Source of the DNA: a virus
UHGV virus genome: UHGV-1383976
Length of the DNA: 64,000 nucleotides
Strand: one strand, 5' to 3'
Within the stretch, counting starts at the first letter, position 1, and each line of letters starts with the position of its first letter. This document shows, in pieces, positions 1 through 64,000 of this stretch. The translations under genes and the position numbers were made by a program. Under the pieces are notes generated by a model. That model saw only the letters and a list, made by a program, of their open reading frames with translations. It was not told the DNA's origin and ran no database searches.

Positions 1-93
1 AAAAATTTCAAAATTCAAATTTGCAAAAATTTCAAAATTCAAATTTGCAAAAATTTCAAAATTCAAATTTGCAAAAATTTCAAAATTTGACTT
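1..93. repeat. 24-bp direct repeat (AAAAATTTCAAAATTCAAATTTGC) x ~3.8, iteron-like; array may continue upstream of window start
   Basis: Perfect copies at 1-24, 25-48 and 49-72; partial fourth copy 73-91 merges into the -35 of the downstream promoter. Confidence 0.9.
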
Positions 94-115
94 TCTCCCT
101 TTCTTGTGCTATAAT
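87..115 (+). promoter_or_regulatory. sigma-70-like promoter TTGACT-17nt-TATAAT with TGn extended -10
   Basis: ttgact at 87-92, 17-nt spacer, tataat at 110-115, tgc immediately upstream of -10; 75 nt upstream of first gene. Confidence 0.7.
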
Positions 116-190
116 TATAAATAGAAGAGATAAGTAGGGAAAGAATTTAGTAAATTTTCCCAACCCGCCACTATACTAAAGGAGACTTAT

Positions 191-1630
191 ATGTATATAC
201 CTAATGTGTCACCCCAACCGCGTCGAAAATCAACATTATCGCTCGACTGGACGCTTGAAACAGCAGTCGAGCGCACAGATTTTTTGGAAACCTATTTGGC
301 CAATCGAACCGTCCCCCTCTCTGAGTCTGACCTCGAAATGTGTGGAAACTATCTACTTTGGGGGCGTGGCTCGAACGGTCTAAACGCTGAACAAGAAGGC
401 TACGTCCAATTAGAGCGCCGCAACTCTACATGGGCCTCTAGCGCGAATACCCGCCAAGTGTCCTCAATTGAGGAGCTAACAGAAAACCCAACTTTTGATG
501 AGGCGCAATTTCACTCGCTGGCCGACACAACTTACAAGACGCCTAAACCAAACTTCTCACGTGAAGAATGTCTGCGCAAAGCCCCGCCTGAATTTATTCC
601 AATGCTGCGGGATTTGTTTGGACGCATTGATCGTGTTGAACTATCAATTGGATTTTATGATAGGGCGCACGGCAAACGCAAAACAGACTTACCCGAACGC
701 CTGACTCGCAAGTTTTCACCCGAAGAGTTGTTTGATTTAGAAGAACGCGCGCTTAGTTGGATAAACGGCCAGTATCTCAAGAAGAAACACCTTTTGGTGG
801 AGCTGAGACGCGAGCAATACACCATAAAGGACAGTTTTTCTAATACCCTAATGGCGCGACCCACAAATAAGTTTGTGGAGGAAGTTTCGCCGACATTTTG
901 TGGACCAGAATCAGCAGAAGATGGATTTTTGGTTCTCCCCATTGGCTTGTCTGACTCCACAAGACAAACGCAAGGCAAAAGTAAGTCGGCCGACTGGTTT
1001 TTGGAGTTTGAGGAACTCGCCGCGAAAAAAGACGATCCGACCTATCAGAGGCAAGCCCGCAAGTTGGAAAATCGACTAATTGAGCGAGGAATTTGTCAGC
1101 CACATAAGACGTCTAAAAAGACACAAGAACCTCAAAAATCGGTCATGCCATTTGGTTTTCTTACAATCGACTTCCGCAATCCGACCCACATTTGTAGATT
1201 GTTGGATAGCCAAAAGCTACTAATAACTGACCCCTCTCTCTCACGAGTGCGCGATACCCTTGATTTTTATGTGCGGCAAGCCAATTTGACTCCCGTTCAA
1301 CAAAAAGTGCTTGAACTCAAACTAGCCGGTAAACAAAATATGGATATCAAGGAAATTGTCAATAAAGAATTTGACCGCTCTTATCAGACAAACTACATTT
1401 CTACCATTTATCGGCAATACGTAGCCCCCGCAATTGCGGATGCGGCAACTCGTCATTTGGAAATTGTGCGCGCTATCGCTGAGGGGCCAGAACGTTTCAA
1501 ACGCTGTTCAGTCTGCGGCCGCTTGTTGGTAGAAAGTGAAACCTATTTCATACACAAGAGCCGCGCGAAATCAGGTTTTTCAGCTCGCTGTAAACAGTGT
1601 GATCACGACTATCGGAAAAGGAGAAAATAA
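191..1630 (+). CDS. Putative DNA-binding regulator: sigma-70 region-4/LuxR-like HTH (LTPVQQKVLELKLAGKQNMDIKEIVNKEF) plus C-terminal C4 zinc ribbon (CSVCG...CKQCDH); function unknown
   Basis: ATG at 191 with GGAG RBS; 479-aa ORF; HTH-like and CxxC..CxxC motifs read from translation; GC content visibly higher than in tail/replication genes. Confidence 0.5.
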   Translation: MYIPNVSPQPRRKSTLSLDWTLETAVERTDFLETYLANRTVPLSESDLEMCGNYLLWGRGSNGLNAEQEGYVQLERRNSTWASSANTRQVSSIEELTENPTFDEAQFHSLADTTYKTPKPNFSREECLRKAPPEFIPMLRDLFGRIDRVELSIGFYDRAHGKRKTDLPERLTRKFSPEELFDLEERALSWINGQYLKKKHLLVELRREQYTIKDSFSNTLMARPTNKFVEEVSPTFCGPESAEDGFLVLPIGLSDSTRQTQGKSKSADWFLEFEELAAKKDDPTYQRQARKLENRLIERGICQPHKTSKKTQEPQKSVMPFGFLTIDFRNPTHICRLLDSQKLLITDPSLSRVRDTLDFYVRQANLTPVQQKVLELKLAGKQNMDIKEIVNKEFDRSYQTNYISTIYRQYVAPAIADAATRHLEIVRAIAEGPERFKRCSVCGRLLVESETYFIHKSRAKSGFSARCKQCDHDYRKRRK

Positions 1631-2059
1631 ATGAAAGAAAAAGAAAATAAAGTCTCTATGAAACAGTTTCAAGAATTCTTGGACTTGTTCTCACAACTTC
1701 AAATTTATGACCTAATTGCGCTGTGCCAGATTATGAGCACTCCGATGGGTTATGAAAAACAAGAAGGGGAGGAACGCGCACGGCCGCGTGAGTTAGCTGA
1801 CATTTTGGAGGAAGTGATGGATAAGTTTCTAGCGCTTCCGAGGACAAGCCGCAAAGACCTGTTGAAGGTAATGCGAGTTGCTGTCAAAAATCCATCACCT
1901 GAACCCAAAGAATTCACAAAGATGGCAGCCGCGAAATCGGGTAAGTTGGCCACTCCATCAAACGATTCGATTGAATGTGTCGATGGTAAACCCGCTCTAC
2001 AGACTTGCTCCACTAACACGTGCGGCGTTGCTTCAAAAACAAGTGAAGGTGATACCTAA
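1631..2059 (+). CDS. Hypothetical protein (142 aa)
   Basis: ATG overlaps upstream stop (TAAATG); co-directional with neighbours, no recognisable motif. Confidence 0.5.
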   Translation: MKEKENKVSMKQFQEFLDLFSQLQIYDLIALCQIMSTPMGYEKQEGEERARPRELADILEEVMDKFLALPRTSRKDLLKVMRVAVKNPSPEPKEFTKMAAAKSGKLATPSNDSIECVDGKPALQTCSTNTCGVASKTSEGDT

Positions 2060-3087
2060 TGCCCAGACTCGGACCACAGATGATTCATCCACGAATTGAA
2101 ACACAGACTTGTTCATGGTGCGGGTCGCTTTTAGGAAGTGATGAATTTGCTTACACAAATTCTCCTTTCTATCCTAGAAAGCGTCTTCCGATGTGTAATT
2201 CGTGCATCAAACAGTATTTGGTTGAAAAAGACTTTCAGTGGGATGCTATTGACCGCATTTGTCAGTGCGCTGACATTCCGTTTGTCCCACGAGAGTTTGA
2301 GCGAGTTCATAACGAGAAAGGCGATGATTGTTTCTCCATCTACGCGGCGCTTTTTGCGACCTCTGAATATGAGGGGCTTGGATGGGACAATTATTACAAG
2401 GCTTATAAACAATTGCGCGATAACGGCCAGTTGATTGATGAGCTTCCATTGCTAGCAGAAGACAAGCGCGCAAAATTGATCGACCGATGGGGCGCCAATT
2501 ATGATGATGAAGCTTTGACATACCTTGAACAACTTTATCAAGGCTTACAGGCCACACAGAATATTGCAGGTGCTCTCCAAAGCGACCAAGCCTATAAAAT
2601 TTGTAAGATTTCCTATGAGATTGACTGCCGCATTAGAGAGGGTGTTGATTTTGATAAGCTGTTGGGTTCTTATGATAAGCTTGTCAAGACAGCCGAATTT
2701 ACACCGAAAAATGCGAAAAATGCGGCAGACTTTGATACCACGGGAGAATTGATTAAGTTCTTAGAGAAAAAAGGTTGGCGTTGTAAATACTATGATGGCG
2801 TTACAAGAGATATTGTTGATGAAACAATCAAAAACATTCAAGCCTACAACCAACGTCTTTACACAAATGAAAGCGGCCTTGGCGAAGAAATAACTCGTCG
2901 CATTGAAGCCCTTGAACGTGCGAAAAAACTTGAAGGCGCGGAGCAGTCTTTTGAAGAGCGTTATTATGGCGAGAGCGCGGATGTTAGTGATAATGAAGCT
3001 GACCTCTATGAAACCGAAGGCTACAAGGAGCTTCTTTCAATGGATGGCGACGATTTTGAAGCAGAGGTTGAAGGTTATGACTCCTAA
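2059..3087 (+). CDS. Hypothetical protein with N-terminal zinc ribbon (CSWCG...CNSC) and acidic C-terminus; terminase small subunit candidate by position only
   Basis: 342-aa ORF immediately upstream of and overlapping the terminase large subunit start by 11 nt. Confidence 0.45.
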   Translation: MPRLGPQMIHPRIETQTCSWCGSLLGSDEFAYTNSPFYPRKRLPMCNSCIKQYLVEKDFQWDAIDRICQCADIPFVPREFERVHNEKGDDCFSIYAALFATSEYEGLGWDNYYKAYKQLRDNGQLIDELPLLAEDKRAKLIDRWGANYDDEALTYLEQLYQGLQATQNIAGALQSDQAYKICKISYEIDCRIREGVDFDKLLGSYDKLVKTAEFTPKNAKNAADFDTTGELIKFLEKKGWRCKYYDGVTRDIVDETIKNIQAYNQRLYTNESGLGEEITRRIEALERAKKLEGAEQSFEERYYGESADVSDNEADLYETEGYKELLSMDGDDFEAEVEGYDS

Positions 3088-6000
3088 AAAAATTCCTCTT
3101 TTATTAGAGAAAAAAGAAAATATGTTCCGAGCGCCTGATCGACCAGTGCGCGACGGTATTGAGCTTGAGAAGGGAGTCGCCCTTTCAGAGCAATATTTAG
3201 AAGAACATTTAGAGGACATTGAAAATGTAATGGGTACGTTTATTGCGTATCCTGATATTTATCTTGACACGATAGCAACAGAGAACTCACCTTCTTTGTT
3301 TTTCTATCAGCGCATCACCTTGCGCGCTATTATGAGATTTAAGGAAATATATATCTGTGCCTGTTTGAAAGGTGATACTCCAATTCTTACAGAACATGGA
3401 ATGGTTCCCATAAAAGATTTTGATCCAACAGAGCGAGTGTGGAGTGATGGCCAGTGGCGAAAAGTAGAAAACCTTAATCGACGTGAATGGCATGGAAATT
3501 TGTGTCAAATTTCGGCTGATAACTGCTTTGAAGATACAATTACAACAACTGATGACCACAAATTTTTGGTAGTGCCGCGCAAGAATAATGCGGCCCGTCC
3601 GGGGCTGTTTTGGAGAAAAGGATTAGACTTTTTTGGTATTCCAAACTACAATGAGCGGAAGGAATTTTACCGAAAAGCTTTGCGCGAAGTCATACCTCGA
3701 TGGGTTGAGGCAAAAGATCTTACTGACAATGATTGGCTTTTATCGTCAATCGACCTTGAGATGCGCGACATTGAAAAATTGAAAACGCCAACACCACCTA
3801 AGAAAGCAACTAATCTAATTCCGCCAGAAATTGAGTTAAACAATGATTTCTATGAATGGCTTGGAATTTGGCTCGCAGAAGGCGGTTGGGACGAACATCG
3901 AGTTGTTTTTACAATTTCAACCGAGGAAGAGCGTCTCAAAAATCGCATTATTGAGTTGTCTGAAAAAATTTTTGGGCTAACGCCACGTGTGTATGCTCAA
4001 CCTGAGCATCACAAGCAAAACCTTTCGATCGGTAGTACGCATTTAAGTCTGTTTTTCTCTCAGCTTTTCCAGTGCGCGCCCAATGAAATGAACCAATGGA
4101 ACAAATGGATTCCACAAACTCTAATTCATTGCGACCCGCACAAACAACTTCAACTTGTAAAGGGCTGGCTTGATGGAGATGGATATTATCGAAAAATTGG
4201 TAATTCACCACGCTATAAGGGGACTACAGTTTCTAATCAGTTGTGCGAGGGCATCAAAAATATCCTCTATCGAAATTTTGTAAATCCATCTATTACGACT
4301 GAAGTTCGTCCTAAAAAGGCAAAAGTATATAACATTAATTTTAATGGTGCATTAGCTTTTGAATTTGAAGAAGCAATAAATAATAATAGGCCTGTTCGCA
4401 TAGATGAAACAATGCGACTTGGAGAATATTATCCCGTCAAGTATGGCAATAAGTTTTATATGCGGAACAAGGTTCGAGAAGTTAAAATTTTACCGTCAGA
4501 TGATGAGGATGTTTATTGCCTTCAAATGGAGAACAAAACATTTTGTATCAATGGTGTAGAAGGGCATAATTGTCGCGCATACTCGAAGAGCTTTATCTCA
4601 ATTTTGGCAATGATGTTGGAATGTATTTTTATTCCGGGAACTCGTAGATTTATCTGTGCCCCCAACAAGAAGCAGGGCGCGCAAATAGCCAAAGAAAAGA
4701 TAAATGAAATTTATGACAAGTGGCCTCTTATAAGGCGAGAAGTGGTCAGAGGCGATATTGACCCAATGCCGGGAAATTTTGGTTCAGATTATGTCAGCTT
4801 GACGTTTCGTAATGGCTCTACATTCGAAGTTTGTGGTGCATTGGAAAGCACCCGTGGATTGCGTAAATATGGTGGTTTGATAGACGAGATTCGTGATCAT
4901 GAGGAACAACCGATAAGTGAAATTGTCCTTCCTCTTCTCAATGTTTCACGCCGTCTTCCTGATAATACTGTAAATCCACGTGAGCCAAATCAACAAACAA
5001 TTTTTGCTACAAGTGCCGGCACTAAAATGTCATTTGCTTATGACAAGCTTATCTCGGTTTTTGAGAATTCGATTATTCTGCCGAGCCAATCATTTACATT
5101 CGGCTGTGATTACCGTGTACCCATGATGCACGGGCTTGTAGATAGGAAATACATCAACAATCTAAAAATGGACCCATCTTTCAATGAAGAAAGTTTCGCC
5201 CGTGAATATATGTCATTGTGGAGCGGGGCTTCTGACGAAAGTTGGTTCAATTTTAGCAAAATGGAAAAGCATCGCAAAATAAAAAATCCAGAATTTCACG
5301 CGAATTTTAGAGCCGGAGTCAATCAATTCTACTTTATTTCGGTAGACGTAGCAAGATTGGCCGGCTGCCAAACTGTTGCGTGTGTTTTTCGTGTAAATAT
5401 TAAAAATGATAGATACTATGCAACACTTGTAAATGTTATTGTGCTTGGTAAGCAAATGGAGCTAAAAACATTTACTCAACAGGCAATTGACCTCAAAAAA
5501 CTTATTAGGGACTATAAACCAAAAGAGTGTCTTATAGACACAAATGGTTTGGGTGTTGGTCTTGCTGATGAAATGATAAAAGTCCATTATGATGAACACG
5601 GTGAAATGCTTCCAGCATATGGCTTCTTCAATGATGACTCTTATAAAAAAGTGCAGCCAAAAGATGCTATTTGTATCTTATATTCAATGAAAGCCAATGG
5701 CCCATTGAACAGTGAAATACATGGGACAACTTATGCCCGCATAAATGGCGGTATGATTCAGTTTCTGATAAAAGAGCAAGATGCGAAAATCGCTTTGCTC
5801 GCTACAAAAGTAGGACAGAAGATGAGTATTGAACAGCGCATCAAGCGACTTATGCCGCATGAAATGACGTCGAGTCTTTTTGAAGAAATGGCTAATCTTC
5901 GTTTGAAAAGAACAGGCTCTGGCACTGACATAGTGCTCGAACAAATCAATACTCGATTCCCTAAAGATAAATACTCTGCTTTTTCCTATGGCGTTTGGCG

Positions 6001-6094
6001 TATCAAACAATTAGAGGATGAAGCAACTAAAAAGCGTCGGCGCCGCACACCCGGTGTAAAGCGCCAACTAACCTTTTTTTCAGGAGGTCGCTAA
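3077..6094 (+). CDS. terL: Terminase large subunit (ATPase + nuclease) interrupted by an intein
   Basis: Start chosen at ATG 3077 (GAAGG RBS), overlapping the upstream gene. Extein sequence KEIYICA|CRAYSKSF... reconstitutes a P-loop-like Walker A once the intein is removed. Large C-terminal region is of terminase size. Position is directly upstream of the portal gene. Confidence 0.8.
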   Translation: MTPKKIPLLLEKKENMFRAPDRPVRDGIELEKGVALSEQYLEEHLEDIENVMGTFIAYPDIYLDTIATENSPSLFFYQRITLRAIMRFKEIYICACLKGDTPILTEHGMVPIKDFDPTERVWSDGQWRKVENLNRREWHGNLCQISADNCFEDTITTTDDHKFLVVPRKNNAARPGLFWRKGLDFFGIPNYNERKEFYRKALREVIPRWVEAKDLTDNDWLLSSIDLEMRDIEKLKTPTPPKKATNLIPPEIELNNDFYEWLGIWLAEGGWDEHRVVFTISTEEERLKNRIIELSEKIFGLTPRVYAQPEHHKQNLSIGSTHLSLFFSQLFQCAPNEMNQWNKWIPQTLIHCDPHKQLQLVKGWLDGDGYYRKIGNSPRYKGTTVSNQLCEGIKNILYRNFVNPSITTEVRPKKAKVYNINFNGALAFEFEEAINNNRPVRIDETMRLGEYYPVKYGNKFYMRNKVREVKILPSDDEDVYCLQMENKTFCINGVEGHNCRAYSKSFISILAMMLECIFIPGTRRFICAPNKKQGAQIAKEKINEIYDKWPLIRREVVRGDIDPMPGNFGSDYVSLTFRNGSTFEVCGALESTRGLRKYGGLIDEIRDHEEQPISEIVLPLLNVSRRLPDNTVNPREPNQQTIFATSAGTKMSFAYDKLISVFENSIILPSQSFTFGCDYRVPMMHGLVDRKYINNLKMDPSFNEESFAREYMSLWSGASDESWFNFSKMEKHRKIKNPEFHANFRAGVNQFYFISVDVARLAGCQTVACVFRVNIKNDRYYATLVNVIVLGKQMELKTFTQQAIDLKKLIRDYKPKECLIDTNGLGVGLADEMIKVHYDEHGEMLPAYGFFNDDSYKKVQPKDAICILYSMKANGPLNSEIHGTTYARINGGMIQFLIKEQDAKIALLATKVGQKMSIEQRIKRLMPHEMTSSLFEEMANLRLKRTGSGTDIVLEQINTRFPKDKYSAFSYGVWRIKQLEDEATKKRRRRTPGVKRQLTFFSGGR
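3362..4570 (+). mobile_element. Intein (403 aa): Hint domain with nested LAGLIDADG homing endonuclease, inserted in terminase P-loop
   Basis: N-terminal splice motif C-LKGDTPILT. Two LAGLIDADG-like blocks (LGIWLAEGG and VKGWLDGDGYY). C-terminal ...VEGHN followed by extein Cys (HN|C) at 4565-4573. Confidence 0.85.
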
Positions 6095-6097
6095 TGA

Positions 6098-7633
6098 ATG
6101 GCGAATGAAGTAAAGGATACGATTGGCGCACGTCAGGTAAAGAAACGAAATTTCAACTTGACTGCTCTTGAGGGCGCCAAAGTTCCAGTTGTACCGACTA
6201 GTGAAACCAGTTGGACGCAACTTTCATACGGTATTCCGCGGCGTTATGGTTATTTTGGGCGCGATCGTTATGACGAAAAAGATATCAAGGACATTATCGA
6301 AAATGGTGATGTCCTTGCTCAGCAAAAACTTTCTCGTTATTTTTATGAGCGTAGCCCGCTGTATCGCCAACAAATTATACATTACGCATCTATTTTGAAA
6401 TATGTTGGGATTCTTATTCCGCACAGTAAAAGCGGCTCTCTCTCCACTCCTAACATAAAGAAGAGATACGAGCGTGGTTTAGAGTTTGTGGAACACTTCA
6501 ATTTACCTAAATATGGCTTTGAATGGTCAGAAAAGGCTCTTGTGGATGGTTGTTATTACGGCGTTATTCAAGACATTACAAAAGATAGTATTTCAATTCT
6601 TGATTTGCCAATGCGCTACTGCGTGAGCCGTTTCAAAGACCCAAATGGAAATGATTTGATTGAATTTGATGTGTCATATTTTGACACAATTGCTGACGAG
6701 GGTTCTCGTGAAATTGCGCTTGATACTTATCCGCAACTGATAGCAAATCACTATCGTGCATGGAGTCGCCGCAAGAGTGTGTCAAATAAGTGGGTAATGA
6801 TTCCGGCTGACATTGGTATTTGTTTCCCAATGTTGAGCAGCGGCTTACCTTTCTTTTTGCCGATTTTACCGTCAATTTTACAGTATGAAGATACTGTCGA
6901 AATTGAACGTGAGCGCGACCTTGAAGAAATTAGAAAGATAATTGTTCAGAAAATCCCGCATAATACATCCACTAATGAGCTTTTATTTGAGCCTGATGAG
7001 GCCCTTGAAATGCATGAAGGTACTGTTGCTATGATGGGCGGTAATAAAAATGTTAGTGTCCTTACAACCTATGCGGACGTCGATGCAATTGTTTCTAAAA
7101 CTTCGTCTGAAGCATCGTCCAATTCAATCGAAAAAATGCTGCAGAATGTGTTCAATAAGTCGGGTGTTAGCCCGCAATTGTTTGCATCTACTGGCAGTAC
7201 TACTCTAAAAATGTCTATCAGAAAAGACATCGCTTTTATGATGACAATGGCTAACAAATATGCTACTTTTCTGACTGGCATTTTGAATAAGTTGTTTGGC
7301 AATTCTAATATAAGTTTCAAATATGAAATTCTTCCTGTTGGAGAGCAAAACTGGGATGACTACATCAAGTCTGCAAAAGAACTTGCTTCTCTTGGCTATA
7401 GCTGGCTTGTACCATCTATCGCGCAAGGCATTTCTCAGCGCGACCTCAGTGATATCAAGCAACTTGAGAATGATGTTTTGAAATTGCCTGAAAATCTGAT
7501 TCCGCTTCAATCCGCCTACAACGCAATTGCAGGCGAGGTTGGCGCGCCAAAGAAACAAGAAGAGGAAAAAGCTGAACAAACAATCAAAAATGAAAAATCA
7601 TTAGATAATACAGCGGGAGGTTCGGTTAGCTAA
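6098..7633 (+). CDS. Putative portal protein (511 aa)
   Basis: Immediately downstream of terL with AGGAGG RBS; size and position typical of portal; no motif verified. Confidence 0.45.
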   Translation: MANEVKDTIGARQVKKRNFNLTALEGAKVPVVPTSETSWTQLSYGIPRRYGYFGRDRYDEKDIKDIIENGDVLAQQKLSRYFYERSPLYRQQIIHYASILKYVGILIPHSKSGSLSTPNIKKRYERGLEFVEHFNLPKYGFEWSEKALVDGCYYGVIQDITKDSISILDLPMRYCVSRFKDPNGNDLIEFDVSYFDTIADEGSREIALDTYPQLIANHYRAWSRRKSVSNKWVMIPADIGICFPMLSSGLPFFLPILPSILQYEDTVEIERERDLEEIRKIIVQKIPHNTSTNELLFEPDEALEMHEGTVAMMGGNKNVSVLTTYADVDAIVSKTSSEASSNSIEKMLQNVFNKSGVSPQLFASTGSTTLKMSIRKDIAFMMTMANKYATFLTGILNKLFGNSNISFKYEILPVGEQNWDDYIKSAKELASLGYSWLVPSIAQGISQRDLSDIKQLENDVLKLPENLIPLQSAYNAIAGEVGAPKKQEEEKAEQTIKNEKSLDNTAGGSVS

Positions 7634-9060
7634 TGAGTAAAAAGATTACTCAGTTCGATGTGCAGCTGTATGGTGATTTACAGCCGTACAACCAAGTCCT
7701 CTCAAAATGTCGTTGCCGCATTTTTTATAAGTATGAAAACCGCAATGGCGGTTTTATTACAGATGAATTTGCTGATAAGCTCGTCGCGACTTTGCCTTAT
7801 GTCCCTGTAAAGGGTATTTATGACAAATTCAATGATGACTATACCGACCATGGCAAGAACCGTGATGAGGGCCGCATTTATGGTATTGTGCCTGAATCAC
7901 GTAACTTTGCGTGGGAGCCGCACGTTGATGACGATGGTGTTGAACGCATTTATGCGTGCTGCGATGTTCTCGTCTTTACGGCCCTTTATCAGGAAGCTAG
8001 TGAAATTATTTCTAAAGGTCAATCAATGGAGCTTTTTGCGCCTTCGATAAAGGGCAGTTGGAAAACAATTCACGGTCAGCGTTTATTTGTATATACTGAT
8101 GCTTGTTTCCTTGGGCTTCAAGCCTTAGGGGACGATGTAGAGCCTTGTTTTGAAGGCGCGGCATTTTTTACTTTATATTCTAACTTACAAGAGGCAGTTG
8201 ACAAGCTTGAGCAATTTGCTTTAGATAATTCAACTGTCGACAATGGAGGACAAGAAATGGATAAACTCAATTTCAAGCTCAGCGATAGTCAGAAGTTCGA
8301 TATGCTTTTCTCTGCGCTGAACCCTGAGTATAATGAGGAAGGCAATTGGAGTGTTGCTTATTCTATTTGCTCTGTCTATGATGAATATGCTATCGCGTAT
8401 GATTATGAAAACAATCGCTACGTGCGGGCTTATTACACCAAGAATGACGAAGACGATTCAATTTCTCTTGGCGAGGTCGTCGAAGTTTATATTGTTGACG
8501 TGACCGAGAGCGAAAAGAAGACTCTCGATACTATTCAGGCAATAAATGGCGGCAGCTTTGAGAAGGCTGACGAAATTTATTCCAAGAATGAAGAACTAAC
8601 CAATCAGGTTTCTACTCTTGAGGGTCAAGTTTCTGAGTTCCAGACTCAAGTTGAAACTTTCAATTCTGAAAAGGAAAATTTTGAACAGCAAATTGTAGAG
8701 CTGAATAACGCAAACGCTACTTTACAAACGGAGAATGAAAATTCTGTCGCAGAACTCTCTACTTTGAAGGAAGAAGTTGAACAGCTTCGCGCATTTAGGC
8801 TCAACGCCGAAACGGCTGAAAAAGAATCAATTCTCCAAAAGTATTCTAAGTCTCTTCCTGAAGAAACTCTCAAGAAATACAGTGAGAGTCTTGAGAAGTT
8901 TGCGATTGCTGATTTGAAGAAAGAATTGGCCTTTGAAATGGTGGAGCATAATCCAAATTTATTCAATTTGGAGACTCCCGCTCAGTACGTCCCGAAAGAA
9001 GTTCATACGGGCGGTATTGAGGATATCTTATCCAAATATACTAATAAAATGGAGGACTAA
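7633..9060 (+). CDS. Putative scaffolding-like protein with long C-terminal coiled coil (475 aa)
   Basis: TAATG overlap with portal stop. Heptad-rich segment (ELTNQVSTLEGQVSEFQTQVETFNSEKENFEQQIVELNNANATLQTENEN...). Lies between portal and capsid genes. Confidence 0.4.
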   Translation: MSKKITQFDVQLYGDLQPYNQVLSKCRCRIFYKYENRNGGFITDEFADKLVATLPYVPVKGIYDKFNDDYTDHGKNRDEGRIYGIVPESRNFAWEPHVDDDGVERIYACCDVLVFTALYQEASEIISKGQSMELFAPSIKGSWKTIHGQRLFVYTDACFLGLQALGDDVEPCFEGAAFFTLYSNLQEAVDKLEQFALDNSTVDNGGQEMDKLNFKLSDSQKFDMLFSALNPEYNEEGNWSVAYSICSVYDEYAIAYDYENNRYVRAYYTKNDEDDSISLGEVVEVYIVDVTESEKKTLDTIQAINGGSFEKADEIYSKNEELTNQVSTLEGQVSEFQTQVETFNSEKENFEQQIVELNNANATLQTENENSVAELSTLKEEVEQLRAFRLNAETAEKESILQKYSKSLPEETLKKYSESLEKFAIADLKKELAFEMVEHNPNLFNLETPAQYVPKEVHTGGIEDILSKYTNKMED

Positions 9061-9065
9061 TACAT

Positions 9066-9620
9066 ATGGCTATCAAAAGACTCGTTATTGATGGTTTTGG
9101 CCAGATTGAGTTAAACAATGTGGCTTTCCGTAGAGACGGTCGCGTTGAAGCCCAGTGCGCCCTTGACGCCGAGGACTTCGCTAGCGTTCCTGCGGAAAAT
9201 GGTATGCTTTTGGCCGTTGATAAGGCTAATCGCTGCATAAAATTTTATAATGCTTCTGAGGATCTTCCTCTGGCAATAAATTATAGTTCTGAGCATCTTT
9301 ATGATGAGCGCCTCAACGCTCTGAAGGACTTTAGTCTCAAGCCCGGTCAGCTTTATCCTCGTATGGGTTATCCCGCTATCGGTGACTTGTTTACTACTAA
9401 CACACTGTGCTATGACGATACCGAGTATACAAGTGAGGATGCTCTTTTGACTGCACTCAAGGCTTGCAATACCGCTGTTGTTTATGCTGGTGCTTCCACC
9501 AATGGTGCTTGGAAGGTTTCTGCTACTAAGCCGACTGCTGGTGTCATTGCTAAGGTTGTCAAGGCTTACAGTATGCCTGATGGTCAGTTCGGCGTCAAGC
9601 TCCAGATTCTTGGTTGCTAA
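9066..9620 (+). CDS. Hypothetical head-associated protein (184 aa)
   Basis: Strongly codon-biased ORF between scaffold-like and capsid genes. Confidence 0.4.
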   Translation: MAIKRLVIDGFGQIELNNVAFRRDGRVEAQCALDAEDFASVPAENGMLLAVDKANRCIKFYNASEDLPLAINYSSEHLYDERLNALKDFSLKPGQLYPRMGYPAIGDLFTTNTLCYDDTEYTSEDALLTALKACNTAVVYAGASTNGAWKVSATKPTAGVIAKVVKAYSMPDGQFGVKLQILGC

Positions 9621-9639
9621 TTGAGGAGGTATTTTGAAT

Positions 9640-10686
9640 ATGGCTACTATAAAAGAACTGAAAGACCTCGCTCTCCACGCCGCTAAGGGTACTGCTCCCG
9701 CAAACTTCACTCAAGAAAATGTTGAGGATGCTTTCCGTGGTGAGATGGGTAAGCTCGCTTCTTCTTTGAACGAGTTCAATCGTAATAAGTACGATATTTT
9801 TGAGATTATAATGAGTGCCGCCGATGAAATCGTTCCTAATAAGGTTATTTCCGGTATGGCTCCATTTGCTGAAGTTCAGCAAGTTGCCTTCAAGCAGAAG
9901 GCCGTCTTCCGTCGTCGTGTTGGTCAGAACCGCGCTAAGCTGTTCCTTACCCGTGCGGCTGCGGCTGGTGTTTATGAGACTTTCCGTCTTGATCACACTG
10001 ATTTTACCGTTGAGACTTATGCGATCGGCGGTGCGACCACTATCGACTTCCAGCGTTTCCTTGATGGCGCTGAGACTATGTCCGAGCTTATGGATATCGT
10101 GACCGAGGGTATGGTTGACGTTATCTATGGTGAAGTTCAGCGTGCGCTGAAGGATGCTATCAATGCGGCTGGTCGTCCTGCGGTTAACAAGTATTTCGGC
10201 AACTCCTTTGATGGCACTGAAATGATGAAGCTTATTTCTGTTGTCAAGGCTTACGGCTCTAGTGCTGTTATCTTTGCTCCTCCTGAGTTCGTTGCCGCTA
10301 TGGGTCCGGATGCTATCGTTCCTGTCGGTACTAACTATCAAGGCGTTTATCATCCTCAGGACATCGATGCAATTCACAACACTGGCTACGTCAATCTGTT
10401 CCGTGGTACTCCCATTGTTCAGATCCCTCAGTCCTTTATTGACGAGAGCAATACCAAGACTTGGATTGATCCACAGTTTGCTTACATTCTTCCTGCTGGT
10501 AAGGAAAAGGTTGTCAAGGTTGTTCTTGAGGGTGGCCAGCAAATGTACGACTTCCAGAACCGCGACGCTTCTATGGAACTTCACACCTATCGTCTGATGG
10601 GCGTTGCTATTCTGGCACATCACAACTGGGCGATTTACCAGAACACTGGTATCACCGAGACTGTTGATTCCCCTTACGATATATAA
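9640..10686 (+). CDS. Putative major capsid protein (348 aa)
   Basis: Track start 9634 is TTG; ATG at 9640 sits 9 nt after GAGGAGG. Highly biased codon usage (gct/ctt/ggt). Followed by a strong rho-independent terminator. Lies after the scaffold gene. Confidence 0.55.
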   Translation: MATIKELKDLALHAAKGTAPANFTQENVEDAFRGEMGKLASSLNEFNRNKYDIFEIIMSAADEIVPNKVISGMAPFAEVQQVAFKQKAVFRRRVGQNRAKLFLTRAAAAGVYETFRLDHTDFTVETYAIGGATTIDFQRFLDGAETMSELMDIVTEGMVDVIYGEVQRALKDAINAAGRPAVNKYFGNSFDGTEMMKLISVVKAYGSSAVIFAPPEFVAAMGPDAIVPVGTNYQGVYHPQDIDAIHNTGYVNLFRGTPIVQIPQSFIDESNTKTWIDPQFAYILPAGKEKVVKVVLEGGQQMYDFQNRDASMELHTYRLMGVAILAHHNWAIYQNTGITETVDSPYDI

Positions 10687-10696
10687 TTGAGTTATG

Positions 10697-10735
10697 AAGA
10701 GGGAGGGAGTTTCTCCCTTCCTCTATTTTTTATTT
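10697..10735 (+). terminator. Rho-independent terminator after capsid gene
   Basis: agagggaggga-gtttc-tcccttcctct hairpin followed by tattttttattttt. Confidence 0.8.
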
Positions 10736-10758
10736 TTAGGAGTAAAGGAGTTTTTATT

Positions 10759-11238
10759 ATGGATAAGAAAAAGATTGCTATTACAAGTCAGGTCAATGGC
10801 CGTGTTGGCATCAATGTGCCTGAGATGCGCTTCAAGAAAACTTGGGAAAAGAAAGGTCAAAAGGTTCTTGTAGACGCAGAGATACTGGAAGAGATTTTTT
10901 ATGACCCCGGTGTTGAGTATATGTTCCGTCAGGGCATTTTGTATATAGAGGATATGGACTTCAAGAAAGAAGTCGGTTTGGAGCCTAATGATGCGAAAGA
11001 GCCTGTCAATATCGTCAAGATTGATGATGCAAAGCTTGCTCGTGCACTTGGCCCTATGCCGGTTAGTGAATTTAGGAAGTTCTTTGAGCCGCTTACAACT
11101 GAACAGAAGCATCAAGTTGCCGACTATGCTATTACTCACGAATGTACTGATTTTAACAAGAGTGAAATAATTCAAAAGGCCATTGGCATTAATGTCATAA
11201 GCGCAATTCAGTTGAATAGGCAGGCTAAGGCTGAATAA
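10759..11238 (+). CDS. Hypothetical protein (159 aa), head-tail region
   Basis: ATG at 10759 with AAGGAG RBS. The longer track ORF start at 10687 lies inside the terminator hairpin and is rejected. Confidence 0.5.
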   Translation: MDKKKIAITSQVNGRVGINVPEMRFKKTWEKKGQKVLVDAEILEEIFYDPGVEYMFRQGILYIEDMDFKKEVGLEPNDAKEPVNIVKIDDAKLARALGPMPVSEFRKFFEPLTTEQKHQVADYAITHECTDFNKSEIIQKAIGINVISAIQLNRQAKAE

Positions 11239-11249
11239 GGAGGTTATAT

Positions 11250-11678
11250 ATGACCCCTATTAAAAAAGTATATAATGCGTTTCTTGTTAAAATTTTGGAT
11301 GATGAATGGGCGCAGTGGCTTTGGGAAGAAGTTCATCAGGATTTGAAAGAGCTTTATTTTAGCGCCGCGGCTTGGTTCAAGTTCCCTCGCAACGATATTA
11401 GTTTAGCTGATGATACTCATATAGCGGGTGACCTTGATAACTCAGAAATCCAAATTTTGGCTGTACGTATGAAGGTTGAGTGGCTAAACCGCTCAATTAT
11501 GACTTGGGAAAATATCAAACCTCTTTATGAGGAAAGAGATTTCTCTCAGGCTAATATGTTAGATAAACTTAGTTCAGCTCTTGAGAAAGAAGAAAAGCGG
11601 GCAAACCGTTTGGAAACCACTTATTATCGCTCAAGAGATAAGAAATCCTTTGACTATTCTAAATTGGCAGGTGGCTAA
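11250..11678 (+). CDS. Hypothetical protein (142 aa), possible head-tail connector component
   Basis: AGGAGG RBS 8 nt upstream; position. Confidence 0.45.
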   Translation: MTPIKKVYNAFLVKILDDEWAQWLWEEVHQDLKELYFSAAAWFKFPRNDISLADDTHIAGDLDNSEIQILAVRMKVEWLNRSIMTWENIKPLYEERDFSQANMLDKLSSALEKEEKRANRLETTYYRSRDKKSFDYSKLAGG

Positions 11679-11679
11679 T

Positions 11680-11946
11680 ATGGAATATGCTGAGGAAATG
11701 AAAGAGGGGTATGATAACAAGCTAAAAAATAAGATTTTCCATTTGCTTTGCGAGTATGAGGAGAATGGAGAATGGGAAAAGTTTTTAGATAGTATTCTAA
11801 TTGAATTGATGGGCGTTGATGAAAGTGAGCGCTCAATCAATTATTATATTTTATTCAAAAAACTTTCTAGCTTGAAATATCTTAGCTACAAATATTTTCG
11901 GACAACAATTTTTGATTGTATGTCTCTCATAGGAGGCGGTTTGTGA
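11680..11946 (+). CDS. Hypothetical protein (88 aa)
   Basis: ATG at 11680 preceded by AGGTGG, 1 nt after the upstream stop. Track start 11581 lies inside the upstream gene. Confidence 0.4.
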   Translation: MEYAEEMKEGYDNKLKNKIFHLLCEYEENGEWEKFLDSILIELMGVDESERSINYYILFKKLSSLKYLSYKYFRTTIFDCMSLIGGGL

Positions 11947-12671
11947 TGGATTATTTTGAGGACGTATATCTCAAACGTCTGAACCGCTATGGGATAGATT
12001 ATCAATCCCGTGTTCAGAATAAGCGTGAAAAGGAGTTTGAAGATTATTTACTCAAGTCCGTTTATCGTGTTGATTTTGAATATGAGGATGCTATACACCC
12101 CGGAATCCTTGAAAAGTATAAACAAGATGAAACTCAAACCTTACAATATTTGCTGACTCGAAGAAAATTAAACATTCCAAATGGTACTATCCTTATGATA
12201 GAAAACAAAGATGGAATTCTAAAGCCTTGGATGATTTATTGGATGGAGGAAATTTCCGCCAGTGGGTATAACAAATATATTGTATTACGAATGTCTCATT
12301 ACATTCAGTGGATATCCCGCGCTGGAAAGCAATGTTCTACTTGGGCTTATATGTATGGACAAGAGGATAATATGCTCAAAGACGAACTCAAGTCTAGAAG
12401 CCGCTCCGCTGGTCTATATACCGAAAATCTCAAAATGAGTTTCTTCGTAATGCCGACAAACGCTGATTTGCGAAAAGATGACTATTTTGAGACAGGTGAG
12501 GGCGACCTTAAAGAAGGCTACCGCGTAACAGGTTATGATATACAGTCTGACCTTGGAGTTGAATTCGTCACTGTCGATCCTGTATATTTGTTTGACCTAA
12601 CGCCTGCTCCAGAAAAAACTGAAGAAGACAGTGAGGATGATTTCTTCTGGTTGAATGGAGGTAAGGAATAA
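11946..12671 (+). CDS. Hypothetical protein (241 aa), head-tail joining region
   Basis: ATG 11946 after GGAGGCGG RBS; translational coupling with neighbours. Confidence 0.45.
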   Translation: MDYFEDVYLKRLNRYGIDYQSRVQNKREKEFEDYLLKSVYRVDFEYEDAIHPGILEKYKQDETQTLQYLLTRRKLNIPNGTILMIENKDGILKPWMIYWMEEISASGYNKYIVLRMSHYIQWISRAGKQCSTWAYMYGQEDNMLKDELKSRSRSAGLYTENLKMSFFVMPTNADLRKDDYFETGEGDLKEGYRVTGYDIQSDLGVEFVTVDPVYLFDLTPAPEKTEEDSEDDFFWLNGGKE

Positions 12672-13162
12672 TGGGAGTTAGAAATTGTGCTGATATTGGA
12701 GAGAACCTTCAAAAGATTATAAGTCGCTTGATGGATAATCAAAATTTGTTGAAATATTTGTACTATTCTGACAAAGACCCTCTATCCAATCCTGATTTGA
12801 CTGACGAACAAATCAAAAAAGAAGTTTTTGAAAAAATTGTCAAAGTGACGCCCCGTATTGGCTCTAAAGAAACTGCACAGTCATTGATACTTGTACGGTG
12901 TAGTCAAGGGAGCCGGTTAGGTGCGAATAGCGAATTCAAGTTGATAAATTTTATTGTTGAAATTTATGTTCCTGATACTCAGTGGCTTATCAAAGGACAA
13001 AATTTGCGGCCTTTCGCTATAATGGGAGAAATTCAAAAGTCTCTTGATGGAAAGCTTATCAATGGACTTGGTAAGCTAACTGGTGGTGATTTTCAATATA
13101 ACTTCTCAAGTGAAGAAATGACTTGCTATTTTCAAAATTTTGAGGTTATAGCATATGACTAA
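12671..13162 (+). CDS. Hypothetical protein (163 aa), head-tail joining region
   Basis: ATG 12671 after AAGGAA; overlaps stop of upstream gene. Confidence 0.45.
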   Translation: MGVRNCADIGENLQKIISRLMDNQNLLKYLYYSDKDPLSNPDLTDEQIKKEVFEKIVKVTPRIGSKETAQSLILVRCSQGSRLGANSEFKLINFIVEIYVPDTQWLIKGQNLRPFAIMGEIQKSLDGKLINGLGKLTGGDFQYNFSSEEMTCYFQNFEVIAYD

Positions 13163-13889
13163 TGAAAATTTTTTCATTGGTGAACCTATTCATTTCAAAA
13201 ACTTATGTAAAATTTATCCCGCAAAAGTTAGAGAAGTTATAACAAATGAAGAGTTAGGTTTATACCAACAACTCCTATTTATAACGCAAGATGAGTTGCG
13301 AGACAAATGGTTTGAAGAGAAAATTGAAGGTGAACCCTTTACGCCATTTCAGTTCGTATTAAATTATGCGCGAGCTGGTGAAGGTCGCGAAGAAACGGTA
13401 AGTCGCGCTTTTCAGTTCTTTATTCACGAACCAGTTTCTTTTTTGTTTGATATGAATATGATTGTCATTGGGGATTTGAAAGAAGAACTCAAAAAAATTG
13501 ATTCTGTTGATGAGTTGCGGCTTTTGAAGGAAGAAGATTATTTTGATTTTCAAAACCTCTTGCGCGAATCATTTGGTGATTCACCAGTTGGCCCACCTGA
13601 CCCGCCTGATCTTGATCCACGTATTGCACGCATCAAAAGATTAGGTCGAAAGAGAGAGAAGCTGGCTGCCAAGAAAGGTTTAAAATTTTCTGATCTAATG
13701 GTATCCATTTGCTGTATGGGGATTGGGATAACGCCACTTAATGTTGGAGAGTTGAGCAAATGCGCAATTTCGGCATTACTTCAGAGCTATCAAGCCAAAG
13801 AAAAATTTGACTTAGACGCTCGGAGTTTACTTGCCGGAGCGGATAAAAATAAGGTAAAAATTGAATATTGGATAAAAAATTTTGAATAA
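13155..13889 (+). CDS. Hypothetical protein (244 aa) preceding major tail protein
   Basis: ATG 13155 overlaps upstream gene by 8 nt. Confidence 0.45.
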   Translation: MTNENFFIGEPIHFKNLCKIYPAKVREVITNEELGLYQQLLFITQDELRDKWFEEKIEGEPFTPFQFVLNYARAGEGREETVSRAFQFFIHEPVSFLFDMNMIVIGDLKEELKKIDSVDELRLLKEEDYFDFQNLLRESFGDSPVGPPDPPDLDPRIARIKRLGRKREKLAAKKGLKFSDLMVSICCMGIGITPLNVGELSKCAISALLQSYQAKEKFDLDARSLLAGADKNKVKIEYWIKNFE

Positions 13890-13906
13890 ATAGGAGGCTA
13901 TTTTTG

Positions 13907-14647
13907 ATGACTAATCTGTTAGATAAATATGGCATCAAAGAGGTCGCTGACGTAGTTTTCTATAAAATAAATCCTGACGGTAGCCGTGGCGCGCCTGTCC
14001 TTTATTTGGACACCCTCAAGGTTAGCACCATTGAGCAGACCGCAGAAAACGTCGCGGCTCGTGGTGGTAAGGGTAACCCTGAACTCATAATCTGGGACTT
14101 CAATAAAGAAATAACCCTTACTCTGCAGGATGCTTTGTTCTCAGCTAAGTCTCTTGCTATGATGTTTGGCTCTGAAGAAGTAAATGCTACTCATTTGATC
14201 AAGACCTTAGCAAAGGATGAGGTAACTTCTGAAGGTGCAAAGCATTACTTTACTGATATGAATGGCAAGAAAGTTGAACTCAAGCAGCCGCATTGGTATA
14301 AAGCAACTGGTGAGGAAGATACTACTACCAATCATACCGACGCTGTTTTTGTGACGGGTGATGTCGACATCACTGGCTACGAGTTCTCTATTGATGCGCA
14401 AAAGTTCCCTGACACTTATTATGTCACTGGCGATACCTATGCACGTAGCCAAGCCACTGGTGAGGATGAATATCTTCAGTTCATCGTTCAGAAAGCTAAG
14501 ATGCTGTCTGAGGTCACTCTTACTATGGAAGCTGAAGGCGATCCCGCTGTCTTCGATATGAACCTCAAGGTTCTTCGTCCGGCGGATGGTAAGATGCTCA
14601 AGCTTGTTAAGTATGACTTTACTGCTACCGCTGACAGCGATGGCTAA
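13907..14647 (+). CDS. Putative major tail (tube) protein (246 aa)
   Basis: Track start 13904 is TTG; ATG at 13907 sits 9 nt after AGGAGG. Strong codon bias. Followed by terminator and upstream of chaperone/tape-measure genes. Confidence 0.5.
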   Translation: MTNLLDKYGIKEVADVVFYKINPDGSRGAPVLYLDTLKVSTIEQTAENVAARGGKGNPELIIWDFNKEITLTLQDALFSAKSLAMMFGSEEVNATHLIKTLAKDEVTSEGAKHYFTDMNGKKVELKQPHWYKATGEEDTTTNHTDAVFVTGDVDITGYEFSIDAQKFPDTYYVTGDTYARSQATGEDEYLQFIVQKAKMLSEVTLTMEAEGDPAVFDMNLKVLRPADGKMLKLVKYDFTATADSDG

Positions 14648-14660
14648 TTTTATAAACCCT

Positions 14661-14697
14661 GAGTAGGTGGTGTCTTACCACCTACTCATTTTTTTAT
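14661..14697 (+). terminator. Rho-independent terminator after major tail gene
   Basis: gagtaggtggt-gtctt-accacctactc hairpin followed by atttttttattt. Confidence 0.8.
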
Positions 14698-14712
14698 TTA
14701 GGAGGACAGGAG

Positions 14713-15492
14713 ATGGATTACCAACAATTTTCCTTGAAGGAACTTTATCAAGTTTCTTTAAAGGCTAACTATGAGTTGGAAATCAACGGTCAAAAGTTCT
14801 ACCCCGGAGATGTTATTACAACTTTTGATCATATTCAACTTGCTAATTTTGGAGAAATACGTCAATTCATTGCTGCCCGTGGTGGATTTGACAATCGCGC
14901 GCAAGTAGTTTGGGATACTGTTCAAGAAGTTCCGTTAACATTTACTCAAGGGGTTTTTTCTCGTGAGCAAATGGCAATTATGAATAATTTACGGATTGTG
15001 TCACAAGAGAATTCGACGCTTATACTGACACAAACTGAACAGTGTGAAAGCAACGAAAATGGCGTTATTGTTTTGCGTCATACGCCATCATCTAACTTGC
15101 ACGTGCGTGCTATTGATGGTAAGGGCATAATTTATACGCAGGATGAAAATGTGCTTACATTAAATAGGAATTATTGCAATTGTATTGTATCTTATTGCTT
15201 TGAATATAAAAAACCAAGGACAGATCTTGTTGTTGGTGAACGCTTTATAAATGGTTTTTTATCTTTGGAAGGCCGCACAAGATTTAAAGATGATAAAACA
15301 GGAGCCAACCATACTGGTATAATCCAAATTCCAAAACTGAAAATTGTATCTAAGTTTACTCTCCAGCTCGGCGAAAATGCTATGCCAGTCAATGGTTCAT
15401 TCGATGCGATTGCATATCCTGTAGGGCCGCGAGGTAATGTTAGAATTGTTGATTTATGGCTTCTTGATGAAGACATAGATGCAGATTTCTAA
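14713..15492 (+). CDS. Putative tail assembly chaperone (259 aa) by position
   Basis: GGAGG RBS; lies between major tail protein and tape measure; no -1 frameshift partner ORF found. Confidence 0.35.
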   Translation: MDYQQFSLKELYQVSLKANYELEINGQKFYPGDVITTFDHIQLANFGEIRQFIAARGGFDNRAQVVWDTVQEVPLTFTQGVFSREQMAIMNNLRIVSQENSTLILTQTEQCESNENGVIVLRHTPSSNLHVRAIDGKGIIYTQDENVLTLNRNYCNCIVSYCFEYKKPRTDLVVGERFINGFLSLEGRTRFKDDKTGANHTGIIQIPKLKIVSKFTLQLGENAMPVNGSFDAIAYPVGPRGNVRIVDLWLLDEDIDADF

Positions 15493-15506
15493 AGGAGGAG
15501 TAAAGG

Positions 15507-18500
15507 ATGCCTACAAATAGGACAGTGTCCGGGACAATCAATCTAAAGGCGCTTTTGGATGTTAGTCAAATTAGAAAGGCCGCTGGCGATATTGAGAGTG
15601 CGCTGAGCGGAATTTCGCTTCCAAAGAACATTAGCAATGCTCTAAATAAGAACTTGGAAAAGATGAAGTCAGATATGACTCGTCTTGACCAGATTCTCGC
15701 AGGAAATATTACAGCTGATAGCTCTAAAGACGCACTAAACACAGCACAAAGAATTCTCAAGGCTTATAGCGATATAAAAGTCGCGGTTGCGCAAGCTGCA
15801 AATTTGTCAAATGCGCAGCTCAAGAAATTGTTTCCTGAGTCGGTTGCGGAGAATATTGAGAAAGCAAATAGGGCACTTGAGAAATATAATTCTAATTTAG
15901 AGAAATATAACAGCGGAAAAAGGCAAAAAGAAAGTGACATATCATACCAAAAAGGCAGGCAAGCTGATTTACAAAAAGCTTTAGATGCTGAAAAGAAAAA
16001 ACCTACTGAGGATGCGGTAAAACAACAAATTGCTGACGCGCAAAAGCAATATAATGAAATTCAGCAAAAAATTCAAGAGTGGTATAGCAAAAAGGAAGGC
16101 CGAGATGCTCTTCCAGAAGGCCAAAAACGTAAATCAAGCACATATCGCCAACTTGTAGATGACTTGGCTAAGGCGGAGCAAGCTCTTGAAAAGTATAAAA
16201 CTGCGCTAAACAGTGTTCAATCCCCTGAGGCAATAAATAAATTAGAATCAGACTTGAATAGTGTTGCGGGGAAAATCAGAACAGCAGAAGAAGCCTTACG
16301 AAAATTTGAAAGCCAAAACAGCGCGCCCAGTTTTGAGACATTGCGTGCTGAACTTGAAAAACTTGGCATTGATATGTCAAATTTGCCCCAAGATGTCGAT
16401 GGCGCGAGACACGCAATCGCTAAACTGACAAACGATGAACTATCCAAAATTCAGTCACAAATCAGCGGCGTGATTTCAGCCACCGATAAAGGTTCTGGTG
16501 CTTTTGATAACTATGCTAGCGGTGCAAATCGCGCGCGAGATGCTGTTCGTCAGCTAACAAATCAAGAGCGCGAACTTCAGCAGTTCCAATCTCGCGTTGA
16601 ATATTTCTTTGGCTTCAACAATAGCGTCCAGCTTTTGAAAAATGCTGTGCGCGATGCTATTGACACAGTAAAAGATCTTGACAAAGCAATGACTGAGACC
16701 GCTGTTGTCACTGACTTTAGTGTTGGTGATATGTGGAAACAGTTACCGAAATATACAGATGAAGCTAACAAGCTCGGTGCGACAGTAAAAGGCGCATATG
16801 AGACATTGACATTGTTCTACCAACAGGGTTTGAATCAGAATCAGGCTTGGAATTTGGGCATTGAGACAATGAAAATGGCCCGCATTGCGGGGTTAGATTA
16901 TACTAATGCTACTAACCTTATGACAAGCGCGCTTCGTGGCTTCAATATGGAGTTAAATCAGGTTTCTTCTCAACGTGTCAATGACGTTTATTCGGAACTC
17001 GCAGCTATAACAGCATCTGACGTTAAAGAACTCGGTGTTGCAATGAGCAAGACGGCGTCTTTGGCTCATTCTGCTAATATGGAATTTGAGACGACTGCGG
17101 CTCTGTTAGCGCAAGGTGTTGAAGCGACTCGTGAAAGCCCCGAAACTATCGGTACTAGCTTGAAAACTGTAATAGCTCGTTTTACAGAAGTAAAAGAGCT
17201 ATTCACAAAAGATCAGTTGATGGGTACCGACAGTGAAGGCCAAGTTATCAATATAAACAAAATTGATACTGCCCTTCAGACGGTCGGTATTGATTTGAAA
17301 AAATTCTTGCTCGGCGAGGAAGGTTTGGATGATGTTTTACTTCAACTTTCTTCTCGTTGGAATACGCTAGATTTAGCAACACAAAGGTATATTGCGACTC
17401 AGGCGGCAGGTAGCCGGCAGCAATCTCGTTTCCTCGCAATGATCTCAAACTACTCCCGCACGCAAGAACTGGTCGAAGCCGCATATAACAGCACAGGCGC
17501 GTCGCAAAAGCAGTTTGAAAAAACCCTTGGCAGTCTTGAAGCAAAACTCAATAAGCTGACAAACGCGTGGGATACGTTCACAATGGGCTTAGCCAACAAT
17601 GCCGTTATCAAGGCGGTTGTTGACACGCTAACCACAATTCTTACAGTAATAAATAAGATAACAGGTGCGTTCGGTGATGGAGCTGGCGCGGTTCTGAAGT
17701 TTATGACTGCAATATCCCTTATAAAGGCTGGCGGCGTAGCTTTTGGCAGCGGTATGTCGTGGATTACGCAGGCTAAAGGTGCGATTGATAAGGGGCAGGC
17801 AATTCCGCATATCAAAGATGTCGCAGGCCAATACGCTCAGACACAATACGGTACTGGTTTCGGCCGTGCGATGGGCAATGCTTTTATTGGGCCTTGGCAA
17901 TTTATCCCCCTCACAATCAAAAAATGGAAAGAGAAGCTTGATAATTCTGAATATGCGAAACAATATATTGAGCATTTGAACCCTGTTCTAGAGCAAGCTT
18001 GGGAGACTGGAAATGCGCCAGAAATGCAGGCCTATCTTGGAGCAAGAAGAAATGCTGGGATAAAGCAATTTGTTTGGAGAGGGGGGCAATGGCTTTCAAA
18101 GAAAGGATTCTCTGACAGCGGCTTTACTCGTGGATTATTTACTAATCGCTTAACGCGCGGGACTTCGATGAAAGTCGCCCAAAGCATTGGTAAATCTTTG
18201 GGTCTTGTCGGTACTGAGGGAATGAAAGTAGCACAATCATTAACTGGTGTTGTTGCTGGCCTCTCTTTGCTTTCAACTGGAATTTTAGCTTTTGCAGCAG
18301 CAATAAAAATCGCGGACCTCAATCTAATCAATGCCAAAGAGGCCCAAGCCGCTGCTGAAGCCCAAAAATCCGCGCAGTCTCAAGCTCGTCAAAATCAAAG
18401 CTCTTTCAAAGAACAAATTTCAACCTATCGTCAACTTCAATCCACTCTTAAAGAAACTACAAAAGGGACTGATGCGTGGAACGAAGCTCTTGTCGCCGCG

Positions 18501-21500
18501 AATGAGAATGTTCTTGAAATGGCGAAGAATTGGGGCGATTTAGGGCTTACATATTCCGTTGATAATGAGACTGGCGCACTTCAACTTGATAAGACTTCGC
18601 AAAAGAAAGTAGAAGATAAACTTACATCTGCGACAAATGAATTGGCCTTCAAAACTGCTTTTACTCAAGCCTATGCCAATGCAGTTCAAGGACGCGATTA
18701 TGAGCGCTCTAGAGTTACTCAATCTCTAAGTGGAGCGGATGACCTTAAAGCCCAAAATAAGGCAAAAGCTTCTCTCAATACAGCAAACAGCCTGCTTGAT
18801 AGTGGACTGTCTAGTATCATTGATAGTTTTGACGGTTTCGGTTCAGCAATCAATAATGATTTGCTTGATGAGAAATACCTAAAGGGGGCCGGAAAAGAGG
18901 CCGCTAAATATTTCTGGCATACTACCGGAGATATGACTGAAGACCTTATGTCTCGCTTTGGCCTTACCCGTGAGCAAGTTCTTTCAACATATGGTAATGG
19001 TGAAAAGCTCGATGTTGAACTCGCGCACAATGCCTTAGGTCTAGATGATGTAGCCAACCAGTTGGCGGCAGAAGTCGAGGGCATGGCTTCAAAATTTACA
19101 GAAGCCTTCGAGGGGATGGCAAATCCTTCTGAGTCAGCACAAGCCTTCCTTGATGTTCTCAATGGCGTTGAAAATGTTGATCTGTCCAAACTTGAAGGCG
19201 CCGGTGAGAATATGTATGATATTCTTACCAGTTTAGGATATGAATATGGCACAGAAGCTTATGATAATGCTTACACTCAATTCCTCAATAATTTTGTTGA
19301 AGCAGTAAAAACTACAGCGACAAACGAAGCCCGCGCGAGAGGTGTTCTTGGGGACAAATTTGACTTGCTTTCTTCTGAGACTCAAAAGCAATTTGGTTCA
19401 ATGCTTTCTGATTCATCTAAATATTTTGGACGAAAAGGAGTAAACGAATTCCAAGATCAGCTCACAGCTCTTTCAAACGAAGGCGAAGTTGATGCTGACC
19501 GTCTGACTCAAGCCTATAATTCAATTGACTTTTCAAGTCCAATTCGCGCTATGTCTCAATTGCGCAAGATGGCACAGAGCACAAATAAAGAAATTCAAGC
19601 CCTTGGTCAACAAGGACTCAAGTCTCTGTCTGATAATACTAGTGCGCTAAGTCTGTCAAGCCAGTTTGAATATCTCTATGAGAATATTCTTTCTTCTGAT
19701 GAGAATCTAGAAGATTTGATTGACGAATTTGGCAAACTTGATGCTGATGACATCTACGATTTAGCTGACAGCTTTTCTGATCTTAAAACTTTCTTGAAAG
19801 AAAGCGGTGTTAGCGCGGCAGCTCTGGCAACTACACTTAATCGCATTAATAAAAATGGCCTCAATCCAAATCTTATAAGTGGCGAATTCTTGACTGCAAT
19901 GTCTAAACTCAATTCCTTTACAAATGGAATTGAAGGCACTATAAAAGAACTTGATAGCATTGATCTTGGCATAGATTATGGCCAGATGACTGACTTTGTG
20001 GCCGATTTGCTTGACCCGTGGAAAGAAATGATGAATAACGGTGAGTTTGGCAATGCTCAAGCTTCCGGTATTTATGATTTGTTCTTTGGCGCAGGCTCTT
20101 GGCGGAAAGTCACACAACAAGGTGAAGCGATGGTCAAGCAAGAAGGACAGCGTCTGTTCGACTTGCTCAATAATGTCGTCAATACAGGTGATTTGTCTCC
20201 CATTTGGGAAACTGTTTTGGGCACCGATACTCTTTCTGGTAAAGGCTTCAATGCTAAATGGAATGATGAACTGGGTCGCATAGATTGGGAAATCACGGAT
20301 GCAACTTATCAAGATATTTATGATTCTCTCGCTGGCAAGGGTTTATCTGATACTCTGATAAAGCTTTTGATAGGCGATGCTGCGAACTTCTCGATTGATT
20401 TAGCACAGATTGTTGATGCTAATGGCGTTGAAGAAGCTCTCAAATATCTTATCGAGAATACGAAAGGTATAATTGATCAATCACTAATTGATACGATTAT
20501 AAATCAGGCTGCTGACCCTGTTGAAGCTCAAAGAATTGCGGATGAATATCTCGCTAAAAATAATCGCAAAACTGATACTTGGACTGGACAAACTCTTATG
20601 TCTGGTATTCAGGCTGGTCATAATCAGAAAGATGTTTCTGGCGAGGGCGAATATGTTCAGGGGATTGCTGAAACAGCATTTGTCGATTCGATAAAAGCTC
20701 CGATTGATAAATACAAAGAGGCCGCACTTGAGTATTTCCAAGGTACAGAAGAAGATCTTCAGGCGGCACTTAAAGGGGCTACCGACAAAAAGGATTTCCT
20801 TAACTATTTTGTGGGTATGAGCGAGAAGGATGAGGCAGATGCAGGTAGAAAAGCTATCGAAGCTTTCTATGAGGCCGCAACAAGTGAAGTTGAGATTCAA
20901 CGTACTACTTGGAACGTTGATGAGATGTTTCAACTTACTGGGCAAGATGCCGATACTCTTTTCGCGGGGCTTTCAGAAGAAATCCAAAAGAATGCTGATG
21001 AGGCGTATAGACTTGTTTGGCAGGATCAAACTATTGATATTGACCCCAATATTCTGATTGAACAGTATAAAGGCGATTTATCATCTTATGTCAATGATGA
21101 GCTTGATAGCATTGCTGCCACGGATTATTCTGAGACACTTTCAAATGCTATTGCTGAAGGTTTAGCTAAATTTGATGGCAATCTTGAAATTACAGTAGAC
21201 GGCAAATCAATTACTACACAGGTTACAACAGCTATCAATGGGGCCGTCAATAAAAAAACATATACTGTCAAGGTCTATGGAGATGTTGAATTACCAAAAT
21301 CTCTTGGTGATTCGACAACAACCAGTAACCATAAATTTAGTAAAATCAAAAAAGCACCAAGTTCCGCAAATGGCACCTATGTTCCCTCTTACGCAGGCGG
21401 TACTCGTCGTGCAAAAGCTGGCCCCGCGCTCGGCGGCGAAGAAGGCGCTGAGATTGTCTGGAATAAAGAAAAAGGTTATGCTTATATTATTGGTGCGAAA

Positions 21501-23579
21501 GGCCCACAATATACTAACCTTCAGCCGGGTGATAGAGTTTTCACAGCTCCACAAACTCGCAAGATTTTGAGTAATTCTGACCGCGGGGCAACCCCATCAT
21601 TTGCCGGTGGCGGTAGTATTCTTGACCTATATGATCGCTCTAGCTCTTACAATGGGAAAGACAATAAGGATTGGTTGAACGATGGCTCCAGTTCAGGCTC
21701 CAGCTCCAAATCCGATGATGGCGATAAATGGCGCAACGAATTTGACTGGCTCTACAATCTAATGGAAGACCTCATCGAACTTGGCCGCGACCAAGAGAAG
21801 CTCGATGAGAAATATGAAGATTATCTTGCCGACATTTCCAAAACAGCGGGCGATCTCGTTCGTGTAACAGCGGAGCAATATCGCAATCTTTACGCACAGC
21901 AAGTTCGTCAAGAACTTGCCTATGAGAAACGTCTCCAAGAGATGCGCGAATACCTCGCGGTAAATGCACAATATGCCGAGTATGGTACTTATAACTTTGA
22001 TGACCAGACGATTGAAATCGACTGGGATAAGATTGAAGCCATTCTTGACGAAGACTTGTATAATAACGTAAAGGATTACGTTGATGGTTTAGAGGAAGTT
22101 CAAGATCGCATTGACAAGGCAGACGATGAACTCCAAGATATTGAGAATGATATCCAAGACCTCCGTGAACGCTTTATCGAGGAATATATCAGTTTTGAAA
22201 AGCGCATTTTAGAAGCGTTGGTCGATGAACGTCAAAAGCAAATTGATGAACTCAGTGACATCAATGACAGCATCAAAGATACCAATTCCAATTTGTTTGA
22301 TGCAATTCAAAAGTCAATTGATAAACAACGACAAGACCGCGATAATCAAAAGACTGAAGATGAAATTGCCAAGAAAGAGCGTCGTTTGGCTTTTTTGAGA
22401 CAAGATACTTCTACTGATAATACTGTTGCTATCAAAGAGCTTGAAAAAGAGCTTAGCGAAATGAAACAGGATTATACAGATGAATTGCTTGACCAAAAAC
22501 TGAGTCTTCTCCAAGATCAAGCTGATTTTGCCGCTGAGCAACGTGAGCGTCAAATCAAACTAATGGAAAGTAATCTTGAGTTTGACCAAGAGACTGGCCA
22601 ACTTTGGGAACAGATTCACGACTTGTTGAATAGTTCCGTTGGTGAAGATGGTAAGCTTCTAAATGATAGTGCGCTTGTTGCTTTACTCCAAAAGAGTGAA
22701 AGTTGGGAGAGCTTGAGCGAAGTTCAGAAAAAGATGTGGCAAGATGACCTTATCAAAGACTTCAATGCCGCATATGCGTATGTGTTATCGCAAAATATTG
22801 ATGAAACAAAAATTAAGCAAGATGAAACTAACAAGCTACTTGAGGAGCTTGTCAATCATTTAGTACCAAGTCATTCACAGGCTGCCGATAAGAATTCGAG
22901 CGGTTCAAGCGGTGGCGGAGGTTCTGGTGGTGGCGGAAGCCAGAGTCCGAACGATAAGATTCCACCAGATGAGAAAAACTCTAACCATAATGGTAATTAT
23001 TCTTCTGACTCAAATAAATATAAGTATGATGCTTATTATGGAGGGCAAAAAATTCGAGGAAATTTTGAAACAGCTTCTGAGGCAAAACAATTTGCTGTGA
23101 ATTATCGCGCAGCTCGACTAAAAGCGCTTCAAAATACCTATAACAAGATGAAGAAAGAACAGCCTTTCAATAAGGTTGGCCTTCGACAACAGGAAAAAAT
23201 TCTTGCGGCTGAGAAAAATAAAGCTATTGAGGTAAAAAAGATCCTACAGGCAAATTCTATTTTACCCTACAAAACAGGCGGCCTTGCAACTCAAACTGGT
23301 CTTGCTTGGCTTGACGGCACTAAGTCTCATCCCGAACTTGTACTCAATGCACGCGATACTGAAAACTTTATCCAACTCAAAGATGTGTTGTCTGACCTGT
23401 TGCGCGGTGGCTCCACAACAAGCAACACAACCACATCCGGCGATAACTATTTTAGCATCACGGTTCAAGCAGAAATCGCAAACGACTACGATGTTGAGCG
23501 TCTTACTAAAAAAATCAAAGATGAAATTTACAAAGACGGTTCTTATCGTGGCGTAAATGTGATCAGAAAAATCAGATAA
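15507..23579 (+). CDS. Tail tape measure protein (2690 aa)
   Basis: Giant ORF after the tail tube/chaperone genes. Extensive coiled coil. Ser/Gly-rich segments (SSGSSGGGGSGGGGS). AAAGGAGG RBS. Confidence 0.8.
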   Translation: MPTNRTVSGTINLKALLDVSQIRKAAGDIESALSGISLPKNISNALNKNLEKMKSDMTRLDQILAGNITADSSKDALNTAQRILKAYSDIKVAVAQAANLSNAQLKKLFPESVAENIEKANRALEKYNSNLEKYNSGKRQKESDISYQKGRQADLQKALDAEKKKPTEDAVKQQIADAQKQYNEIQQKIQEWYSKKEGRDALPEGQKRKSSTYRQLVDDLAKAEQALEKYKTALNSVQSPEAINKLESDLNSVAGKIRTAEEALRKFESQNSAPSFETLRAELEKLGIDMSNLPQDVDGARHAIAKLTNDELSKIQSQISGVISATDKGSGAFDNYASGANRARDAVRQLTNQERELQQFQSRVEYFFGFNNSVQLLKNAVRDAIDTVKDLDKAMTETAVVTDFSVGDMWKQLPKYTDEANKLGATVKGAYETLTLFYQQGLNQNQAWNLGIETMKMARIAGLDYTNATNLMTSALRGFNMELNQVSSQRVNDVYSELAAITASDVKELGVAMSKTASLAHSANMEFETTAALLAQGVEATRESPETIGTSLKTVIARFTEVKELFTKDQLMGTDSEGQVININKIDTALQTVGIDLKKFLLGEEGLDDVLLQLSSRWNTLDLATQRYIATQAAGSRQQSRFLAMISNYSRTQELVEAAYNSTGASQKQFEKTLGSLEAKLNKLTNAWDTFTMGLANNAVIKAVVDTLTTILTVINKITGAFGDGAGAVLKFMTAISLIKAGGVAFGSGMSWITQAKGAIDKGQAIPHIKDVAGQYAQTQYGTGFGRAMGNAFIGPWQFIPLTIKKWKEKLDNSEYAKQYIEHLNPVLEQAWETGNAPEMQAYLGARRNAGIKQFVWRGGQWLSKKGFSDSGFTRGLFTNRLTRGTSMKVAQSIGKSLGLVGTEGMKVAQSLTGVVAGLSLLSTGILAFAAAIKIADLNLINAKEAQAAAEAQKSAQSQARQNQSSFKEQISTYRQLQSTLKETTKGTDAWNEALVAANENVLEMAKNWGDLGLTYSVDNETGALQLDKTSQKKVEDKLTSATNELAFKTAFTQAYANAVQGRDYERSRVTQSLSGADDLKAQNKAKASLNTANSLLDSGLSSIIDSFDGFGSAINNDLLDEKYLKGAGKEAAKYFWHTTGDMTEDLMSRFGLTREQVLSTYGNGEKLDVELAHNALGLDDVANQLAAEVEGMASKFTEAFEGMANPSESAQAFLDVLNGVENVDLSKLEGAGENMYDILTSLGYEYGTEAYDNAYTQFLNNFVEAVKTTATNEARARGVLGDKFDLLSSETQKQFGSMLSDSSKYFGRKGVNEFQDQLTALSNEGEVDADRLTQAYNSIDFSSPIRAMSQLRKMAQSTNKEIQALGQQGLKSLSDNTSALSLSSQFEYLYENILSSDENLEDLIDEFGKLDADDIYDLADSFSDLKTFLKESGVSAAALATTLNRINKNGLNPNLISGEFLTAMSKLNSFTNGIEGTIKELDSIDLGIDYGQMTDFVADLLDPWKEMMNNGEFGNAQASGIYDLFFGAGSWRKVTQQGEAMVKQEGQRLFDLLNNVVNTGDLSPIWETVLGTDTLSGKGFNAKWNDELGRIDWEITDATYQDIYDSLAGKGLSDTLIKLLIGDAANFSIDLAQIVDANGVEEALKYLIENTKGIIDQSLIDTIINQAADPVEAQRIADEYLAKNNRKTDTWTGQTLMSGIQAGHNQKDVSGEGEYVQGIAETAFVDSIKAPIDKYKEAALEYFQGTEEDLQAALKGATDKKDFLNYFVGMSEKDEADAGRKAIEAFYEAATSEVEIQRTTWNVDEMFQLTGQDADTLFAGLSEEIQKNADEAYRLVWQDQTIDIDPNILIEQYKGDLSSYVNDELDSIAATDYSETLSNAIAEGLAKFDGNLEITVDGKSITTQVTTAINGAVNKKTYTVKVYGDVELPKSLGDSTTTSNHKFSKIKKAPSSANGTYVPSYAGGTRRAKAGPALGGEEGAEIVWNKEKGYAYIIGAKGPQYTNLQPGDRVFTAPQTRKILSNSDRGATPSFAGGGSILDLYDRSSSYNGKDNKDWLNDGSSSGSSSKSDDGDKWRNEFDWLYNLMEDLIELGRDQEKLDEKYEDYLADISKTAGDLVRVTAEQYRNLYAQQVRQELAYEKRLQEMREYLAVNAQYAEYGTYNFDDQTIEIDWDKIEAILDEDLYNNVKDYVDGLEEVQDRIDKADDELQDIENDIQDLRERFIEEYISFEKRILEALVDERQKQIDELSDINDSIKDTNSNLFDAIQKSIDKQRQDRDNQKTEDEIAKKERRLAFLRQDTSTDNTVAIKELEKELSEMKQDYTDELLDQKLSLLQDQADFAAEQRERQIKLMESNLEFDQETGQLWEQIHDLLNSSVGEDGKLLNDSALVALLQKSESWESLSEVQKKMWQDDLIKDFNAAYAYVLSQNIDETKIKQDETNKLLEELVNHLVPSHSQAADKNSSGSSGGGGSGGGGSQSPNDKIPPDEKNSNHNGNYSSDSNKYKYDAYYGGQKIRGNFETASEAKQFAVNYRAARLKALQNTYNKMKKEQPFNKVGLRQQEKILAAEKNKAIEVKKILQANSILPYKTGGLATQTGLAWLDGTKSHPELVLNARDTENFIQLKDVLSDLLRGGSTTSNTTTSGDNYFSITVQAEIANDYDVERLTKKIKDEIYKDGSYRGVNVIRKIR

Positions 23580-23582
23580 TAT

Positions 23583-23615
23583 GAGGGAGGTTTATCCTCC
23601 CTCTTTTCTGTATTT
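23583..23615 (+). terminator. Rho-independent terminator after tape measure gene
   Basis: gagggagg-tttat-cctccctc hairpin followed by ttttctgtattt. Confidence 0.7.
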
Positions 23616-23668
23616 CAAGACAAAAAATTTTACTTATTTTTAGAATAATGGGTAAAGGAGGCTACCAA

Positions 23669-24607
23669 ATGGGAGTTGGCAAAGGAGATTTTATGGGCTT
23701 CCAGTATGGCGGTTATCATTCTTCGCAATTAGGGATAACTCGCGTGAGTGATGGCAGTCGTTATACAGAGGAATTGGCGCCCACTATCAATGATAAAATT
23801 ATTGAAAAACCGGGTAATGATGGAACTTATTTTTTCGGTTCTTTCTTTACACAAAAAACATTTGATTTATCAATGGCTTTTGACTCTATTACAGAAGCGC
23901 AATTATATTTACTAAGAATGATTTTTTCAACCAAAGTACCACAACAACTTATTTTTGATGAGACGCCTTATAAGTTCTATTGGGCTAAACCAGCGGCTGC
24001 TCCTCAGTTCAATTATGTCTGTTTTGAGGAAGGCGATAAGTTGCGGGTCTATAAAGGGGAATGTACCGTTTCACTCGTCTCTTATGACGTATATGCACAT
24101 TCCACCAAAAAAACACTTGCTGAATTCGACGATGAAAATGTAGCCGAATGGTCAGACGTAATTGCGCTTAAACAGACGCTCGATGGAATTAATACTTTCA
24201 GCGGCAATCCTTTAATGGCTGAATTGTGGAATCCCGGCGAAGTCGAAACAGACTGGACGCTTAGCTTGAGGGGTTTTTCGGCTGACACGGTAGATGATAC
24301 AGGCAGCATACAAAAAGGAACACTCGGTGCGTCTAGCGGTTTCCACATCTATTTGACAGATGATGCTGATTCTCAACTTTATTTGTCGCAGATTGCGCGT
24401 ATTGGTTTAGACGATGAGGTGCGCATCAATTCCGCAACTAATCTAATCGAGGGCTATAAAGATGGCAAACGTACAGGCAATCTATACAACCGTCATAAGA
24501 CAAAAGGCACATTTTTCAAGATACCTACTGGTCAATCATATATGACAATAACTGGCATAACCAATGCTGCGCGAGTGGGTATAGATTATGATTACCTCTT
24601 CTACTAA
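23669..24607 (+). CDS. Putative distal tail protein (Dit)
   Basis: ATG 23669 after AAAGGAGG. First gene after the tape measure. About 310 aa, a size and position typical of siphophage Dit. Confidence 0.5.
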   Translation: MGVGKGDFMGFQYGGYHSSQLGITRVSDGSRYTEELAPTINDKIIEKPGNDGTYFFGSFFTQKTFDLSMAFDSITEAQLYLLRMIFSTKVPQQLIFDETPYKFYWAKPAAAPQFNYVCFEEGDKLRVYKGECTVSLVSYDVYAHSTKKTLAEFDDENVAEWSDVIALKQTLDGINTFSGNPLMAELWNPGEVETDWTLSLRGFSADTVDDTGSIQKGTLGASSGFHIYLTDDADSQLYLSQIARIGLDDEVRINSATNLIEGYKDGKRTGNLYNRHKTKGTFFKIPTGQSYMTITGITNAARVGIDYDYLFY

Positions 24608-24617
24608 GGAGGTCCCT

Positions 24618-27600
24618 ATGCTTTTACGAGAATATGAAATCAGCGTTTGGGAGGATATACTCTCAGACGATAAAACAACATATAATGAGCATCCGATTGC
24701 AGTCATTGGGTCTAATACAATGACCAGTGATTGTGCTGCACAAGACGCTCATTTCAATAAAAAGACAACAGGCGAATATACTCTTAGCTTTATTTTATAT
24801 ACACAATATTTTGACAAAACTGAAGGCGCTTTTATTGATAATCCTTTTATCAAATTGCTTGTCAATGAACGGAAGATCAAACTTCACTATAAAGACCAGT
24901 GGTATGATTTTGTTATAAAGAATATTATTGAGGATTCTGATGGTAAGAGCTATACTTATACAGCGCAAGCTTTATTTATTAATGAATTGTCTAAAAATGG
25001 CCTTGACATTGTTTTCAGTATTGAGAAAGAAAATTCAATTGGTAATATAACTACACTTGCGGCCGAGGCTTTAAAGGGGACTGACTGGCAAGTTTCTGAC
25101 CAATCTGACCTAATTCGGCAGACTACAGTCGAGCCACTTTATGTTTTGACTACAACCTCGCAAATTACAGCGACTTCTGTTATGTCAAATACGACAAAAG
25201 AGATAATTCCAGCAGGCTCAATTATATATGGCTTTTATTCCTGCTTGTCTAATAAAGACCCGTTCTTTCAATTTTTGTATCGTTCCGATGGCAAATATGA
25301 AATAAATACAGATACCGGCGCGATTATAAATAGTTCTAATTGGTATATAGATAATACATCTTATACTAATAGTGAAGGAACACCATCTTTCTGTAAGAAT
25401 GAAAAAGCAATAAGTCTTGATTATCGTGGTAAAAAATTCATACGCTCAACTGAAAGTTTTTACGATTCTAAAGTGGATGAATTTATTTCTGTTTATCAAG
25501 ATTCCACTGGCAAAGAAATTCGTGGCTATACGAAAACAGAATATTTGTCTCCAACTTTTACTCAAAATTTGATTACCAATTCTTCAAATTTTGAAAGTAC
25601 AACTGGTTGGGATAAAGAAGGCTCAACTTATATTCGCTCTTTGTTTCACCCTCCACTGGTTGATAATGAGGGGAAAGATCTCAAGGGGCAAGCTCTTATC
25701 AATGCTTTGGCTACTGCTAAACTTACTTTGCAGTTTAATTTACAGAGCAGCGACCGCTTCCATAATAGTGGTTTAGTTGATAATCGAAAGCTTTTTGTCA
25801 AAAATGGTATCGCGCTTGGTGAAAAGTATGTGTTGCGTCTGAAGCTGAGCGGTGCTTCTGTTGATGAATCTCATTTGAAAGGTTTTGTTGCTTTCTACGA
25901 TGGAATGGTGGATGGGAAGTATGACATTCAGAAGAATGGTTCAGCAGAAATTCACATTTTCGATTTTACAGCCGCACAAAACATCTCAAATAACGAAGGA
26001 TACATTCTGCGAGTTGCAAGTGCTGCGCAAGCTATTACATATCAGCAAATGTTAACAAAGAATCTTGGTATTTTCTTTGAATCTGATACTGCAGGCACTT
26101 ATATCTTTGAACAAATCGACTTTTTCAAATATTATGAACAGGACGGTAAAATTCTCTATCCTGAAACAGTACTGAGTGCAGAAGCCCAAACTATTTATTA
26201 CTATTACGACCCTAATAAAAACAAAGATGCAACGTCTGCTGATGAAATTCAATATGAATATGTTGGAGCTTCACCTTCAACAGATTTTTCTCTTAAATAT
26301 GATGAAAATTGTGAAAAGCGTCGTTCTTATGAAACTGAAAAAACTAATCGCTTCAATATATTACAAGATCTTGCGGAGTTGTTTGAGTGCTGGATTGATT
26401 TTGTAATTGAGCACAATGAGGACGGTTCAGTAAAAAAAGACAAAAATGGCATCCCACAGAAGTATGTTATTTTTCGTAATTATGTTGGAATCGAGAATTT
26501 CGCTGGGTTCCACTATGGTATAAATTTACAATCAATTGAGCGCACCGTTGATAGTGATCAAATTTGTTCTAAAATTGTCGTTGAAGATAATGACAATGAA
26601 TTTGCCACTGATGGCTACTGTTCTATTTCTCGCGCAATTGATAACCCAACAGGCGAACTTTTCTTCTATGACTTCCATCATTATTATACACAAGGGCTTT
26701 TGAATTATAGTGAGCTGATGAACGACCTTTATCTTGAAGTCTCCCCGTGGTTAGGTTATTATGTCAAGATGAAGCGTATCAATCAGACTCGACAGGCTCT
26801 GTTAGAAGAGGCATCCGCAATTGCAAACTCAATGAACACCTTATCGGCATCAAGCCAAACTCATTTCTTGATTTATACAGAAGGTAGCACGCAGCTTAAC
26901 GACAAAAAGCAAGAACTAGCAAACTATCCTCCCGCAAAAGGATATATATATGAAGATTTCATCAAAAATCCCATAACTGATGAATATGTAATTTCTCTCA
27001 TAGAGCACGATCCCGAAATTATCGGTATTATTACTGCCATTGCAATTCTTGAGCGGCAAGTCTCACAAAGTAAAGAATTCTATAATACTTATAAAGAGGC
27101 ATATGATGCGGCGCAAGCTCGTTATAAGGAAATTCAAGAGTCGCTTGAGGCTTCTAAAACTCAGAAAGAAGAACTCAATAAAAAGTTCTATGAGAAGTAT
27201 TCGCGCTTTATTCAAGAAGGTTCTTGGTCGAGTGAAGACTATCTTGACGATAATTTATATTATTATGATGCTGCGGCTACACTTGCTGAATCAGCTAACC
27301 CGCAAATCACCTATTCAATAAATGTAATTGATGTGGGTTCTCTTGAAGGACTTGAAGGTTATACTTTCAACCCCGGTGATAGAACTTACATTGAGGATAC
27401 AGAATTTTTTGGTTTTACTTACATTGATGGGGTGAAAACTCCTGTCCAAGAAGAAATTGTTGTCAGTGAAATTGATGTGGTTTTGAATGACCCATCGCAA
27501 GATACAATAACTGTTCAAAACTACAAAACACGCTTTGAGGATATGTTTCAGCGCATTAGCGCGACAACAACTTCTCTTCAATATCAATCTGGCAGCTATG

Positions 27601-28781
27601 CTCGCGCGGCCAATGCTATCACAAAGACTGGTGAGATAAAAGCCGAGACTCTTCAACAGAGTTTTGCAAATAATGCTTTCACACTTGCTAACGCGGGCGA
27701 CCAAACAGTTTTGTGGAATGAGAATGGTATTACCGTATCAAGTCCCCGCACACCTAATCAAATTGTTCGCATAATCAATGGCGGTATCTATCTCACTAAA
27801 GACGGTGGCACAACTTGGAGTGCTGCGATTACAGGTGCAGGAATCAACGCATCTTATATAAATGCAGGACAAATTGATACTAGCTTGATACGTATAATGA
27901 ATGGCGCGTTTCCAACTTATAAGTGGGATGGAAATGGGTTAAGTGCCTATTGGTTTTCTCAGAATTCTGATGGCTCGATCGGTTCAATTAACTATGGCAA
28001 GTTTGTGCGATTTGATCAATACGGCATTTACGGTATGTTGGCTGATGATGAAAACTGGATTGCCGCTAATTTGAATGATGTAAAAACTAAAGCTAAATTT
28101 GGCTTGACTTGGGATGGCTTCTTTCTCAAGAATGGAAATGATTCTGGTCAAATTGAAATTAGTAGTGATAAAGATATTACAGTTAGTGCTGGTGGGTATG
28201 ATCGCGTAAAGATTGGTAAGATTGGTGATAATAATTATGGTTTATCAATAAACGATGCAACTGGCGCTCAGGTATTAGCAACAGAAAGTGATGGGTCTTT
28301 GTGGCTAAAAAATAAACTCTCTGTTTCAACTTCTCTTGAGGGAAAAACCGTTCAAATTGGATATCTTAATGATATTGATGAAAAACACGGACATCAAGTC
28401 ATCAATGCAACGGACAATTTTATTGTTTATGAAGATGGACACTTATTAGCAAAGAGCGGCGAATTTACTGGAACCATAAACGCAACAGGCGGAAAAATTG
28501 GTAATTTAACAATAGAAGAACTTGAAAATTCAGGCTATACTATTTTAATTACCAGTGACAAAGGTACTGTTTTCAAAAATGATTATCCGGAAATAATAAA
28601 TCTTACCTGCGAAGTATATAAAGGTGGAGAAAAAATCAACGACTCTCCCGCACATACTATTACATATCAATGGCAAAAAAATCACGTTGATATATTAGAT
28701 GCAAATCAAATGACTTATGAGGTAAAGGATGAAGATGTTACAATAACAGCAATCTATACCTGTATTGTAAACATTACATAA
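24618..28781 (+). CDS. Putative tail-associated lysin/baseplate hub protein (Tal), ~1387 aa
   Basis: ATG 24618 after AAGGAGG; large ORF following Dit. Confidence 0.5.
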   Translation: MLLREYEISVWEDILSDDKTTYNEHPIAVIGSNTMTSDCAAQDAHFNKKTTGEYTLSFILYTQYFDKTEGAFIDNPFIKLLVNERKIKLHYKDQWYDFVIKNIIEDSDGKSYTYTAQALFINELSKNGLDIVFSIEKENSIGNITTLAAEALKGTDWQVSDQSDLIRQTTVEPLYVLTTTSQITATSVMSNTTKEIIPAGSIIYGFYSCLSNKDPFFQFLYRSDGKYEINTDTGAIINSSNWYIDNTSYTNSEGTPSFCKNEKAISLDYRGKKFIRSTESFYDSKVDEFISVYQDSTGKEIRGYTKTEYLSPTFTQNLITNSSNFESTTGWDKEGSTYIRSLFHPPLVDNEGKDLKGQALINALATAKLTLQFNLQSSDRFHNSGLVDNRKLFVKNGIALGEKYVLRLKLSGASVDESHLKGFVAFYDGMVDGKYDIQKNGSAEIHIFDFTAAQNISNNEGYILRVASAAQAITYQQMLTKNLGIFFESDTAGTYIFEQIDFFKYYEQDGKILYPETVLSAEAQTIYYYYDPNKNKDATSADEIQYEYVGASPSTDFSLKYDENCEKRRSYETEKTNRFNILQDLAELFECWIDFVIEHNEDGSVKKDKNGIPQKYVIFRNYVGIENFAGFHYGINLQSIERTVDSDQICSKIVVEDNDNEFATDGYCSISRAIDNPTGELFFYDFHHYYTQGLLNYSELMNDLYLEVSPWLGYYVKMKRINQTRQALLEEASAIANSMNTLSASSQTHFLIYTEGSTQLNDKKQELANYPPAKGYIYEDFIKNPITDEYVISLIEHDPEIIGIITAIAILERQVSQSKEFYNTYKEAYDAAQARYKEIQESLEASKTQKEELNKKFYEKYSRFIQEGSWSSEDYLDDNLYYYDAAATLAESANPQITYSINVIDVGSLEGLEGYTFNPGDRTYIEDTEFFGFTYIDGVKTPVQEEIVVSEIDVVLNDPSQDTITVQNYKTRFEDMFQRISATTTSLQYQSGSYARAANAITKTGEIKAETLQQSFANNAFTLANAGDQTVLWNENGITVSSPRTPNQIVRIINGGIYLTKDGGTTWSAAITGAGINASYINAGQIDTSLIRIMNGAFPTYKWDGNGLSAYWFSQNSDGSIGSINYGKFVRFDQYGIYGMLADDENWIAANLNDVKTKAKFGLTWDGFFLKNGNDSGQIEISSDKDITVSAGGYDRVKIGKIGDNNYGLSINDATGAQVLATESDGSLWLKNKLSVSTSLEGKTVQIGYLNDIDEKHGHQVINATDNFIVYEDGHLLAKSGEFTGTINATGGKIGNLTIEELENSGYTILITSDKGTVFKNDYPEIINLTCEVYKGGEKINDSPAHTITYQWQKNHVDILDANQMTYEVKDEDVTITAIYTCIVNIT

Positions 28782-28793
28782 GGAGGTAAAGAG

Positions 28794-31559
28794 ATGCCAA
28801 ACTATTCCGGCTCAATTACAGTGTCAAAAATATTTGATGGGCAACCGGGCGCGGATGGCAATTCTTACAATCTTGTTTTCAATAAGCAGAAAGTTATAAA
28901 ATACAAGGTTAAAGATGGGAGCAATAACTATTTTACACGTTTTGCTCCCTCTCGCCTAATTTTTTATGCCACAAAACGAGATGGTAATAATACGCCCGCG
29001 AAATTGAGCGATGATGATTACGATTTTACTTTTGCGATGCTTGATATGCTCGGTTCTGATGATACTAGTTCTTTGGAAGAATTAGATAAAACAAGCCCTT
29101 ATTTTCAAGCTTTCAAGCCCTTCCTTTTCTATGATAATAATGATTCTTCAGTTCCTGCGAACTGGGTTTTTGAAATACAACAATTCTGGGATATATATAT
29201 CCTGAGTTCCAACGATCCTAATTATTCGATAATAGTAAAATTTGCTACAATGAATGGCGGAACGCCGCAAGATTGGAGCGCTATTACATCGGGCGATATA
29301 TATGCTGGTGTTTATTTCCCATCCAAAATTTCAGAAGATAATAATGAAATTTATTCAATACCTTCTAGTGCGGCTGACTATCACTGGTATTATTTAGGCA
29401 CTAAAACTGCAGGGCAAGACGATCCAACGGCGGCAATAAGCGGCGGCATCAAACAACTTCTCCAAAAACTTGGCCGCATTATGGCACAAGATGATGCAAT
29501 TTATGTTTTTAAATTGAAAAGCCCTGAAGCAATACCGCAAGAATGGGGCACGTTTCCGCTGATACAGCAATGGGCTACAACAGAAAGTCTTGCATCTTTT
29601 GCGCTCAATGCTGATAGTATCAATATGGCTGTAGATAATACGAGGCTTCGCTTTGATAGCGATGGCTTGCACGTTGTAAATGGCGGCTTAGACATCACTC
29701 GTGTTTATGAGGACGGTCGTGATTCTGAAAAGATTTTTTGGGTTGATGATAATGATGATGGCGATTTACACATCAAAGGGCGTTTAGAGGCAGCAACTGG
29801 TACTTTTACTGGTGAGCTTCAAGCAGCTACTGGTACATTTAGTGGCGAGCTAAGTGCCGCGACTGGTTCTTTTACTGGCGAGCTAAAAGCTGCAACAGGT
29901 TCATTTGCTGGTGAACTCCAAGCAGCGACAGGTACTTTCAAAGAAGGCTATATTTTAAAAGCTATTATTGGTGATGAAGATAATAATTACATTTTGCTTG
30001 ATAGTGAGAATGGTATTGTCCATCACGATACTACTAACAATAATGCTAGCAATTTTTCCATTTCGCTTGACGGCTCTGTTATAGCAAAACGGATTGAACT
30101 TAGCGAAGGTCGCATTGGTAATTTGACTTTTGACAATTCTACAATTCGTGGCGGCGATTCTTGGTACATCAATGAAACAGATGCTGTATTCAATAATATT
30201 ACAGCAAGTGGCAAAATTACAACTGCAATTTTTGAACAACAAAAGCTCCAATTGTGCGGCGGTACATTCTTATTCAAGGACGCTTATCGTATCAATGAAA
30301 TTGAAATTCAAGCTGGAGCAACAAGCTTTACTCCTATCTTTAGAGATGCAATTCAGTCTAGCGCTGATAATCTTTATATGATTACAAATGAGAATCGTTC
30401 CGCGCAATTTTACGCATCTCCTACATCGAGCGGCACTTGGGCTATTTATGGTGGCGCGCAATATGGTATTTATAACTTGGTTCTTGATTTAGGTACAATA
30501 AACGGTGATAAAACTGACGACTGGCTTATTGCAATAAACTCAACGGCCACTGATTTGACATCTTCTGGACTGCCACAAAATAGTGTAAGTTTATCTTGTA
30601 TTGAGGGAAATAATAATTCTTACAAAATTGTTCCCAAAATAATTCTTGGTAAAATCCCTGCACAAATAATTTCAACAGCAATTCAGCAAGACACTTACGG
30701 CCTTTATGCTGAAAGTGCATATTTGACTGGCACTCTTACCACACAATACGACGCGGATGGCGGAGTAGGTTATGCTGGTGTCAATACATTGAGTGGCGCG
30801 CGATTCAATAAGAGAGTTAGTGGCTTATCTGAAGACAACAGCCGCATCGTATTTTGGGCTGGCTCAGAAGGGCTATCAGATGCCGCGATTCAAAATTCTG
30901 TTTTCCAAGTCTCTGAAAATGGTACGTTATACGCTAGCCAAGGTTATTTTGAAGGCTCTATTTTGAGTAAAGCCACTATTGAAGCTTCCACTTTGCGTAC
31001 GGTCAAAATAGAAGGTGCAGGCACTGGCCCCGCTTTGTCAATTAGTGATTGTCAAACTGGTATTGTTTTTACCGGTACTAAAAATGATACTGAACGAAAC
31101 ATTTTCTCTTTGACAAATAATAGTATTGAGTCTTCTGTCCCGTTGACTTTTTCTAGCACTACTGGCTTCAATATCATAAATGCTCGCGCGGTGATGGATA
31201 GACTTATAATTACAGATAACCAGAATCAAGCTGGCACAATTGCCCTAAATCCGCTTTCTCTCGATTTTTATAGTCAATATAAGAGCGATGGCGCGCTTGC
31301 CAATGATTATACACATGGCGATTATCATATTCAAGTTGGCAATGATGGACTAGCAATTTATGACAGTGCTAAACGCGCGAATTTTGGAAAAGAGAAAACA
31401 AGTATTTATTCTGGATTAGACATACAAGATAATCTTTCTTTTGGCAATATTGACAATGAGGAATATACTGCACAATATCGCAAAGCCACAAGAGAAGTGG
31501 ATGGGAAGAACTATCTTATTGGATTAGACCTTTATGTTTCTGAAATAAAGGTTGAGTAA
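28794..31559 (+). CDS. Tail fibre / receptor-binding protein candidate (921 aa) with 11-residue tandem repeats
   Basis: AGGAGG RBS; five tandem ATG(T/S)F(T/S/A)GEL(Q/S/K)A repeats; position after Tal. Confidence 0.5.
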   Translation: MPNYSGSITVSKIFDGQPGADGNSYNLVFNKQKVIKYKVKDGSNNYFTRFAPSRLIFYATKRDGNNTPAKLSDDDYDFTFAMLDMLGSDDTSSLEELDKTSPYFQAFKPFLFYDNNDSSVPANWVFEIQQFWDIYILSSNDPNYSIIVKFATMNGGTPQDWSAITSGDIYAGVYFPSKISEDNNEIYSIPSSAADYHWYYLGTKTAGQDDPTAAISGGIKQLLQKLGRIMAQDDAIYVFKLKSPEAIPQEWGTFPLIQQWATTESLASFALNADSINMAVDNTRLRFDSDGLHVVNGGLDITRVYEDGRDSEKIFWVDDNDDGDLHIKGRLEAATGTFTGELQAATGTFSGELSAATGSFTGELKAATGSFAGELQAATGTFKEGYILKAIIGDEDNNYILLDSENGIVHHDTTNNNASNFSISLDGSVIAKRIELSEGRIGNLTFDNSTIRGGDSWYINETDAVFNNITASGKITTAIFEQQKLQLCGGTFLFKDAYRINEIEIQAGATSFTPIFRDAIQSSADNLYMITNENRSAQFYASPTSSGTWAIYGGAQYGIYNLVLDLGTINGDKTDDWLIAINSTATDLTSSGLPQNSVSLSCIEGNNNSYKIVPKIILGKIPAQIISTAIQQDTYGLYAESAYLTGTLTTQYDADGGVGYAGVNTLSGARFNKRVSGLSEDNSRIVFWAGSEGLSDAAIQNSVFQVSENGTLYASQGYFEGSILSKATIEASTLRTVKIEGAGTGPALSISDCQTGIVFTGTKNDTERNIFSLTNNSIESSVPLTFSSTTGFNIINARAVMDRLIITDNQNQAGTIALNPLSLDFYSQYKSDGALANDYTHGDYHIQVGNDGLAIYDSAKRANFGKEKTSIYSGLDIQDNLSFGNIDNEEYTAQYRKATREVDGKNYLIGLDLYVSEIKVE
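29791..29942 (+). repeat. 33-bp coding tandem repeat x4.6, conserved at the amino-acid level and diverged at synonymous sites
   Basis: Units begin at 29791, 29824, 29857, 29890 and 29923 (gcagcaactggtacttttactggtgagcttcaa and variants). Confidence 0.85.
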
Positions 31560-31570
31560 AGGAGGCTAAT

Positions 31571-34500
31571 ATGGCGCAAATATATTACAATTGTCGTGTT
31601 CCGGGTTATACCGCAGATCAGTGGAACGGACAAGTAAATTTAGGATTTGAGCTTTCTTATAATAAAAGTACAAATGAAACAACAATAAATTTTATAGCCG
31701 AAGAGTGTTTTCACAAATATTATGGCATAAATGGCTGGGGTACTGAAGCTACTACTAGTATAACATTTTATGCAGCTGATAATACAAGCGATAAGAAAGC
31801 GACTTGGCTTTACACATATGGTTATACAGATGGTAGTTCAAAACAATTCAATTCAACTCCAAATAGTATTACAGTAAAACATTCAAGCACAATTGGCGCA
31901 AAAAGTGTAATTGTAGAGGCTTCAACAACTGTAAAAGTTTATCTGAAAAAGAATGTCCAATCTACTGGTACTGGTAGTTATAGTGATACAGTAGCATTAC
32001 CCGCATCTCCTGTCAGTGAACCGATGAGTTTTACGACTTCCGCTTCATCTATAATCATTCCGACTGGCTCAATACCCTTGAGCTGGTCGGGCGCGACCGC
32101 TGGCGTCAATAATGCTATAAATAAATATAAGATTTTTTGGAAAGCGGGAAGTGCTCCAACAGCCATATCATTTGATGATAGTGCCGAAATAACAAATCCC
32201 TCTGCAACATCTTATACAATAAAACTTAGTTTAGATAATACAAGTCGAGGAAAAACCATTTACACCGCGATTCAAACCTGCGGCGAAATGGGCATCAATT
32301 ATGATTCTAACCTAAAGAGTGGCCCTTCCGTAAAAATAAACTCGCTACCCGCCGCGCCGATTCTTTCAGCTACAAATGTCAAATTGCCTTCAACTGCTGG
32401 CGCGTATAGCGTACAAGTTTCAGCGGGATCTGATGCCGATTCTTCTCAAACTGTAAAAGTTCGTCAAGGAGCTAGCGGCGCGCTTCAAACCAGTGGCTCT
32501 CAATTTTCGATTGATTCTGCGGGGGCTTTCACATTTTATTCAAATGATGGACTTGAAAATTCAGTTTCGGGTTCAACGCTTACAATAACTCGTAATGTAG
32601 AGCCAAAAGTAAATAATTTTACAACGGCTTTTTCTGCGTCAACTAATACGAATGATAAGTCAATTTCGACAGCAAAATTTACTGATACAACTAAGAAATT
32701 GACTGCAGCAAAATGGTATATTCGCTCCGCAGAAGAAAAAGTGAATGTGCTAAGTGCTACTTCAGAAGAAATTATTTCTGGAACTGTTTCAAATACGTCA
32801 AATAGTTCAACCCTCACTCTTATAATAGACCCATTAGCACAAAATCCCATTGTAAGCCCCGGCTATTATTATCAAATTGGCGTGCGGCTCAAAGACGAAT
32901 ATGAATATACCGCAATCAAATGGTCTGGAACTGAGGCAGCGCAAATTTATGGCAAGCTTCCAGATAATATTAGTGTTCCTACTATACAAAAAACTGACAC
33001 GTTAGATGCAAGCTTAACTGGCGATTATTCAGTTTATTATCGTAATCCTCAAATCAAGTTGGAATGGACAGCACCAGATAGCTTTCCTACAGGCTTATCT
33101 TCTTTATGGTATTCAATTTTTTACTCAATAGATGCAGGTAATTCTTGGAAACAATGGGGTAGTATGCAGCTGTGTACGGCTAAACAAAAATATACTTCTA
33201 CAATTGATTTCTCTAATGCTGGCCGTGGAGATTTCTTAGCTAAAGTTATCGTATATGATAAAAAAGACGGCAGTAATCAGAAAGTTGAATCAAGTCTTTC
33301 AAACAAACTGTTTTATTCGCCTGATCCCCAATGGATTGGAAATTTTACTCCGACGTTAACATATAGCAAGACTTACACAGATGGGCGTAACTATGTTCGT
33401 CCAAATTCAAGCGCAGTCAGCGAAAAGGCTTTGTCTTTGTCTATCCCCTATCCCGGCACGATTTGTACTACTCTTCAAACCAATGCTGCGGATTTACGTT
33501 ATTCCATCTTACTTTATCGAGAGGATATCTCGCAAGGCCAAGAGCTTCGTTCAATTAGGAAAGTCAGTGGAACTGAGAATGGGCCATTAGGCACAAACAT
33601 TACTTATGAAGACTTACAGTCACTTTACACAGTTCTTTTTGGAACTGAGGCTGAAAGAATTGGCCCTTACAGTATGTCAATTGTTGTGCGGTTTTATGAT
33701 GCTTTTGGCCAATCCATTGACACAACGCGAATGGGATTTGTCATTGATTTTCGTGAAAAACCGAAACAAATTACAAACCTCAAAATAGGGCGTGATGGTG
33801 TTATCTCAAATGACTATGCCGCAGTTGCTGCGAAAAAGAGTAGTAACACAGTCTTCTTTCCGAGTGATAGTGCAAGCGATGCTGACAAATCTATTTTGGC
33901 AGGTGAGCACCTGATAATTGCTTTTCAGAAGCCTGCGCTGAGCTATGCCGCACAAGTGATTGGGCAATACATTTTTACATTGTATAGTGGAGATAATGTA
34001 ATATATACCTATCAAACCTCTAATTTAATTTCAGGTTCAATCTATGGCGAATCTGCAATGAGTTGTGTTACAATTCCAACATTGAATTTTGTCAGCTCAG
34101 CCGCAACTTTTTCCGTCAAAATTAGGCAGCAAGATGGCCAGTCTTATAATGATAATATTAGTATTGAAAGTGCTAGTAGCAATTCTTTATGCGGTGGTGC
34201 ACTTGAACAACCGTCAATAGGCTTTCAAATACCAGACATTACGTCTGATGGGAGCAAACTAAAAGTTGTTTATACTGCAAATACAGCTACTCTAAGCTGG
34301 AGTGGAGTTCAAGGCAATTATAATGCTTACTTGCGCGAAATGGAGTATAGCGGAGTTAGCTATTCTCCTTCTTGTAAAATAACTTTACAATTTAGTGCAG
34401 ATAATAATTTTACATCTTCAGAAGAAATTATATTGGCGTCAAGTTCAACATCTTATAATTTGAAGTCTGGCAATGGCACGCAATCTGTCAGTTTAAGTGG

Positions 34501-34891
34501 CAAGTGTTTTGTTCGCCTCAAAGTTGAGTATAATACAGGGCTAAGGCTCAATGGTACAGCACTTACAACAAATCAAGTTGTTATTTATACCGCAACTCAA
34601 ATTTATTTCAGCGAAGCTCCAACTGTAAGCTATCGTCAAAATAGCGTTGGTATAAATTGCGTACCAGATAATAATAATGCCTTCAAAGTATCAATGACGC
34701 AAAACAATAATTTGATTACTTTTGATGGTTATGGATATGATGCAAATAACGACTTGATTACTCATTCAATTACTTTCGATCTTGCTAATGGTCAAATAAT
34801 CTCAACTAATTTTATGGCAACGACTGATGATATAGATGATATCTGTAATAGTGAGTTCGTCAATGCACGTGATTTGCATACTAAAATTTGA
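31571..34891 (+). CDS. Large tail/virion-surface protein (1106 aa), probable adhesin or second fibre
   Basis: GGAGG RBS; last large gene of the tail operon; Thr/Ser-rich beta-rich sequence; no catalytic motif identified. Confidence 0.45.
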   Translation: MAQIYYNCRVPGYTADQWNGQVNLGFELSYNKSTNETTINFIAEECFHKYYGINGWGTEATTSITFYAADNTSDKKATWLYTYGYTDGSSKQFNSTPNSITVKHSSTIGAKSVIVEASTTVKVYLKKNVQSTGTGSYSDTVALPASPVSEPMSFTTSASSIIIPTGSIPLSWSGATAGVNNAINKYKIFWKAGSAPTAISFDDSAEITNPSATSYTIKLSLDNTSRGKTIYTAIQTCGEMGINYDSNLKSGPSVKINSLPAAPILSATNVKLPSTAGAYSVQVSAGSDADSSQTVKVRQGASGALQTSGSQFSIDSAGAFTFYSNDGLENSVSGSTLTITRNVEPKVNNFTTAFSASTNTNDKSISTAKFTDTTKKLTAAKWYIRSAEEKVNVLSATSEEIISGTVSNTSNSSTLTLIIDPLAQNPIVSPGYYYQIGVRLKDEYEYTAIKWSGTEAAQIYGKLPDNISVPTIQKTDTLDASLTGDYSVYYRNPQIKLEWTAPDSFPTGLSSLWYSIFYSIDAGNSWKQWGSMQLCTAKQKYTSTIDFSNAGRGDFLAKVIVYDKKDGSNQKVESSLSNKLFYSPDPQWIGNFTPTLTYSKTYTDGRNYVRPNSSAVSEKALSLSIPYPGTICTTLQTNAADLRYSILLYREDISQGQELRSIRKVSGTENGPLGTNITYEDLQSLYTVLFGTEAERIGPYSMSIVVRFYDAFGQSIDTTRMGFVIDFREKPKQITNLKIGRDGVISNDYAAVAAKKSSNTVFFPSDSASDADKSILAGEHLIIAFQKPALSYAAQVIGQYIFTLYSGDNVIYTYQTSNLISGSIYGESAMSCVTIPTLNFVSSAATFSVKIRQQDGQSYNDNISIESASSNSLCGGALEQPSIGFQIPDITSDGSKLKVVYTANTATLSWSGVQGNYNAYLREMEYSGVSYSPSCKITLQFSADNNFTSSEEIILASSSTSYNLKSGNGTQSVSLSGKCFVRLKVEYNTGLRLNGTALTTNQVVIYTATQIYFSEAPTVSYRQNSVGINCVPDNNNAFKVSMTQNNNLITFDGYGYDANNDLITHSITFDLANGQIISTNFMATTDDIDDICNSEFVNARDLHTKI

Positions 34892-34916
34892 CTTTTTACT
34901 TCTTTTATGTTATACT
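34888..34916 (+). promoter_or_regulatory. sigma-70-like promoter TTGACT-17-TATACT with TGn
   Basis: ttgact 34888-34893, 17-nt spacer ending tgt, tatact 34911-34916; ~30 nt upstream of the 34946 start. Confidence 0.65.
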
Positions 34917-34945
34917 ATTTATATATAGAGTAAAGGAGGAATAGT

Positions 34946-35326
34946 ATGTATCTGTCTGAAGTAATACAATTTCAAACTGTATATAATACACTTGCTGAAA
35001 TAAAACTTCCATTCAAAATTGCCTATAAGCTAAACAAAATAAACGAAGAAGCTCAAAAAGAGGCTGAGTGGTATAACAAAGAGTTTGATGCAATTTTGAA
35101 TGAATATGGAATGAAAGATGAGGATGGCCATTTCGTGCGGGCTAATGATGGAATGTCAATAAAAATACAAGATGGTCGCGAAAACGAATGTCAAGCAAAA
35201 ATACAGGAACTCGCACGAGTTAATGTTGAACTTAAATCGCCAAAGCTCACAATGGATGATTTGTCGCAAATGGACGCCGAGCTAACTGTGCGCGAAGTCG
35301 CAATTCTAATGAATTTCATAGAATAA
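34946..35326 (+). CDS. Hypothetical protein (126 aa), moron-like unit with its own promoter and terminator
   Basis: AAAGGAGG RBS; flanked by the promoter at 34888 and the terminator at 35336. Confidence 0.55.
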   Translation: MYLSEVIQFQTVYNTLAEIKLPFKIAYKLNKINEEAQKEAEWYNKEFDAILNEYGMKDEDGHFVRANDGMSIKIQDGRENECQAKIQELARVNVELKSPKLTMDDLSQMDAELTVREVAILMNFIE

Positions 35327-35335
35327 ATAAAAAGT

Positions 35336-35375
35336 CCCGAAGAGGCATAATGCTTCTTCGGGATTTGTGCATTTT
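35336..35375 (+). terminator. Rho-independent terminator
   Basis: cccgaagaggca-taa-tgcttcttcggg hairpin followed by atttgtgcattttgtt. Confidence 0.65.
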
Positions 35376-35493
35376 GTTCAGTTTATTCTGAGATAATTGA
35401 GTAAATTGCTGAATTTCCTTTACGCTTACCAATAAAATGTCTAATAAGTCCACTAGTGCTACTTCCATATGAAGAAACAAAGGAGGTAGTAAA

Positions 35494-35841
35494 ATGAATC
35501 CTTTTCAAACCAATACCGTGCAGCCACAAAATAGATTTACGCCATCTATGTTTATGACGCCGCAAGGTAATGTTTATGTCATTGATAGCCCACTTGAAGT
35601 AGCCAATGTTCCTATGGGGACGGGTTTATCTGTCGCAATTTGTCCTAATGAAAGTCTTATGTATCTCAAGATGTATCAAAATGGTGCGCCATCAATTACG
35701 GCTTATAAACTCGCTCCCTATGAACAGCCAACTGGCAATAGTAATTTAGACAAAGTTCTACAAAACATAACTGATAGACTTGACAAAATTGAAAAATCTC
35801 TTTTACCTAAAAAGGAGGAAAAAATAAATGACCTTCTCTAA
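35494..35841 (+). CDS. Hypothetical protein (115 aa)
   Basis: AGGAGG RBS; no motif. Confidence 0.45.
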   Translation: MNPFQTNTVQPQNRFTPSMFMTPQGNVYVIDSPLEVANVPMGTGLSVAICPNESLMYLKMYQNGAPSITAYKLAPYEQPTGNSNLDKVLQNITDRLDKIEKSLLPKKEEKINDLL

Positions 35842-36067
35842 TCCTTTACAGACACTTATGCAGATGGGAAGAGGCTCAATGATGAACGCTCTTCCCAATA
35901 TACAAAAACCAGCTCAAAATCCCCCGATAAATATACAACAATTGAAACAAGCACTCCCGCAACTCACTAAAGAAAATTATGCGCAATTGGTTTCTCAGGC
36001 CCGCGCGCAAGGAATTAGTGAGCAAGACATTGAGTCAGGACTCAATTTTCTTTTACAATTAAATTGA
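35828..36067 (+). CDS. Hypothetical protein (79 aa)
   Basis: AAGGAGG RBS; overlaps upstream gene. Confidence 0.4.
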   Translation: MTFSNPLQTLMQMGRGSMMNALPNIQKPAQNPPINIQQLKQALPQLTKENYAQLVSQARAQGISEQDIESGLNFLLQLN

Positions 36068-36121
36068 TTTACGTCCGGGGTAAGTCAATTTATATTATAA
36101 ATTTTTAGGAGGTTTTTTGTA

Positions 36122-36820
36122 ATGAACGAAGGACTTAGTGCTAGCGATATTCTCGCTTTGACACGTGATAACGATGATGGTATGAATAATGCTTGGAATA
36201 ACCCTTTTATTTATCTTGTTTGGTTGGCATTGTTAGGTGGCAATGGCGGACTTTTTGGCCGTCGTGATGACTGCGCAACGCAAGGCGCAATAACTCGTTC
36301 CGACCTGTTCGAAGGTTTCAACAACCAAGATGTAAATGGCCAACTTCGCGGTATTACTAATGGTATATGTGATGGCTTTTATGCTATCAATAGCGAGATG
36401 AAAGATGGCTTCTATGGCAACCAAGCCACAATCAAAGATGGCTTTTATTCCACTCAAGCAGCGCTTGCTGAAAACAGATTTGCTCAGCAGCAATGCTGCT
36501 GTGAGACGAACCGCAATATTGACAACGTTCGCTCCGAAGCCTATAAGAATACTTGTGAAATTACCACCGCAATTCATAATGAAGGTGAAGCAACTCGTGC
36601 TCTCATAACCGCAAATACAATGCAAGAACTCCGTGATAAGCTCGCTGATCGCGACAGAGATTTGCTTTATGCAAACTTCCAGAACTCTCAGCAGCTCCAG
36701 AACGCATATTTAGTCGATACTTTGCGTCCTGTTAGTAGACCTGCATATATTACCTGCAGTCCATATCAATCTGTTAACTCTTGTGGTACATCTAGCTGCG
36801 GCTGTGGCTATGGCATTTGA
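36122..36820 (+). CDS. Hypothetical membrane-anchored protein (232 aa): one N-terminal TM helix, DGFY-containing tandem repeats, Cys-rich C-terminus (SCGTSSCGCGYGI)
   Basis: TAGGAGG RBS; TM segment FIYLVWLALLGGNGGLFG; repeats KDGFYA/KDGFYG/KDGFYS. Confidence 0.5.
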   Translation: MNEGLSASDILALTRDNDDGMNNAWNNPFIYLVWLALLGGNGGLFGRRDDCATQGAITRSDLFEGFNNQDVNGQLRGITNGICDGFYAINSEMKDGFYGNQATIKDGFYSTQAALAENRFAQQQCCCETNRNIDNVRSEAYKNTCEITTAIHNEGEATRALITANTMQELRDKLADRDRDLLYANFQNSQQLQNAYLVDTLRPVSRPAYITCSPYQSVNSCGTSSCGCGYGI

Positions 36821-36864
36821 GCCAACTCACCGTGAGTACATATCCGTATCAGGGGTGAAACTAA

Positions 36865-37281
36865 ATGGTAGATAGTTATAATATTCAATCTCAAACTGTT
36901 GATGTAAATGGCTTACTTACATTTCCTATCAATTCCATATTGACAGGCTGTACCGTTAGCCATACAGCAGGTAGCACAACATTCTCACTCAATAAGCCCG
37001 GACTTTATTTTGTATCATTCAATGCTGTCGGTACAATTTCAGGTGCTACTGCTGGTGCGATAACCGTTCAACTCCAGAATAATGGCACAGCAGTTCCGGG
37101 TGCGCTTAGCTCAGACACATCCGCATCAACAACTGACGTTCGTAATCTTTCCTTCACAAAAGTAATTCGAGTCAATCCATCTTGCTGTGCGGTCAATAAT
37201 CAAGCTAATCTGACATTTGTAAATGCAGGGCTTGGCGCGATTTACACCAATGCTAACGTGGTAATTACCAAGCTAGCGTAA
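36865..37281 (+). CDS. Hypothetical protein (138 aa), Thr/Ser/Ala-rich beta protein loosely reminiscent of BclA-C-terminal/C1q-like jelly-roll domains
   Basis: ORF with GGGGTG upstream; low-complexity beta-rich sequence ending ...NANVVITKLA. Confidence 0.4.
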   Translation: MVDSYNIQSQTVDVNGLLTFPINSILTGCTVSHTAGSTTFSLNKPGLYFVSFNAVGTISGATAGAITVQLQNNGTAVPGALSSDTSASTTDVRNLSFTKVIRVNPSCCAVNNQANLTFVNAGLGAIYTNANVVITKLA

Positions 37282-37290
37282 GGAGGCAAT

Positions 37291-37593
37291 ATGGTAAAAT
37301 ATAAAGCGCTTTATAAAGCTATGTATGATGACTTGAAAGATAGTGAAATGATGATTTGCTATGCTGATGAAATTCGTGAAAATAAAGAAGACGCGGCTTT
37401 GGCCGATGTTATAGCTAAGTATGCGCAATACCGTCTGAATCATTTTATGGAATTTCATAAGTTGTTTGAGAATGAAGCATCAAAAGAACCACAAGTCAAT
37501 GCCGAATCGGTAGCCTATTGTATGTGGGATACAACCCATGAAATGATGATGGAATGGTATGGTTCCATCAAACAAAAAATAGAAAAATTCTAA
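37291..37593 (+). CDS. Hypothetical protein (100 aa)
   Basis: AGGAGG RBS; last plus-strand gene before the bidirectional terminator. Confidence 0.45.
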   Translation: MVKYKALYKAMYDDLKDSEMMICYADEIRENKEDAALADVIAKYAQYRLNHFMEFHKLFENEASKEPQVNAESVAYCMWDTTHEMMMEWYGSIKQKIEKF

Positions 37594-37598
37594 TTTTG

Positions 37599-37630
37599 GA
37601 AGAGGAGCGTAATGCTCCTCTTTTTTATTC
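37599..37630. terminator. Bidirectional rho-independent terminator between the convergent plus and minus arms
   Basis: gaggagc-gtaat-gctcctc hairpin flanked by an A-run (aaaaattctaatttt) on one side and ttttttatt on the other; lies between the stops of the 37291 (+) and 37625 (-) genes. Confidence 0.75.
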
Positions 37631-38368
37631 CCAAGAAATCATTTTTCGGTTTGGCGCACACTGCCGGACAGCATAAGTCCCAATTCCTATCGCGTCAGCC
37701 TCATCTTCGCTAACGGAAACATCATACCATTGCTTTGCTAATAAACGCATAGAACTTTTTCGGTCACTCCTCGTGCGCCCTTTGACTCCGCACTCTTGGC
37801 GCCAAACCCCTGTATGGCATAAAGTGTAAGCAATTCCTAACTCAAAGCAACACTCAATCAAAATTCCCTGAAGCCACGCGAGTTGTTGAAATACATCAAC
37901 ACCCATCGTGCGCTTACCTTCACTTTCATTCTGAAGTTGAATGTTCTCTAAGGCCACTAAATCTGGCTGCCAATTATAAAGCATATTGACGAGCCAAACT
38001 TTTACAGCATTGCTGCGCGCAATTGTATCGGGCAATTGTGTTTGATAAGTTCCATATTTGATAAGCTCTTTGTCATCAAAAATTGAAAATCCGGTAATAT
38101 GTGTCGCTTGGTCGAGAGCGAGCACACGAAAAATATTTTTCTTTTTTGGAACAATTTTAGATGTTGCAGCCTCTGTTTTATATACATTAGCTTCACACGT
38201 CGGGCATATGCGTTTTGCACGAAGTTTTTTCCAAGGTGCAAATACGGCATGACCTTCGGGACATTCAAACCGCATTTCTGTTTCAAGATTGGTATATGTA
38301 TCGCTTACGACTTTCCAGCCGTCTTGCTCTAATTCTTCTCTAATTGAATCTAGCGAAATTTTTGCCAT
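37625..38368 (-). CDS. RuvC-family Holliday junction resolvase with N-terminal zinc finger (CPEGH...CPTCE)
   Basis: Motifs LALDQATHITGFSIFD, ALENIQLQ and EADAIGIG consistent with the RuvC-like catalytic D/E/D triad; start overlaps dUTPase stop. Confidence 0.6.
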   Translation of the reverse strand: MAKISLDSIREELEQDGWKVVSDTYTNLETEMRFECPEGHAVFAPWKKLRAKRICPTCEANVYKTEAATSKIVPKKKNIFRVLALDQATHITGFSIFDDKELIKYGTYQTQLPDTIARSNAVKVWLVNMLYNWQPDLVALENIQLQNESEGKRTMGVDVFQQLAWLQGILIECCFELGIAYTLCHTGVWRQECGVKGRTRSDRKSSMRLLAKQWYDVSVSEDEADAIGIGTYAVRQCAPNRKMISWE

Positions 38369-39312
38369 TAGAACTTTCCAGTAGAACCGAAACCGCCCTG
38401 ACGGTCTTCCGCTCCATAAAGAGTTATATCATTTACTTCTTGCCAGCTTATTTTAGGAATTTCGGCAAGAACTAACTGGGCGATTTTTTGACCTTTTGTT
38501 ATGTAGACAGGTGAACCATGGAGAATTGATGTGATGATAGGGTGATGAGTTTCATTATCAAAATCATACGCTATGTCTTTGATCGCTGGCTCATTATTTT
38601 CGAGGATTATGCCAATCTCATCATGGAATCCTTCATCAACTGTGCCTATTCCATTCGCAACACGCATATGGGTGCGAGCTGACAGACCAGACTTTGCGCG
38701 CACTTGTATTTCATAGCCTTTTGGTAAAGCCACTCTCAAGCCCGTTGGAATTATTTTGATTTCGCCGGGGTCAATCGTATAATCGTCGAGTGCAAATACG
38801 TCAAGGCCACTGTCAGTTGTATGAGCATATTCAGGAAGTTTTACTTCATCAGACAATCGCTGTATAGGCACACTTACAACACGACGTGCAATTCGCTCAT
38901 TTTCACCAAGCGCATTTGCAACTATACCAAGAATGGATTTGAAGAAATCTATTTTGATTTGAGAAACTTTGCCATCCAAATTGGTTTGGAGTCTTTCTGC
39001 AATGTCGGCCAGTTCATCTATCATATCTTCAGCCGCGACACCTTGAATTGAAAGGTTCTGCGCAATACCAAGCTGAATCTGTGGGTCTTTGAAAGATGTG
39101 TAGAAATTCTCTAGTACATCTGCAGCAATTACCATAAATTTCTCATCATCAAGACTCATCAGACTCGAAAACGCTTTGACGTATTCATCAGCTTCATCAT
39201 CGTCAATCAGATTTCCAAAGAAGAAAGAAAAGGCTTCGCGCAAGGTCTGTTCGACGTCTATTTCTTCAGGCATTTCAATCGGCTGGCCTGAAATATCTAC
39301 TATATCACTCAT
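38368..39312 (-). CDS. dut: dUTPase (C-terminal ~165 aa) fused to a ~150-aa acidic N-terminal domain of unknown function
   Basis: dUTPase motifs 1 (DSGLDVFA), 3 (GTVDEGFHDEIGIIL) and 5 (RQGGFGSTG) present, with a conserved basic-residue region around QVRAKSGLS; residues 1-150 have no recognisable motif. Confidence 0.85.
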   Translation of the reverse strand: MSDIVDISGQPIEMPEEIDVEQTLREAFSFFFGNLIDDDEADEYVKAFSSLMSLDDEKFMVIAADVLENFYTSFKDPQIQLGIAQNLSIQGVAAEDMIDELADIAERLQTNLDGKVSQIKIDFFKSILGIVANALGENERIARRVVSVPIQRLSDEVKLPEYAHTTDSGLDVFALDDYTIDPGEIKIIPTGLRVALPKGYEIQVRAKSGLSARTHMRVANGIGTVDEGFHDEIGIILENNEPAIKDIAYDFDNETHHPIITSILHGSPVYITKGQKIAQLVLAEIPKISWQEVNDITLYGAEDRQGGFGSTGKF

Positions 39313-39530
39313 TCAAGTCCCTCCCATATGGTGCTATATACCATTGTACAAGAAACAACTTCGCAACTGTCAATTATTTCGCCCTTAGACTTCTTATCTT
39401 TGTGAGTGTAGCCGCACTTGGCTATCTGATAACCTCTCTCGCGAGCTTCAGTGCGAAACTTTTCCATCAAATCCTTTGCTTCGTTTTCACTTTCGACTCT
39501 ATATTCCTTAGTTTCTTTGAGCAGTATCAT
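39309..39530 (-). CDS. Hypothetical protein (73 aa)
   Basis: AAAGGAG RBS; first gene downstream of the promoter at 39588-39616. Confidence 0.45.
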   Translation of the reverse strand: MILLKETKEYRVESENEAKDLMEKFRTEARERGYQIAKCGYTHKDKKSKGEIIDSCEVVSCTMVYSTIWEGLE

Positions 39531-39587
39531 TTTATTTCTCCTTTATCCAATACATATAGAAAGGACTTCCTTTCTTTTTATAATATA

Positions 39588-39616
39588 ATTATACCACAAA
39601 AAGATAAGGAAGTCAA
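39588..39616 (-). promoter_or_regulatory. sigma-70-like promoter (minus strand) TTGACT-17-TATAAT
   Basis: Minus-strand reading TTGACTTCCTTATCTTTTTGTGGTATAAT. Confidence 0.7.
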
Positions 39617-39621
39617 ATTTT

Positions 39622-40908
39622 TCAATCTTTATTTTTCAAAACCAGATTGAGAATTATACCAGCCATAAGAGCAAGTGCAGTAGCAGAAATTGAGAAATCA
39701 GTTCCACCAATAGCAAGGCCGCTTATACCGAGAGAAAGAACCGCCGAAACAATTATCAGATTCTTTTGTCCATTCAGATCAACTTGTTGAAGCATCTTTA
39801 TACCACTACAAGCAATAAAACCATAGAGAACAATAGCTGCACCAGCAAAAACACAAGCTGGGATTGAACTGATAAAAGCTTGAACCGGAACGAAAAACCC
39901 CATAAGTATTAGAATAAGAGCGGCTGTCCCACTAACCTTAGCTGAAGCTACTTTACTAAAGCCCACACACGCGACGCCCTCTCCATAAGAGCAAGCGCCA
40001 AGTCCACCAAGTAAACCACTAACAGCATTTGCAAGTCCTTCACCAGCGAAGATGCGGTTAAGGCCGGGCTTCTGATATAGGTCAATACCAATTATGCCGC
40101 CAAGAGCAGCATGGTCGCTAAGGGCCTCCATCATTGCACTTATTGTATAAGCAATAAACAAAAATATCAAAGGAATAAGCTGTGGCAATTCAATGAATTT
40201 GTACCAATTGACATGAGAGATAGCGAGGTCAGGCAAAGCAAAAAGTCTCATATTTTCAAAAATACTAAAATCTACAACAGGAAAAATATTTGTAATTGTA
40301 AGCGCAACCGCATAAGTATAACCAACTAAAGTGCCAAGCAGAAACGGGAGAATCTTTATAATTCCTTTTGCATAATGTGAAAACAGTGCAATTGCTATCA
40401 TTGTGATGATAGCTATACTAACACCCCACATATTAGTTTCGCCATTTATCTGAACATAAGTCAAGATAAAAGGCATAAGATTAATACCTATAACAACCGT
40501 GACCGCGCCGATCAATGATTTGGGGAAAATTTTATATATATTTTCAACGGGAACACGACTAAAGATAAGACCAAAAATTGTATAAACAACCCAAATTACA
40601 AAACAACCAATAATTGCACCTTCATAACCACAAGAAGCAAGTGCAATTAGGATAGGAGCGACGAAAGCACCAGAATTCGAGATGAACATCGGAGACTGGC
40701 CTTTTGTTATAAGAATATAGGCCAAAGTACCGCAACCCGCGCCGACAAGTGCACCAGATATGGCAACGCCGCAAATATTGGCAATAAGCACTGTTGCCAC
40801 AAAAACTGATAACATCATCTGAATGGCAAACAGAATCAGCTTGCCAAAAGGAATTCTATCTCCAAGTGAATAAATCATTCGTGAGTCGCCTCCCAGTCTT
40901 GAAGCCAT
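39622..40908 (-). CDS. Nucleobase:cation symporter (NCS2; xanthine/uracil permease family) membrane transporter (428 aa)
   Basis: ~12-14 TM segments; glycine-rich helices typical of UraA/PyrP-like permeases (ISGALVGAGCGTL, GLLGGLGACSYGEGVACVGFSKV). Confidence 0.65.
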   Translation of the reverse strand: MASRLGGDSRMIYSLGDRIPFGKLILFAIQMMLSVFVATVLIANICGVAISGALVGAGCGTLAYILITKGQSPMFISNSGAFVAPILIALASCGYEGAIIGCFVIWVVYTIFGLIFSRVPVENIYKIFPKSLIGAVTVVIGINLMPFILTYVQINGETNMWGVSIAIITMIAIALFSHYAKGIIKILPFLLGTLVGYTYAVALTITNIFPVVDFSIFENMRLFALPDLAISHVNWYKFIELPQLIPLIFLFIAYTISAMMEALSDHAALGGIIGIDLYQKPGLNRIFAGEGLANAVSGLLGGLGACSYGEGVACVGFSKVASAKVSGTAALILILMGFFVPVQAFISSIPACVFAGAAIVLYGFIACSGIKMLQQVDLNGQKNLIIVSAVLSLGISGLAIGGTDFSISATALALMAGIILNLVLKNKD

Positions 40909-41381
40909 TTTATTACGTCTTCAATATTATCCACTAAAACGCCACCTTGTTTAATAAGGCCAACAGTATAAAGGTTCTGATAACAAAACTGACTCTCACC
41001 AATATCAAGACGCATTATTTCGGCTTTGGCGTCATTGTATGTGCGACTTGCCATACGACTATCGGTACAAATACCGATAATCATTTTCTTGTCTCCGCGC
41101 GTGATCTTTTCGTGAAATTTGCCAATTTCTGCACTTGTTCCAGAAGGAATCACATCGCCATCAATGCAAGCAACAAGGACATCAGTTTCATCCAAGCGCG
41201 CATTATCTCCATCCGCAATCTGCCAAGAGCTTGCACATTTTGTTTTATCATTTATTTCTTTATTTTCCAGAGGATTATAGAGGTTGATTCCGGGAATAGC
41301 ATCACGAATTTGTGCGCTCCATTTCTCATTTCTCATTCTATCTCCTTCACAAAAGATTGGCCCCGCCAAATAAACATTCAT
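40875..41381 (-). CDS. Nucleoside 2-deoxyribosyltransferase (NDT) family protein
   Basis: YLAGPIF motif at N-terminus; D..D and catalytic-Glu-like GTSAEIG block. Start chosen at internal ATG 41381 (MNVYLAGP) with GGAGGA RBS. Overlaps permease start. Confidence 0.65.
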   Translation of the reverse strand: MNVYLAGPIFCEGDRMRNEKWSAQIRDAIPGINLYNPLENKEINDKTKCASSWQIADGDNARLDETDVLVACIDGDVIPSGTSAEIGKFHEKITRGDKKMIIGICTDSRMASRTYNDAKAEIMRLDIGESQFCYQNLYTVGLIKQGGVLVDNIEDVIKWLQDWEATHE

Positions 41382-41737
41382 TCGTCTATATCCTCCAAAT
41401 AAATTATTTTTTTCTCTAATTGCTTTGCCCATTCAATTTCACGTTTTGTGGATTCACCAATATAGCCATTCTTGTTTATTACAAAAATCATATCAGACAT
41501 TGAAATTTTAGCTAGATGCATACGGTCGAGCTGTTGTTTTTCTTTCTCTGTCATTGTATCACCGTAATGCCCATAAATCTCAGGACTTAGGACAATATAG
41601 CCTGCAATTGTAAATTCTTTGCGATATTGCTGAAACAAAGGAAGAAACTTAGTACTGCCACACAATGTAATAATGGGAAACTCATTTTGGTAGTTCCGCA
41701 CTAAAATTTTATTAGTTATTTGTTGTCCCACATTCAT
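41378..41737 (-). CDS. Second NDT-like / Rossmann-fold nucleoside-modifying protein (119 aa from ATG; track ORF starts at TTG 41779)
   Basis: LCGSTKF...YIGESTKREIEWA blocks resemble the NDT/DUF4406-type fold; start ambiguous (TTG 41779 or ATG 41737). Confidence 0.4.
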   Translation of the reverse strand: MNVGQQITNKILVRNYQNEFPIITLCGSTKFLPLFQQYRKEFTIAGYIVLSPEIYGHYGDTMTEKEKQQLDRMHLAKISMSDMIFVINKNGYIGESTKREIEWAKQLEKKIIYLEDIDE

Positions 41738-41966
41738 CCTCGATTCCCATTGCTGCACTAGCTGCTTTATAGCCCTCAATATAGCCCATTGTATGTTCTT
41801 TATTCAGCCTTTCTTGAATATTCTTATAAACTTGCGGGAATAAACTTGCTATCACAAACTCAAAAGAAAGTTCAAGCTCATCTGTGTTTCCATTATACGT
41901 TTTTTCTACTTGCTCAATTACTCGTTTTATGTGCGTGAATCGAACCTTATCTAAATTTTCGTCCAT
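41712..41966 (-). CDS. Hypothetical protein (84 aa)
   Basis: AAAGGAG RBS; overlaps FNT stop. Confidence 0.4.
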   Translation of the reverse strand: MDENLDKVRFTHIKRVIEQVEKTYNGNTDELELSFEFVIASLFPQVYKNIQERLNKEHTMGYIEGYKAASAAMGIEDECGTTNN

Positions 41967-42544
41967 AATGTCTCCTTTCCATAATGTAGGGTTAAAGCGC
42001 CAAATGAATTACCTAATGCAGCAACTAAAATTTTTCGGAAGGAAATTGGTATAGAGCCTGCCGCTGAATAAAACATATTGGCAATGCAGTGATCAAAACC
42101 ACAATAAACAAATAAAAACACAGGGAGCATTATAGCAAGAAGGGACTTTGTTCGTTTGAATCCTTCAACTGCGCAATAGACACATACTCCGCACAAGTAG
42201 GAGCTAAAGAGTAAATTGGCATATGGCATTTCTGCTTTTGAAGAAGCAACTGAGTCGGCCAAAAATGGATTTACCCACCACACCAATAAGCCCAATAGCG
42301 CAGCACCAGCAAAATTTGCAATAAGCATTATACTTAAATCAATAAGATCTGCGCTATCACCTACATAAGCAATACGGCCAGTATAAAGTGGAAGGCTAAG
42401 TTCTAAAATTGAAACAAGCCCAAAGCTAAATAACAGTGCACCCAATATCTTATTTTGGCTAATGAGGTTGGCATATCCGCCAACCCCAATTAGCATACCT
42501 GCAAAGAAAGCAGGAATTATATTATAATTATCTTTTTTTATCAT
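41951..42544 (-). CDS. Compact formate/nitrite transporter (FNT; FocA-like) family channel (197 aa)
   Basis: YCGFDHCIANMF closely matches the FocA TM5 signature (ASGFEHSIANMF) including the central His; TM6 LGNSFGAL resembles FNT GN(I/L)xGG; six TM segments, unusually short. Confidence 0.65.
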   Translation of the reverse strand: MIKKDNYNIIPAFFAGMLIGVGGYANLISQNKILGALLFSFGLVSILELSLPLYTGRIAYVGDSADLIDLSIMLIANFAGAALLGLLVWWVNPFLADSVASSKAEMPYANLLFSSYLCGVCVYCAVEGFKRTKSLLAIMLPVFLFVYCGFDHCIANMFYSAAGSIPISFRKILVAALGNSFGALTLHYGKETLWTKI

Positions 42545-42550
42545 ATTTAT

Positions 42551-42579
42551 ATTATATCAAAATTTTATTGAAAAATCAA
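42551..42579 (-). promoter_or_regulatory. sigma-70-like promoter (minus) TTGATT-17-TATAAT overlapping nrdG stop
   Basis: Minus-strand reading TTGATTTTTCAATAAAATTTTGATATAAT. Confidence 0.6.
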
Positions 42580-43085
42580 ATTTCGAGTTCGCAAATGTGC
42601 GCTTTTTCCAAAGTTTGGTGAACATCTATAAGGCGCTGATTACGAGAGCCACGGAATGGCAAAGTTAAATCACGCTGCTCAAGAATAAAAGGACCATCTA
42701 CCACAACATCGCAAAGTTGGAGTGTTGTTGAAATGCGGCGAGGGGGATTGAAATCCTCCCAGTCCAAGTGGTAGCCAGTATAGAGCCAAATGTCCTTATC
42801 AGGAAATTTTTCTTTGATTTCCCTTAACAACTTATAGATAGTATTGTTGTTTTGTGGCTCAAGTGGATGACCGCCAGAAAGAGTAATGCCTTTTACCCAA
42901 GGTTTAGACAGGGCGTCAAACAATTCTTCTTTTGCGGCATCATCAAAAGGCTTACCTGCACAAAAGTCCCAAGTTTCAGGATTATGACATTCTTTACAAT
43001 GGAGGGAACATCCGGATACCCAAAGGACGACACGTACACCAAAGCCATTTGCGATGTCGCATTTTGTTATTTTGATATAATTCAT
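42576..43085 (-). CDS. nrdG: Anaerobic ribonucleotide reductase activating protein NrdG (radical SAM)
   Basis: CDIANGFGVRVVLWVSGCSLHCKEC motif. Start at ATG 43085 (GGGAGA RBS) overlapping the nrdD stop by 1 nt (TAATG). The upstream in-frame extension is rejected. Confidence 0.85.
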   Translation of the reverse strand: MNYIKITKCDIANGFGVRVVLWVSGCSLHCKECHNPETWDFCAGKPFDDAAKEELFDALSKPWVKGITLSGGHPLEPQNNNTIYKLLREIKEKFPDKDIWLYTGYHLDWEDFNPPRRISTTLQLCDVVVDGPFILEQRDLTLPFRGSRNQRLIDVHQTLEKAHICELEI

Positions 43086-45241
43086 TATGATTCTCCCAAA
43101 TGTAAGACGCGCTCTTTTATTTCTTGGGTACGGCCAAAATTCCAAAAATTAGAGCCAATATAGCCGCAAGTACGACGTGCAACATTCAAGGTAGAATGGT
43201 CGCGATTACCACAATTTGGACAATACCATTCCATATTATCATCAATAAGAATTTCGCCATCAAAACCACACTTCTGACAGTAGTCACTTTTTGTGTTAAG
43301 TTCAGCATACATTATGTTATCGTAAATAAACCTATAAAGCTCCAAGACAGCAGGAATGTTGTTTTGTAAATTAGGAACCTCTACATAGCTTATTGCACCA
43401 CCCGGACTAAGTTTTTGAAACTCAGCCTCAAAAGCAAGTTTATCAAAGGCATTGATTTCTTCAAAAACAGGGACATGATAACTGTTTGTAATATAATTAC
43501 GATCATGCTCATCAAGTTTAATAAATATATCATTACCAAATCGCTGCTTCAAACAACGTGCAAACTTATATGTTGTACTCTCAATAGGAGCGCCATAAAG
43601 AGAATAATCAATTTTTTCGACAGCTTTCCATTCAGCACACTTCTCATTTAAACGTGCCATTACTTCAAGAGCAAAAGGTTTTCCATCAGTTTGTGTATGA
43701 CTATGTCCTGTCATATATTTTACGCACTCATAAAGACCAGCATACCCAAGTGAAATTGTTGAATAGCCATTATGAAGCAACTTATCAAGCCTCTCACCTT
43801 TTTCAAGGCGGGCGAGTGCGCCATTTTGCCAAAGAATAGGGGCAACATCACTAAGGGTTCCCTCAAGACGTTTATGCCTAAGCTGAAGTGCTTTGTGGCA
43901 CAGTTCAGTGCGCTCTTCAAATAACTGCCAAAACTTATCAATATTGCCGCCTGAGCTAAAAGCCAAATCTGGTAAACTGATTGTAACAACACCTTGGTTG
44001 AAACGACCGTAGTATTTTGGGTTATTATTTTCATCAATATAAGGAGTTAGAAAACTTCTACAACCCATACAAGGATAGCAACGCCCCTTACCGGTTTTAT
44101 CTTTTTTTAATTCCAGCATCATTTTTTCAGAAATAATATCGGGGACAAGGCGTTTTGCTGTACATTTTGCTGCGAGTTCTGTTAAATAAAAATATTTGTC
44201 GCCCGGCCGTAAATTATCAGGTTCAAGGACATAAAGTAACTTAGGAAATGCAGGTGTGATATAAACGCCTTTTTCATTCTTGAAGCCTAAAATACGTTGC
44301 TTAATAAACTCCTCTATCAACATTGCCAATTCATTCTTATATTCTTCTGTTTCATTTAAATACATAAACACAGAAAGAAATGGTGCTTGGCCATTTGTTG
44401 TTGTCATTGAATTGACTTGATAATTGAAAGTCTGAACAGCATCAACGACTTCTTTTTTTGTATCAAGTTGCGCATACTTGCACGCACTTTCATCATCAAA
44501 GCCCCAATCCTTATACTTTTTAAGATAAGCCTCATAAGAACTTCTAACAAAAGGAGCAAGGTGCGTAAGAGTAATAGTGGCACCGCCATACGAAGAAGAA
44601 GCAACACCAAGAATTACTTGCGTTGCAATCGTAGAAGCTGTTAAAATTCTGTGTGGCTTCTCAATTTTAACATTGTTGATTACAGTTCCATTTTGAAGAA
44701 CATCTTCCAAGTTGATAAGATCGCAATTATGGAGCGTTTTCTGACCAAAATAATCAATATCGTGGAAGTGTATAATGCCTTTCTCGTGAGCATCTACAAT
44801 TTCTGGAGGAAGAAGAAATCGTTTAGAGATATCTTCACTAACAATACCTGCCATGTAATCGCGCTGTGTTGTTACAAGATCAGCGTTTTTGTTTGAATTT
44901 TCCGCGTTCCAATAATCACTTGTGCCGCTAATTAGTTCAAGTAAATCTTTGTCTGTTGTATTACCTTCGCGCGCAAGCCTATGTTTATACCTATATTCAA
45001 CATAGCGCTCAGCTACGTCTTTTCTTGAACTAGCCATAAGCCGCTCAACTACTAAGTCTTGAATTTCTTCAACACTCAAATCTCTATTAAGTTTTTCTAT
45101 TTGAGTGGCCACCATTCGTGCCTTGTTTTTGGCATAAGATGTTTCACGTCCATCTACTTCCAAAAAGGCTTTGAGAATGGCAACTCTAATTTTCTCTTTA
45201 TCAAATGGAACCGTAGTTCCATCACGTTTTATGACGTACAA
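43085..45241 (-). CDS. nrdD: Anaerobic ribonucleoside-triphosphate reductase NrdD (class III RNR)
   Basis: N-terminal ATP-cone (VIKRDGTTVPFDKEKI). C-terminal Zn ribbon CxxC..CxxC and glycyl-radical motif RRTCGYIG. TTG start at 45241 supported by GGAGG 7 nt upstream. Confidence 0.9.
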   Translation of the reverse strand: MYVIKRDGTTVPFDKEKIRVAILKAFLEVDGRETSYAKNKARMVATQIEKLNRDLSVEEIQDLVVERLMASSRKDVAERYVEYRYKHRLAREGNTTDKDLLELISGTSDYWNAENSNKNADLVTTQRDYMAGIVSEDISKRFLLPPEIVDAHEKGIIHFHDIDYFGQKTLHNCDLINLEDVLQNGTVINNVKIEKPHRILTASTIATQVILGVASSSYGGATITLTHLAPFVRSSYEAYLKKYKDWGFDDESACKYAQLDTKKEVVDAVQTFNYQVNSMTTTNGQAPFLSVFMYLNETEEYKNELAMLIEEFIKQRILGFKNEKGVYITPAFPKLLYVLEPDNLRPGDKYFYLTELAAKCTAKRLVPDIISEKMMLELKKDKTGKGRCYPCMGCRSFLTPYIDENNNPKYYGRFNQGVVTISLPDLAFSSGGNIDKFWQLFEERTELCHKALQLRHKRLEGTLSDVAPILWQNGALARLEKGERLDKLLHNGYSTISLGYAGLYECVKYMTGHSHTQTDGKPFALEVMARLNEKCAEWKAVEKIDYSLYGAPIESTTYKFARCLKQRFGNDIFIKLDEHDRNYITNSYHVPVFEEINAFDKLAFEAEFQKLSPGGAISYVEVPNLQNNIPAVLELYRFIYDNIMYAELNTKSDYCQKCGFDGEILIDDNMEWYCPNCGNRDHSTLNVARRTCGYIGSNFWNFGRTQEIKERVLHLGES

Positions 45242-45242
45242 A

Positions 45243-45443
45243 TCAATCCCTCCCCGGTTCCTCTAAATAACAAAAACGACAATAGCCATCAATAAATTCA
45301 TGAGTACATTGCTTCTGTAATTCACGATTTTCTTTTATCAGCGCAGCTACTGTATTATTCAGAGTATAAACATTCGGGGTCATAATGGACTGAATTATAT
45401 CATTGTTTGCTTCAATTTTTTCATGTATTTCTTGGTTAGACAT
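45243..45443 (-). CDS. Hypothetical protein (66 aa)
   Basis: AAAGGAGG RBS. Confidence 0.4.
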   Translation of the reverse strand: MSNQEIHEKIEANNDIIQSIMTPNVYTLNNTVAALIKENRELQKQCTHEFIDGYCRFCYLEEPGRD

Positions 45444-46581
45444 ATTTCAGCTTTCCTCCTTTTAGTTCTACATTGCGGGCTTCATAAAAGGCCTTGAATA
45501 AATCATAGTTTTTTACACGGATTTTTGTCAGAGAAAGGCGCGCATCAATCTTAGTGGGGACGTGCGGTCTTTTTGTTTTTTCATCTGGCAATGACCGACA
45601 AAATGCATAGACGCTATCACTATCAAGATATTCCTCAAAGACATCTCGATGGCGTGGAGACATTAGTGATACTGCATAGCAATTCATCAGATCAATTGTT
45701 TTGTCCCATCCCATTTTCTCAAAATATTCTTGGTCGTAGCGGAATTTGATTCGAGAAAATGTGTGGCGAAAATATATAATTTGCTTATGAATTAGCGGCA
45801 AAACGCGCTCATAAAAATCATCTTGTGAATTACATTCACGTGTGATGTCGCATTCAAGTTTACTTTTCTTTTTATCCCCTGTTATATAGACATTTTCCAA
45901 CATATCATTTGGAATAAGCCCATCATAAAGAAAAGTAAAATATTGAGATGAAGTCGGCAGGCTCATCCATTGGAGAAGCGAATTCGTATTCTCCGCATAA
46001 ACAGGAAATTTGCTTGAAACATATGGATGAAAAATTCCATAGTTTTTCATTTGTTTCAATAAGTCTTGAATAATTTCAAACGCTCCATCTATTTGGCCGG
46101 GCGTGAAATCATGTAAGAACAAATTGGTTTTTGAGTTGAATGAAGAGGCGAGCTGCCGCGAGAACTGTGGATTTATTGTCGTTCCATCAAGAGAAAGTCG
46201 CAGATGTTGTGCTTTCGTAAGCGATTGGAACGTTAGTGCCATTACCTCACTTGTCTCAAATAACCGTCGCTGTGTCTGATAGATAGACGTATCAGGCGGC
46301 AAATTTTCAATTTCTGGTGGCAATTGTAGATATTGGTTGTCTGAAAAAGCAAGCCCACCAGTTTCAACATTCTTATAAGTGCGGAAATTGGGAATGAAGT
46401 CGCCATCATTGTAATCCTTGTAATAATACAACTTGGTGTAATATTCTGGCGAAAAAGAGGGAGTTAAAGAAATAATATCCCTCTTTCTGCGGTAATATGT
46501 GGCCATTTTCATTATCTCAAGATTGAAGGCTGTGTGAGTAAAGTGCTTCATATCTTCATCATAGAATCCAATTGCAGCCAT
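45436..46581 (-). CDS. Hypothetical protein (381 aa) downstream of polymerase
   Basis: ATG overlaps Pol III alpha stop; no motif recognised. Confidence 0.5.
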   Translation of the reverse strand: MAAIGFYDEDMKHFTHTAFNLEIMKMATYYRRKRDIISLTPSFSPEYYTKLYYYKDYNDGDFIPNFRTYKNVETGGLAFSDNQYLQLPPEIENLPPDTSIYQTQRRLFETSEVMALTFQSLTKAQHLRLSLDGTTINPQFSRQLASSFNSKTNLFLHDFTPGQIDGAFEIIQDLLKQMKNYGIFHPYVSSKFPVYAENTNSLLQWMSLPTSSQYFTFLYDGLIPNDMLENVYITGDKKKSKLECDITRECNSQDDFYERVLPLIHKQIIYFRHTFSRIKFRYDQEYFEKMGWDKTIDLMNCYAVSLMSPRHRDVFEEYLDSDSVYAFCRSLPDEKTKRPHVPTKIDARLSLTKIRVKNYDLFKAFYEARNVELKGGKLKYV

Positions 46582-49500
46582 TTACTCACCCCTTACGTGC
46601 GTTGTAATGCGACCATATTCATCAATGTCTGTTATTTCTTCGATTAGATGATATGGAGTTCGGGAGTATTTCTTTGCCAGAAACCCGTCATCCCTTCTAA
46701 TACCACACACAATAATCTTGTTGCCGCGTGAAAAGATCGATTTTTCAATAATATGCTTCTTTCCATCTGGCTCTCTTTCAGAAATTTGTTTGTCATAATT
46801 CGCAAATGCTTCTCCAAAAATTTTGACTTGAACAACACCATCTTTTGTCAATAACGAAACAATCTTTTTTGCTTTATCTCTATCCAACACAGTCCCGCAA
46901 ATACGATGTATTCTATAAATCGGAATCGGCGCGCTATCACTATCTTTGCCGCGTGGTTTGAAATAAGTTTCAACGTCAGGCTGCTCTTTCAGCTTGAAAA
47001 AGTCTGAAAAACCTTGAGCGCGCTCATCAATATTTTGCAATTCATGCTCATGGAAATAACACGAAACACTATCCATTTCCCACTTACTTATCGAGCCAAG
47101 ACAATACTTATTCCATACATCTCGCGTCAACCGCTCATTCACGGTGTCTAATAACTCGTCGTGATTTTCTTTTATCCATTTGCGAACATTATCCATATAT
47201 TTCTTATAGATTTTATCCCAAGCTGTGATACTAATTTTGAAACCACTTTCAGTTTCATCACTTGTACTCAAACAGTCGAGTGAGAAGTTTTTATCGAGAA
47301 AATTCAACGCGATATTATCCAGTCCATAGAACGAGGAATCTAACTTCATTTTTTTGAGGTATTTCGTGAAATTATAAACACGACGTTCAAAGTCAAGTTT
47401 TTCTGGTAGCATCCCAAAATTTATCAACATTGCCATATTTTGAAGGGTAATGCGTTTTTTTGTATCACTAATTAGGCCGACATATTCACGCATTAGATTT
47501 ACTCTATCGCCAAAGGCATCAAAAGCGCCGCATTTTATAAGGTTTATCATTTGTGGCTTGTTAATTTTGACTTTAGAGAGAAAGTCTGGAATTGATGTGT
47601 AGGGACGATTGGCAATTATGGATTTGACGATGTCTTCGCCGACCTTGACGATGCCGCTCATACCGTAGCGAATTGTTGAGTTTTCAACATCAGGGGAGAA
47701 GGTAAAAGTGGATTTATTGATATCAGGAGGAGAAATAGAAATCCCGGCCATTCGCATCTTACCAATCGCCGACGCAATTTTACCATAGTTGGTTGTTTTG
47801 ACTTTTTTCTTTTTCTTCTTTATATCAATTTTTTCTTCTTCTTCTTCATCATCGTCGTCATCATCTTCGGTGTCATCGACAAATTCTTCAATACAGTTAT
47901 TATAACTATATTCAATAATGTTTTCTGACGTTTCATCTTCATCATCATTTGACTCATTGCCGCCACTATCGCTAATCAAACACGCGCAATTCCAAAAAAT
48001 TGTTGGAAAACGATATGCAAGATTCATTTCCTGCAAAGCTACAAGCGAATAGGAAAGAGTGTGTGCGCGGCAGAATGAATATCCTCTCTGGACTCTGAAC
48101 AAAACATCCCATACATAATGGGCAAGAGTCATATCACAACCTTTTTCTTTTGCATTTTCAAAATAGGCTTTTTCACATTCATCAAAGAGTTTACCTTGTT
48201 TTTTTGCAATCGCCTTTCGACATTTATCCGCAAAAGTCAGATTATTTCCTCCAAGCCTTTCTTCCTGCAGAAGCTGCATCATTCCTTCTTGACTCTCACA
48301 TATACCACTCGTTATCGCATTATGTCCAATTAACCATTTTATATCTTCATTTTTTAATCCATATTGAATCATTTCGTCTTGCCATTCATTGATATTCAAA
48401 CGATATCTTGCCCACATATCAAGTGGCTGCTCGGCTCCTTTTTCAGGAGCCATTAGACGAATTACTGAATTCAAAACAGCTAATTCACTAACGTTTTTAG
48501 GATGAGTTAGTGCTATTCCAGAAATGCCACTTGGCTGTTCCATTTGGAATAAACTGGATATCTTATGATTCCAAACCATTTCCCACATTTCTGGTGCAGT
48601 TCGTTCAAGATTATATATGCCAATTACACTTTCATAAGTTTCACGTAATGTTGGCTTTCGCTCTATATAACCATAATCACATAATAAGTCTAGCTCATTA
48701 TGTATTTTATCAAGGGCTTCAATTGACAACATATCAATTTTGATTAGCGATGCATCCTCCGCATCGTGAAGCTCAAAAGCCGTGATGACTGTGCCATCAG
48801 GCGCGCGAGTTAACGCTGTCGATTCCGTAAAAGGCTCGTCAACGAAGATTACTCCACCGGCGTGAACACCAATGCCGCAAATTAGCCCCTCAATTTTTGA
48901 AGCAACTTCCCAAACATCGCTGTAGGTTTTCATTGCTTCAACAAATTGTTTTACTGGCTTAAAACCTTTGTCTTCATCGCCCTTTATACATTGAGTAAGT
49001 GAGCGAAGTTGCCCACGATCGGCTGGAATCAGAGACGCCAAATAGGATGCTATATCAACATCAATTCCCAAGCCGCGGCAGGCCGTTAAAATTGCCGATT
49101 TAGATTTTTCTGTTTTGAATGTAATAACATTCGCAACTCTGTCTTCTCCATAAAACTCACGGAACTTCTGTAAAACTTGTGCGCGACGTCCACCTTCAAT
49201 ATCGGTATCGACATCCAATACTGAAGCTCGTTCGGGATTAAGAAAACGCCAATGAAATACTTGAGTTTCTTCTTGGACTGGATTTATCTGTGTTATATCC
49301 AATGCATATAACAAAGTAAATCCTGCACCCGAACCACGCCCCGGCCCGACAAGAGAACCAGCTTCCCAACATAAATCAATATTTTTCTGCAGATTCAGAA
49401 AATAAGTCGACCAATGTGTATGATTCGTTATTGACGAACGCCATGTATCATCAAGACAAATATTTATCTCATCATACGCTCGTTTGTTCTGCAAGCCCGG

Positions 49501-50571
49501 CTTCCGCTGGATGCCATCAATAATCGCCCAAACCAGTTTTCTATCACCCCAATAATCAGAGTTATAGAAAGTTTCCAAATAAGGGATTTCTTGTTTGAGA
49601 ATATCATATGCTGCCTCATCTTCAGGAAAAGTTTTCCAATAAAGTTCTGGAATTTTTAAGGGCCGCATTAGTGAAAAATCCTCACACATTTCACCTATTT
49701 TGAGAATATTGCAATATGCGAGTTGAAGTTGCTCTTCAGTGAAATAGTTGAAATACTCTTCTATTTCTTTTGTATCCATAAGATACGTAGTTGCATAGAA
49801 ATCATCTACTTCTCGCTCACCATTTTGTGCATTAAGATATGCTTTATGAATCGCGCAGTCTTCTTTTTTGAGATAATGGCTGTCAGTTGTTATAACATAG
49901 GAAATGTCATATTTAACTGATAATTCAAGCAACTTCTTATTTACATAAATCTGCTCTTTGTTATAACTTGGTTGCATTTCAAAAAAGAAATTACCGTGCC
50001 CAAAAAGTTTATCCAAAGACAAAATCCAGTTTTCAATTTTGCCATTGAGTGAGCTATCATTTCGCGCTTTGAGAAGCTGAGTAGGAAGACAGCCGCCAAG
50101 ACAAGCTGTCATTCCCACAATATGCCCCGGATTGGCTCCCACGATTTCAAACAAATCACTATAATAAGTTGGCATACGACGCATACCTCGCGCCATATAA
50201 CTACGCAATCCTGCGCGAGTAGATAATTCTCTAATTTGTTTATGCCCGATTGCATCTTTAGCTAACAAGATAAAATGATAATATTTATCTTGTCCCGCAA
50301 TAAAATTCGATGCGTTTAACCCATTTCGACAAAGATAAATTTCATTTCCTTGAATGAATTTGAAATCAGGACATTTTTCTTTTACTTTTTTATAATACTT
50401 TTCTGCCTTAATCGCGCCAGATATTGATTCATGGTCTGTAAGAGCGACGACTTTATGACCTAACTCGATGGCGCGATCAATTAGGTCTGAGACTTTTATT
50501 ATACAGTCTCGAAGCCTTTCATTAGAATAATCCGAATGATTATGTAGCGATCCGGGATACGGAATATTCAA
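46582..50571 (-). CDS. DNA polymerase III alpha-like replicative polymerase with N-terminal PHP domain (1329 aa)
   Basis: PHP motifs (YPGSLHNHSDYS, VALTDHESISG). DnaE-like size. Internal acidic/basic low-complexity insert (DDTEDDDDDDEEEEEKIDIKKKKKK). TTG start with AAAGGAAAGGGG RBS. Confidence 0.8.
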   Translation of the reverse strand: MNIPYPGSLHNHSDYSNERLRDCIIKVSDLIDRAIELGHKVVALTDHESISGAIKAEKYYKKVKEKCPDFKFIQGNEIYLCRNGLNASNFIAGQDKYYHFILLAKDAIGHKQIRELSTRAGLRSYMARGMRRMPTYYSDLFEIVGANPGHIVGMTACLGGCLPTQLLKARNDSSLNGKIENWILSLDKLFGHGNFFFEMQPSYNKEQIYVNKKLLELSVKYDISYVITTDSHYLKKEDCAIHKAYLNAQNGEREVDDFYATTYLMDTKEIEEYFNYFTEEQLQLAYCNILKIGEMCEDFSLMRPLKIPELYWKTFPEDEAAYDILKQEIPYLETFYNSDYWGDRKLVWAIIDGIQRKPGLQNKRAYDEINICLDDTWRSSITNHTHWSTYFLNLQKNIDLCWEAGSLVGPGRGSGAGFTLLYALDITQINPVQEETQVFHWRFLNPERASVLDVDTDIEGGRRAQVLQKFREFYGEDRVANVITFKTEKSKSAILTACRGLGIDVDIASYLASLIPADRGQLRSLTQCIKGDEDKGFKPVKQFVEAMKTYSDVWEVASKIEGLICGIGVHAGGVIFVDEPFTESTALTRAPDGTVITAFELHDAEDASLIKIDMLSIEALDKIHNELDLLCDYGYIERKPTLRETYESVIGIYNLERTAPEMWEMVWNHKISSLFQMEQPSGISGIALTHPKNVSELAVLNSVIRLMAPEKGAEQPLDMWARYRLNINEWQDEMIQYGLKNEDIKWLIGHNAITSGICESQEGMMQLLQEERLGGNNLTFADKCRKAIAKKQGKLFDECEKAYFENAKEKGCDMTLAHYVWDVLFRVQRGYSFCRAHTLSYSLVALQEMNLAYRFPTIFWNCACLISDSGGNESNDDEDETSENIIEYSYNNCIEEFVDDTEDDDDDDEEEEEKIDIKKKKKKVKTTNYGKIASAIGKMRMAGISISPPDINKSTFTFSPDVENSTIRYGMSGIVKVGEDIVKSIIANRPYTSIPDFLSKVKINKPQMINLIKCGAFDAFGDRVNLMREYVGLISDTKKRITLQNMAMLINFGMLPEKLDFERRVYNFTKYLKKMKLDSSFYGLDNIALNFLDKNFSLDCLSTSDETESGFKISITAWDKIYKKYMDNVRKWIKENHDELLDTVNERLTRDVWNKYCLGSISKWEMDSVSCYFHEHELQNIDERAQGFSDFFKLKEQPDVETYFKPRGKDSDSAPIPIYRIHRICGTVLDRDKAKKIVSLLTKDGVVQVKIFGEAFANYDKQISEREPDGKKHIIEKSIFSRGNKIIVCGIRRDDGFLAKKYSRTPYHLIEEITDIDEYGRITTHVRGE

Positions 50572-50603
50572 CTTATCACCCCTTTCCTTTATTTTCTATA
50601 TAT

Positions 50604-50632
50604 ATTATATCAAAAATTAGCCTAAAAGTCAA
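50604..50632 (-). promoter_or_regulatory. sigma-70-like promoter (minus) TTGACT-17-TATAAT upstream of polymerase gene
   Basis: Minus-strand reading TTGACTTTTAGGCTAATTTTTGATATAAT. Confidence 0.7.
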
Positions 50633-50634
50633 AC

Positions 50635-51729
50635 TTAAAAGCTCCACTCCGCGTTTTCGACTTCAACATCTACGATTTGCAATTGGGGGGTGTAATTTCC
50701 TAACCATTCATTAACATTGGGTTTACCCACAATTGTTAAACACATTTCAGGCCATTTATGAAGCTTTTCAATCAAGTCTTTTGCACGGAACTTTATGTAG
50801 GTAATTCCATTTTTTTCAATTCGTATTGTATCTTGATTCTTGCCGATTATTTTTACATCATCGGGTTTTATATAGAGGTTTGTTATCGCTATAAGACTCT
50901 GAGGATTATTTTGACCCCAAACTCTTTCGTAGCGTGCCAAATCAAAAATAATGTTGCTTATATCACTATCACTTGCCTTGCGAACGAAATCGACGTCATA
51001 GTTATTATTACCAAAGTCATAAGATGCCAATTGGGTATTAGAAAGATTCAGTAGTTCATTGCGGCTGTTGGCTGGAATAGCAAACCCAGCAGCGTTAGCG
51101 TGCCCTTGCACATAGTCAAACAATGACGTATCTAACAAATAGTCTTTGAACGACGTGAGCGCACTCTGCGAAAGTCCTCTAATACTTCCCTTTATCATTC
51201 CATCTGAGCCTTCGCGTCCTATCATTGTTGGCTTATGGTATCGCGCGCTAAGTTGCGTGGCAATTAGACCATTCAGCTCAGGAGGAAAGTCATCATCGTC
51301 ATCAAGTTTAACAAACAAAATTTTATTTTCTAGCAAATCATACTTGTGTATCTTATACTCAAGTTGCTCGGTTGCTTTTTCTTTTGCCTTATCTTGATGC
51401 GACTTTGCATTTGTACATTCGCGCGTGCTTTCAATTGCGAGCTTTTCAAGTGTTCCTTTTGCCCCGCGCTTGCCACTTGGCACAAGTGTTTCACCCATAA
51501 CAACTGCACGATAAAGGCGCTCTTTTTCCTCTTGAGAACCTACACGAATCATTGCATTTATCAATGGTGTTATGTAAAATGCAACAGTTGTCGGATTGAT
51601 CTCACCGCCCATTGAGTAGGACTGTTTTTCAACAAGAGTTTTGAGAAAAAAGTTTTGTATGTTAGAACAACCACGCTGAACAATAAATTGATTTTCATAA
51701 GACAACATACTCATCATATCGCTTATGCT
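50635..51729 (-). CDS. Exon 2 of split DHH-family (RecJ-like) phosphoesterase: linker + DHHA1 domain
   Basis: DHHA1 signature GHANAAGFAIP. N-terminal SDMMSMLSYENQFIVQRG aligns with the RecJ ADVVPLDGENRILVKQG continuation after motif IV. An in-frame stop at 51730-51732 lies upstream. Confidence 0.6.
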   Translation of the reverse strand, partial: SISDMMSMLSYENQFIVQRGCSNIQNFFLKTLVEKQSYSMGGEINPTTVAFYITPLINAMIRVGSQEEKERLYRAVVMGETLVPSGKRGAKGTLEKLAIESTRECTNAKSHQDKAKEKATEQLEYKIHKYDLLENKILFVKLDDDDDFPPELNGLIATQLSARYHKPTMIGREGSDGMIKGSIRGLSQSALTSFKDYLLDTSLFDYVQGHANAAGFAIPANSRNELLNLSNTQLASYDFGNNNYDVDFVRKASDSDISNIIFDLARYERVWGQNNPQSLIAITNLYIKPDDVKIIGKNQDTIRIEKNGITYIKFRAKDLIEKLHKWPEMCLTIVGKPNVNEWLGNYTPQLQIVDVEVENAEWSF

Positions 51730-52717
51730 TTAGCCTATATGTTTCCATATAGAATAGACTATCTTTTGCTATAAAAATATAGTGTGTCTCTTTCGATTTT
51801 CAAAGGTTTCATTTCTTAACACCTTGCTACGTATCAATAGTAGCTCTACTCCCCAGCATTTCAACCTAAGGGATAGTCGTTACAGGCTTATTTTACGTGC
51901 TTCCATGTTATATTATCGCAGACTCGTGAAATAGTAATATAAGAAACAAAAGAATATTGTTGACTAATTTGAGTTTTTGTTTTTCCTTGAGAATAAAGAT
52001 TTCGAATATTACGGACGTCCTGCTCCGTCAGTTTGGCTTTGACATTATTTTCTCCTCTATTTGCGATTGATGAATACTCTTGACGAGTTTTCTTTTCTGC
52101 AAATAATTCTTGTCCAATTTCAGGGTATGTTGTTCCCAACCAAACTTTTTCAAATACAGAGAACTTTCTGTCAGAAAAGTCTCTATATACTTCGCATTTT
52201 CTTTCCCCGTTTTTCTTCCTTTTTCTAATCCATAAAATTTCTTCATCAGAAAAAGAACGTCTAGTTTTTCTTTTTTCTTGCCCGCCTTCGGTTAAATTAT
52301 ATCCAAAATCTTTTTCATTCGCTCGGAAATATTTTATCCAGTATTTTTCTTTTTCATCTAATTCTTCGGGCAAACATTCTTCAAGGATAACAATTCTTTC
52401 TACTCGACCAAAATATTTTTTTATAGCTAAATCACAAGCCTGTTTATTTGAGCTGGGAGTATTATGCTCCCACATCCGTCTTTTTATATTAATACTTTGT
52501 CCAATATAACATTTATTATTTGGAAAATCAATCTTGTAAATACCACAAATATTTTGCTCTAAATCAGAAATTATAACTTGTTTCATAGTCCTCCTTTTTG
52601 GAGGCACGTAAAAAATTCCCACGGGATTACCATGCTTTTCAGTTTAGGTTTCCCCGTTAGCATATATTTCTATATACCCTTACTGATAAGTAAGAAAAGA
52701 CACATTCGCACCATTCA
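51730..52717 (-). mobile_element. Group I intron (td-like architecture) with GIY-YIG homing endonuclease ORF in a peripheral loop; boundaries approximate
   Basis: Separates the DHH and DHHA1 halves of one gene. 5' part has an acggggaa...aaucccgug pairing like T4 td P4-P5. 3' part has acgacuaucccuuagg (P7-like, G-binding GACUA). HEG is preceded by its own AAGGAGG RBS. Confidence 0.6.
51888..52586 (-). CDS. GIY-YIG homing endonuclease (intron-encoded)
   Basis: GIYKIDFPNNKCYIGQS...R..EH motif. Start at internal ATG (MKQVIIS) with AAGGAGG RBS; track ORF extends to a GTG at 52622. Coordinates +/-1. Confidence 0.8.
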   Translation of the reverse strand: MKQVIISDLEQNICGIYKIDFPNNKCYIGQSINIKRRMWEHNTPSSNKQACDLAIKKYFGRVERIVILEECLPEELDEKEKYWIKYFRANEKDFGYNLTEGGQEKRKTRRSFSDEEILWIRKRKKNGERKCEVYRDFSDRKFSVFEKVWLGTTYPEIGQELFAEKKTRQEYSSIANRGENNVKAKLTEQDVRNIRNLYSQGKTKTQISQQYSFVSYITISRVCDNITWKHVK

Positions 52718-53344
52718 GTCGATGCCTAATGCAGCTAAATCTGTATAATTCCAAGCCCAATCGTGTCCAAATGCATCATCAAGTGCTCTACAAAACTGCC
52801 ATACAACACCAGCACCACATAGGTCTTTATTCTTGTAGGCGAAGCTTGTCTGATTATTTATAAGAATCATATTGGACGGGATTTCACTTATAGGTTCTAA
52901 TTCGTGATGGTCAAGAACCAATACGGGGCAATCTAATTGTTTAATATACTCGCCATCATTAGTCCCGGCATCTGGAATTAGAACACCGCTCCAACTATGT
53001 TCAAGTAATTGTTCCATCACATCACTACAACCGTGCTGCTTACCACTATGTATTATCTGTATAATATGTTTTACAGGATTGAGTCGCTTTATATATTGAT
53101 AAATAATGCCACTTGATGTCAAGCCATCAGCGTCGCAATCACAAATAATAGCCAGTGGTTTTTCATCATCAATGTTTTGCTTGATAAATTCAATACCCTT
53201 ATCCACATTGTCAAGTGCCCGCCAGCTTTGCAGGCAGGTTTCGTCAGGATTCAAGAACAGCTCAACATTTTCAATCCCTCTAAGCCGTAAAATTTGTTCT
53301 CCATAATTATCATATATTCCATCATTTGTCAATTTATATTTCAC
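52715..53344 (-). CDS. Exon 1 of split DHH-family (RecJ-like) phosphoesterase: DHH domain
   Basis: Motif I ICDCDADG, DHH motif LVLDHHE, motif IV-like CGAGVVWQF; GTG start; ORF terminates at a stop a few codons into the intron. Confidence 0.7.
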   Translation of the reverse strand: MKYKLTNDGIYDNYGEQILRLRGIENVELFLNPDETCLQSWRALDNVDKGIEFIKQNIDDEKPLAIICDCDADGLTSSGIIYQYIKRLNPVKHIIQIIHSGKQHGCSDVMEQLLEHSWSGVLIPDAGTNDGEYIKQLDCPVLVLDHHELEPISEIPSNMILINNQTSFAYKNKDLCGAGVVWQFCRALDDAFGHDWAWNYTDLAALGID

Positions 53345-54387
53345 TGCACTTTTACCCTCCTACGTAGCAGTTCACGAAAAATCTTTTCGCCTTTATCAGT
53401 GGGACTATCCTTTGGCTCAGTAAGTCCATCTCTATCATAAATAAAAGAAAAATTAATAAGTTTACTATACTTTTTACACATTGTGTAGAGCTTGTTGAAA
53501 TATATATATTCGCCGGGTTTTTCTTCATTATCAAAACAAAGAACAACTTCATCTGGACGCCCAATCTTGATAATTTCACGCATTGTCCATTTATTCAAAT
53601 GAGAACCACATACTGCAACCGAGCAATTGTTCATATTGAAACTCTCTTGCTGAAGGACGGACTTTTCTCCTTCATATATATAGCAGATATGATCTTGTTT
53701 TATCTTTTGTTTATTCTGATAAAGTCCATATGGGTTAAGGGAAAGCGGATGGCTATACCAAATTCCTTCAACCTGAACTGGCATATATTTACCCACATTT
53801 TCAACTTCCCATGAATTGAGCGCACGTCCTCTTATTCCAACTAACTCTCCGTTTATATTATAATGAGGAATTATAATTTTGTTCTGGCTTATCGAATAAC
53901 GAATATCAAACTTATCCATTGCTTCTTTTGTAATTCCATCATTCAACCATTCGGGTGGATAAAACTTTGTAAATACGTCTAAGACACGTTTATCATAGAT
54001 CTTCAATTCTTTTGGTTTTTGTGGTTTATACTTGTCTTTCTCACTTACATATGGTTGAATCAAAAATGAACGTTCAGCCGCTGTGTAAGTAGAACAATTC
54101 AGCGCAGGAAGTAAAATATCATTATGCCAATCATACAAGATGTTTCTTGTGTCATAATAATGTTTTAAAAAACTAAAAATTGACATATTGCCGCACTCAC
54201 TATAACAAACAAATAAATGCGTGTCAAAATAATAGTATAATTTTGGACTTCCTTCGTATGCGTTATGACAAATTGTTGTGCAGACTAAACAATTATCTTT
54301 TCTCTGGACATCACCACCAAGTTGCCGGAGTAGATTTTCTACCCCATCTGGCGTTAGTCCTTTTACAATGCCTTCGTAATCAATCAA
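53341..54387 (-). CDS. DnaG-like DNA primase (zinc-binding domain + TOPRIM)
   Basis: ZBD CxxCH...FVCYSECGNMSIFSF resembles DnaG CPFH...HCFGCG..I.F; TOPRIM-like YEGEKS and LCFDNEE; TTG start with GAAAGG RBS; overlaps helicase gene. Confidence 0.6.
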   Translation of the reverse strand: MIDYEGIVKGLTPDGVENLLRQLGGDVQRKDNCLVCTTICHNAYEGSPKLYYYFDTHLFVCYSECGNMSIFSFLKHYYDTRNILYDWHNDILLPALNCSTYTAAERSFLIQPYVSEKDKYKPQKPKELKIYDKRVLDVFTKFYPPEWLNDGITKEAMDKFDIRYSISQNKIIIPHYNINGELVGIRGRALNSWEVENVGKYMPVQVEGIWYSHPLSLNPYGLYQNKQKIKQDHICYIYEGEKSVLQQESFNMNNCSVAVCGSHLNKWTMREIIKIGRPDEVVLCFDNEEKPGEYIYFNKLYTMCKKYSKLINFSFIYDRDGLTEPKDSPTDKGEKIFRELLRRRVKVQ

Positions 54388-55939
54388 TCTTATTCAACCT
54401 TTCTATCAGTTCTTTTATTTCATTTGCTTCACTATCATCCCAATTATATACTTCAATTTCATTGACAACAAAGTCATCAAGTGGTTCCAACAAAGAGTTT
54501 GTAATAAACAAATCTTTCTTTTTCAAACGCCCCAAATCAACATATGACCAAATGCGCGTTTGCGTCCATCGCCCGCTTCTCAATTTATAAACATCGGCAA
54601 CCTGATTGGGCGTTCCATACATACTGATAAAATTATCCTTTAGAATTAGCAATTCATCATTTGTTGGGCGCGACATAATCAAACCATTATCTGCCTTATT
54701 GATAATTGCACGGCTACCCGCAAGAGAAGATTCATTTCTTATGTCTTTGTTATCATCGGCTTTTGCATTTACTTGCGTTGAAGTAAAAACCGCAACATTC
54801 AACTCAACTGCTAAATTTTTCAGTGCGGTTGTCATAAACAAAAGCAACTCATCATTTCTAAGTGCAGCTCCTTTGAACTCATTTACTAACGAAGGACTTA
54901 TGAAAATATAGTCGTAAAATACAACATCAACTTCATTTATAATACACTGGTCGCGCACAACTGCATTTATGAGTTCAATTGTTGGCTCTGGCATACGTAT
55001 AACAATAAAGCTTTTTTCATATTGCTTCATTATTTCAAGGGCTTGTTTGATGATGCGCTGTTCTGTCTTATCAAAATTTGCATAGCGAAATCTATCTTCA
55101 TTGATGTCAGTGAGGTAAGCTAGAACCATTTTTTGAATCTCTTTTTTCTGCTGCTCCGTTATAATAAATAGAACTTTTTGCGTATTACCGCACTGAATCC
55201 ATTTACCATTCTCTGTATTATAACGAATAGGATAAGCAAGATAACAAGCATCCATTACTGCAGTACGCGTCTTACCAAGGCCGCTACTCGCTGAACGAAC
55301 TGTCAAAGTTCCTTTTAACGCGCCATTCATTATCTCATTACAAATCGCGCCCTGTATTGGATAACCAATTTCTTCTGTGGAGCCAAAACTTTCAACCAAT
55401 TCCTCAATGCCATCCGCGAGACTTTCAATTTCAACTTCTTCGCCAGCCGCATATTCACTTTCCAAATGAACAAGTTGCTTTTTTAGACCTTTGATGATAT
55501 CTTGCGGCGTCAGTTCTTTGAATCTCTCATTTATCTCACTTGCACGTGGAGCCGTCAAATCTTTCTCATAGAATGACTTGACACTATATCCTTGCTTTTC
55601 AAGATCTGTCATTAAATTGAACTTTTTGAGTTGGTTATAATAAAAGCCGAAGTTTTCAACTTCTGCCAACTCAATCAAATCCTGAACTCTTTCAAGCCCA
55701 TTTGACTGTTCAAATAAAGACTTTGACATTGGATCTTGTCCAAAAACTCCTTCAATATCAATCGGCCTTATTTTAGGAGCGCCGCTCGTGTATAACATAT
55801 AAATGGCTTTGAAAACTCGTCTATCAAACTTATCCTCAAAGTCCAGCGGTGTCAATGAATATTTGTCTGTTTCGTTTAGGAGTTTAGGCTGAAGAATCAA
55901 ACCGCCAAGAACCTGATTTATAGAAGTGCGGTCAATCAA
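54380..55939 (-). CDS. dnaB: DnaB-family replicative helicase
   Basis: N-terminal DnaB-like INQVLGGLIL. Walker A GLGKT and RecA-like core. TTG start with GGAGG RBS overlapping the upstream gene. Confidence 0.85.
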   Translation of the reverse strand: MIDRTSINQVLGGLILQPKLLNETDKYSLTPLDFEDKFDRRVFKAIYMLYTSGAPKIRPIDIEGVFGQDPMSKSLFEQSNGLERVQDLIELAEVENFGFYYNQLKKFNLMTDLEKQGYSVKSFYEKDLTAPRASEINERFKELTPQDIIKGLKKQLVHLESEYAAGEEVEIESLADGIEELVESFGSTEEIGYPIQGAICNEIMNGALKGTLTVRSASSGLGKTRTAVMDACYLAYPIRYNTENGKWIQCGNTQKVLFIITEQQKKEIQKMVLAYLTDINEDRFRYANFDKTEQRIIKQALEIMKQYEKSFIVIRMPEPTIELINAVVRDQCIINEVDVVFYDYIFISPSLVNEFKGAALRNDELLLFMTTALKNLAVELNVAVFTSTQVNAKADDNKDIRNESSLAGSRAIINKADNGLIMSRPTNDELLILKDNFISMYGTPNQVADVYKLRSGRWTQTRIWSYVDLGRLKKKDLFITNSLLEPLDDFVVNEIEVYNWDDSEANEIKELIERLNKID

Positions 55940-56511
55940 TCTTCATCATCCTCCATTGAATAAGTTTTACGATTATTTTTCTTTTTGAAAGTGGTTTGTC
56001 GCACAATCTGTTTCTGTGCTTCAGCTTGTTTTTTCGCTTGCTCTTCAATTCGTTTGATAATATCACTGTCACGCTGATTCTGCTGTTTCCAATATTCGCG
56101 TGAATCGTCATAAATATAATCTACAATTCCGATCGCGCCATTAGAACGTTCAACTGAGTTTTTCTTTATGTCGTAAAAATATACAAGTGCAAAATAAATA
56201 CCTTTCGGAGTACGTTTCTTTTTAAGATTTGATTGCCATTGTTTGTCAAATAATGGATAATTGACAGCTATCTTTAAATGATTCTTCAAGAAATAATATG
56301 TACTATCTTTCCATTCAGTCTCTGACGCTGTATCCGTTATTTTTTTTGTCTTTCTAAGCTCCATTGCTTTTGGATAACATTCGGTGTGATAAAACCACTT
56401 TGTTGGACTTTCAATCCACGTACCTTCTGGCACGACATTTCGGTCAAACTTTTTGTGGCAATGGCGGCACTCGACTTCTCTTTTTGGATATTTCAATTGT
56501 GTTTTTGCCAC
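55936..56511 (-). CDS. Hypothetical zinc-finger protein (191 aa; CRHCHKKF...)
   Basis: GTG start with AAAGGAG RBS directly downstream of the promoter at 56537. Confidence 0.5.
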   Translation of the reverse strand: MAKTQLKYPKREVECRHCHKKFDRNVVPEGTWIESPTKWFYHTECYPKAMELRKTKKITDTASETEWKDSTYYFLKNHLKIAVNYPLFDKQWQSNLKKKRTPKGIYFALVYFYDIKKNSVERSNGAIGIVDYIYDDSREYWKQQNQRDSDIIKRIEEQAKKQAEAQKQIVRQTTFKKKNNRKTYSMEDDED

Positions 56512-56536
56512 TTTCTCACTCCTTTCATATATAAAT

Positions 56537-56565
56537 ATTATATCACAATTTTTCTAAAAAGTCAA
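56537..56565 (-). promoter_or_regulatory. sigma-70-like promoter (minus) TTGACT-17-TATAAT
   Basis: Minus-strand reading TTGACTTTTTAGAAAAATTGTGATATAAT. Confidence 0.7.
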
Positions 56566-56570
56566 ATTAG

Positions 56571-56603
56571 AAAAGGGGCGACTACAATATAAAGTAGTCG
56601 CCC
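56571..56603 (-). terminator. Rho-independent terminator (minus) after ATPase gene
   Basis: gggcgactac-aatataaa-gtagtcgccc perfect 10-bp stem, followed on the minus strand by cttttctaattt. Confidence 0.7.
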
Positions 56604-56622
56604 GTGAGCAGTTATACAATAT

Positions 56623-57609
56623 TTAGTTGCTCTTCTCTTTGAGAAGGTCTTCCATCTCAAGATTGACAAGATTGAGCAAATCGACTTGGTCTTCGGTAGC
56701 TTCGCTGAGCTTCATTGGATGACCGAAAATCATTTCGATCTTCTTAGAAATGCGACGAGCCATATCAGCATCAGCATTTTCACCTGTACCGACAAGCTTA
56801 ACCCAAAGGTCTTGTGCGTGATTACGAACAGTTATGTAATCAAGAGTCTCTTCATCCTTGATTACAACATTATCTACTGCTGAGCCACCACTTACTTCAA
56901 TTTCCTTATCTATTGCGCGGCCTACCGCATCCTCAAGATAAGAATATCCGAATGGAAGAACAGGGTCAAGGAAACGAAAACGACTACCCGCGGTGATAGT
57001 AGGTGTTGCTCTCGTAACGAGATATCTTTCACATTCACCCTTATCATTCCATTTCTTAGTAATAACTCCAATGACATCAACGAGACTATTCACAACCTTG
57101 AGACAACGAGGATTAAGGTCGGGCTTATAGCCAATAACCGCACCTTTGTCATCAAGTTCTTCCTTCAAGTGAGAAGTTAAAATCTCGCCATAACCAAGCA
57201 TTGTAATTTTACGAAGAGTCCGCTCAAATTCCTGAGACAAAGATTTATAGCCAGCGCCATAAGGAATATCACCAATCTTTTGAACGCCAGCCTGCGCGCA
57301 AATATATTGCTCACACAAATCCCAAGCAATTGCAACAGTGTCAAAGCAAATAACCTTAAACCGTTGCTTTATTTCAGGCTTTTCAAGCTGTCTTACAATA
57401 AGTTTGACATCACTCCATTTCTCTACTGGCTGAATCATTGCTCCCGGACGAGCGTTAGTGCCCATTTCAAAAGCAAGAATTAGAGAATCTTTTGCCGTTG
57501 TGCAAAATTCCGTTTTCCCAATCTTAGGTTCTCCAGAAAGCAGAATATATTTGCCAGACAGATTTCTTGGAATAACGCTCGGCTGTATTGCCATTAAATC
57601 AATAGCCAT
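56623..57609 (-). CDS. P-loop NTPase, RecA/Sak4-like; putative recombination/replication-initiation ATPase (328 aa)
   Basis: Walker A GEPKIGKTEF, Walker B-like KVICFDTV; AAGGAGG RBS. Confidence 0.5.
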   Translation of the reverse strand: MAIDLMAIQPSVIPRNLSGKYILLSGEPKIGKTEFCTTAKDSLILAFEMGTNARPGAMIQPVEKWSDVKLIVRQLEKPEIKQRFKVICFDTVAIAWDLCEQYICAQAGVQKIGDIPYGAGYKSLSQEFERTLRKITMLGYGEILTSHLKEELDDKGAVIGYKPDLNPRCLKVVNSLVDVIGVITKKWNDKGECERYLVTRATPTITAGSRFRFLDPVLPFGYSYLEDAVGRAIDKEIEVSGGSAVDNVVIKDEETLDYITVRNHAQDLWVKLVGTGENADADMARRISKKIEMIFGHPMKLSEATEDQVDLLNLVNLEMEDLLKEKSN

Positions 57610-57623
57610 AGGTCAAGACCTCC

Positions 57624-58526
57624 TTAGAAACCAAGGTCAAGACCCATAGATGCAGTTGAAGAATTCTGAGCCGGTGCTTTACGCTGTGCAGCACGAGCAC
57701 GGCCATTGGCTTTCTGCTGCTCCTGACGCTCCTTTCTCTTACTGAGGCCCGCGCTTATCTCTTCAAGAGTCCAAGCTTTATCACCTTCAAGAGGGGTTGG
57801 GCAGCCGCCAGTGATGACAAGTTCACTCAGATTCAGAGTGCGAGTTTCTTCATGCGGTTCGCCAAAGCCCGGATTGACTATCTCAGTACGCACAGTTGAA
57901 GTAAAGTTCAAACGACCCTCAGCTGCAACGCAATCATTTTCCTGCCAATATTCACTTATTGCCGCGCGAACATTCTCGCTCTTGACAATAAATGGAATAA
58001 CATCAACAGTATCACCCCAGCCGGGAACAACACCCCGGATTATCATATTACCAGTCTCAATGCCTTCCTTATCAAGTTCAGGAGACATATTAGCCAGCAT
58101 CATCTCAATAGAGAAATCAGCCTTGGGCTTCATCTCATCCTTACGCACAACATTGACAAAAGATGCTTGAATCTGAGGATAAGAAACCATAGAAGAACCA
58201 TCCTGAGATGGATATTCATTCATAGAAATCTTGCCAGTCAGACGGACACGAGTTGCATCAGCCTCGCCAACCTGCGCAATACTATGCATTTCGTCCAGAA
58301 TACGCTGAACAGATGCATACGCAGGATTAGCATTACCATCACGCTTAGTTTTATTTGCAAACAGCTTTACAGGGATTTCAAGAAGTCCCTCTTTGCTATT
58401 GACTCTTATCTTTATAGAACCACCAAGATACTCAGTGGTGCGGCCGTCCTTTTCAAAAGAGCCATTCTTCAGGTCAGTTTCACTCAATATTCCTTCAATA
58501 TATACTTTATTAGTTGCTTCTCTCAT
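57624..58526 (-). CDS. Putative single-stranded DNA-binding protein (300 aa from internal ATG)
   Basis: Start moved to the ATG with AAGGAG RBS (the track ATG at 58565 lies inside the upstream terminator hairpin); size and position beside the recombination ATPase; no motif verified. Confidence 0.3.
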   Translation of the reverse strand: MREATNKVYIEGILSETDLKNGSFEKDGRTTEYLGGSIKIRVNSKEGLLEIPVKLFANKTKRDGNANPAYASVQRILDEMHSIAQVGEADATRVRLTGKISMNEYPSQDGSSMVSYPQIQASFVNVVRKDEMKPKADFSIEMMLANMSPELDKEGIETGNMIIRGVVPGWGDTVDVIPFIVKSENVRAAISEYWQENDCVAAEGRLNFTSTVRTEIVNPGFGEPHEETRTLNLSELVITGGCPTPLEGDKAWTLEEISAGLSKRKERQEQQKANGRARAAQRKAPAQNSSTASMGLDLGF

Positions 58527-58567
58527 TTCCTTACTCCTTATTTTTATTTTGACTCTTTTGAACATAA

Positions 58568-58592
58568 GGAGCCTGACTATTCATCAGGCTCC
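58568..58592 (-). terminator. Hairpin terminator (minus) after small 84-aa gene
   Basis: ggagcctga-ctattca-tcaggctcc; weak U tract. Confidence 0.45.
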
Positions 58593-58605
58593 GATATATT
58601 CAAAA

Positions 58606-58860
58606 TTACTCTTCGTCAGTGGACGGAACGAAAACCTTGCCTTCATCAGTCAGATTGACATAGGTGATGTCCTTGGCGTCCTCGCCTTCACCAGCAACCT
58701 TCTCACGAACAACAAGACCCTTCTTCTGAAGGTCAGTTACGTTTGCGCCAATAGAACGAGCAGCACGGCCAAGAGCGGAAACCAGCTCATCAATGGAAAT
58801 GTGACCACCATTGTCGCGAATGTAATCAAAAACCTGACTGGACTTTTCTGTGAGTTTCAT
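58606..58860 (-). CDS. Small abundant protein (84 aa), possible winged-helix DNA-binding/regulatory protein
   Basis: AAGGAG RBS; strongly biased codon usage; driven by two tandem consensus promoters. Confidence 0.5.
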   Translation of the reverse strand: MKLTEKSSQVFDYIRDNGGHISIDELVSALGRAARSIGANVTDLQKKGLVVREKVAGEGEDAKDITYVNLTDEGKVFVPSTDEE

Positions 58861-58939
58861 AATGTGTTTTTCTCCTTGTTTTGTTTCATAAATTTTTTAT
58901 TTTATATAAATGGGAATTATTTCCCCATTCAACAAATAT

Positions 58940-58968
58940 ATTATATCAAAAATTTCACTCAAAGTCAA
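58940..58968 (-). promoter_or_regulatory. sigma-70-like promoter (minus) TTGACT-17-TATAAT, proximal of a tandem pair
   Basis: Minus-strand reading TTGACTTTGAGTGAAATTTTTGATATAAT. Confidence 0.7.
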
Positions 58969-59029
58969 ATTTTCAATATTCAATTTTAGAAAAGAATAAT
59001 TTCTTTCTTTCCTTATCTTGTATATATAT

Positions 59030-59058
59030 ATTATATCGCAGATTTTGAAAAAAGTCAA
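59030..59058 (-). promoter_or_regulatory. sigma-70-like promoter (minus) TTGACT-17-TATAAT, distal of a tandem pair; overlaps topo A stop
   Basis: Minus-strand reading TTGACTTTTTTCAAAATCTGCGATATAAT. Confidence 0.65.
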
Positions 59059-61427
59059 ATTTTGACCAGACCAATTACTTCATTTTTACCAGACAACTTC
59101 AATGTCTTGACTCCTTGCGCTGTTCGACTCTGAAGCGGCAAATCATTTACTTTGATGCGAAGGCGCGCACTTGTCGATATAACAACCAGTTCGCGCTCAT
59201 TCTGTAGAGCAACAAAATCAACAATTCCTTCTGGCATTGCTTTCACGCCCTTTGTATAGCGACCCTGAACAGGTAGCTCGTCAACAGACAACCGCTTTGC
59301 CAATCCTTCTTTTGACACAACGACAATTTCTTTTTCCGATGTAATAGCACGGGCACTTGATACTTCATCGCCGAGACTTAGCTTGATGCCATGAACACCT
59401 TTTGTAGCACGTCCAATGGCATTTATCGAGTCAGTCTCAATTATGAGGAACTGGCCCTTCTTTGTGGAAAGTGCAAGATTTTCCTCGTTTATTAGCAATA
59501 CATTGACTAATTCATCACCAGTAGTAAACTCAATTGCTTTTATACCGCCAGAACGATTAGTATTATATTCTTTGAGTTCAGTTTTTTTGACAAAACCTTG
59601 CTTCGTGATAAACATAGCATGGCGCGCACTTGTGGTTTTGTTGTAAGATGTAAGTGTAAGAACCTTGTCATCACCCGCAAAATCGAGATAGGTTTTCTTT
59701 TCATTTTCAAAAGATGACAAAGGCCGTACATACATCTGCCCTTTTTGTGTAAAAAACAAGAGCACATCGCCTGTCATACAGGAAGTTGAATATGTGATAT
59801 ATTCGCCATCTGCCAATTTCATTTTATTGCCAACCGTATTACGGCTTTGGGAATAAAGAGAAGAAATCTCATTGACATAAATCTCATTCTGATTTGTCAG
59901 ACTTACCTGATATTTTTTTACTTCAACAGGTTCATCGTTTTCATCTGCTGACAAATTCAAAATCTGTGTGCGACGGTCATCTCCAAATTTCTCGGCAACT
60001 TCACGCCATCCCTTTTTGATTTCTTCTTTGAACAGTTCCTCATTATTGAGAGTTTTTTCAATAGACTCCGCTTTAGAAATCAAATCAGCCCTTTCGTTTT
60101 CCAGCTTTTGAACTTCTAAGTGTGCTAAACGGCTTAACTTCATATCTAATACAGCTTTGGCTTGTGCTTCATCGAGTAAAAAATTCTGTCGCAATGCAAC
60201 AGAGGCAGCGCTAGCTGACGTGGAACTGCGAATTGTTTGAACAATCTCCTCAATATGTGCCATACAAATCAGCAGACCATCAATAATGTGAATACGAGAT
60301 TTGATTTTATTAAGGTCAAATTCAAAAGCACGACGATACACAACGCGCTCATGGTCGATATGAGACTGAAGCATCTCCTTCCAACCAAATACACGAGGAA
60401 AACGGCCATTATCTAGCATTGTGAAGTTGATGCCATAATGGTACTGAAGAAACGTATTTTTGAACAGATACTTTAGTACTTTATCAGGATTTGCTTTCTT
60501 TGTTAAGTAAATTTTAATTAGCGGAGTAGAACCGGTAAGGTCATTAAATCTTTCGATGCCGGGGTTATCCTCTCCGTTCACAATTTCCTCAAGTTGGCCG
60601 CAGATTGTATTGGTGTAAACCCCATATGGAATTTCAGTTATAGTAAAACATTTTTCCTTAGAGTCATACTTAGCCACACTGCGCAACTTACAAGCAAATC
60701 CCTGACCATTCTTCATAGATTTCTTTACATCATCTTCGTTATAAAGAATAGCGCCAGTAGCAAAATCGGGGGCGCAATAGATTTCATTAAAATCGCAATC
60801 TGGATTGTCAATAAGATAAATAAGCGCATTGTTCAATTCACGCAGGTTATATTGAGGAATAGAGCAGGCCATACCCGTTGCAATACCACTACTACCATTT
60901 ACGATGTTGTAATACCCCTTAGTAGGAAGTACAGATGGATACAGCTCATTATCAGCATAATTATCACGCCAATCATCAATAGTATCTTTATCAATGTCAG
61001 CAAATAAATATGCAGCGAGCTTAGAGAGCCTTGTCTCCGTATAACGAGGAGCCGCCCAGTTGCCAGATGATAACAAAGTTCCGCCATTGCCTTTTACTTC
61101 TACAAGTGGATATCTCATAGCAAAAGCCTGACCAGCACGCATTATAATACCTTCACAAGAACTGTCACCGTGAATATAAAAATGTTTCATAGCATCACCA
61201 ATCGCGGCCATTGTTTTTTGAAAGGGCTTGGTTGCCACATATTTATATTTATCCATACAGTAAAAAATTTGACGCGCAGATGGTTTAAGTCCATCGCGCA
61301 CATCGACCAATGCTCGCGATTGAATAACTGCAGCTGCGTATTGCGCGAAACTTTGCTTTATTATGTCGGTCATATTATTGCTGTTCACTAAATATTTCCT
61401 CCAATCTATCTTCAATAATTTCTTCAT
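59055..61427 (-). CDS. Type IIA topoisomerase A subunit (GyrA/ParC/T4 gp52-like)
   Basis: AAIGDAMKHFYIHGDSSCEGIIMRAGQAFAMRYPLVEVKGNGG matches the GyrA catalytic-Tyr region signature. Confidence 0.9.
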   Translation of the reverse strand: MKKLLKIDWRKYLVNSNNMTDIIKQSFAQYAAAVIQSRALVDVRDGLKPSARQIFYCMDKYKYVATKPFQKTMAAIGDAMKHFYIHGDSSCEGIIMRAGQAFAMRYPLVEVKGNGGTLLSSGNWAAPRYTETRLSKLAAYLFADIDKDTIDDWRDNYADNELYPSVLPTKGYYNIVNGSSGIATGMACSIPQYNLRELNNALIYLIDNPDCDFNEIYCAPDFATGAILYNEDDVKKSMKNGQGFACKLRSVAKYDSKEKCFTITEIPYGVYTNTICGQLEEIVNGEDNPGIERFNDLTGSTPLIKIYLTKKANPDKVLKYLFKNTFLQYHYGINFTMLDNGRFPRVFGWKEMLQSHIDHERVVYRRAFEFDLNKIKSRIHIIDGLLICMAHIEEIVQTIRSSTSASAASVALRQNFLLDEAQAKAVLDMKLSRLAHLEVQKLENERADLISKAESIEKTLNNEELFKEEIKKGWREVAEKFGDDRRTQILNLSADENDEPVEVKKYQVSLTNQNEIYVNEISSLYSQSRNTVGNKMKLADGEYITYSTSCMTGDVLLFFTQKGQMYVRPLSSFENEKKTYLDFAGDDKVLTLTSYNKTTSARHAMFITKQGFVKKTELKEYNTNRSGGIKAIEFTTGDELVNVLLINEENLALSTKKGQFLIIETDSINAIGRATKGVHGIKLSLGDEVSSARAITSEKEIVVVSKEGLAKRLSVDELPVQGRYTKGVKAMPEGIVDFVALQNERELVVISTSARLRIKVNDLPLQSRTAQGVKTLKLSGKNEVIGLVKI

Positions 61428-62292
61428 AAGTAATATAATATAATTTTATATTATGTTCTTGGCAATAATTATATTTAATTTTATCTCGCTTTTGGCAATC
61501 TTTTAGAGCTTCTTCTGTATTCCAACCAGTTCCAATTTTAAAATGAATATTACCTTGAAATTCAATTAAAAAATCAAGCTCTCCACTATCCTTAAATATT
61601 GCAAAATCAAATTTATAATAATTGCCTAAAGTTGTGTAAAAATCCTTAAAGAAATATTCAGCTTGATAATTCTTATGATTAGCATTTAACCAACGCGCTA
61701 TACTTGCATTGCCTCTTGACTTAGTACATCCACAAGATTCCGTATCACCAAAGCGCAGATACCTATGATTGACAATACATTCATTACCACAATCGCATTT
61801 ACATAGCCACATTCTATCTCTATGCCCATTATTATGGTCTAGCCAATGACTAAATTTTATTACAGTTAACTTACCAAACCGTTGTCCTGCTAAATTGTTA
61901 AAATTTGTTCTTTCAATGTGATTGTTTTTATTTCCACAATAATGAACTACATTTGAAGTTAATTGAGTTCTTTCAAAAACAACTTCATCACCACAAGAGC
62001 ATTTACACTTATATAAACGAGGAGAGGAATTTTCTATTTCCTCTATAACAGTTAAATCACCAAACTGCATACCCGGTAGATATAATCCATTTTTACAACC
62101 GCAGCTCGTGGTACGATAATTCTTTCTGGTCAAATTATTACCTCTCACTTCTACAATTTTTCCACAACTACATTGGCATTTCCAAGCTACTGCATTTCCT
62201 TTATTTTTTACTCTATATAAAACTGTTAATCTACCAAAAACTTTTCCTCTTAAATCCTTAGCTTTTCCAACAGGAATCTCATCTTCATGCAT
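61375..62292 (-). CDS. Free-standing homing-endonuclease-like gene: three Cys-rich repeats (CxCxCG...CGC) plus C-terminal Vsr/DUF559-like PD-(D/E)xK domain
   Basis: Repeats CQCSCGK/CKCSCGD/CKCDCGN. C-terminus YKFDFAIFKDSGELDFLIEFQGNIHF resembles the DUF559 signature. ATG 62292 with GAGG RBS (track TTG 62301). Inserted between topo B and topo A genes and overlaps the topo A start. Confidence 0.5.
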   Translation of the reverse strand: MHEDEIPVGKAKDLRGKVFGRLTVLYRVKNKGNAVAWKCQCSCGKIVEVRGNNLTRKNYRTTSCGCKNGLYLPGMQFGDLTVIEEIENSSPRLYKCKCSCGDEVVFERTQLTSNVVHYCGNKNNHIERTNFNNLAGQRFGKLTVIKFSHWLDHNNGHRDRMWLCKCDCGNECIVNHRYLRFGDTESCGCTKSRGNASIARWLNANHKNYQAEYFFKDFYTTLGNYYKFDFAIFKDSGELDFLIEFQGNIHFKIGTGWNTEEALKDCQKRDKIKYNYCQEHNIKLYYITYEEIIEDRLEEIFSEQQ

Positions 62293-62293
62293 T

Positions 62294-62515
62294 TTATTCA
62301 ACCTCTACTAAAATTATCATATTATTATTTTCATTATTGAAACTAACATTTCTGACGATTTTATTATAATAAGGCTCTAATTTGTCTAAGGTTCTTCCAA
62401 TTTTAGGACTATTATCCATAATAATACGCCAACAATATTCTTTTCCCTCAATTGAGGTAAAGAAATATATGCCATCTAAATTACAGAGAGAAGTAAATTG
62501 CTCTAAATTAATCAT
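62294..62515 (-). CDS. Hypothetical protein (73 aa)
   Basis: ATG ORF overlapping the endonuclease start by 8 nt. Confidence 0.3.
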   Translation of the reverse strand: MINLEQFTSLCNLDGIYFFTSIEGKEYCWRIIMDNSPKIGRTLDKLEPYYNKIVRNVSFNNENNNMIILVEVE

Positions 62516-62663
62516 GTATCTAGACTATCCTTTTCTTTATTTTCCTCAATTAACTTTTTAAAATATTTATACCAATAGCAGGACTTATCTGGTAGACAAG
62601 TCCTGCACATAGCAGTTTTGCAATTACAGAATTCAAACAAAGGGCATTTATTCCATTTATTAG

Positions 62664-64000
62664 TCATTCTCTGATCTCCGAAAAGTCTACATTCTGTATA
62701 ATAAAGTCACGTCTTGGACTTACTTCACTTCCCATTAGAGAATAAAGTAAATCCATTGCCTCTTCATCATACTCTATCACGTCCATACGCTGATATTCAG
62801 GATCAAACATAGATTTACGTGCCTGATTGGGTTCAAGAGAACCGAGGCCCTTATTACGCTGAACTTCGCCCTTTACCTTGGTTTTATTTGCTTCATATTC
62901 TGCATCAGTAAAGAAATAAGACTCAGTTTTTCCATTATTTACAATCCACAAAGGAGAGCGCAACCAACACAGTCTGCCTTCACGAATAAACTGAGGAGCA
63001 ATATGTGCTAAAGCTGCCATAATAAGTAGGCCAATATGATAGCCGTCACTATCAGCATCGGTACAGATGGCAAGCTTGCCGTATCGAAGTTTTTTTGCAT
63101 CATACTTTTCAGGTACAATGTTCATAGCACTTAATAGCAATTTAATTTCTTCATTCTCATAAACCTTCTCATCAGGATTAGATAAGGCATTGATAATTTT
63201 ACCTCGAATAGCCATAATACCATACTTAGTATAATCACGACCCTGCGCCAAGCCTCCTAGTGCAGAATCACCCTCAGCAATCAACAGAGTGGAATCTTCT
63301 CCCAAAAATTCCGCGTCTTTCAATTTATCACTTGAAAAGACTTTTCGCTTTTGATTTTTTTCAACTTCTTTAGAAGCGTTCAAAACTTGCTGACGCGCAC
63401 GCTCAGCCATCATTTCAGCTTTCTTTTCTTTAGCCAAAAGTTCAACAACTTTATCAAATTCATCCTTATGCTTTCTTACAAACTCTTTTATCGCTTCGGT
63501 AAAAACTATTTGTGTATAACCTCGAAGTTCAGGATTCTGAATACGAGATTTAGTTTGATTCTGATAAATTGGATGAGGATGCCGTACATTTACAATATAT
63601 ACAAGTCCTTTACGTATCATATCGGCGTTATAATCACCTTTAGATAAAGAATTGATAGTGCGCGTAAAAGCTGTTTTTGCACCCGTACTGGGTGTTCCTC
63701 CATCTATATTAAGTGCGCCATTAGAAAAAATGTATTCAGTTTCTTTTCCACTCGTCCATTGGGCAAAAACCTCAACTTCAACCTCATCATCAAACTCTTT
63801 ATATCCATAAATATAAGACTTATGAAGCGGCTTGCTAATATTGTCTTTTGCAAAATCTTTCAGCCCATTTAGTGAATAAAAGGTTTCACTTTTACCTTTA
63901 TAAGTAAAAACAAAATAAACCTTTGGAATAAAGTAAGATGTAAGTCGAAGTTCTTCTCTAATTCGCTCACACTGAAAGGCTGGTTGGTCTTTTTCAATGT
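62664..64000 (-). CDS. Type IIA topoisomerase B subunit (GyrB-like), 5' end beyond window
   Basis: QTK transducer motif and TOPRIM (EGDSALGG, CTDADSDGYHIG). GyrB-like C-terminus PRRDFIIQN. The reading frame stays open upstream of the track M at 63620 to the window edge. Confidence 0.8.
   Translation of the reverse strand, partial: IEKDQPAFQCERIREELRLTSYFIPKVYFVFTYKGKSETFYSLNGLKDFAKDNISKPLHKSYIYGYKEFDDEVEVEVFAQWTSGKETEYIFSNGALNIDGGTPSTGAKTAFTRTINSLSKGDYNADMIRKGLVYIVNVRHPHPIYQNQTKSRIQNPELRGYTQIVFTEAIKEFVRKHKDEFDKVVELLAKEKKAEMMAERARQQVLNASKEVEKNQKRKVFSSDKLKDAEFLGEDSTLLIAEGDSALGGLAQGRDYTKYGIMAIRGKIINALSNPDEKVYENEEIKLLLSAMNIVPEKYDAKKLRYGKLAICTDADSDGYHIGLLIMAALAHIAPQFIREGRLCWLRSPLWIVNNGKTESYFFTDAEYEANKTKVKGEVQRNKGLGSLEPNQARKSMFDPEYQRMDVIEYDEEAMDLLYSLMGSEVSPRRDFIIQNVDFSEIRE

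Follow-up and report, generated by a model that had tools for sequence, protein, structure and literature searches.

A 994-nt insertion in a phage RecJ-like exonuclease gene is very probably a mobile group I intron of the IA2-like type

On the minus strand of the phage DNA analyzed here (the window, 64 kb in full length), the two parts of a RecJ-like exonuclease gene lie on either side of an endonuclease gene, which raises the question of whether the gene is truly split or is interrupted by an intron whose removal restores a single protein. The initial annotation had favored a group I intron carrying a GIY-YIG gene with its own ribosome-binding site, placed between co-oriented DHH and DHHA1 reading frames. 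We conclude with high confidence that the 994-nt minus-strand insertion is a mobile, self-splicing phage IA2-like group I intron, interrupting a gene for a RecJ-like single-stranded DNA exonuclease. Both flanking reading frames are indeed RecJ-like and read from the minus strand: ORF 52715-53344 matches Pfam DHH, and ORF 50635-51717 matches RecJ_OB and, under Pfam's cutoff, DHHA1 (Table 1). The DHH, DHHA1, and OB domains are distributed over two exons, and conceptual splicing joins them into one polypeptide.

The spliced host product is a homolog of SPbeta YorK (33% identity) and belongs to an SPbeta-like replication module, with the gene sitting in yorF-yorL-like synteny. SPbeta YorK and bacterial RecJ likewise have the DHH-DHHA1-RecJ_OB arrangement, DHH and RecJ_OB are present in uninterrupted homologs of the spliced product, and the RecJ-like exonuclease of Geobacillus virus E3 shares 38% identity with it. 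Unlike the window, the phage records matching the spliced product did so at a single place (222/222), and no interruption of the RecJ-like gene was seen among the 25 of these 222 records listed, in which the match formed a single aligned piece. The locus had no Megablast match among known phages, and a literature search for a group I intron in recJ or yorK found nothing specific.

The limits of the insertion were set by comparison with close relatives, which are 90 to 97% identical, lack positions 51728-52721 (-), and are uninterrupted at the same point; neither protein P0001 (571 aa, 90% identical) nor P0002 (97% identical) has a break at the insertion site. Blastn breakpoints against the intron-less loci L001 and L002 fall at 52721/52722 and 51727/51728, and the conceptually spliced product of 571 aa, equal in length to P0001, aligns with 120 homologs with no gap across DLAALGI-ISDMM, as the proposed intron would have it. 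Together, the breakpoints and the gap-free alignment fix the junction at 52722/51727, where it reads ...GGC AU^C AUA AGC GAU... (...LAALGI^ISDMMSM). The last base of exon 1 is U (52722), and the last base of the intron is G (51728), as set by the intron-less alleles. The initial annotation had the end of exon 1 right at LAALGI; its continuation as GI^SDMM missed one Ile codon (3 nt), the true reading being GI^ISDMM. Conceptual splicing regains DHH motif IV (DLAALGIISDMMSM), with an expected ligated RNA junction of GCAUUAGGCAU^CAUAAGCGAU and a predicted single protein of ~65 kDa that would contain the junction-spanning peptide ...LAALGIISDMMSM.... The empty site GCTGCATTAGGCAT^CATAAGCGATATGATG (52722 joined to 51727) had no exact match in IMG/VR or JGI metagenomes, and the 5' intron junction had none in IMG/VR. 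An in-frame 3' splice site after G51722 (GI^DMMSM) was also considered and was rejected, as it loses two residues found in 120/120 homologs, is without a P10, and conflicts with the blastn breakpoint.

Table 1. Features of the interrupted RecJ-like gene and of the predicted intron RNA (window positions; caret, splice junction)
Feature	Position	Strand	Evidence or partner
Exon 1, RecJ-like gene (DHH domain)	52722..53344	-	Ends ...GCAUUAGGCAU; Pfam DHH 2.4e-10; blastn breakpoint vs L001/L002 at 52721/52722
Exon 2, RecJ-like gene (DHHA1 + RecJ_OB)	50635..51727	-	Starts CAUAAGCGAUAUGAUG; Pfam RecJ_OB 5e-11; DHHA1 7e-4, under cutoff
Group I intron (very probable), 994 nt, CGACUGAAUGG...GGCUAAAG	51728..52721	-	Absent from 90-97% identical L001/L002; covariance model; covariation
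P1 5' strand GCAU^C	52721..52725	-	Pairs with GGUGC 52708-52712; U 52722 in U.G pair
Internal guide region: AUG (P10), then GGUGC (P1 3' strand)	52708..52714	-	AUG pairs with exon 2 CAU 51725-51727
P3 5' strand UGUGUCUUUU	52695..52704	-	Pairs with AAGAGACACA; both-side changes in 6/10 pairs (MAFFT)
Peripheral hairpins CUUAC-UUAUCA-GUAAG and GUAUAUA-GAAA-UAUAUGC, between P3 5' strand and J3/4	52660..52694	-	First covaries in 4/5 pairs
J3/4 UAA, P4 CGGGG/UCCCG, P5 ACC/GGU, CU-GAAA-AG tip	52622..52659	-	Rfam partial match 52575-52657; compensatory changes in P4/P5
P6 5' strand GGG	52618..52620	-	Pairs with CCU 51884-51886; GGG/CCU alternates with GGC/GCU in relatives
Hairpin CCUCC-AAAAA-GGAGG over endonuclease Shine-Dalgarno	52590..52604	-	Predicted in minimum-free-energy fold
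GIY-YIG homing endonuclease gene, 232 aa, ATG 52586 to TAA 51888	51888..52586	-	Pfam GIY-YIG; 1MK0; 4 contigs
P7 5' strand GACUAU	51873..51878	-	Pairs with AUAGUC 51757-51762; family-invariant; same strands in Twort orf142-I2
P7.1 (CCCU...GGGG), P7.2 (GCUAC-UAUUGAUAC-GUAGC), extra hairpin (AAGGU...ACCUU)	51803..51872	-	Pairing and covariation
P3 3' strand AAGAGACACA	51783..51792	-	Partner of UGUGUCUUUU; covariation and covariance model
P8 CUAUA-UUUU-UAUAG, J8/7 CAAAAG, P7 3' strand AUAGUC	51757..51782	-	Rfam consensus AAGAUAUAGUC; covariance model alignment
P9 CUAUAUG-GAAA-CAUAUAG, then GCUAAAG to terminal G 51728	51728..51752	-	P9 100% paired; both-side changes in 6/7 pairs

The insert contains the P3/P7 pseudoknot together with helices P4 to P9, and the endonuclease gene is located in the P6 loop, which agrees with the peripheral-loop position that had been proposed by analogy to T4 td and I-TevI. 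The RNA strings first quoted as group I-like also have places in the core: acgggga...ucccgug is P4 (52656-52652 with 52626-52622), and acgacuaucccuuagg comprises J6/7, the P7 5' strand, and the beginning of P7.1 (from ~51880). A P3 drawn in the Rfam style, in which the second hairpin would contribute its 3' strand to a helix with the 3' strand of P7.2, was rejected, since in relatives L007-L009 each of these strands has a local partner and covaries independently of the other.

Covariation was assessed in a family of 11 introns, consisting of the window intron and 10 relatives from other phages. In a structure-blind MAFFT alignment of these introns, 86.5% of cells were paired, compared to 71.8% in shuffles, and 43 of 68 pairs had changed on both sides, compared to 25.4 in shuffles; for neither measure did any of 500 shuffles score as high. 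Controls in which the pairing was slid along the same alignment gave 37 to 50%, and a hand-curated helix table had 577 of 607 cells paired. P7.1, P7.2, and the extra hairpin were paired in 100, 98, and 93% of cells of the MAFFT alignment, with both-side changes in 4/4, 5/5, and 3/5 pairs, respectively. P7 is invariant in the family and is therefore uninformative for covariation. The U.G pair of P1 is kept in 11/11 members, and the remaining P1 pairs covary with the exon (GCAU/GUGC, GGCCU/GGGCU, GGGCU/GGCCU, CGGAU/GUCCG, CAGAU/GUCUG, and GGGGU/GCCCU). P10 varies in sequence and is complementary, fully or at 2/3 positions, in all relatives.

A covariance model (R1) was built from seven distant relatives only, with the window left out, and was run against both strands of the 64 kb. 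A single match was returned, at 51726-51885 (-), which covers the 3' domain at the full length of the model (74.5 bits, E = 2.1e-16); the match is not due to chance, as the site was picked out precisely, and only once, by a model that had not seen the window. Motifs had suggested a second intron of the family at 36716/36959 (-), where inspection, Rfam, and R1 all found nothing. The Rfam group I model that the initial annotation had looked to was far less responsive. Against a gathering threshold of 50 bits, the two RF00028 matches from a scan of 1.4 kb reached 24.1 and 16.4 bits, and Rfam reported nothing on the whole 64-kb window in gathering or E-value mode, nor on related loci in gathering mode (12 loci) or E-value mode (10 loci). 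The best RF00028 score among relatives, 42.1 bits (E = 1.9e-9, small-region scan), belonged to the ORF-less L002b; it is below 50 bits and ties the family to recognized group I introns. The shortfall looks like limited sensitivity of the model rather than absence of an intron. Given the weakness of this test, to take the lack of a model match as grounds for rejection, as had been proposed, would have wrongly dismissed a real intron.

Known phage introns offer the closest structural comparisons. The Twort orf142 introns are of the IA2 type, and a crystal structure exists for the I2 ribozyme. They have the same P7 strands as the window intron (GACUAU/AUAGUC), the same AGUAG linker and P7.1/P7.2 between P7 and the P3 3' strand, a nearly identical P3 3' strand context (CGAAA...), J8/7 (...GAUAUAGUC), and P9 (CAUAUAUGGAAACAUAUAG), and similar P4 and P5 (CAGGG/CCUG, CCUAAAC); in the orf142-I2 record, the coding sequence is noted as containing group 1 introns. 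In contrast to the window intron, which carries a GIY-YIG gene, the three Twort introns are short, without space for an endonuclease ORF, and their host gene is not RecJ-like. T4 td with I-TevI is also IA2-type, lies in a phage nucleic acid metabolism gene, and has its GIY-YIG endonuclease in the P6 loop, and its P4 (UAAACGGGG...AAUCCCGUG) is close to that of the window (UAACGGGG...AAUCCCGUG); its host gene, however, encodes thymidylate synthase, its peripheral RNA helices differ, and the window endonuclease is only distantly related to I-TevI (E = 0.002).

Within this class, the window family has a helix order of its own. The IA2 trait of P7.1/P7.2 between P7 and the P3 3' strand is present and covarying, whereas the canonical order found in Twort, P1-P2-P3-J3/4-P4, is replaced in the window and its 10 relatives by P1-P3(5')-hairpin-hairpin-UAA-P4. 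The P3 5' strand directly follows the guide, the P1-P3 interval is without a hairpin, and two hairpins instead occupy 52660-52694, between the P3 5' strand and J3/4; both are found in all relatives, with variable stems. Also unlike Twort, an additional hairpin follows P7.2. Tentatively, and at rather low probability, the window intron and its relatives could constitute an undescribed structural subclass of phage IA introns, which may already have been depicted elsewhere under different names; a literature search for hairpins between P3 and P4 found nothing specific. The defining features of such a subclass may be a missing P2 and a hairpin with a conserved UUAUCA loop followed by a variable, G-C-closed stem at the end of P3 where P7.1/P7.2 emerge. 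If so, the two inserted hairpins would be a new peripheral way of stabilizing the core.

The gene within the P6 loop has the features of a homing endonuclease. ORF 51888-52622 (-) matches Pfam GIY-YIG (PF01541, E = ~1.3e-9 to 1.4e-9; score, 38.7 bits; cutoff, 22.6), and its likely start is ATG 52586, with AAAGGAGG just upstream, in line with the proposed ribosome-binding site. Among solved structures, 1MK0, the catalytic domain of I-TevI, is the best match. Judged by the alignment to it, which retains GIY, YIG, K/R-R, E (ekekyW), and N (gYN), the catalytic motifs are intact. The C-terminal domain may be a helix-turn-helix: the region has a weak GerE/HTH match (E = 0.16), and in the aligned region of a 29% identical L001 homolog the Sigma70_r4 cutoff is reached. 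Neither a zinc finger nor a NUMOD linker was seen in the endonuclease. The predicted hairpin over its Shine-Dalgarno sequence has analogs of different sequence in four relatives.

Splicing, along with the activity of the endonuclease, its target, and its regulation, is inferred here, with the splicing steps modeled on the established group I pathway. As the pre-mRNA folds, exon 1 (...GCAU) would pair with the guide GUGC to form P1, placing the U.G pair at the cleavage site. Exogenous guanosine held in P7 would then attack after U52722, P10 would align CAU of exon 2, and the terminal G (51728) would swap into the G site, so that the exons would be ligated as ...GGC AUC AUA AGC GAU.... The endonuclease, which has an I-TevI-like N-terminal domain, presumably cleaves alleles lacking the intron close to where it inserts, and repair would copy the intron in (homing). 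Translation of I-TevI is controlled through occlusion of its ribosome-binding site; in the window, the position of the Shine-Dalgarno sequence within a hairpin probably curbs translation of the endonuclease from unspliced precursor.

Two other explanations of the locus were weighed. The gene could be truly split by a free-standing GIY-YIG gene, with halves of 209 and 360 aa translated separately and assembling into the enzyme in the manner described for a fragmented phage ribonucleotide reductase; the literature contains a precedent (PMC3045599). Callers on four public contigs do give separate ORFs of 209, 232, and 360 aa, the downstream ORF opens with ATG ATG, and in L001 a free-standing GIY-YIG gene adjoins the RecJ-like gene. 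Yet ATG 51717 is preceded by no Shine-Dalgarno sequence, the exon 1 frame meets a stop after two codons of insert, and, rather than lying between domains, the break sits two codons ahead of the Asp of DHH motif IV, within this conserved segment. In addition, the RNA flanking the endonuclease gene folds into an entire group I core, supported by covariation, with a guide that fits this exon. A true split is very improbable.

The insert could alternatively be a group I intron by descent that has lost splicing, leaving the RecJ-like gene a pseudogene in this phage. The low Rfam scores and the atypical order of the peripheral helices would fit with this; however, that order is common to all members of the family and to the intron in the SpP DNA polymerase gene, and we therefore regard it as a family trait and not as decay. 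No core helix is disrupted, the U.G pair, terminal G, and P10 pairing have all been kept, both exon frames are open and encode a protein 90 to 97% identical to uninterrupted relatives, and the arrangement recurs unaltered on four independent contigs. Loss of splicing is thus very unlikely, and a mobile, self-splicing intron remains our preferred reading.

The distribution of the family is in keeping with a mobile intron. The identical intron and endonuclease occur in the same arrangement on four independent contigs. Three of these span 50 to 200 kb, with the two listed measuring 109 and 129 kb. Intron presence is polymorphic among genes 90 to 97% identical. The same intron and endonuclease occupy an identical codon position, within DHH motif IV, in RecJ-like genes only 31 to 38% identical, and the lineage also occurs in gyrB-like and pol III alpha genes, where the guide sequence fits each exon. 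Among named phages, parts of the intron RNA match Enterococcus phage EF1 (DNA pol III alpha), Staphylococcus phage SpP (DNA polymerase), Lactococcus phage r1t, and Enterocloster phages CB457P1 and related. In EF1 and SpP, the flanks show the same helix order, with an endonuclease ORF in the same loop, the SpP gene being split around an annotated "intron-associated endonuclease." In r1t, the DNA that separates ORF41 from ORF42, which we take to be the published r1t intron, is 94% identical to the 3' end of the intron, and P7, P8, J8/7, and P9 correspond in a comparison over the 3' domain. For the Enterocloster phages, the match is a 57-nt blastn match. In these EF1, SpP, r1t, and Enterocloster relatives, the intron is unannotated, and the host genes and guides are others, none RecJ-like. 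Alongside this lineage, close relatives have a further intron, located in the GGH motif of DHHA1, and an adjoining free-standing GIY-YIG gene, which in L001 lies directly beside the RecJ-like gene.

Overall, the locus presents a familiar kind of selfish element, lodged in a host gene that lists of group I intron targets do not usually include, and it extends the phage targets of these introns to a RecJ-like replication/recombination gene. It also bears on annotation: with the locus called as three unrelated ORFs on the four public contigs and Rfam silent, the RecJ-like exonuclease would be scored as truncated or missing. Although no new principle is involved, the occurrence of one intron/endonuclease lineage in three settings offers a useful natural series in which to study the retargeting of introns and homing endonucleases.

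Every relevant feature of the locus lies on the minus strand. The split gene is flanked by genes for a DnaB-like helicase, a 348-aa protein that has no Pfam match and occupies the position of SPbeta yorJ, and an intact 1329-aa DNA polymerase III alpha subunit (46582-50571), and YorF and YorH domains are also present in relatives. On these grounds, the split gene is the homolog of the RecJ-like yorK in a phage replication module of SPbeta-like type; the DHH, RecJ_OB, and DHHA1 domains detected with Pfam agree with the RecJ-like DHH/DHHA1 host gene named in the initial annotation. The polymerase ORF carries a long low-complexity insert, acidic and then basic, at about residues 870-915 (...DDEDETSENIIEY...DDDDDDEEEEEKIDIKKKKKKVK...). 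In the related genome L002 (6411-10014), the called polymerase is only 933 aa long, and the ORF after it (246 aa) shows a faint LAGLIDADG signal, which suggests another intron or intein in L002.

When the locus was compared by blastn with the DNA of three relatives lacking the insertion (L001, L002, and L003), the match ended at 52721/52722 and restarted at 51727/51728, leaving 994 nt exclusive to the window and a boundary ambiguity of one C. Limits of 52721-51728 were fixed by the group I rule that the exon ends in U and the intron in G. The joined coding sequence then reads ...GGC AU/C AUA AGC GAU AUG... (slash, splice site), encoding ...DLAALGI/ISDMMSM, so the junction proposed previously, GI/SDMM, was one codon short. 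A homolog search with the conceptually joined protein found 4,687 sequences. The joined product has 571 aa, the exact length of the uninterrupted homolog P0001 (90% identical); a second homolog, P0002 (97% identical), is likewise continuous across the junction. Alignment of the spliced protein to homologs, as the initial annotation had suggested, was gap-free for all 120 listed. The insertion point falls within the conserved segment DLAALGIxxDMMSM, which in RecJ is DHH motif IV, two codons 5' of an invariant Asp. An in-frame 3' splice site after G51722 was rejected, as it would remove two conserved residues.

ORFs of the split gene and RNA elements of the intron
Feature	Sequence or Pfam match	Position	Strand
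DHH-domain ORF	2.4e-10	52715-53344	-
GIY-YIG ORF, between the other two	1.4e-9	51888-52622	-
RecJ_OB and DHHA1 ORF	RecJ_OB 5e-11, DHHA1 7e-4	50635-51717	-
P1	GCAU/C + GGUGC, U.G at cleavage site	52725-52721 with 52712-52708	-
P10	AUG + exon 2 CAU	52714-52712 with 51727-51725	-
P3	UGUGUCUUUU + AAGAGACACA	52704-52695 with 51792-51783	-
P4	CGGGG + UCCCG	52656-52652 with 52626-52622	-
P5	ACC + GGU	52649-52647 with 52631-52629	-
P6	GGG + CCU	52620-52618 with 51886-51884	-
P7	GACUAU + AUAGUC	51878-51873 with 51762-51757	-
P7.1	CCCU...GGGG	51872-51851	-
P7.2	GCUAC-UAUUGAUAC-GUAGC	51844-51826	-
P8	CUAUA-UUUU-UAUAG	51782-51769	-
J8/7	CAAAAG	51768-51763	-
P9	7-bp stem, GAAA loop	51752-51735	-
Terminal G		51728	-

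The insertion contains the defining elements of a group I intron. The Rfam scan suggested earlier gave no match in the window at the gathering threshold, nor any across the whole 64 kb in E-value mode; within a 1.4-kb region, it returned two sub-threshold matches to RF00028 on either side of the ORF (24.1 bits at 51735-51859 and 16.4 bits at 52575-52657). Rfam alone does not establish a group I intron.

Through relatives of the endonuclease in IMG/VR and blastn with the RNA flanks, ten related introns were delimited besides the window's. Three (L004, L005, and L006) interrupt the same codon of RecJ-like genes with 31-38% protein identity to the window's, four (L007, L008, L009, and L011a) a gyrB-like Toprim motif, and L055 the DNA polymerase III alpha gene of Enterococcus phage EF1; L014a is a further member. 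The last, L002b, is an ORF-less intron of 241 nt at a different site of this RecJ-like gene, found in relatives 97% identical in the gene (DHHA1 GGH motif, equivalent to 51103/51104 of the window, where there is no insertion), and matches RF00028 at 42.1 bits (E=1.9e-9). It is carried by L002 (5639-5879, CAGGGU/UGAG...ACACG/CACGCU) and L003, which lack the window's intron and in which gene callers give pieces of 416 and 164 aa. In the gyrB-like motif TDADSDG/YHIG, introns occupy three positions at most 9 nt apart (GAU/AGU, UCAGAU/GGU, and GACGGU/UAU), each with a matched guide sequence, and in L011 a single gene holds two introns of the family, separated by about 300 nt. The EF1 record (MF001358) does not annotate its intron (about 1200-2180) and shows the polymerase split around a "hypothetical protein" ORF. 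In Enterocloster phage CB457P1, the sole match (57 nt, to P4-P5) falls between two "hypothetical protein" genes, where the record annotates nothing.

In a structure-blind MAFFT alignment of the 11 introns, 86.5% of cells were paired versus 71.8% in column shuffles, and two-sided changes occurred in 43 of 68 pairs versus 25.4 (value reached by 0/500 shuffles in each case). Sliding partners by 1-3 columns lowered pairing to 37-50%; a hand-curated helix table, itself biased toward pairing, gave 577/607 cells paired. The P1 U.G is retained in 11/11 introns while other P1 pairs track the local exon sequence, and P10 varies along with exon 2. A covariance model of the 3' domain, built from seven distant members only, with the window intron and those closest to it (L004-L006) left out, found one match in the 64-kb window (51726-51885, minus strand; 74.5 bits, E=2.1e-16), full length and with zero non-canonical pairs. 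Defining elements, covariation, and this match together uphold the group I reading. Short matches to P7 (CGACTA) and P4 (CTAACGG) 243 nt apart at 36716 and 36959 (minus strand) were dismissed as chance, as sequence inspection, Rfam, and the covariance model found nothing there.

For the endonuclease, ATG 52586 is the most probable start codon; it lies five bases 3' of AAAGGAGG and is also the start used by public gene calls on four contigs. The resulting 232-aa ORF lies entirely inside the P6 loop, from 32 nt past the P6 5' strand to a stop codon one base 5' of the 3' strand. I-TevI of T4 td also resides in a P6 loop, and the peripheral-loop arrangement anticipated by the initial annotation was thus found. 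The N-terminal 100 residues match the I-TevI catalytic domain (1MK0, E=0.002), with the GIY, YIG, Arg, Glu, and Asn positions conserved; the C-terminal half gave only a faint helix-turn-helix signal. In the intron-less, 90%-identical L001, a free-standing gene (9562-10278) for a 238-aa GIY-YIG protein that includes an HTH domain lies between the RecJ-like and polymerase genes, where the window has a mere 63-nt spacer (50572-50634). Its product aligns full length with the intron endonuclease at 29% identity, and its C terminus scores at the Sigma70_r4 cutoff. The endonuclease's Shine-Dalgarno sequence, GGAGG (52594-52590), pairs with CCUCC (52604-52600) as the 3' side of a hairpin, and hairpins of the same kind fold from different sequences in four relatives. 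As the z-scores of single hairpins are modest (-1.0 to -1.8), we infer only by analogy with I-TevI that this hairpin may restrain translation.

Judged from sequence, the RecJ-like gene of this phage is interrupted by a genuine group I intron that encodes a GIY-YIG homing endonuclease. It is unlikely that the gene is truly in two pieces beside a free-standing endonuclease, because the flanking sequences make up an entire intron core that fits this exon, no ribosome-binding site precedes ATG 51717, and the break falls within a catalytic motif. A dead intron that no longer splices is disfavoured, since helices and exons are intact and the arrangement recurs in identical form on four independent metagenomic contigs, of which three belong to the 50-200 kb class (109 and 129 kb for the two listed).

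Indirect evidence suggests that the intron is mobile. Its presence is polymorphic among genes 90-97% identical; at the insertion site, L001 has an identical 14 nt upstream and CAT just downstream. An exact-match search of IMG/VR and the JGI metagenomes found no perfectly matching empty site. Deeply diverged RecJ-like genes (31-38% identical) carry an intron at one and the same site, and the family also inhabits other conserved replication genes, with guide sequences matched. L005 and L006 (IMG/VR 3300021400_004368 and 3300026549_000035) have several in-frame TAG codons, and no in-frame TAA or TGA, in their RecJ-like exons and endonuclease ORF. TAG is probably a sense codon in these phages, in which case the family would also live in stop-codon-recoded phages.

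Among known introns, the P7, J8/7, and P9 strings of Staphylococcus phage Twort orf142-I2 are almost those of the window intron. The ORF41-ORF42 intergenic DNA of Lactococcus phage r1t, the site of the published r1t intron, is 94% identical to its 3' end, and Staphylococcus phage SpP has a DNA polymerase split in the same layout around an annotated "intron-associated endonuclease." Whereas the Twort introns follow the order P1-P2-P3-J3/4-P4, the window intron and every relative examined place a covarying P3 5' strand 2-3 nt past the guide sequence and two hairpins between it and UAA-P4: CUUAC-UUAUCA-GUAAG, then a variable G-C-closed stem (GUAUAUA-GAAA-UAUAUGC in the window). In six members, the window's included, a further hairpin, its loop UUUAGGAAACGAA-like, lies 3' of P7.2. 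This helix layout is the sole aspect that may go beyond the routine and might already bear a name in the specialist literature; overall, the window intron is a modest addition to a well-known kind of element.
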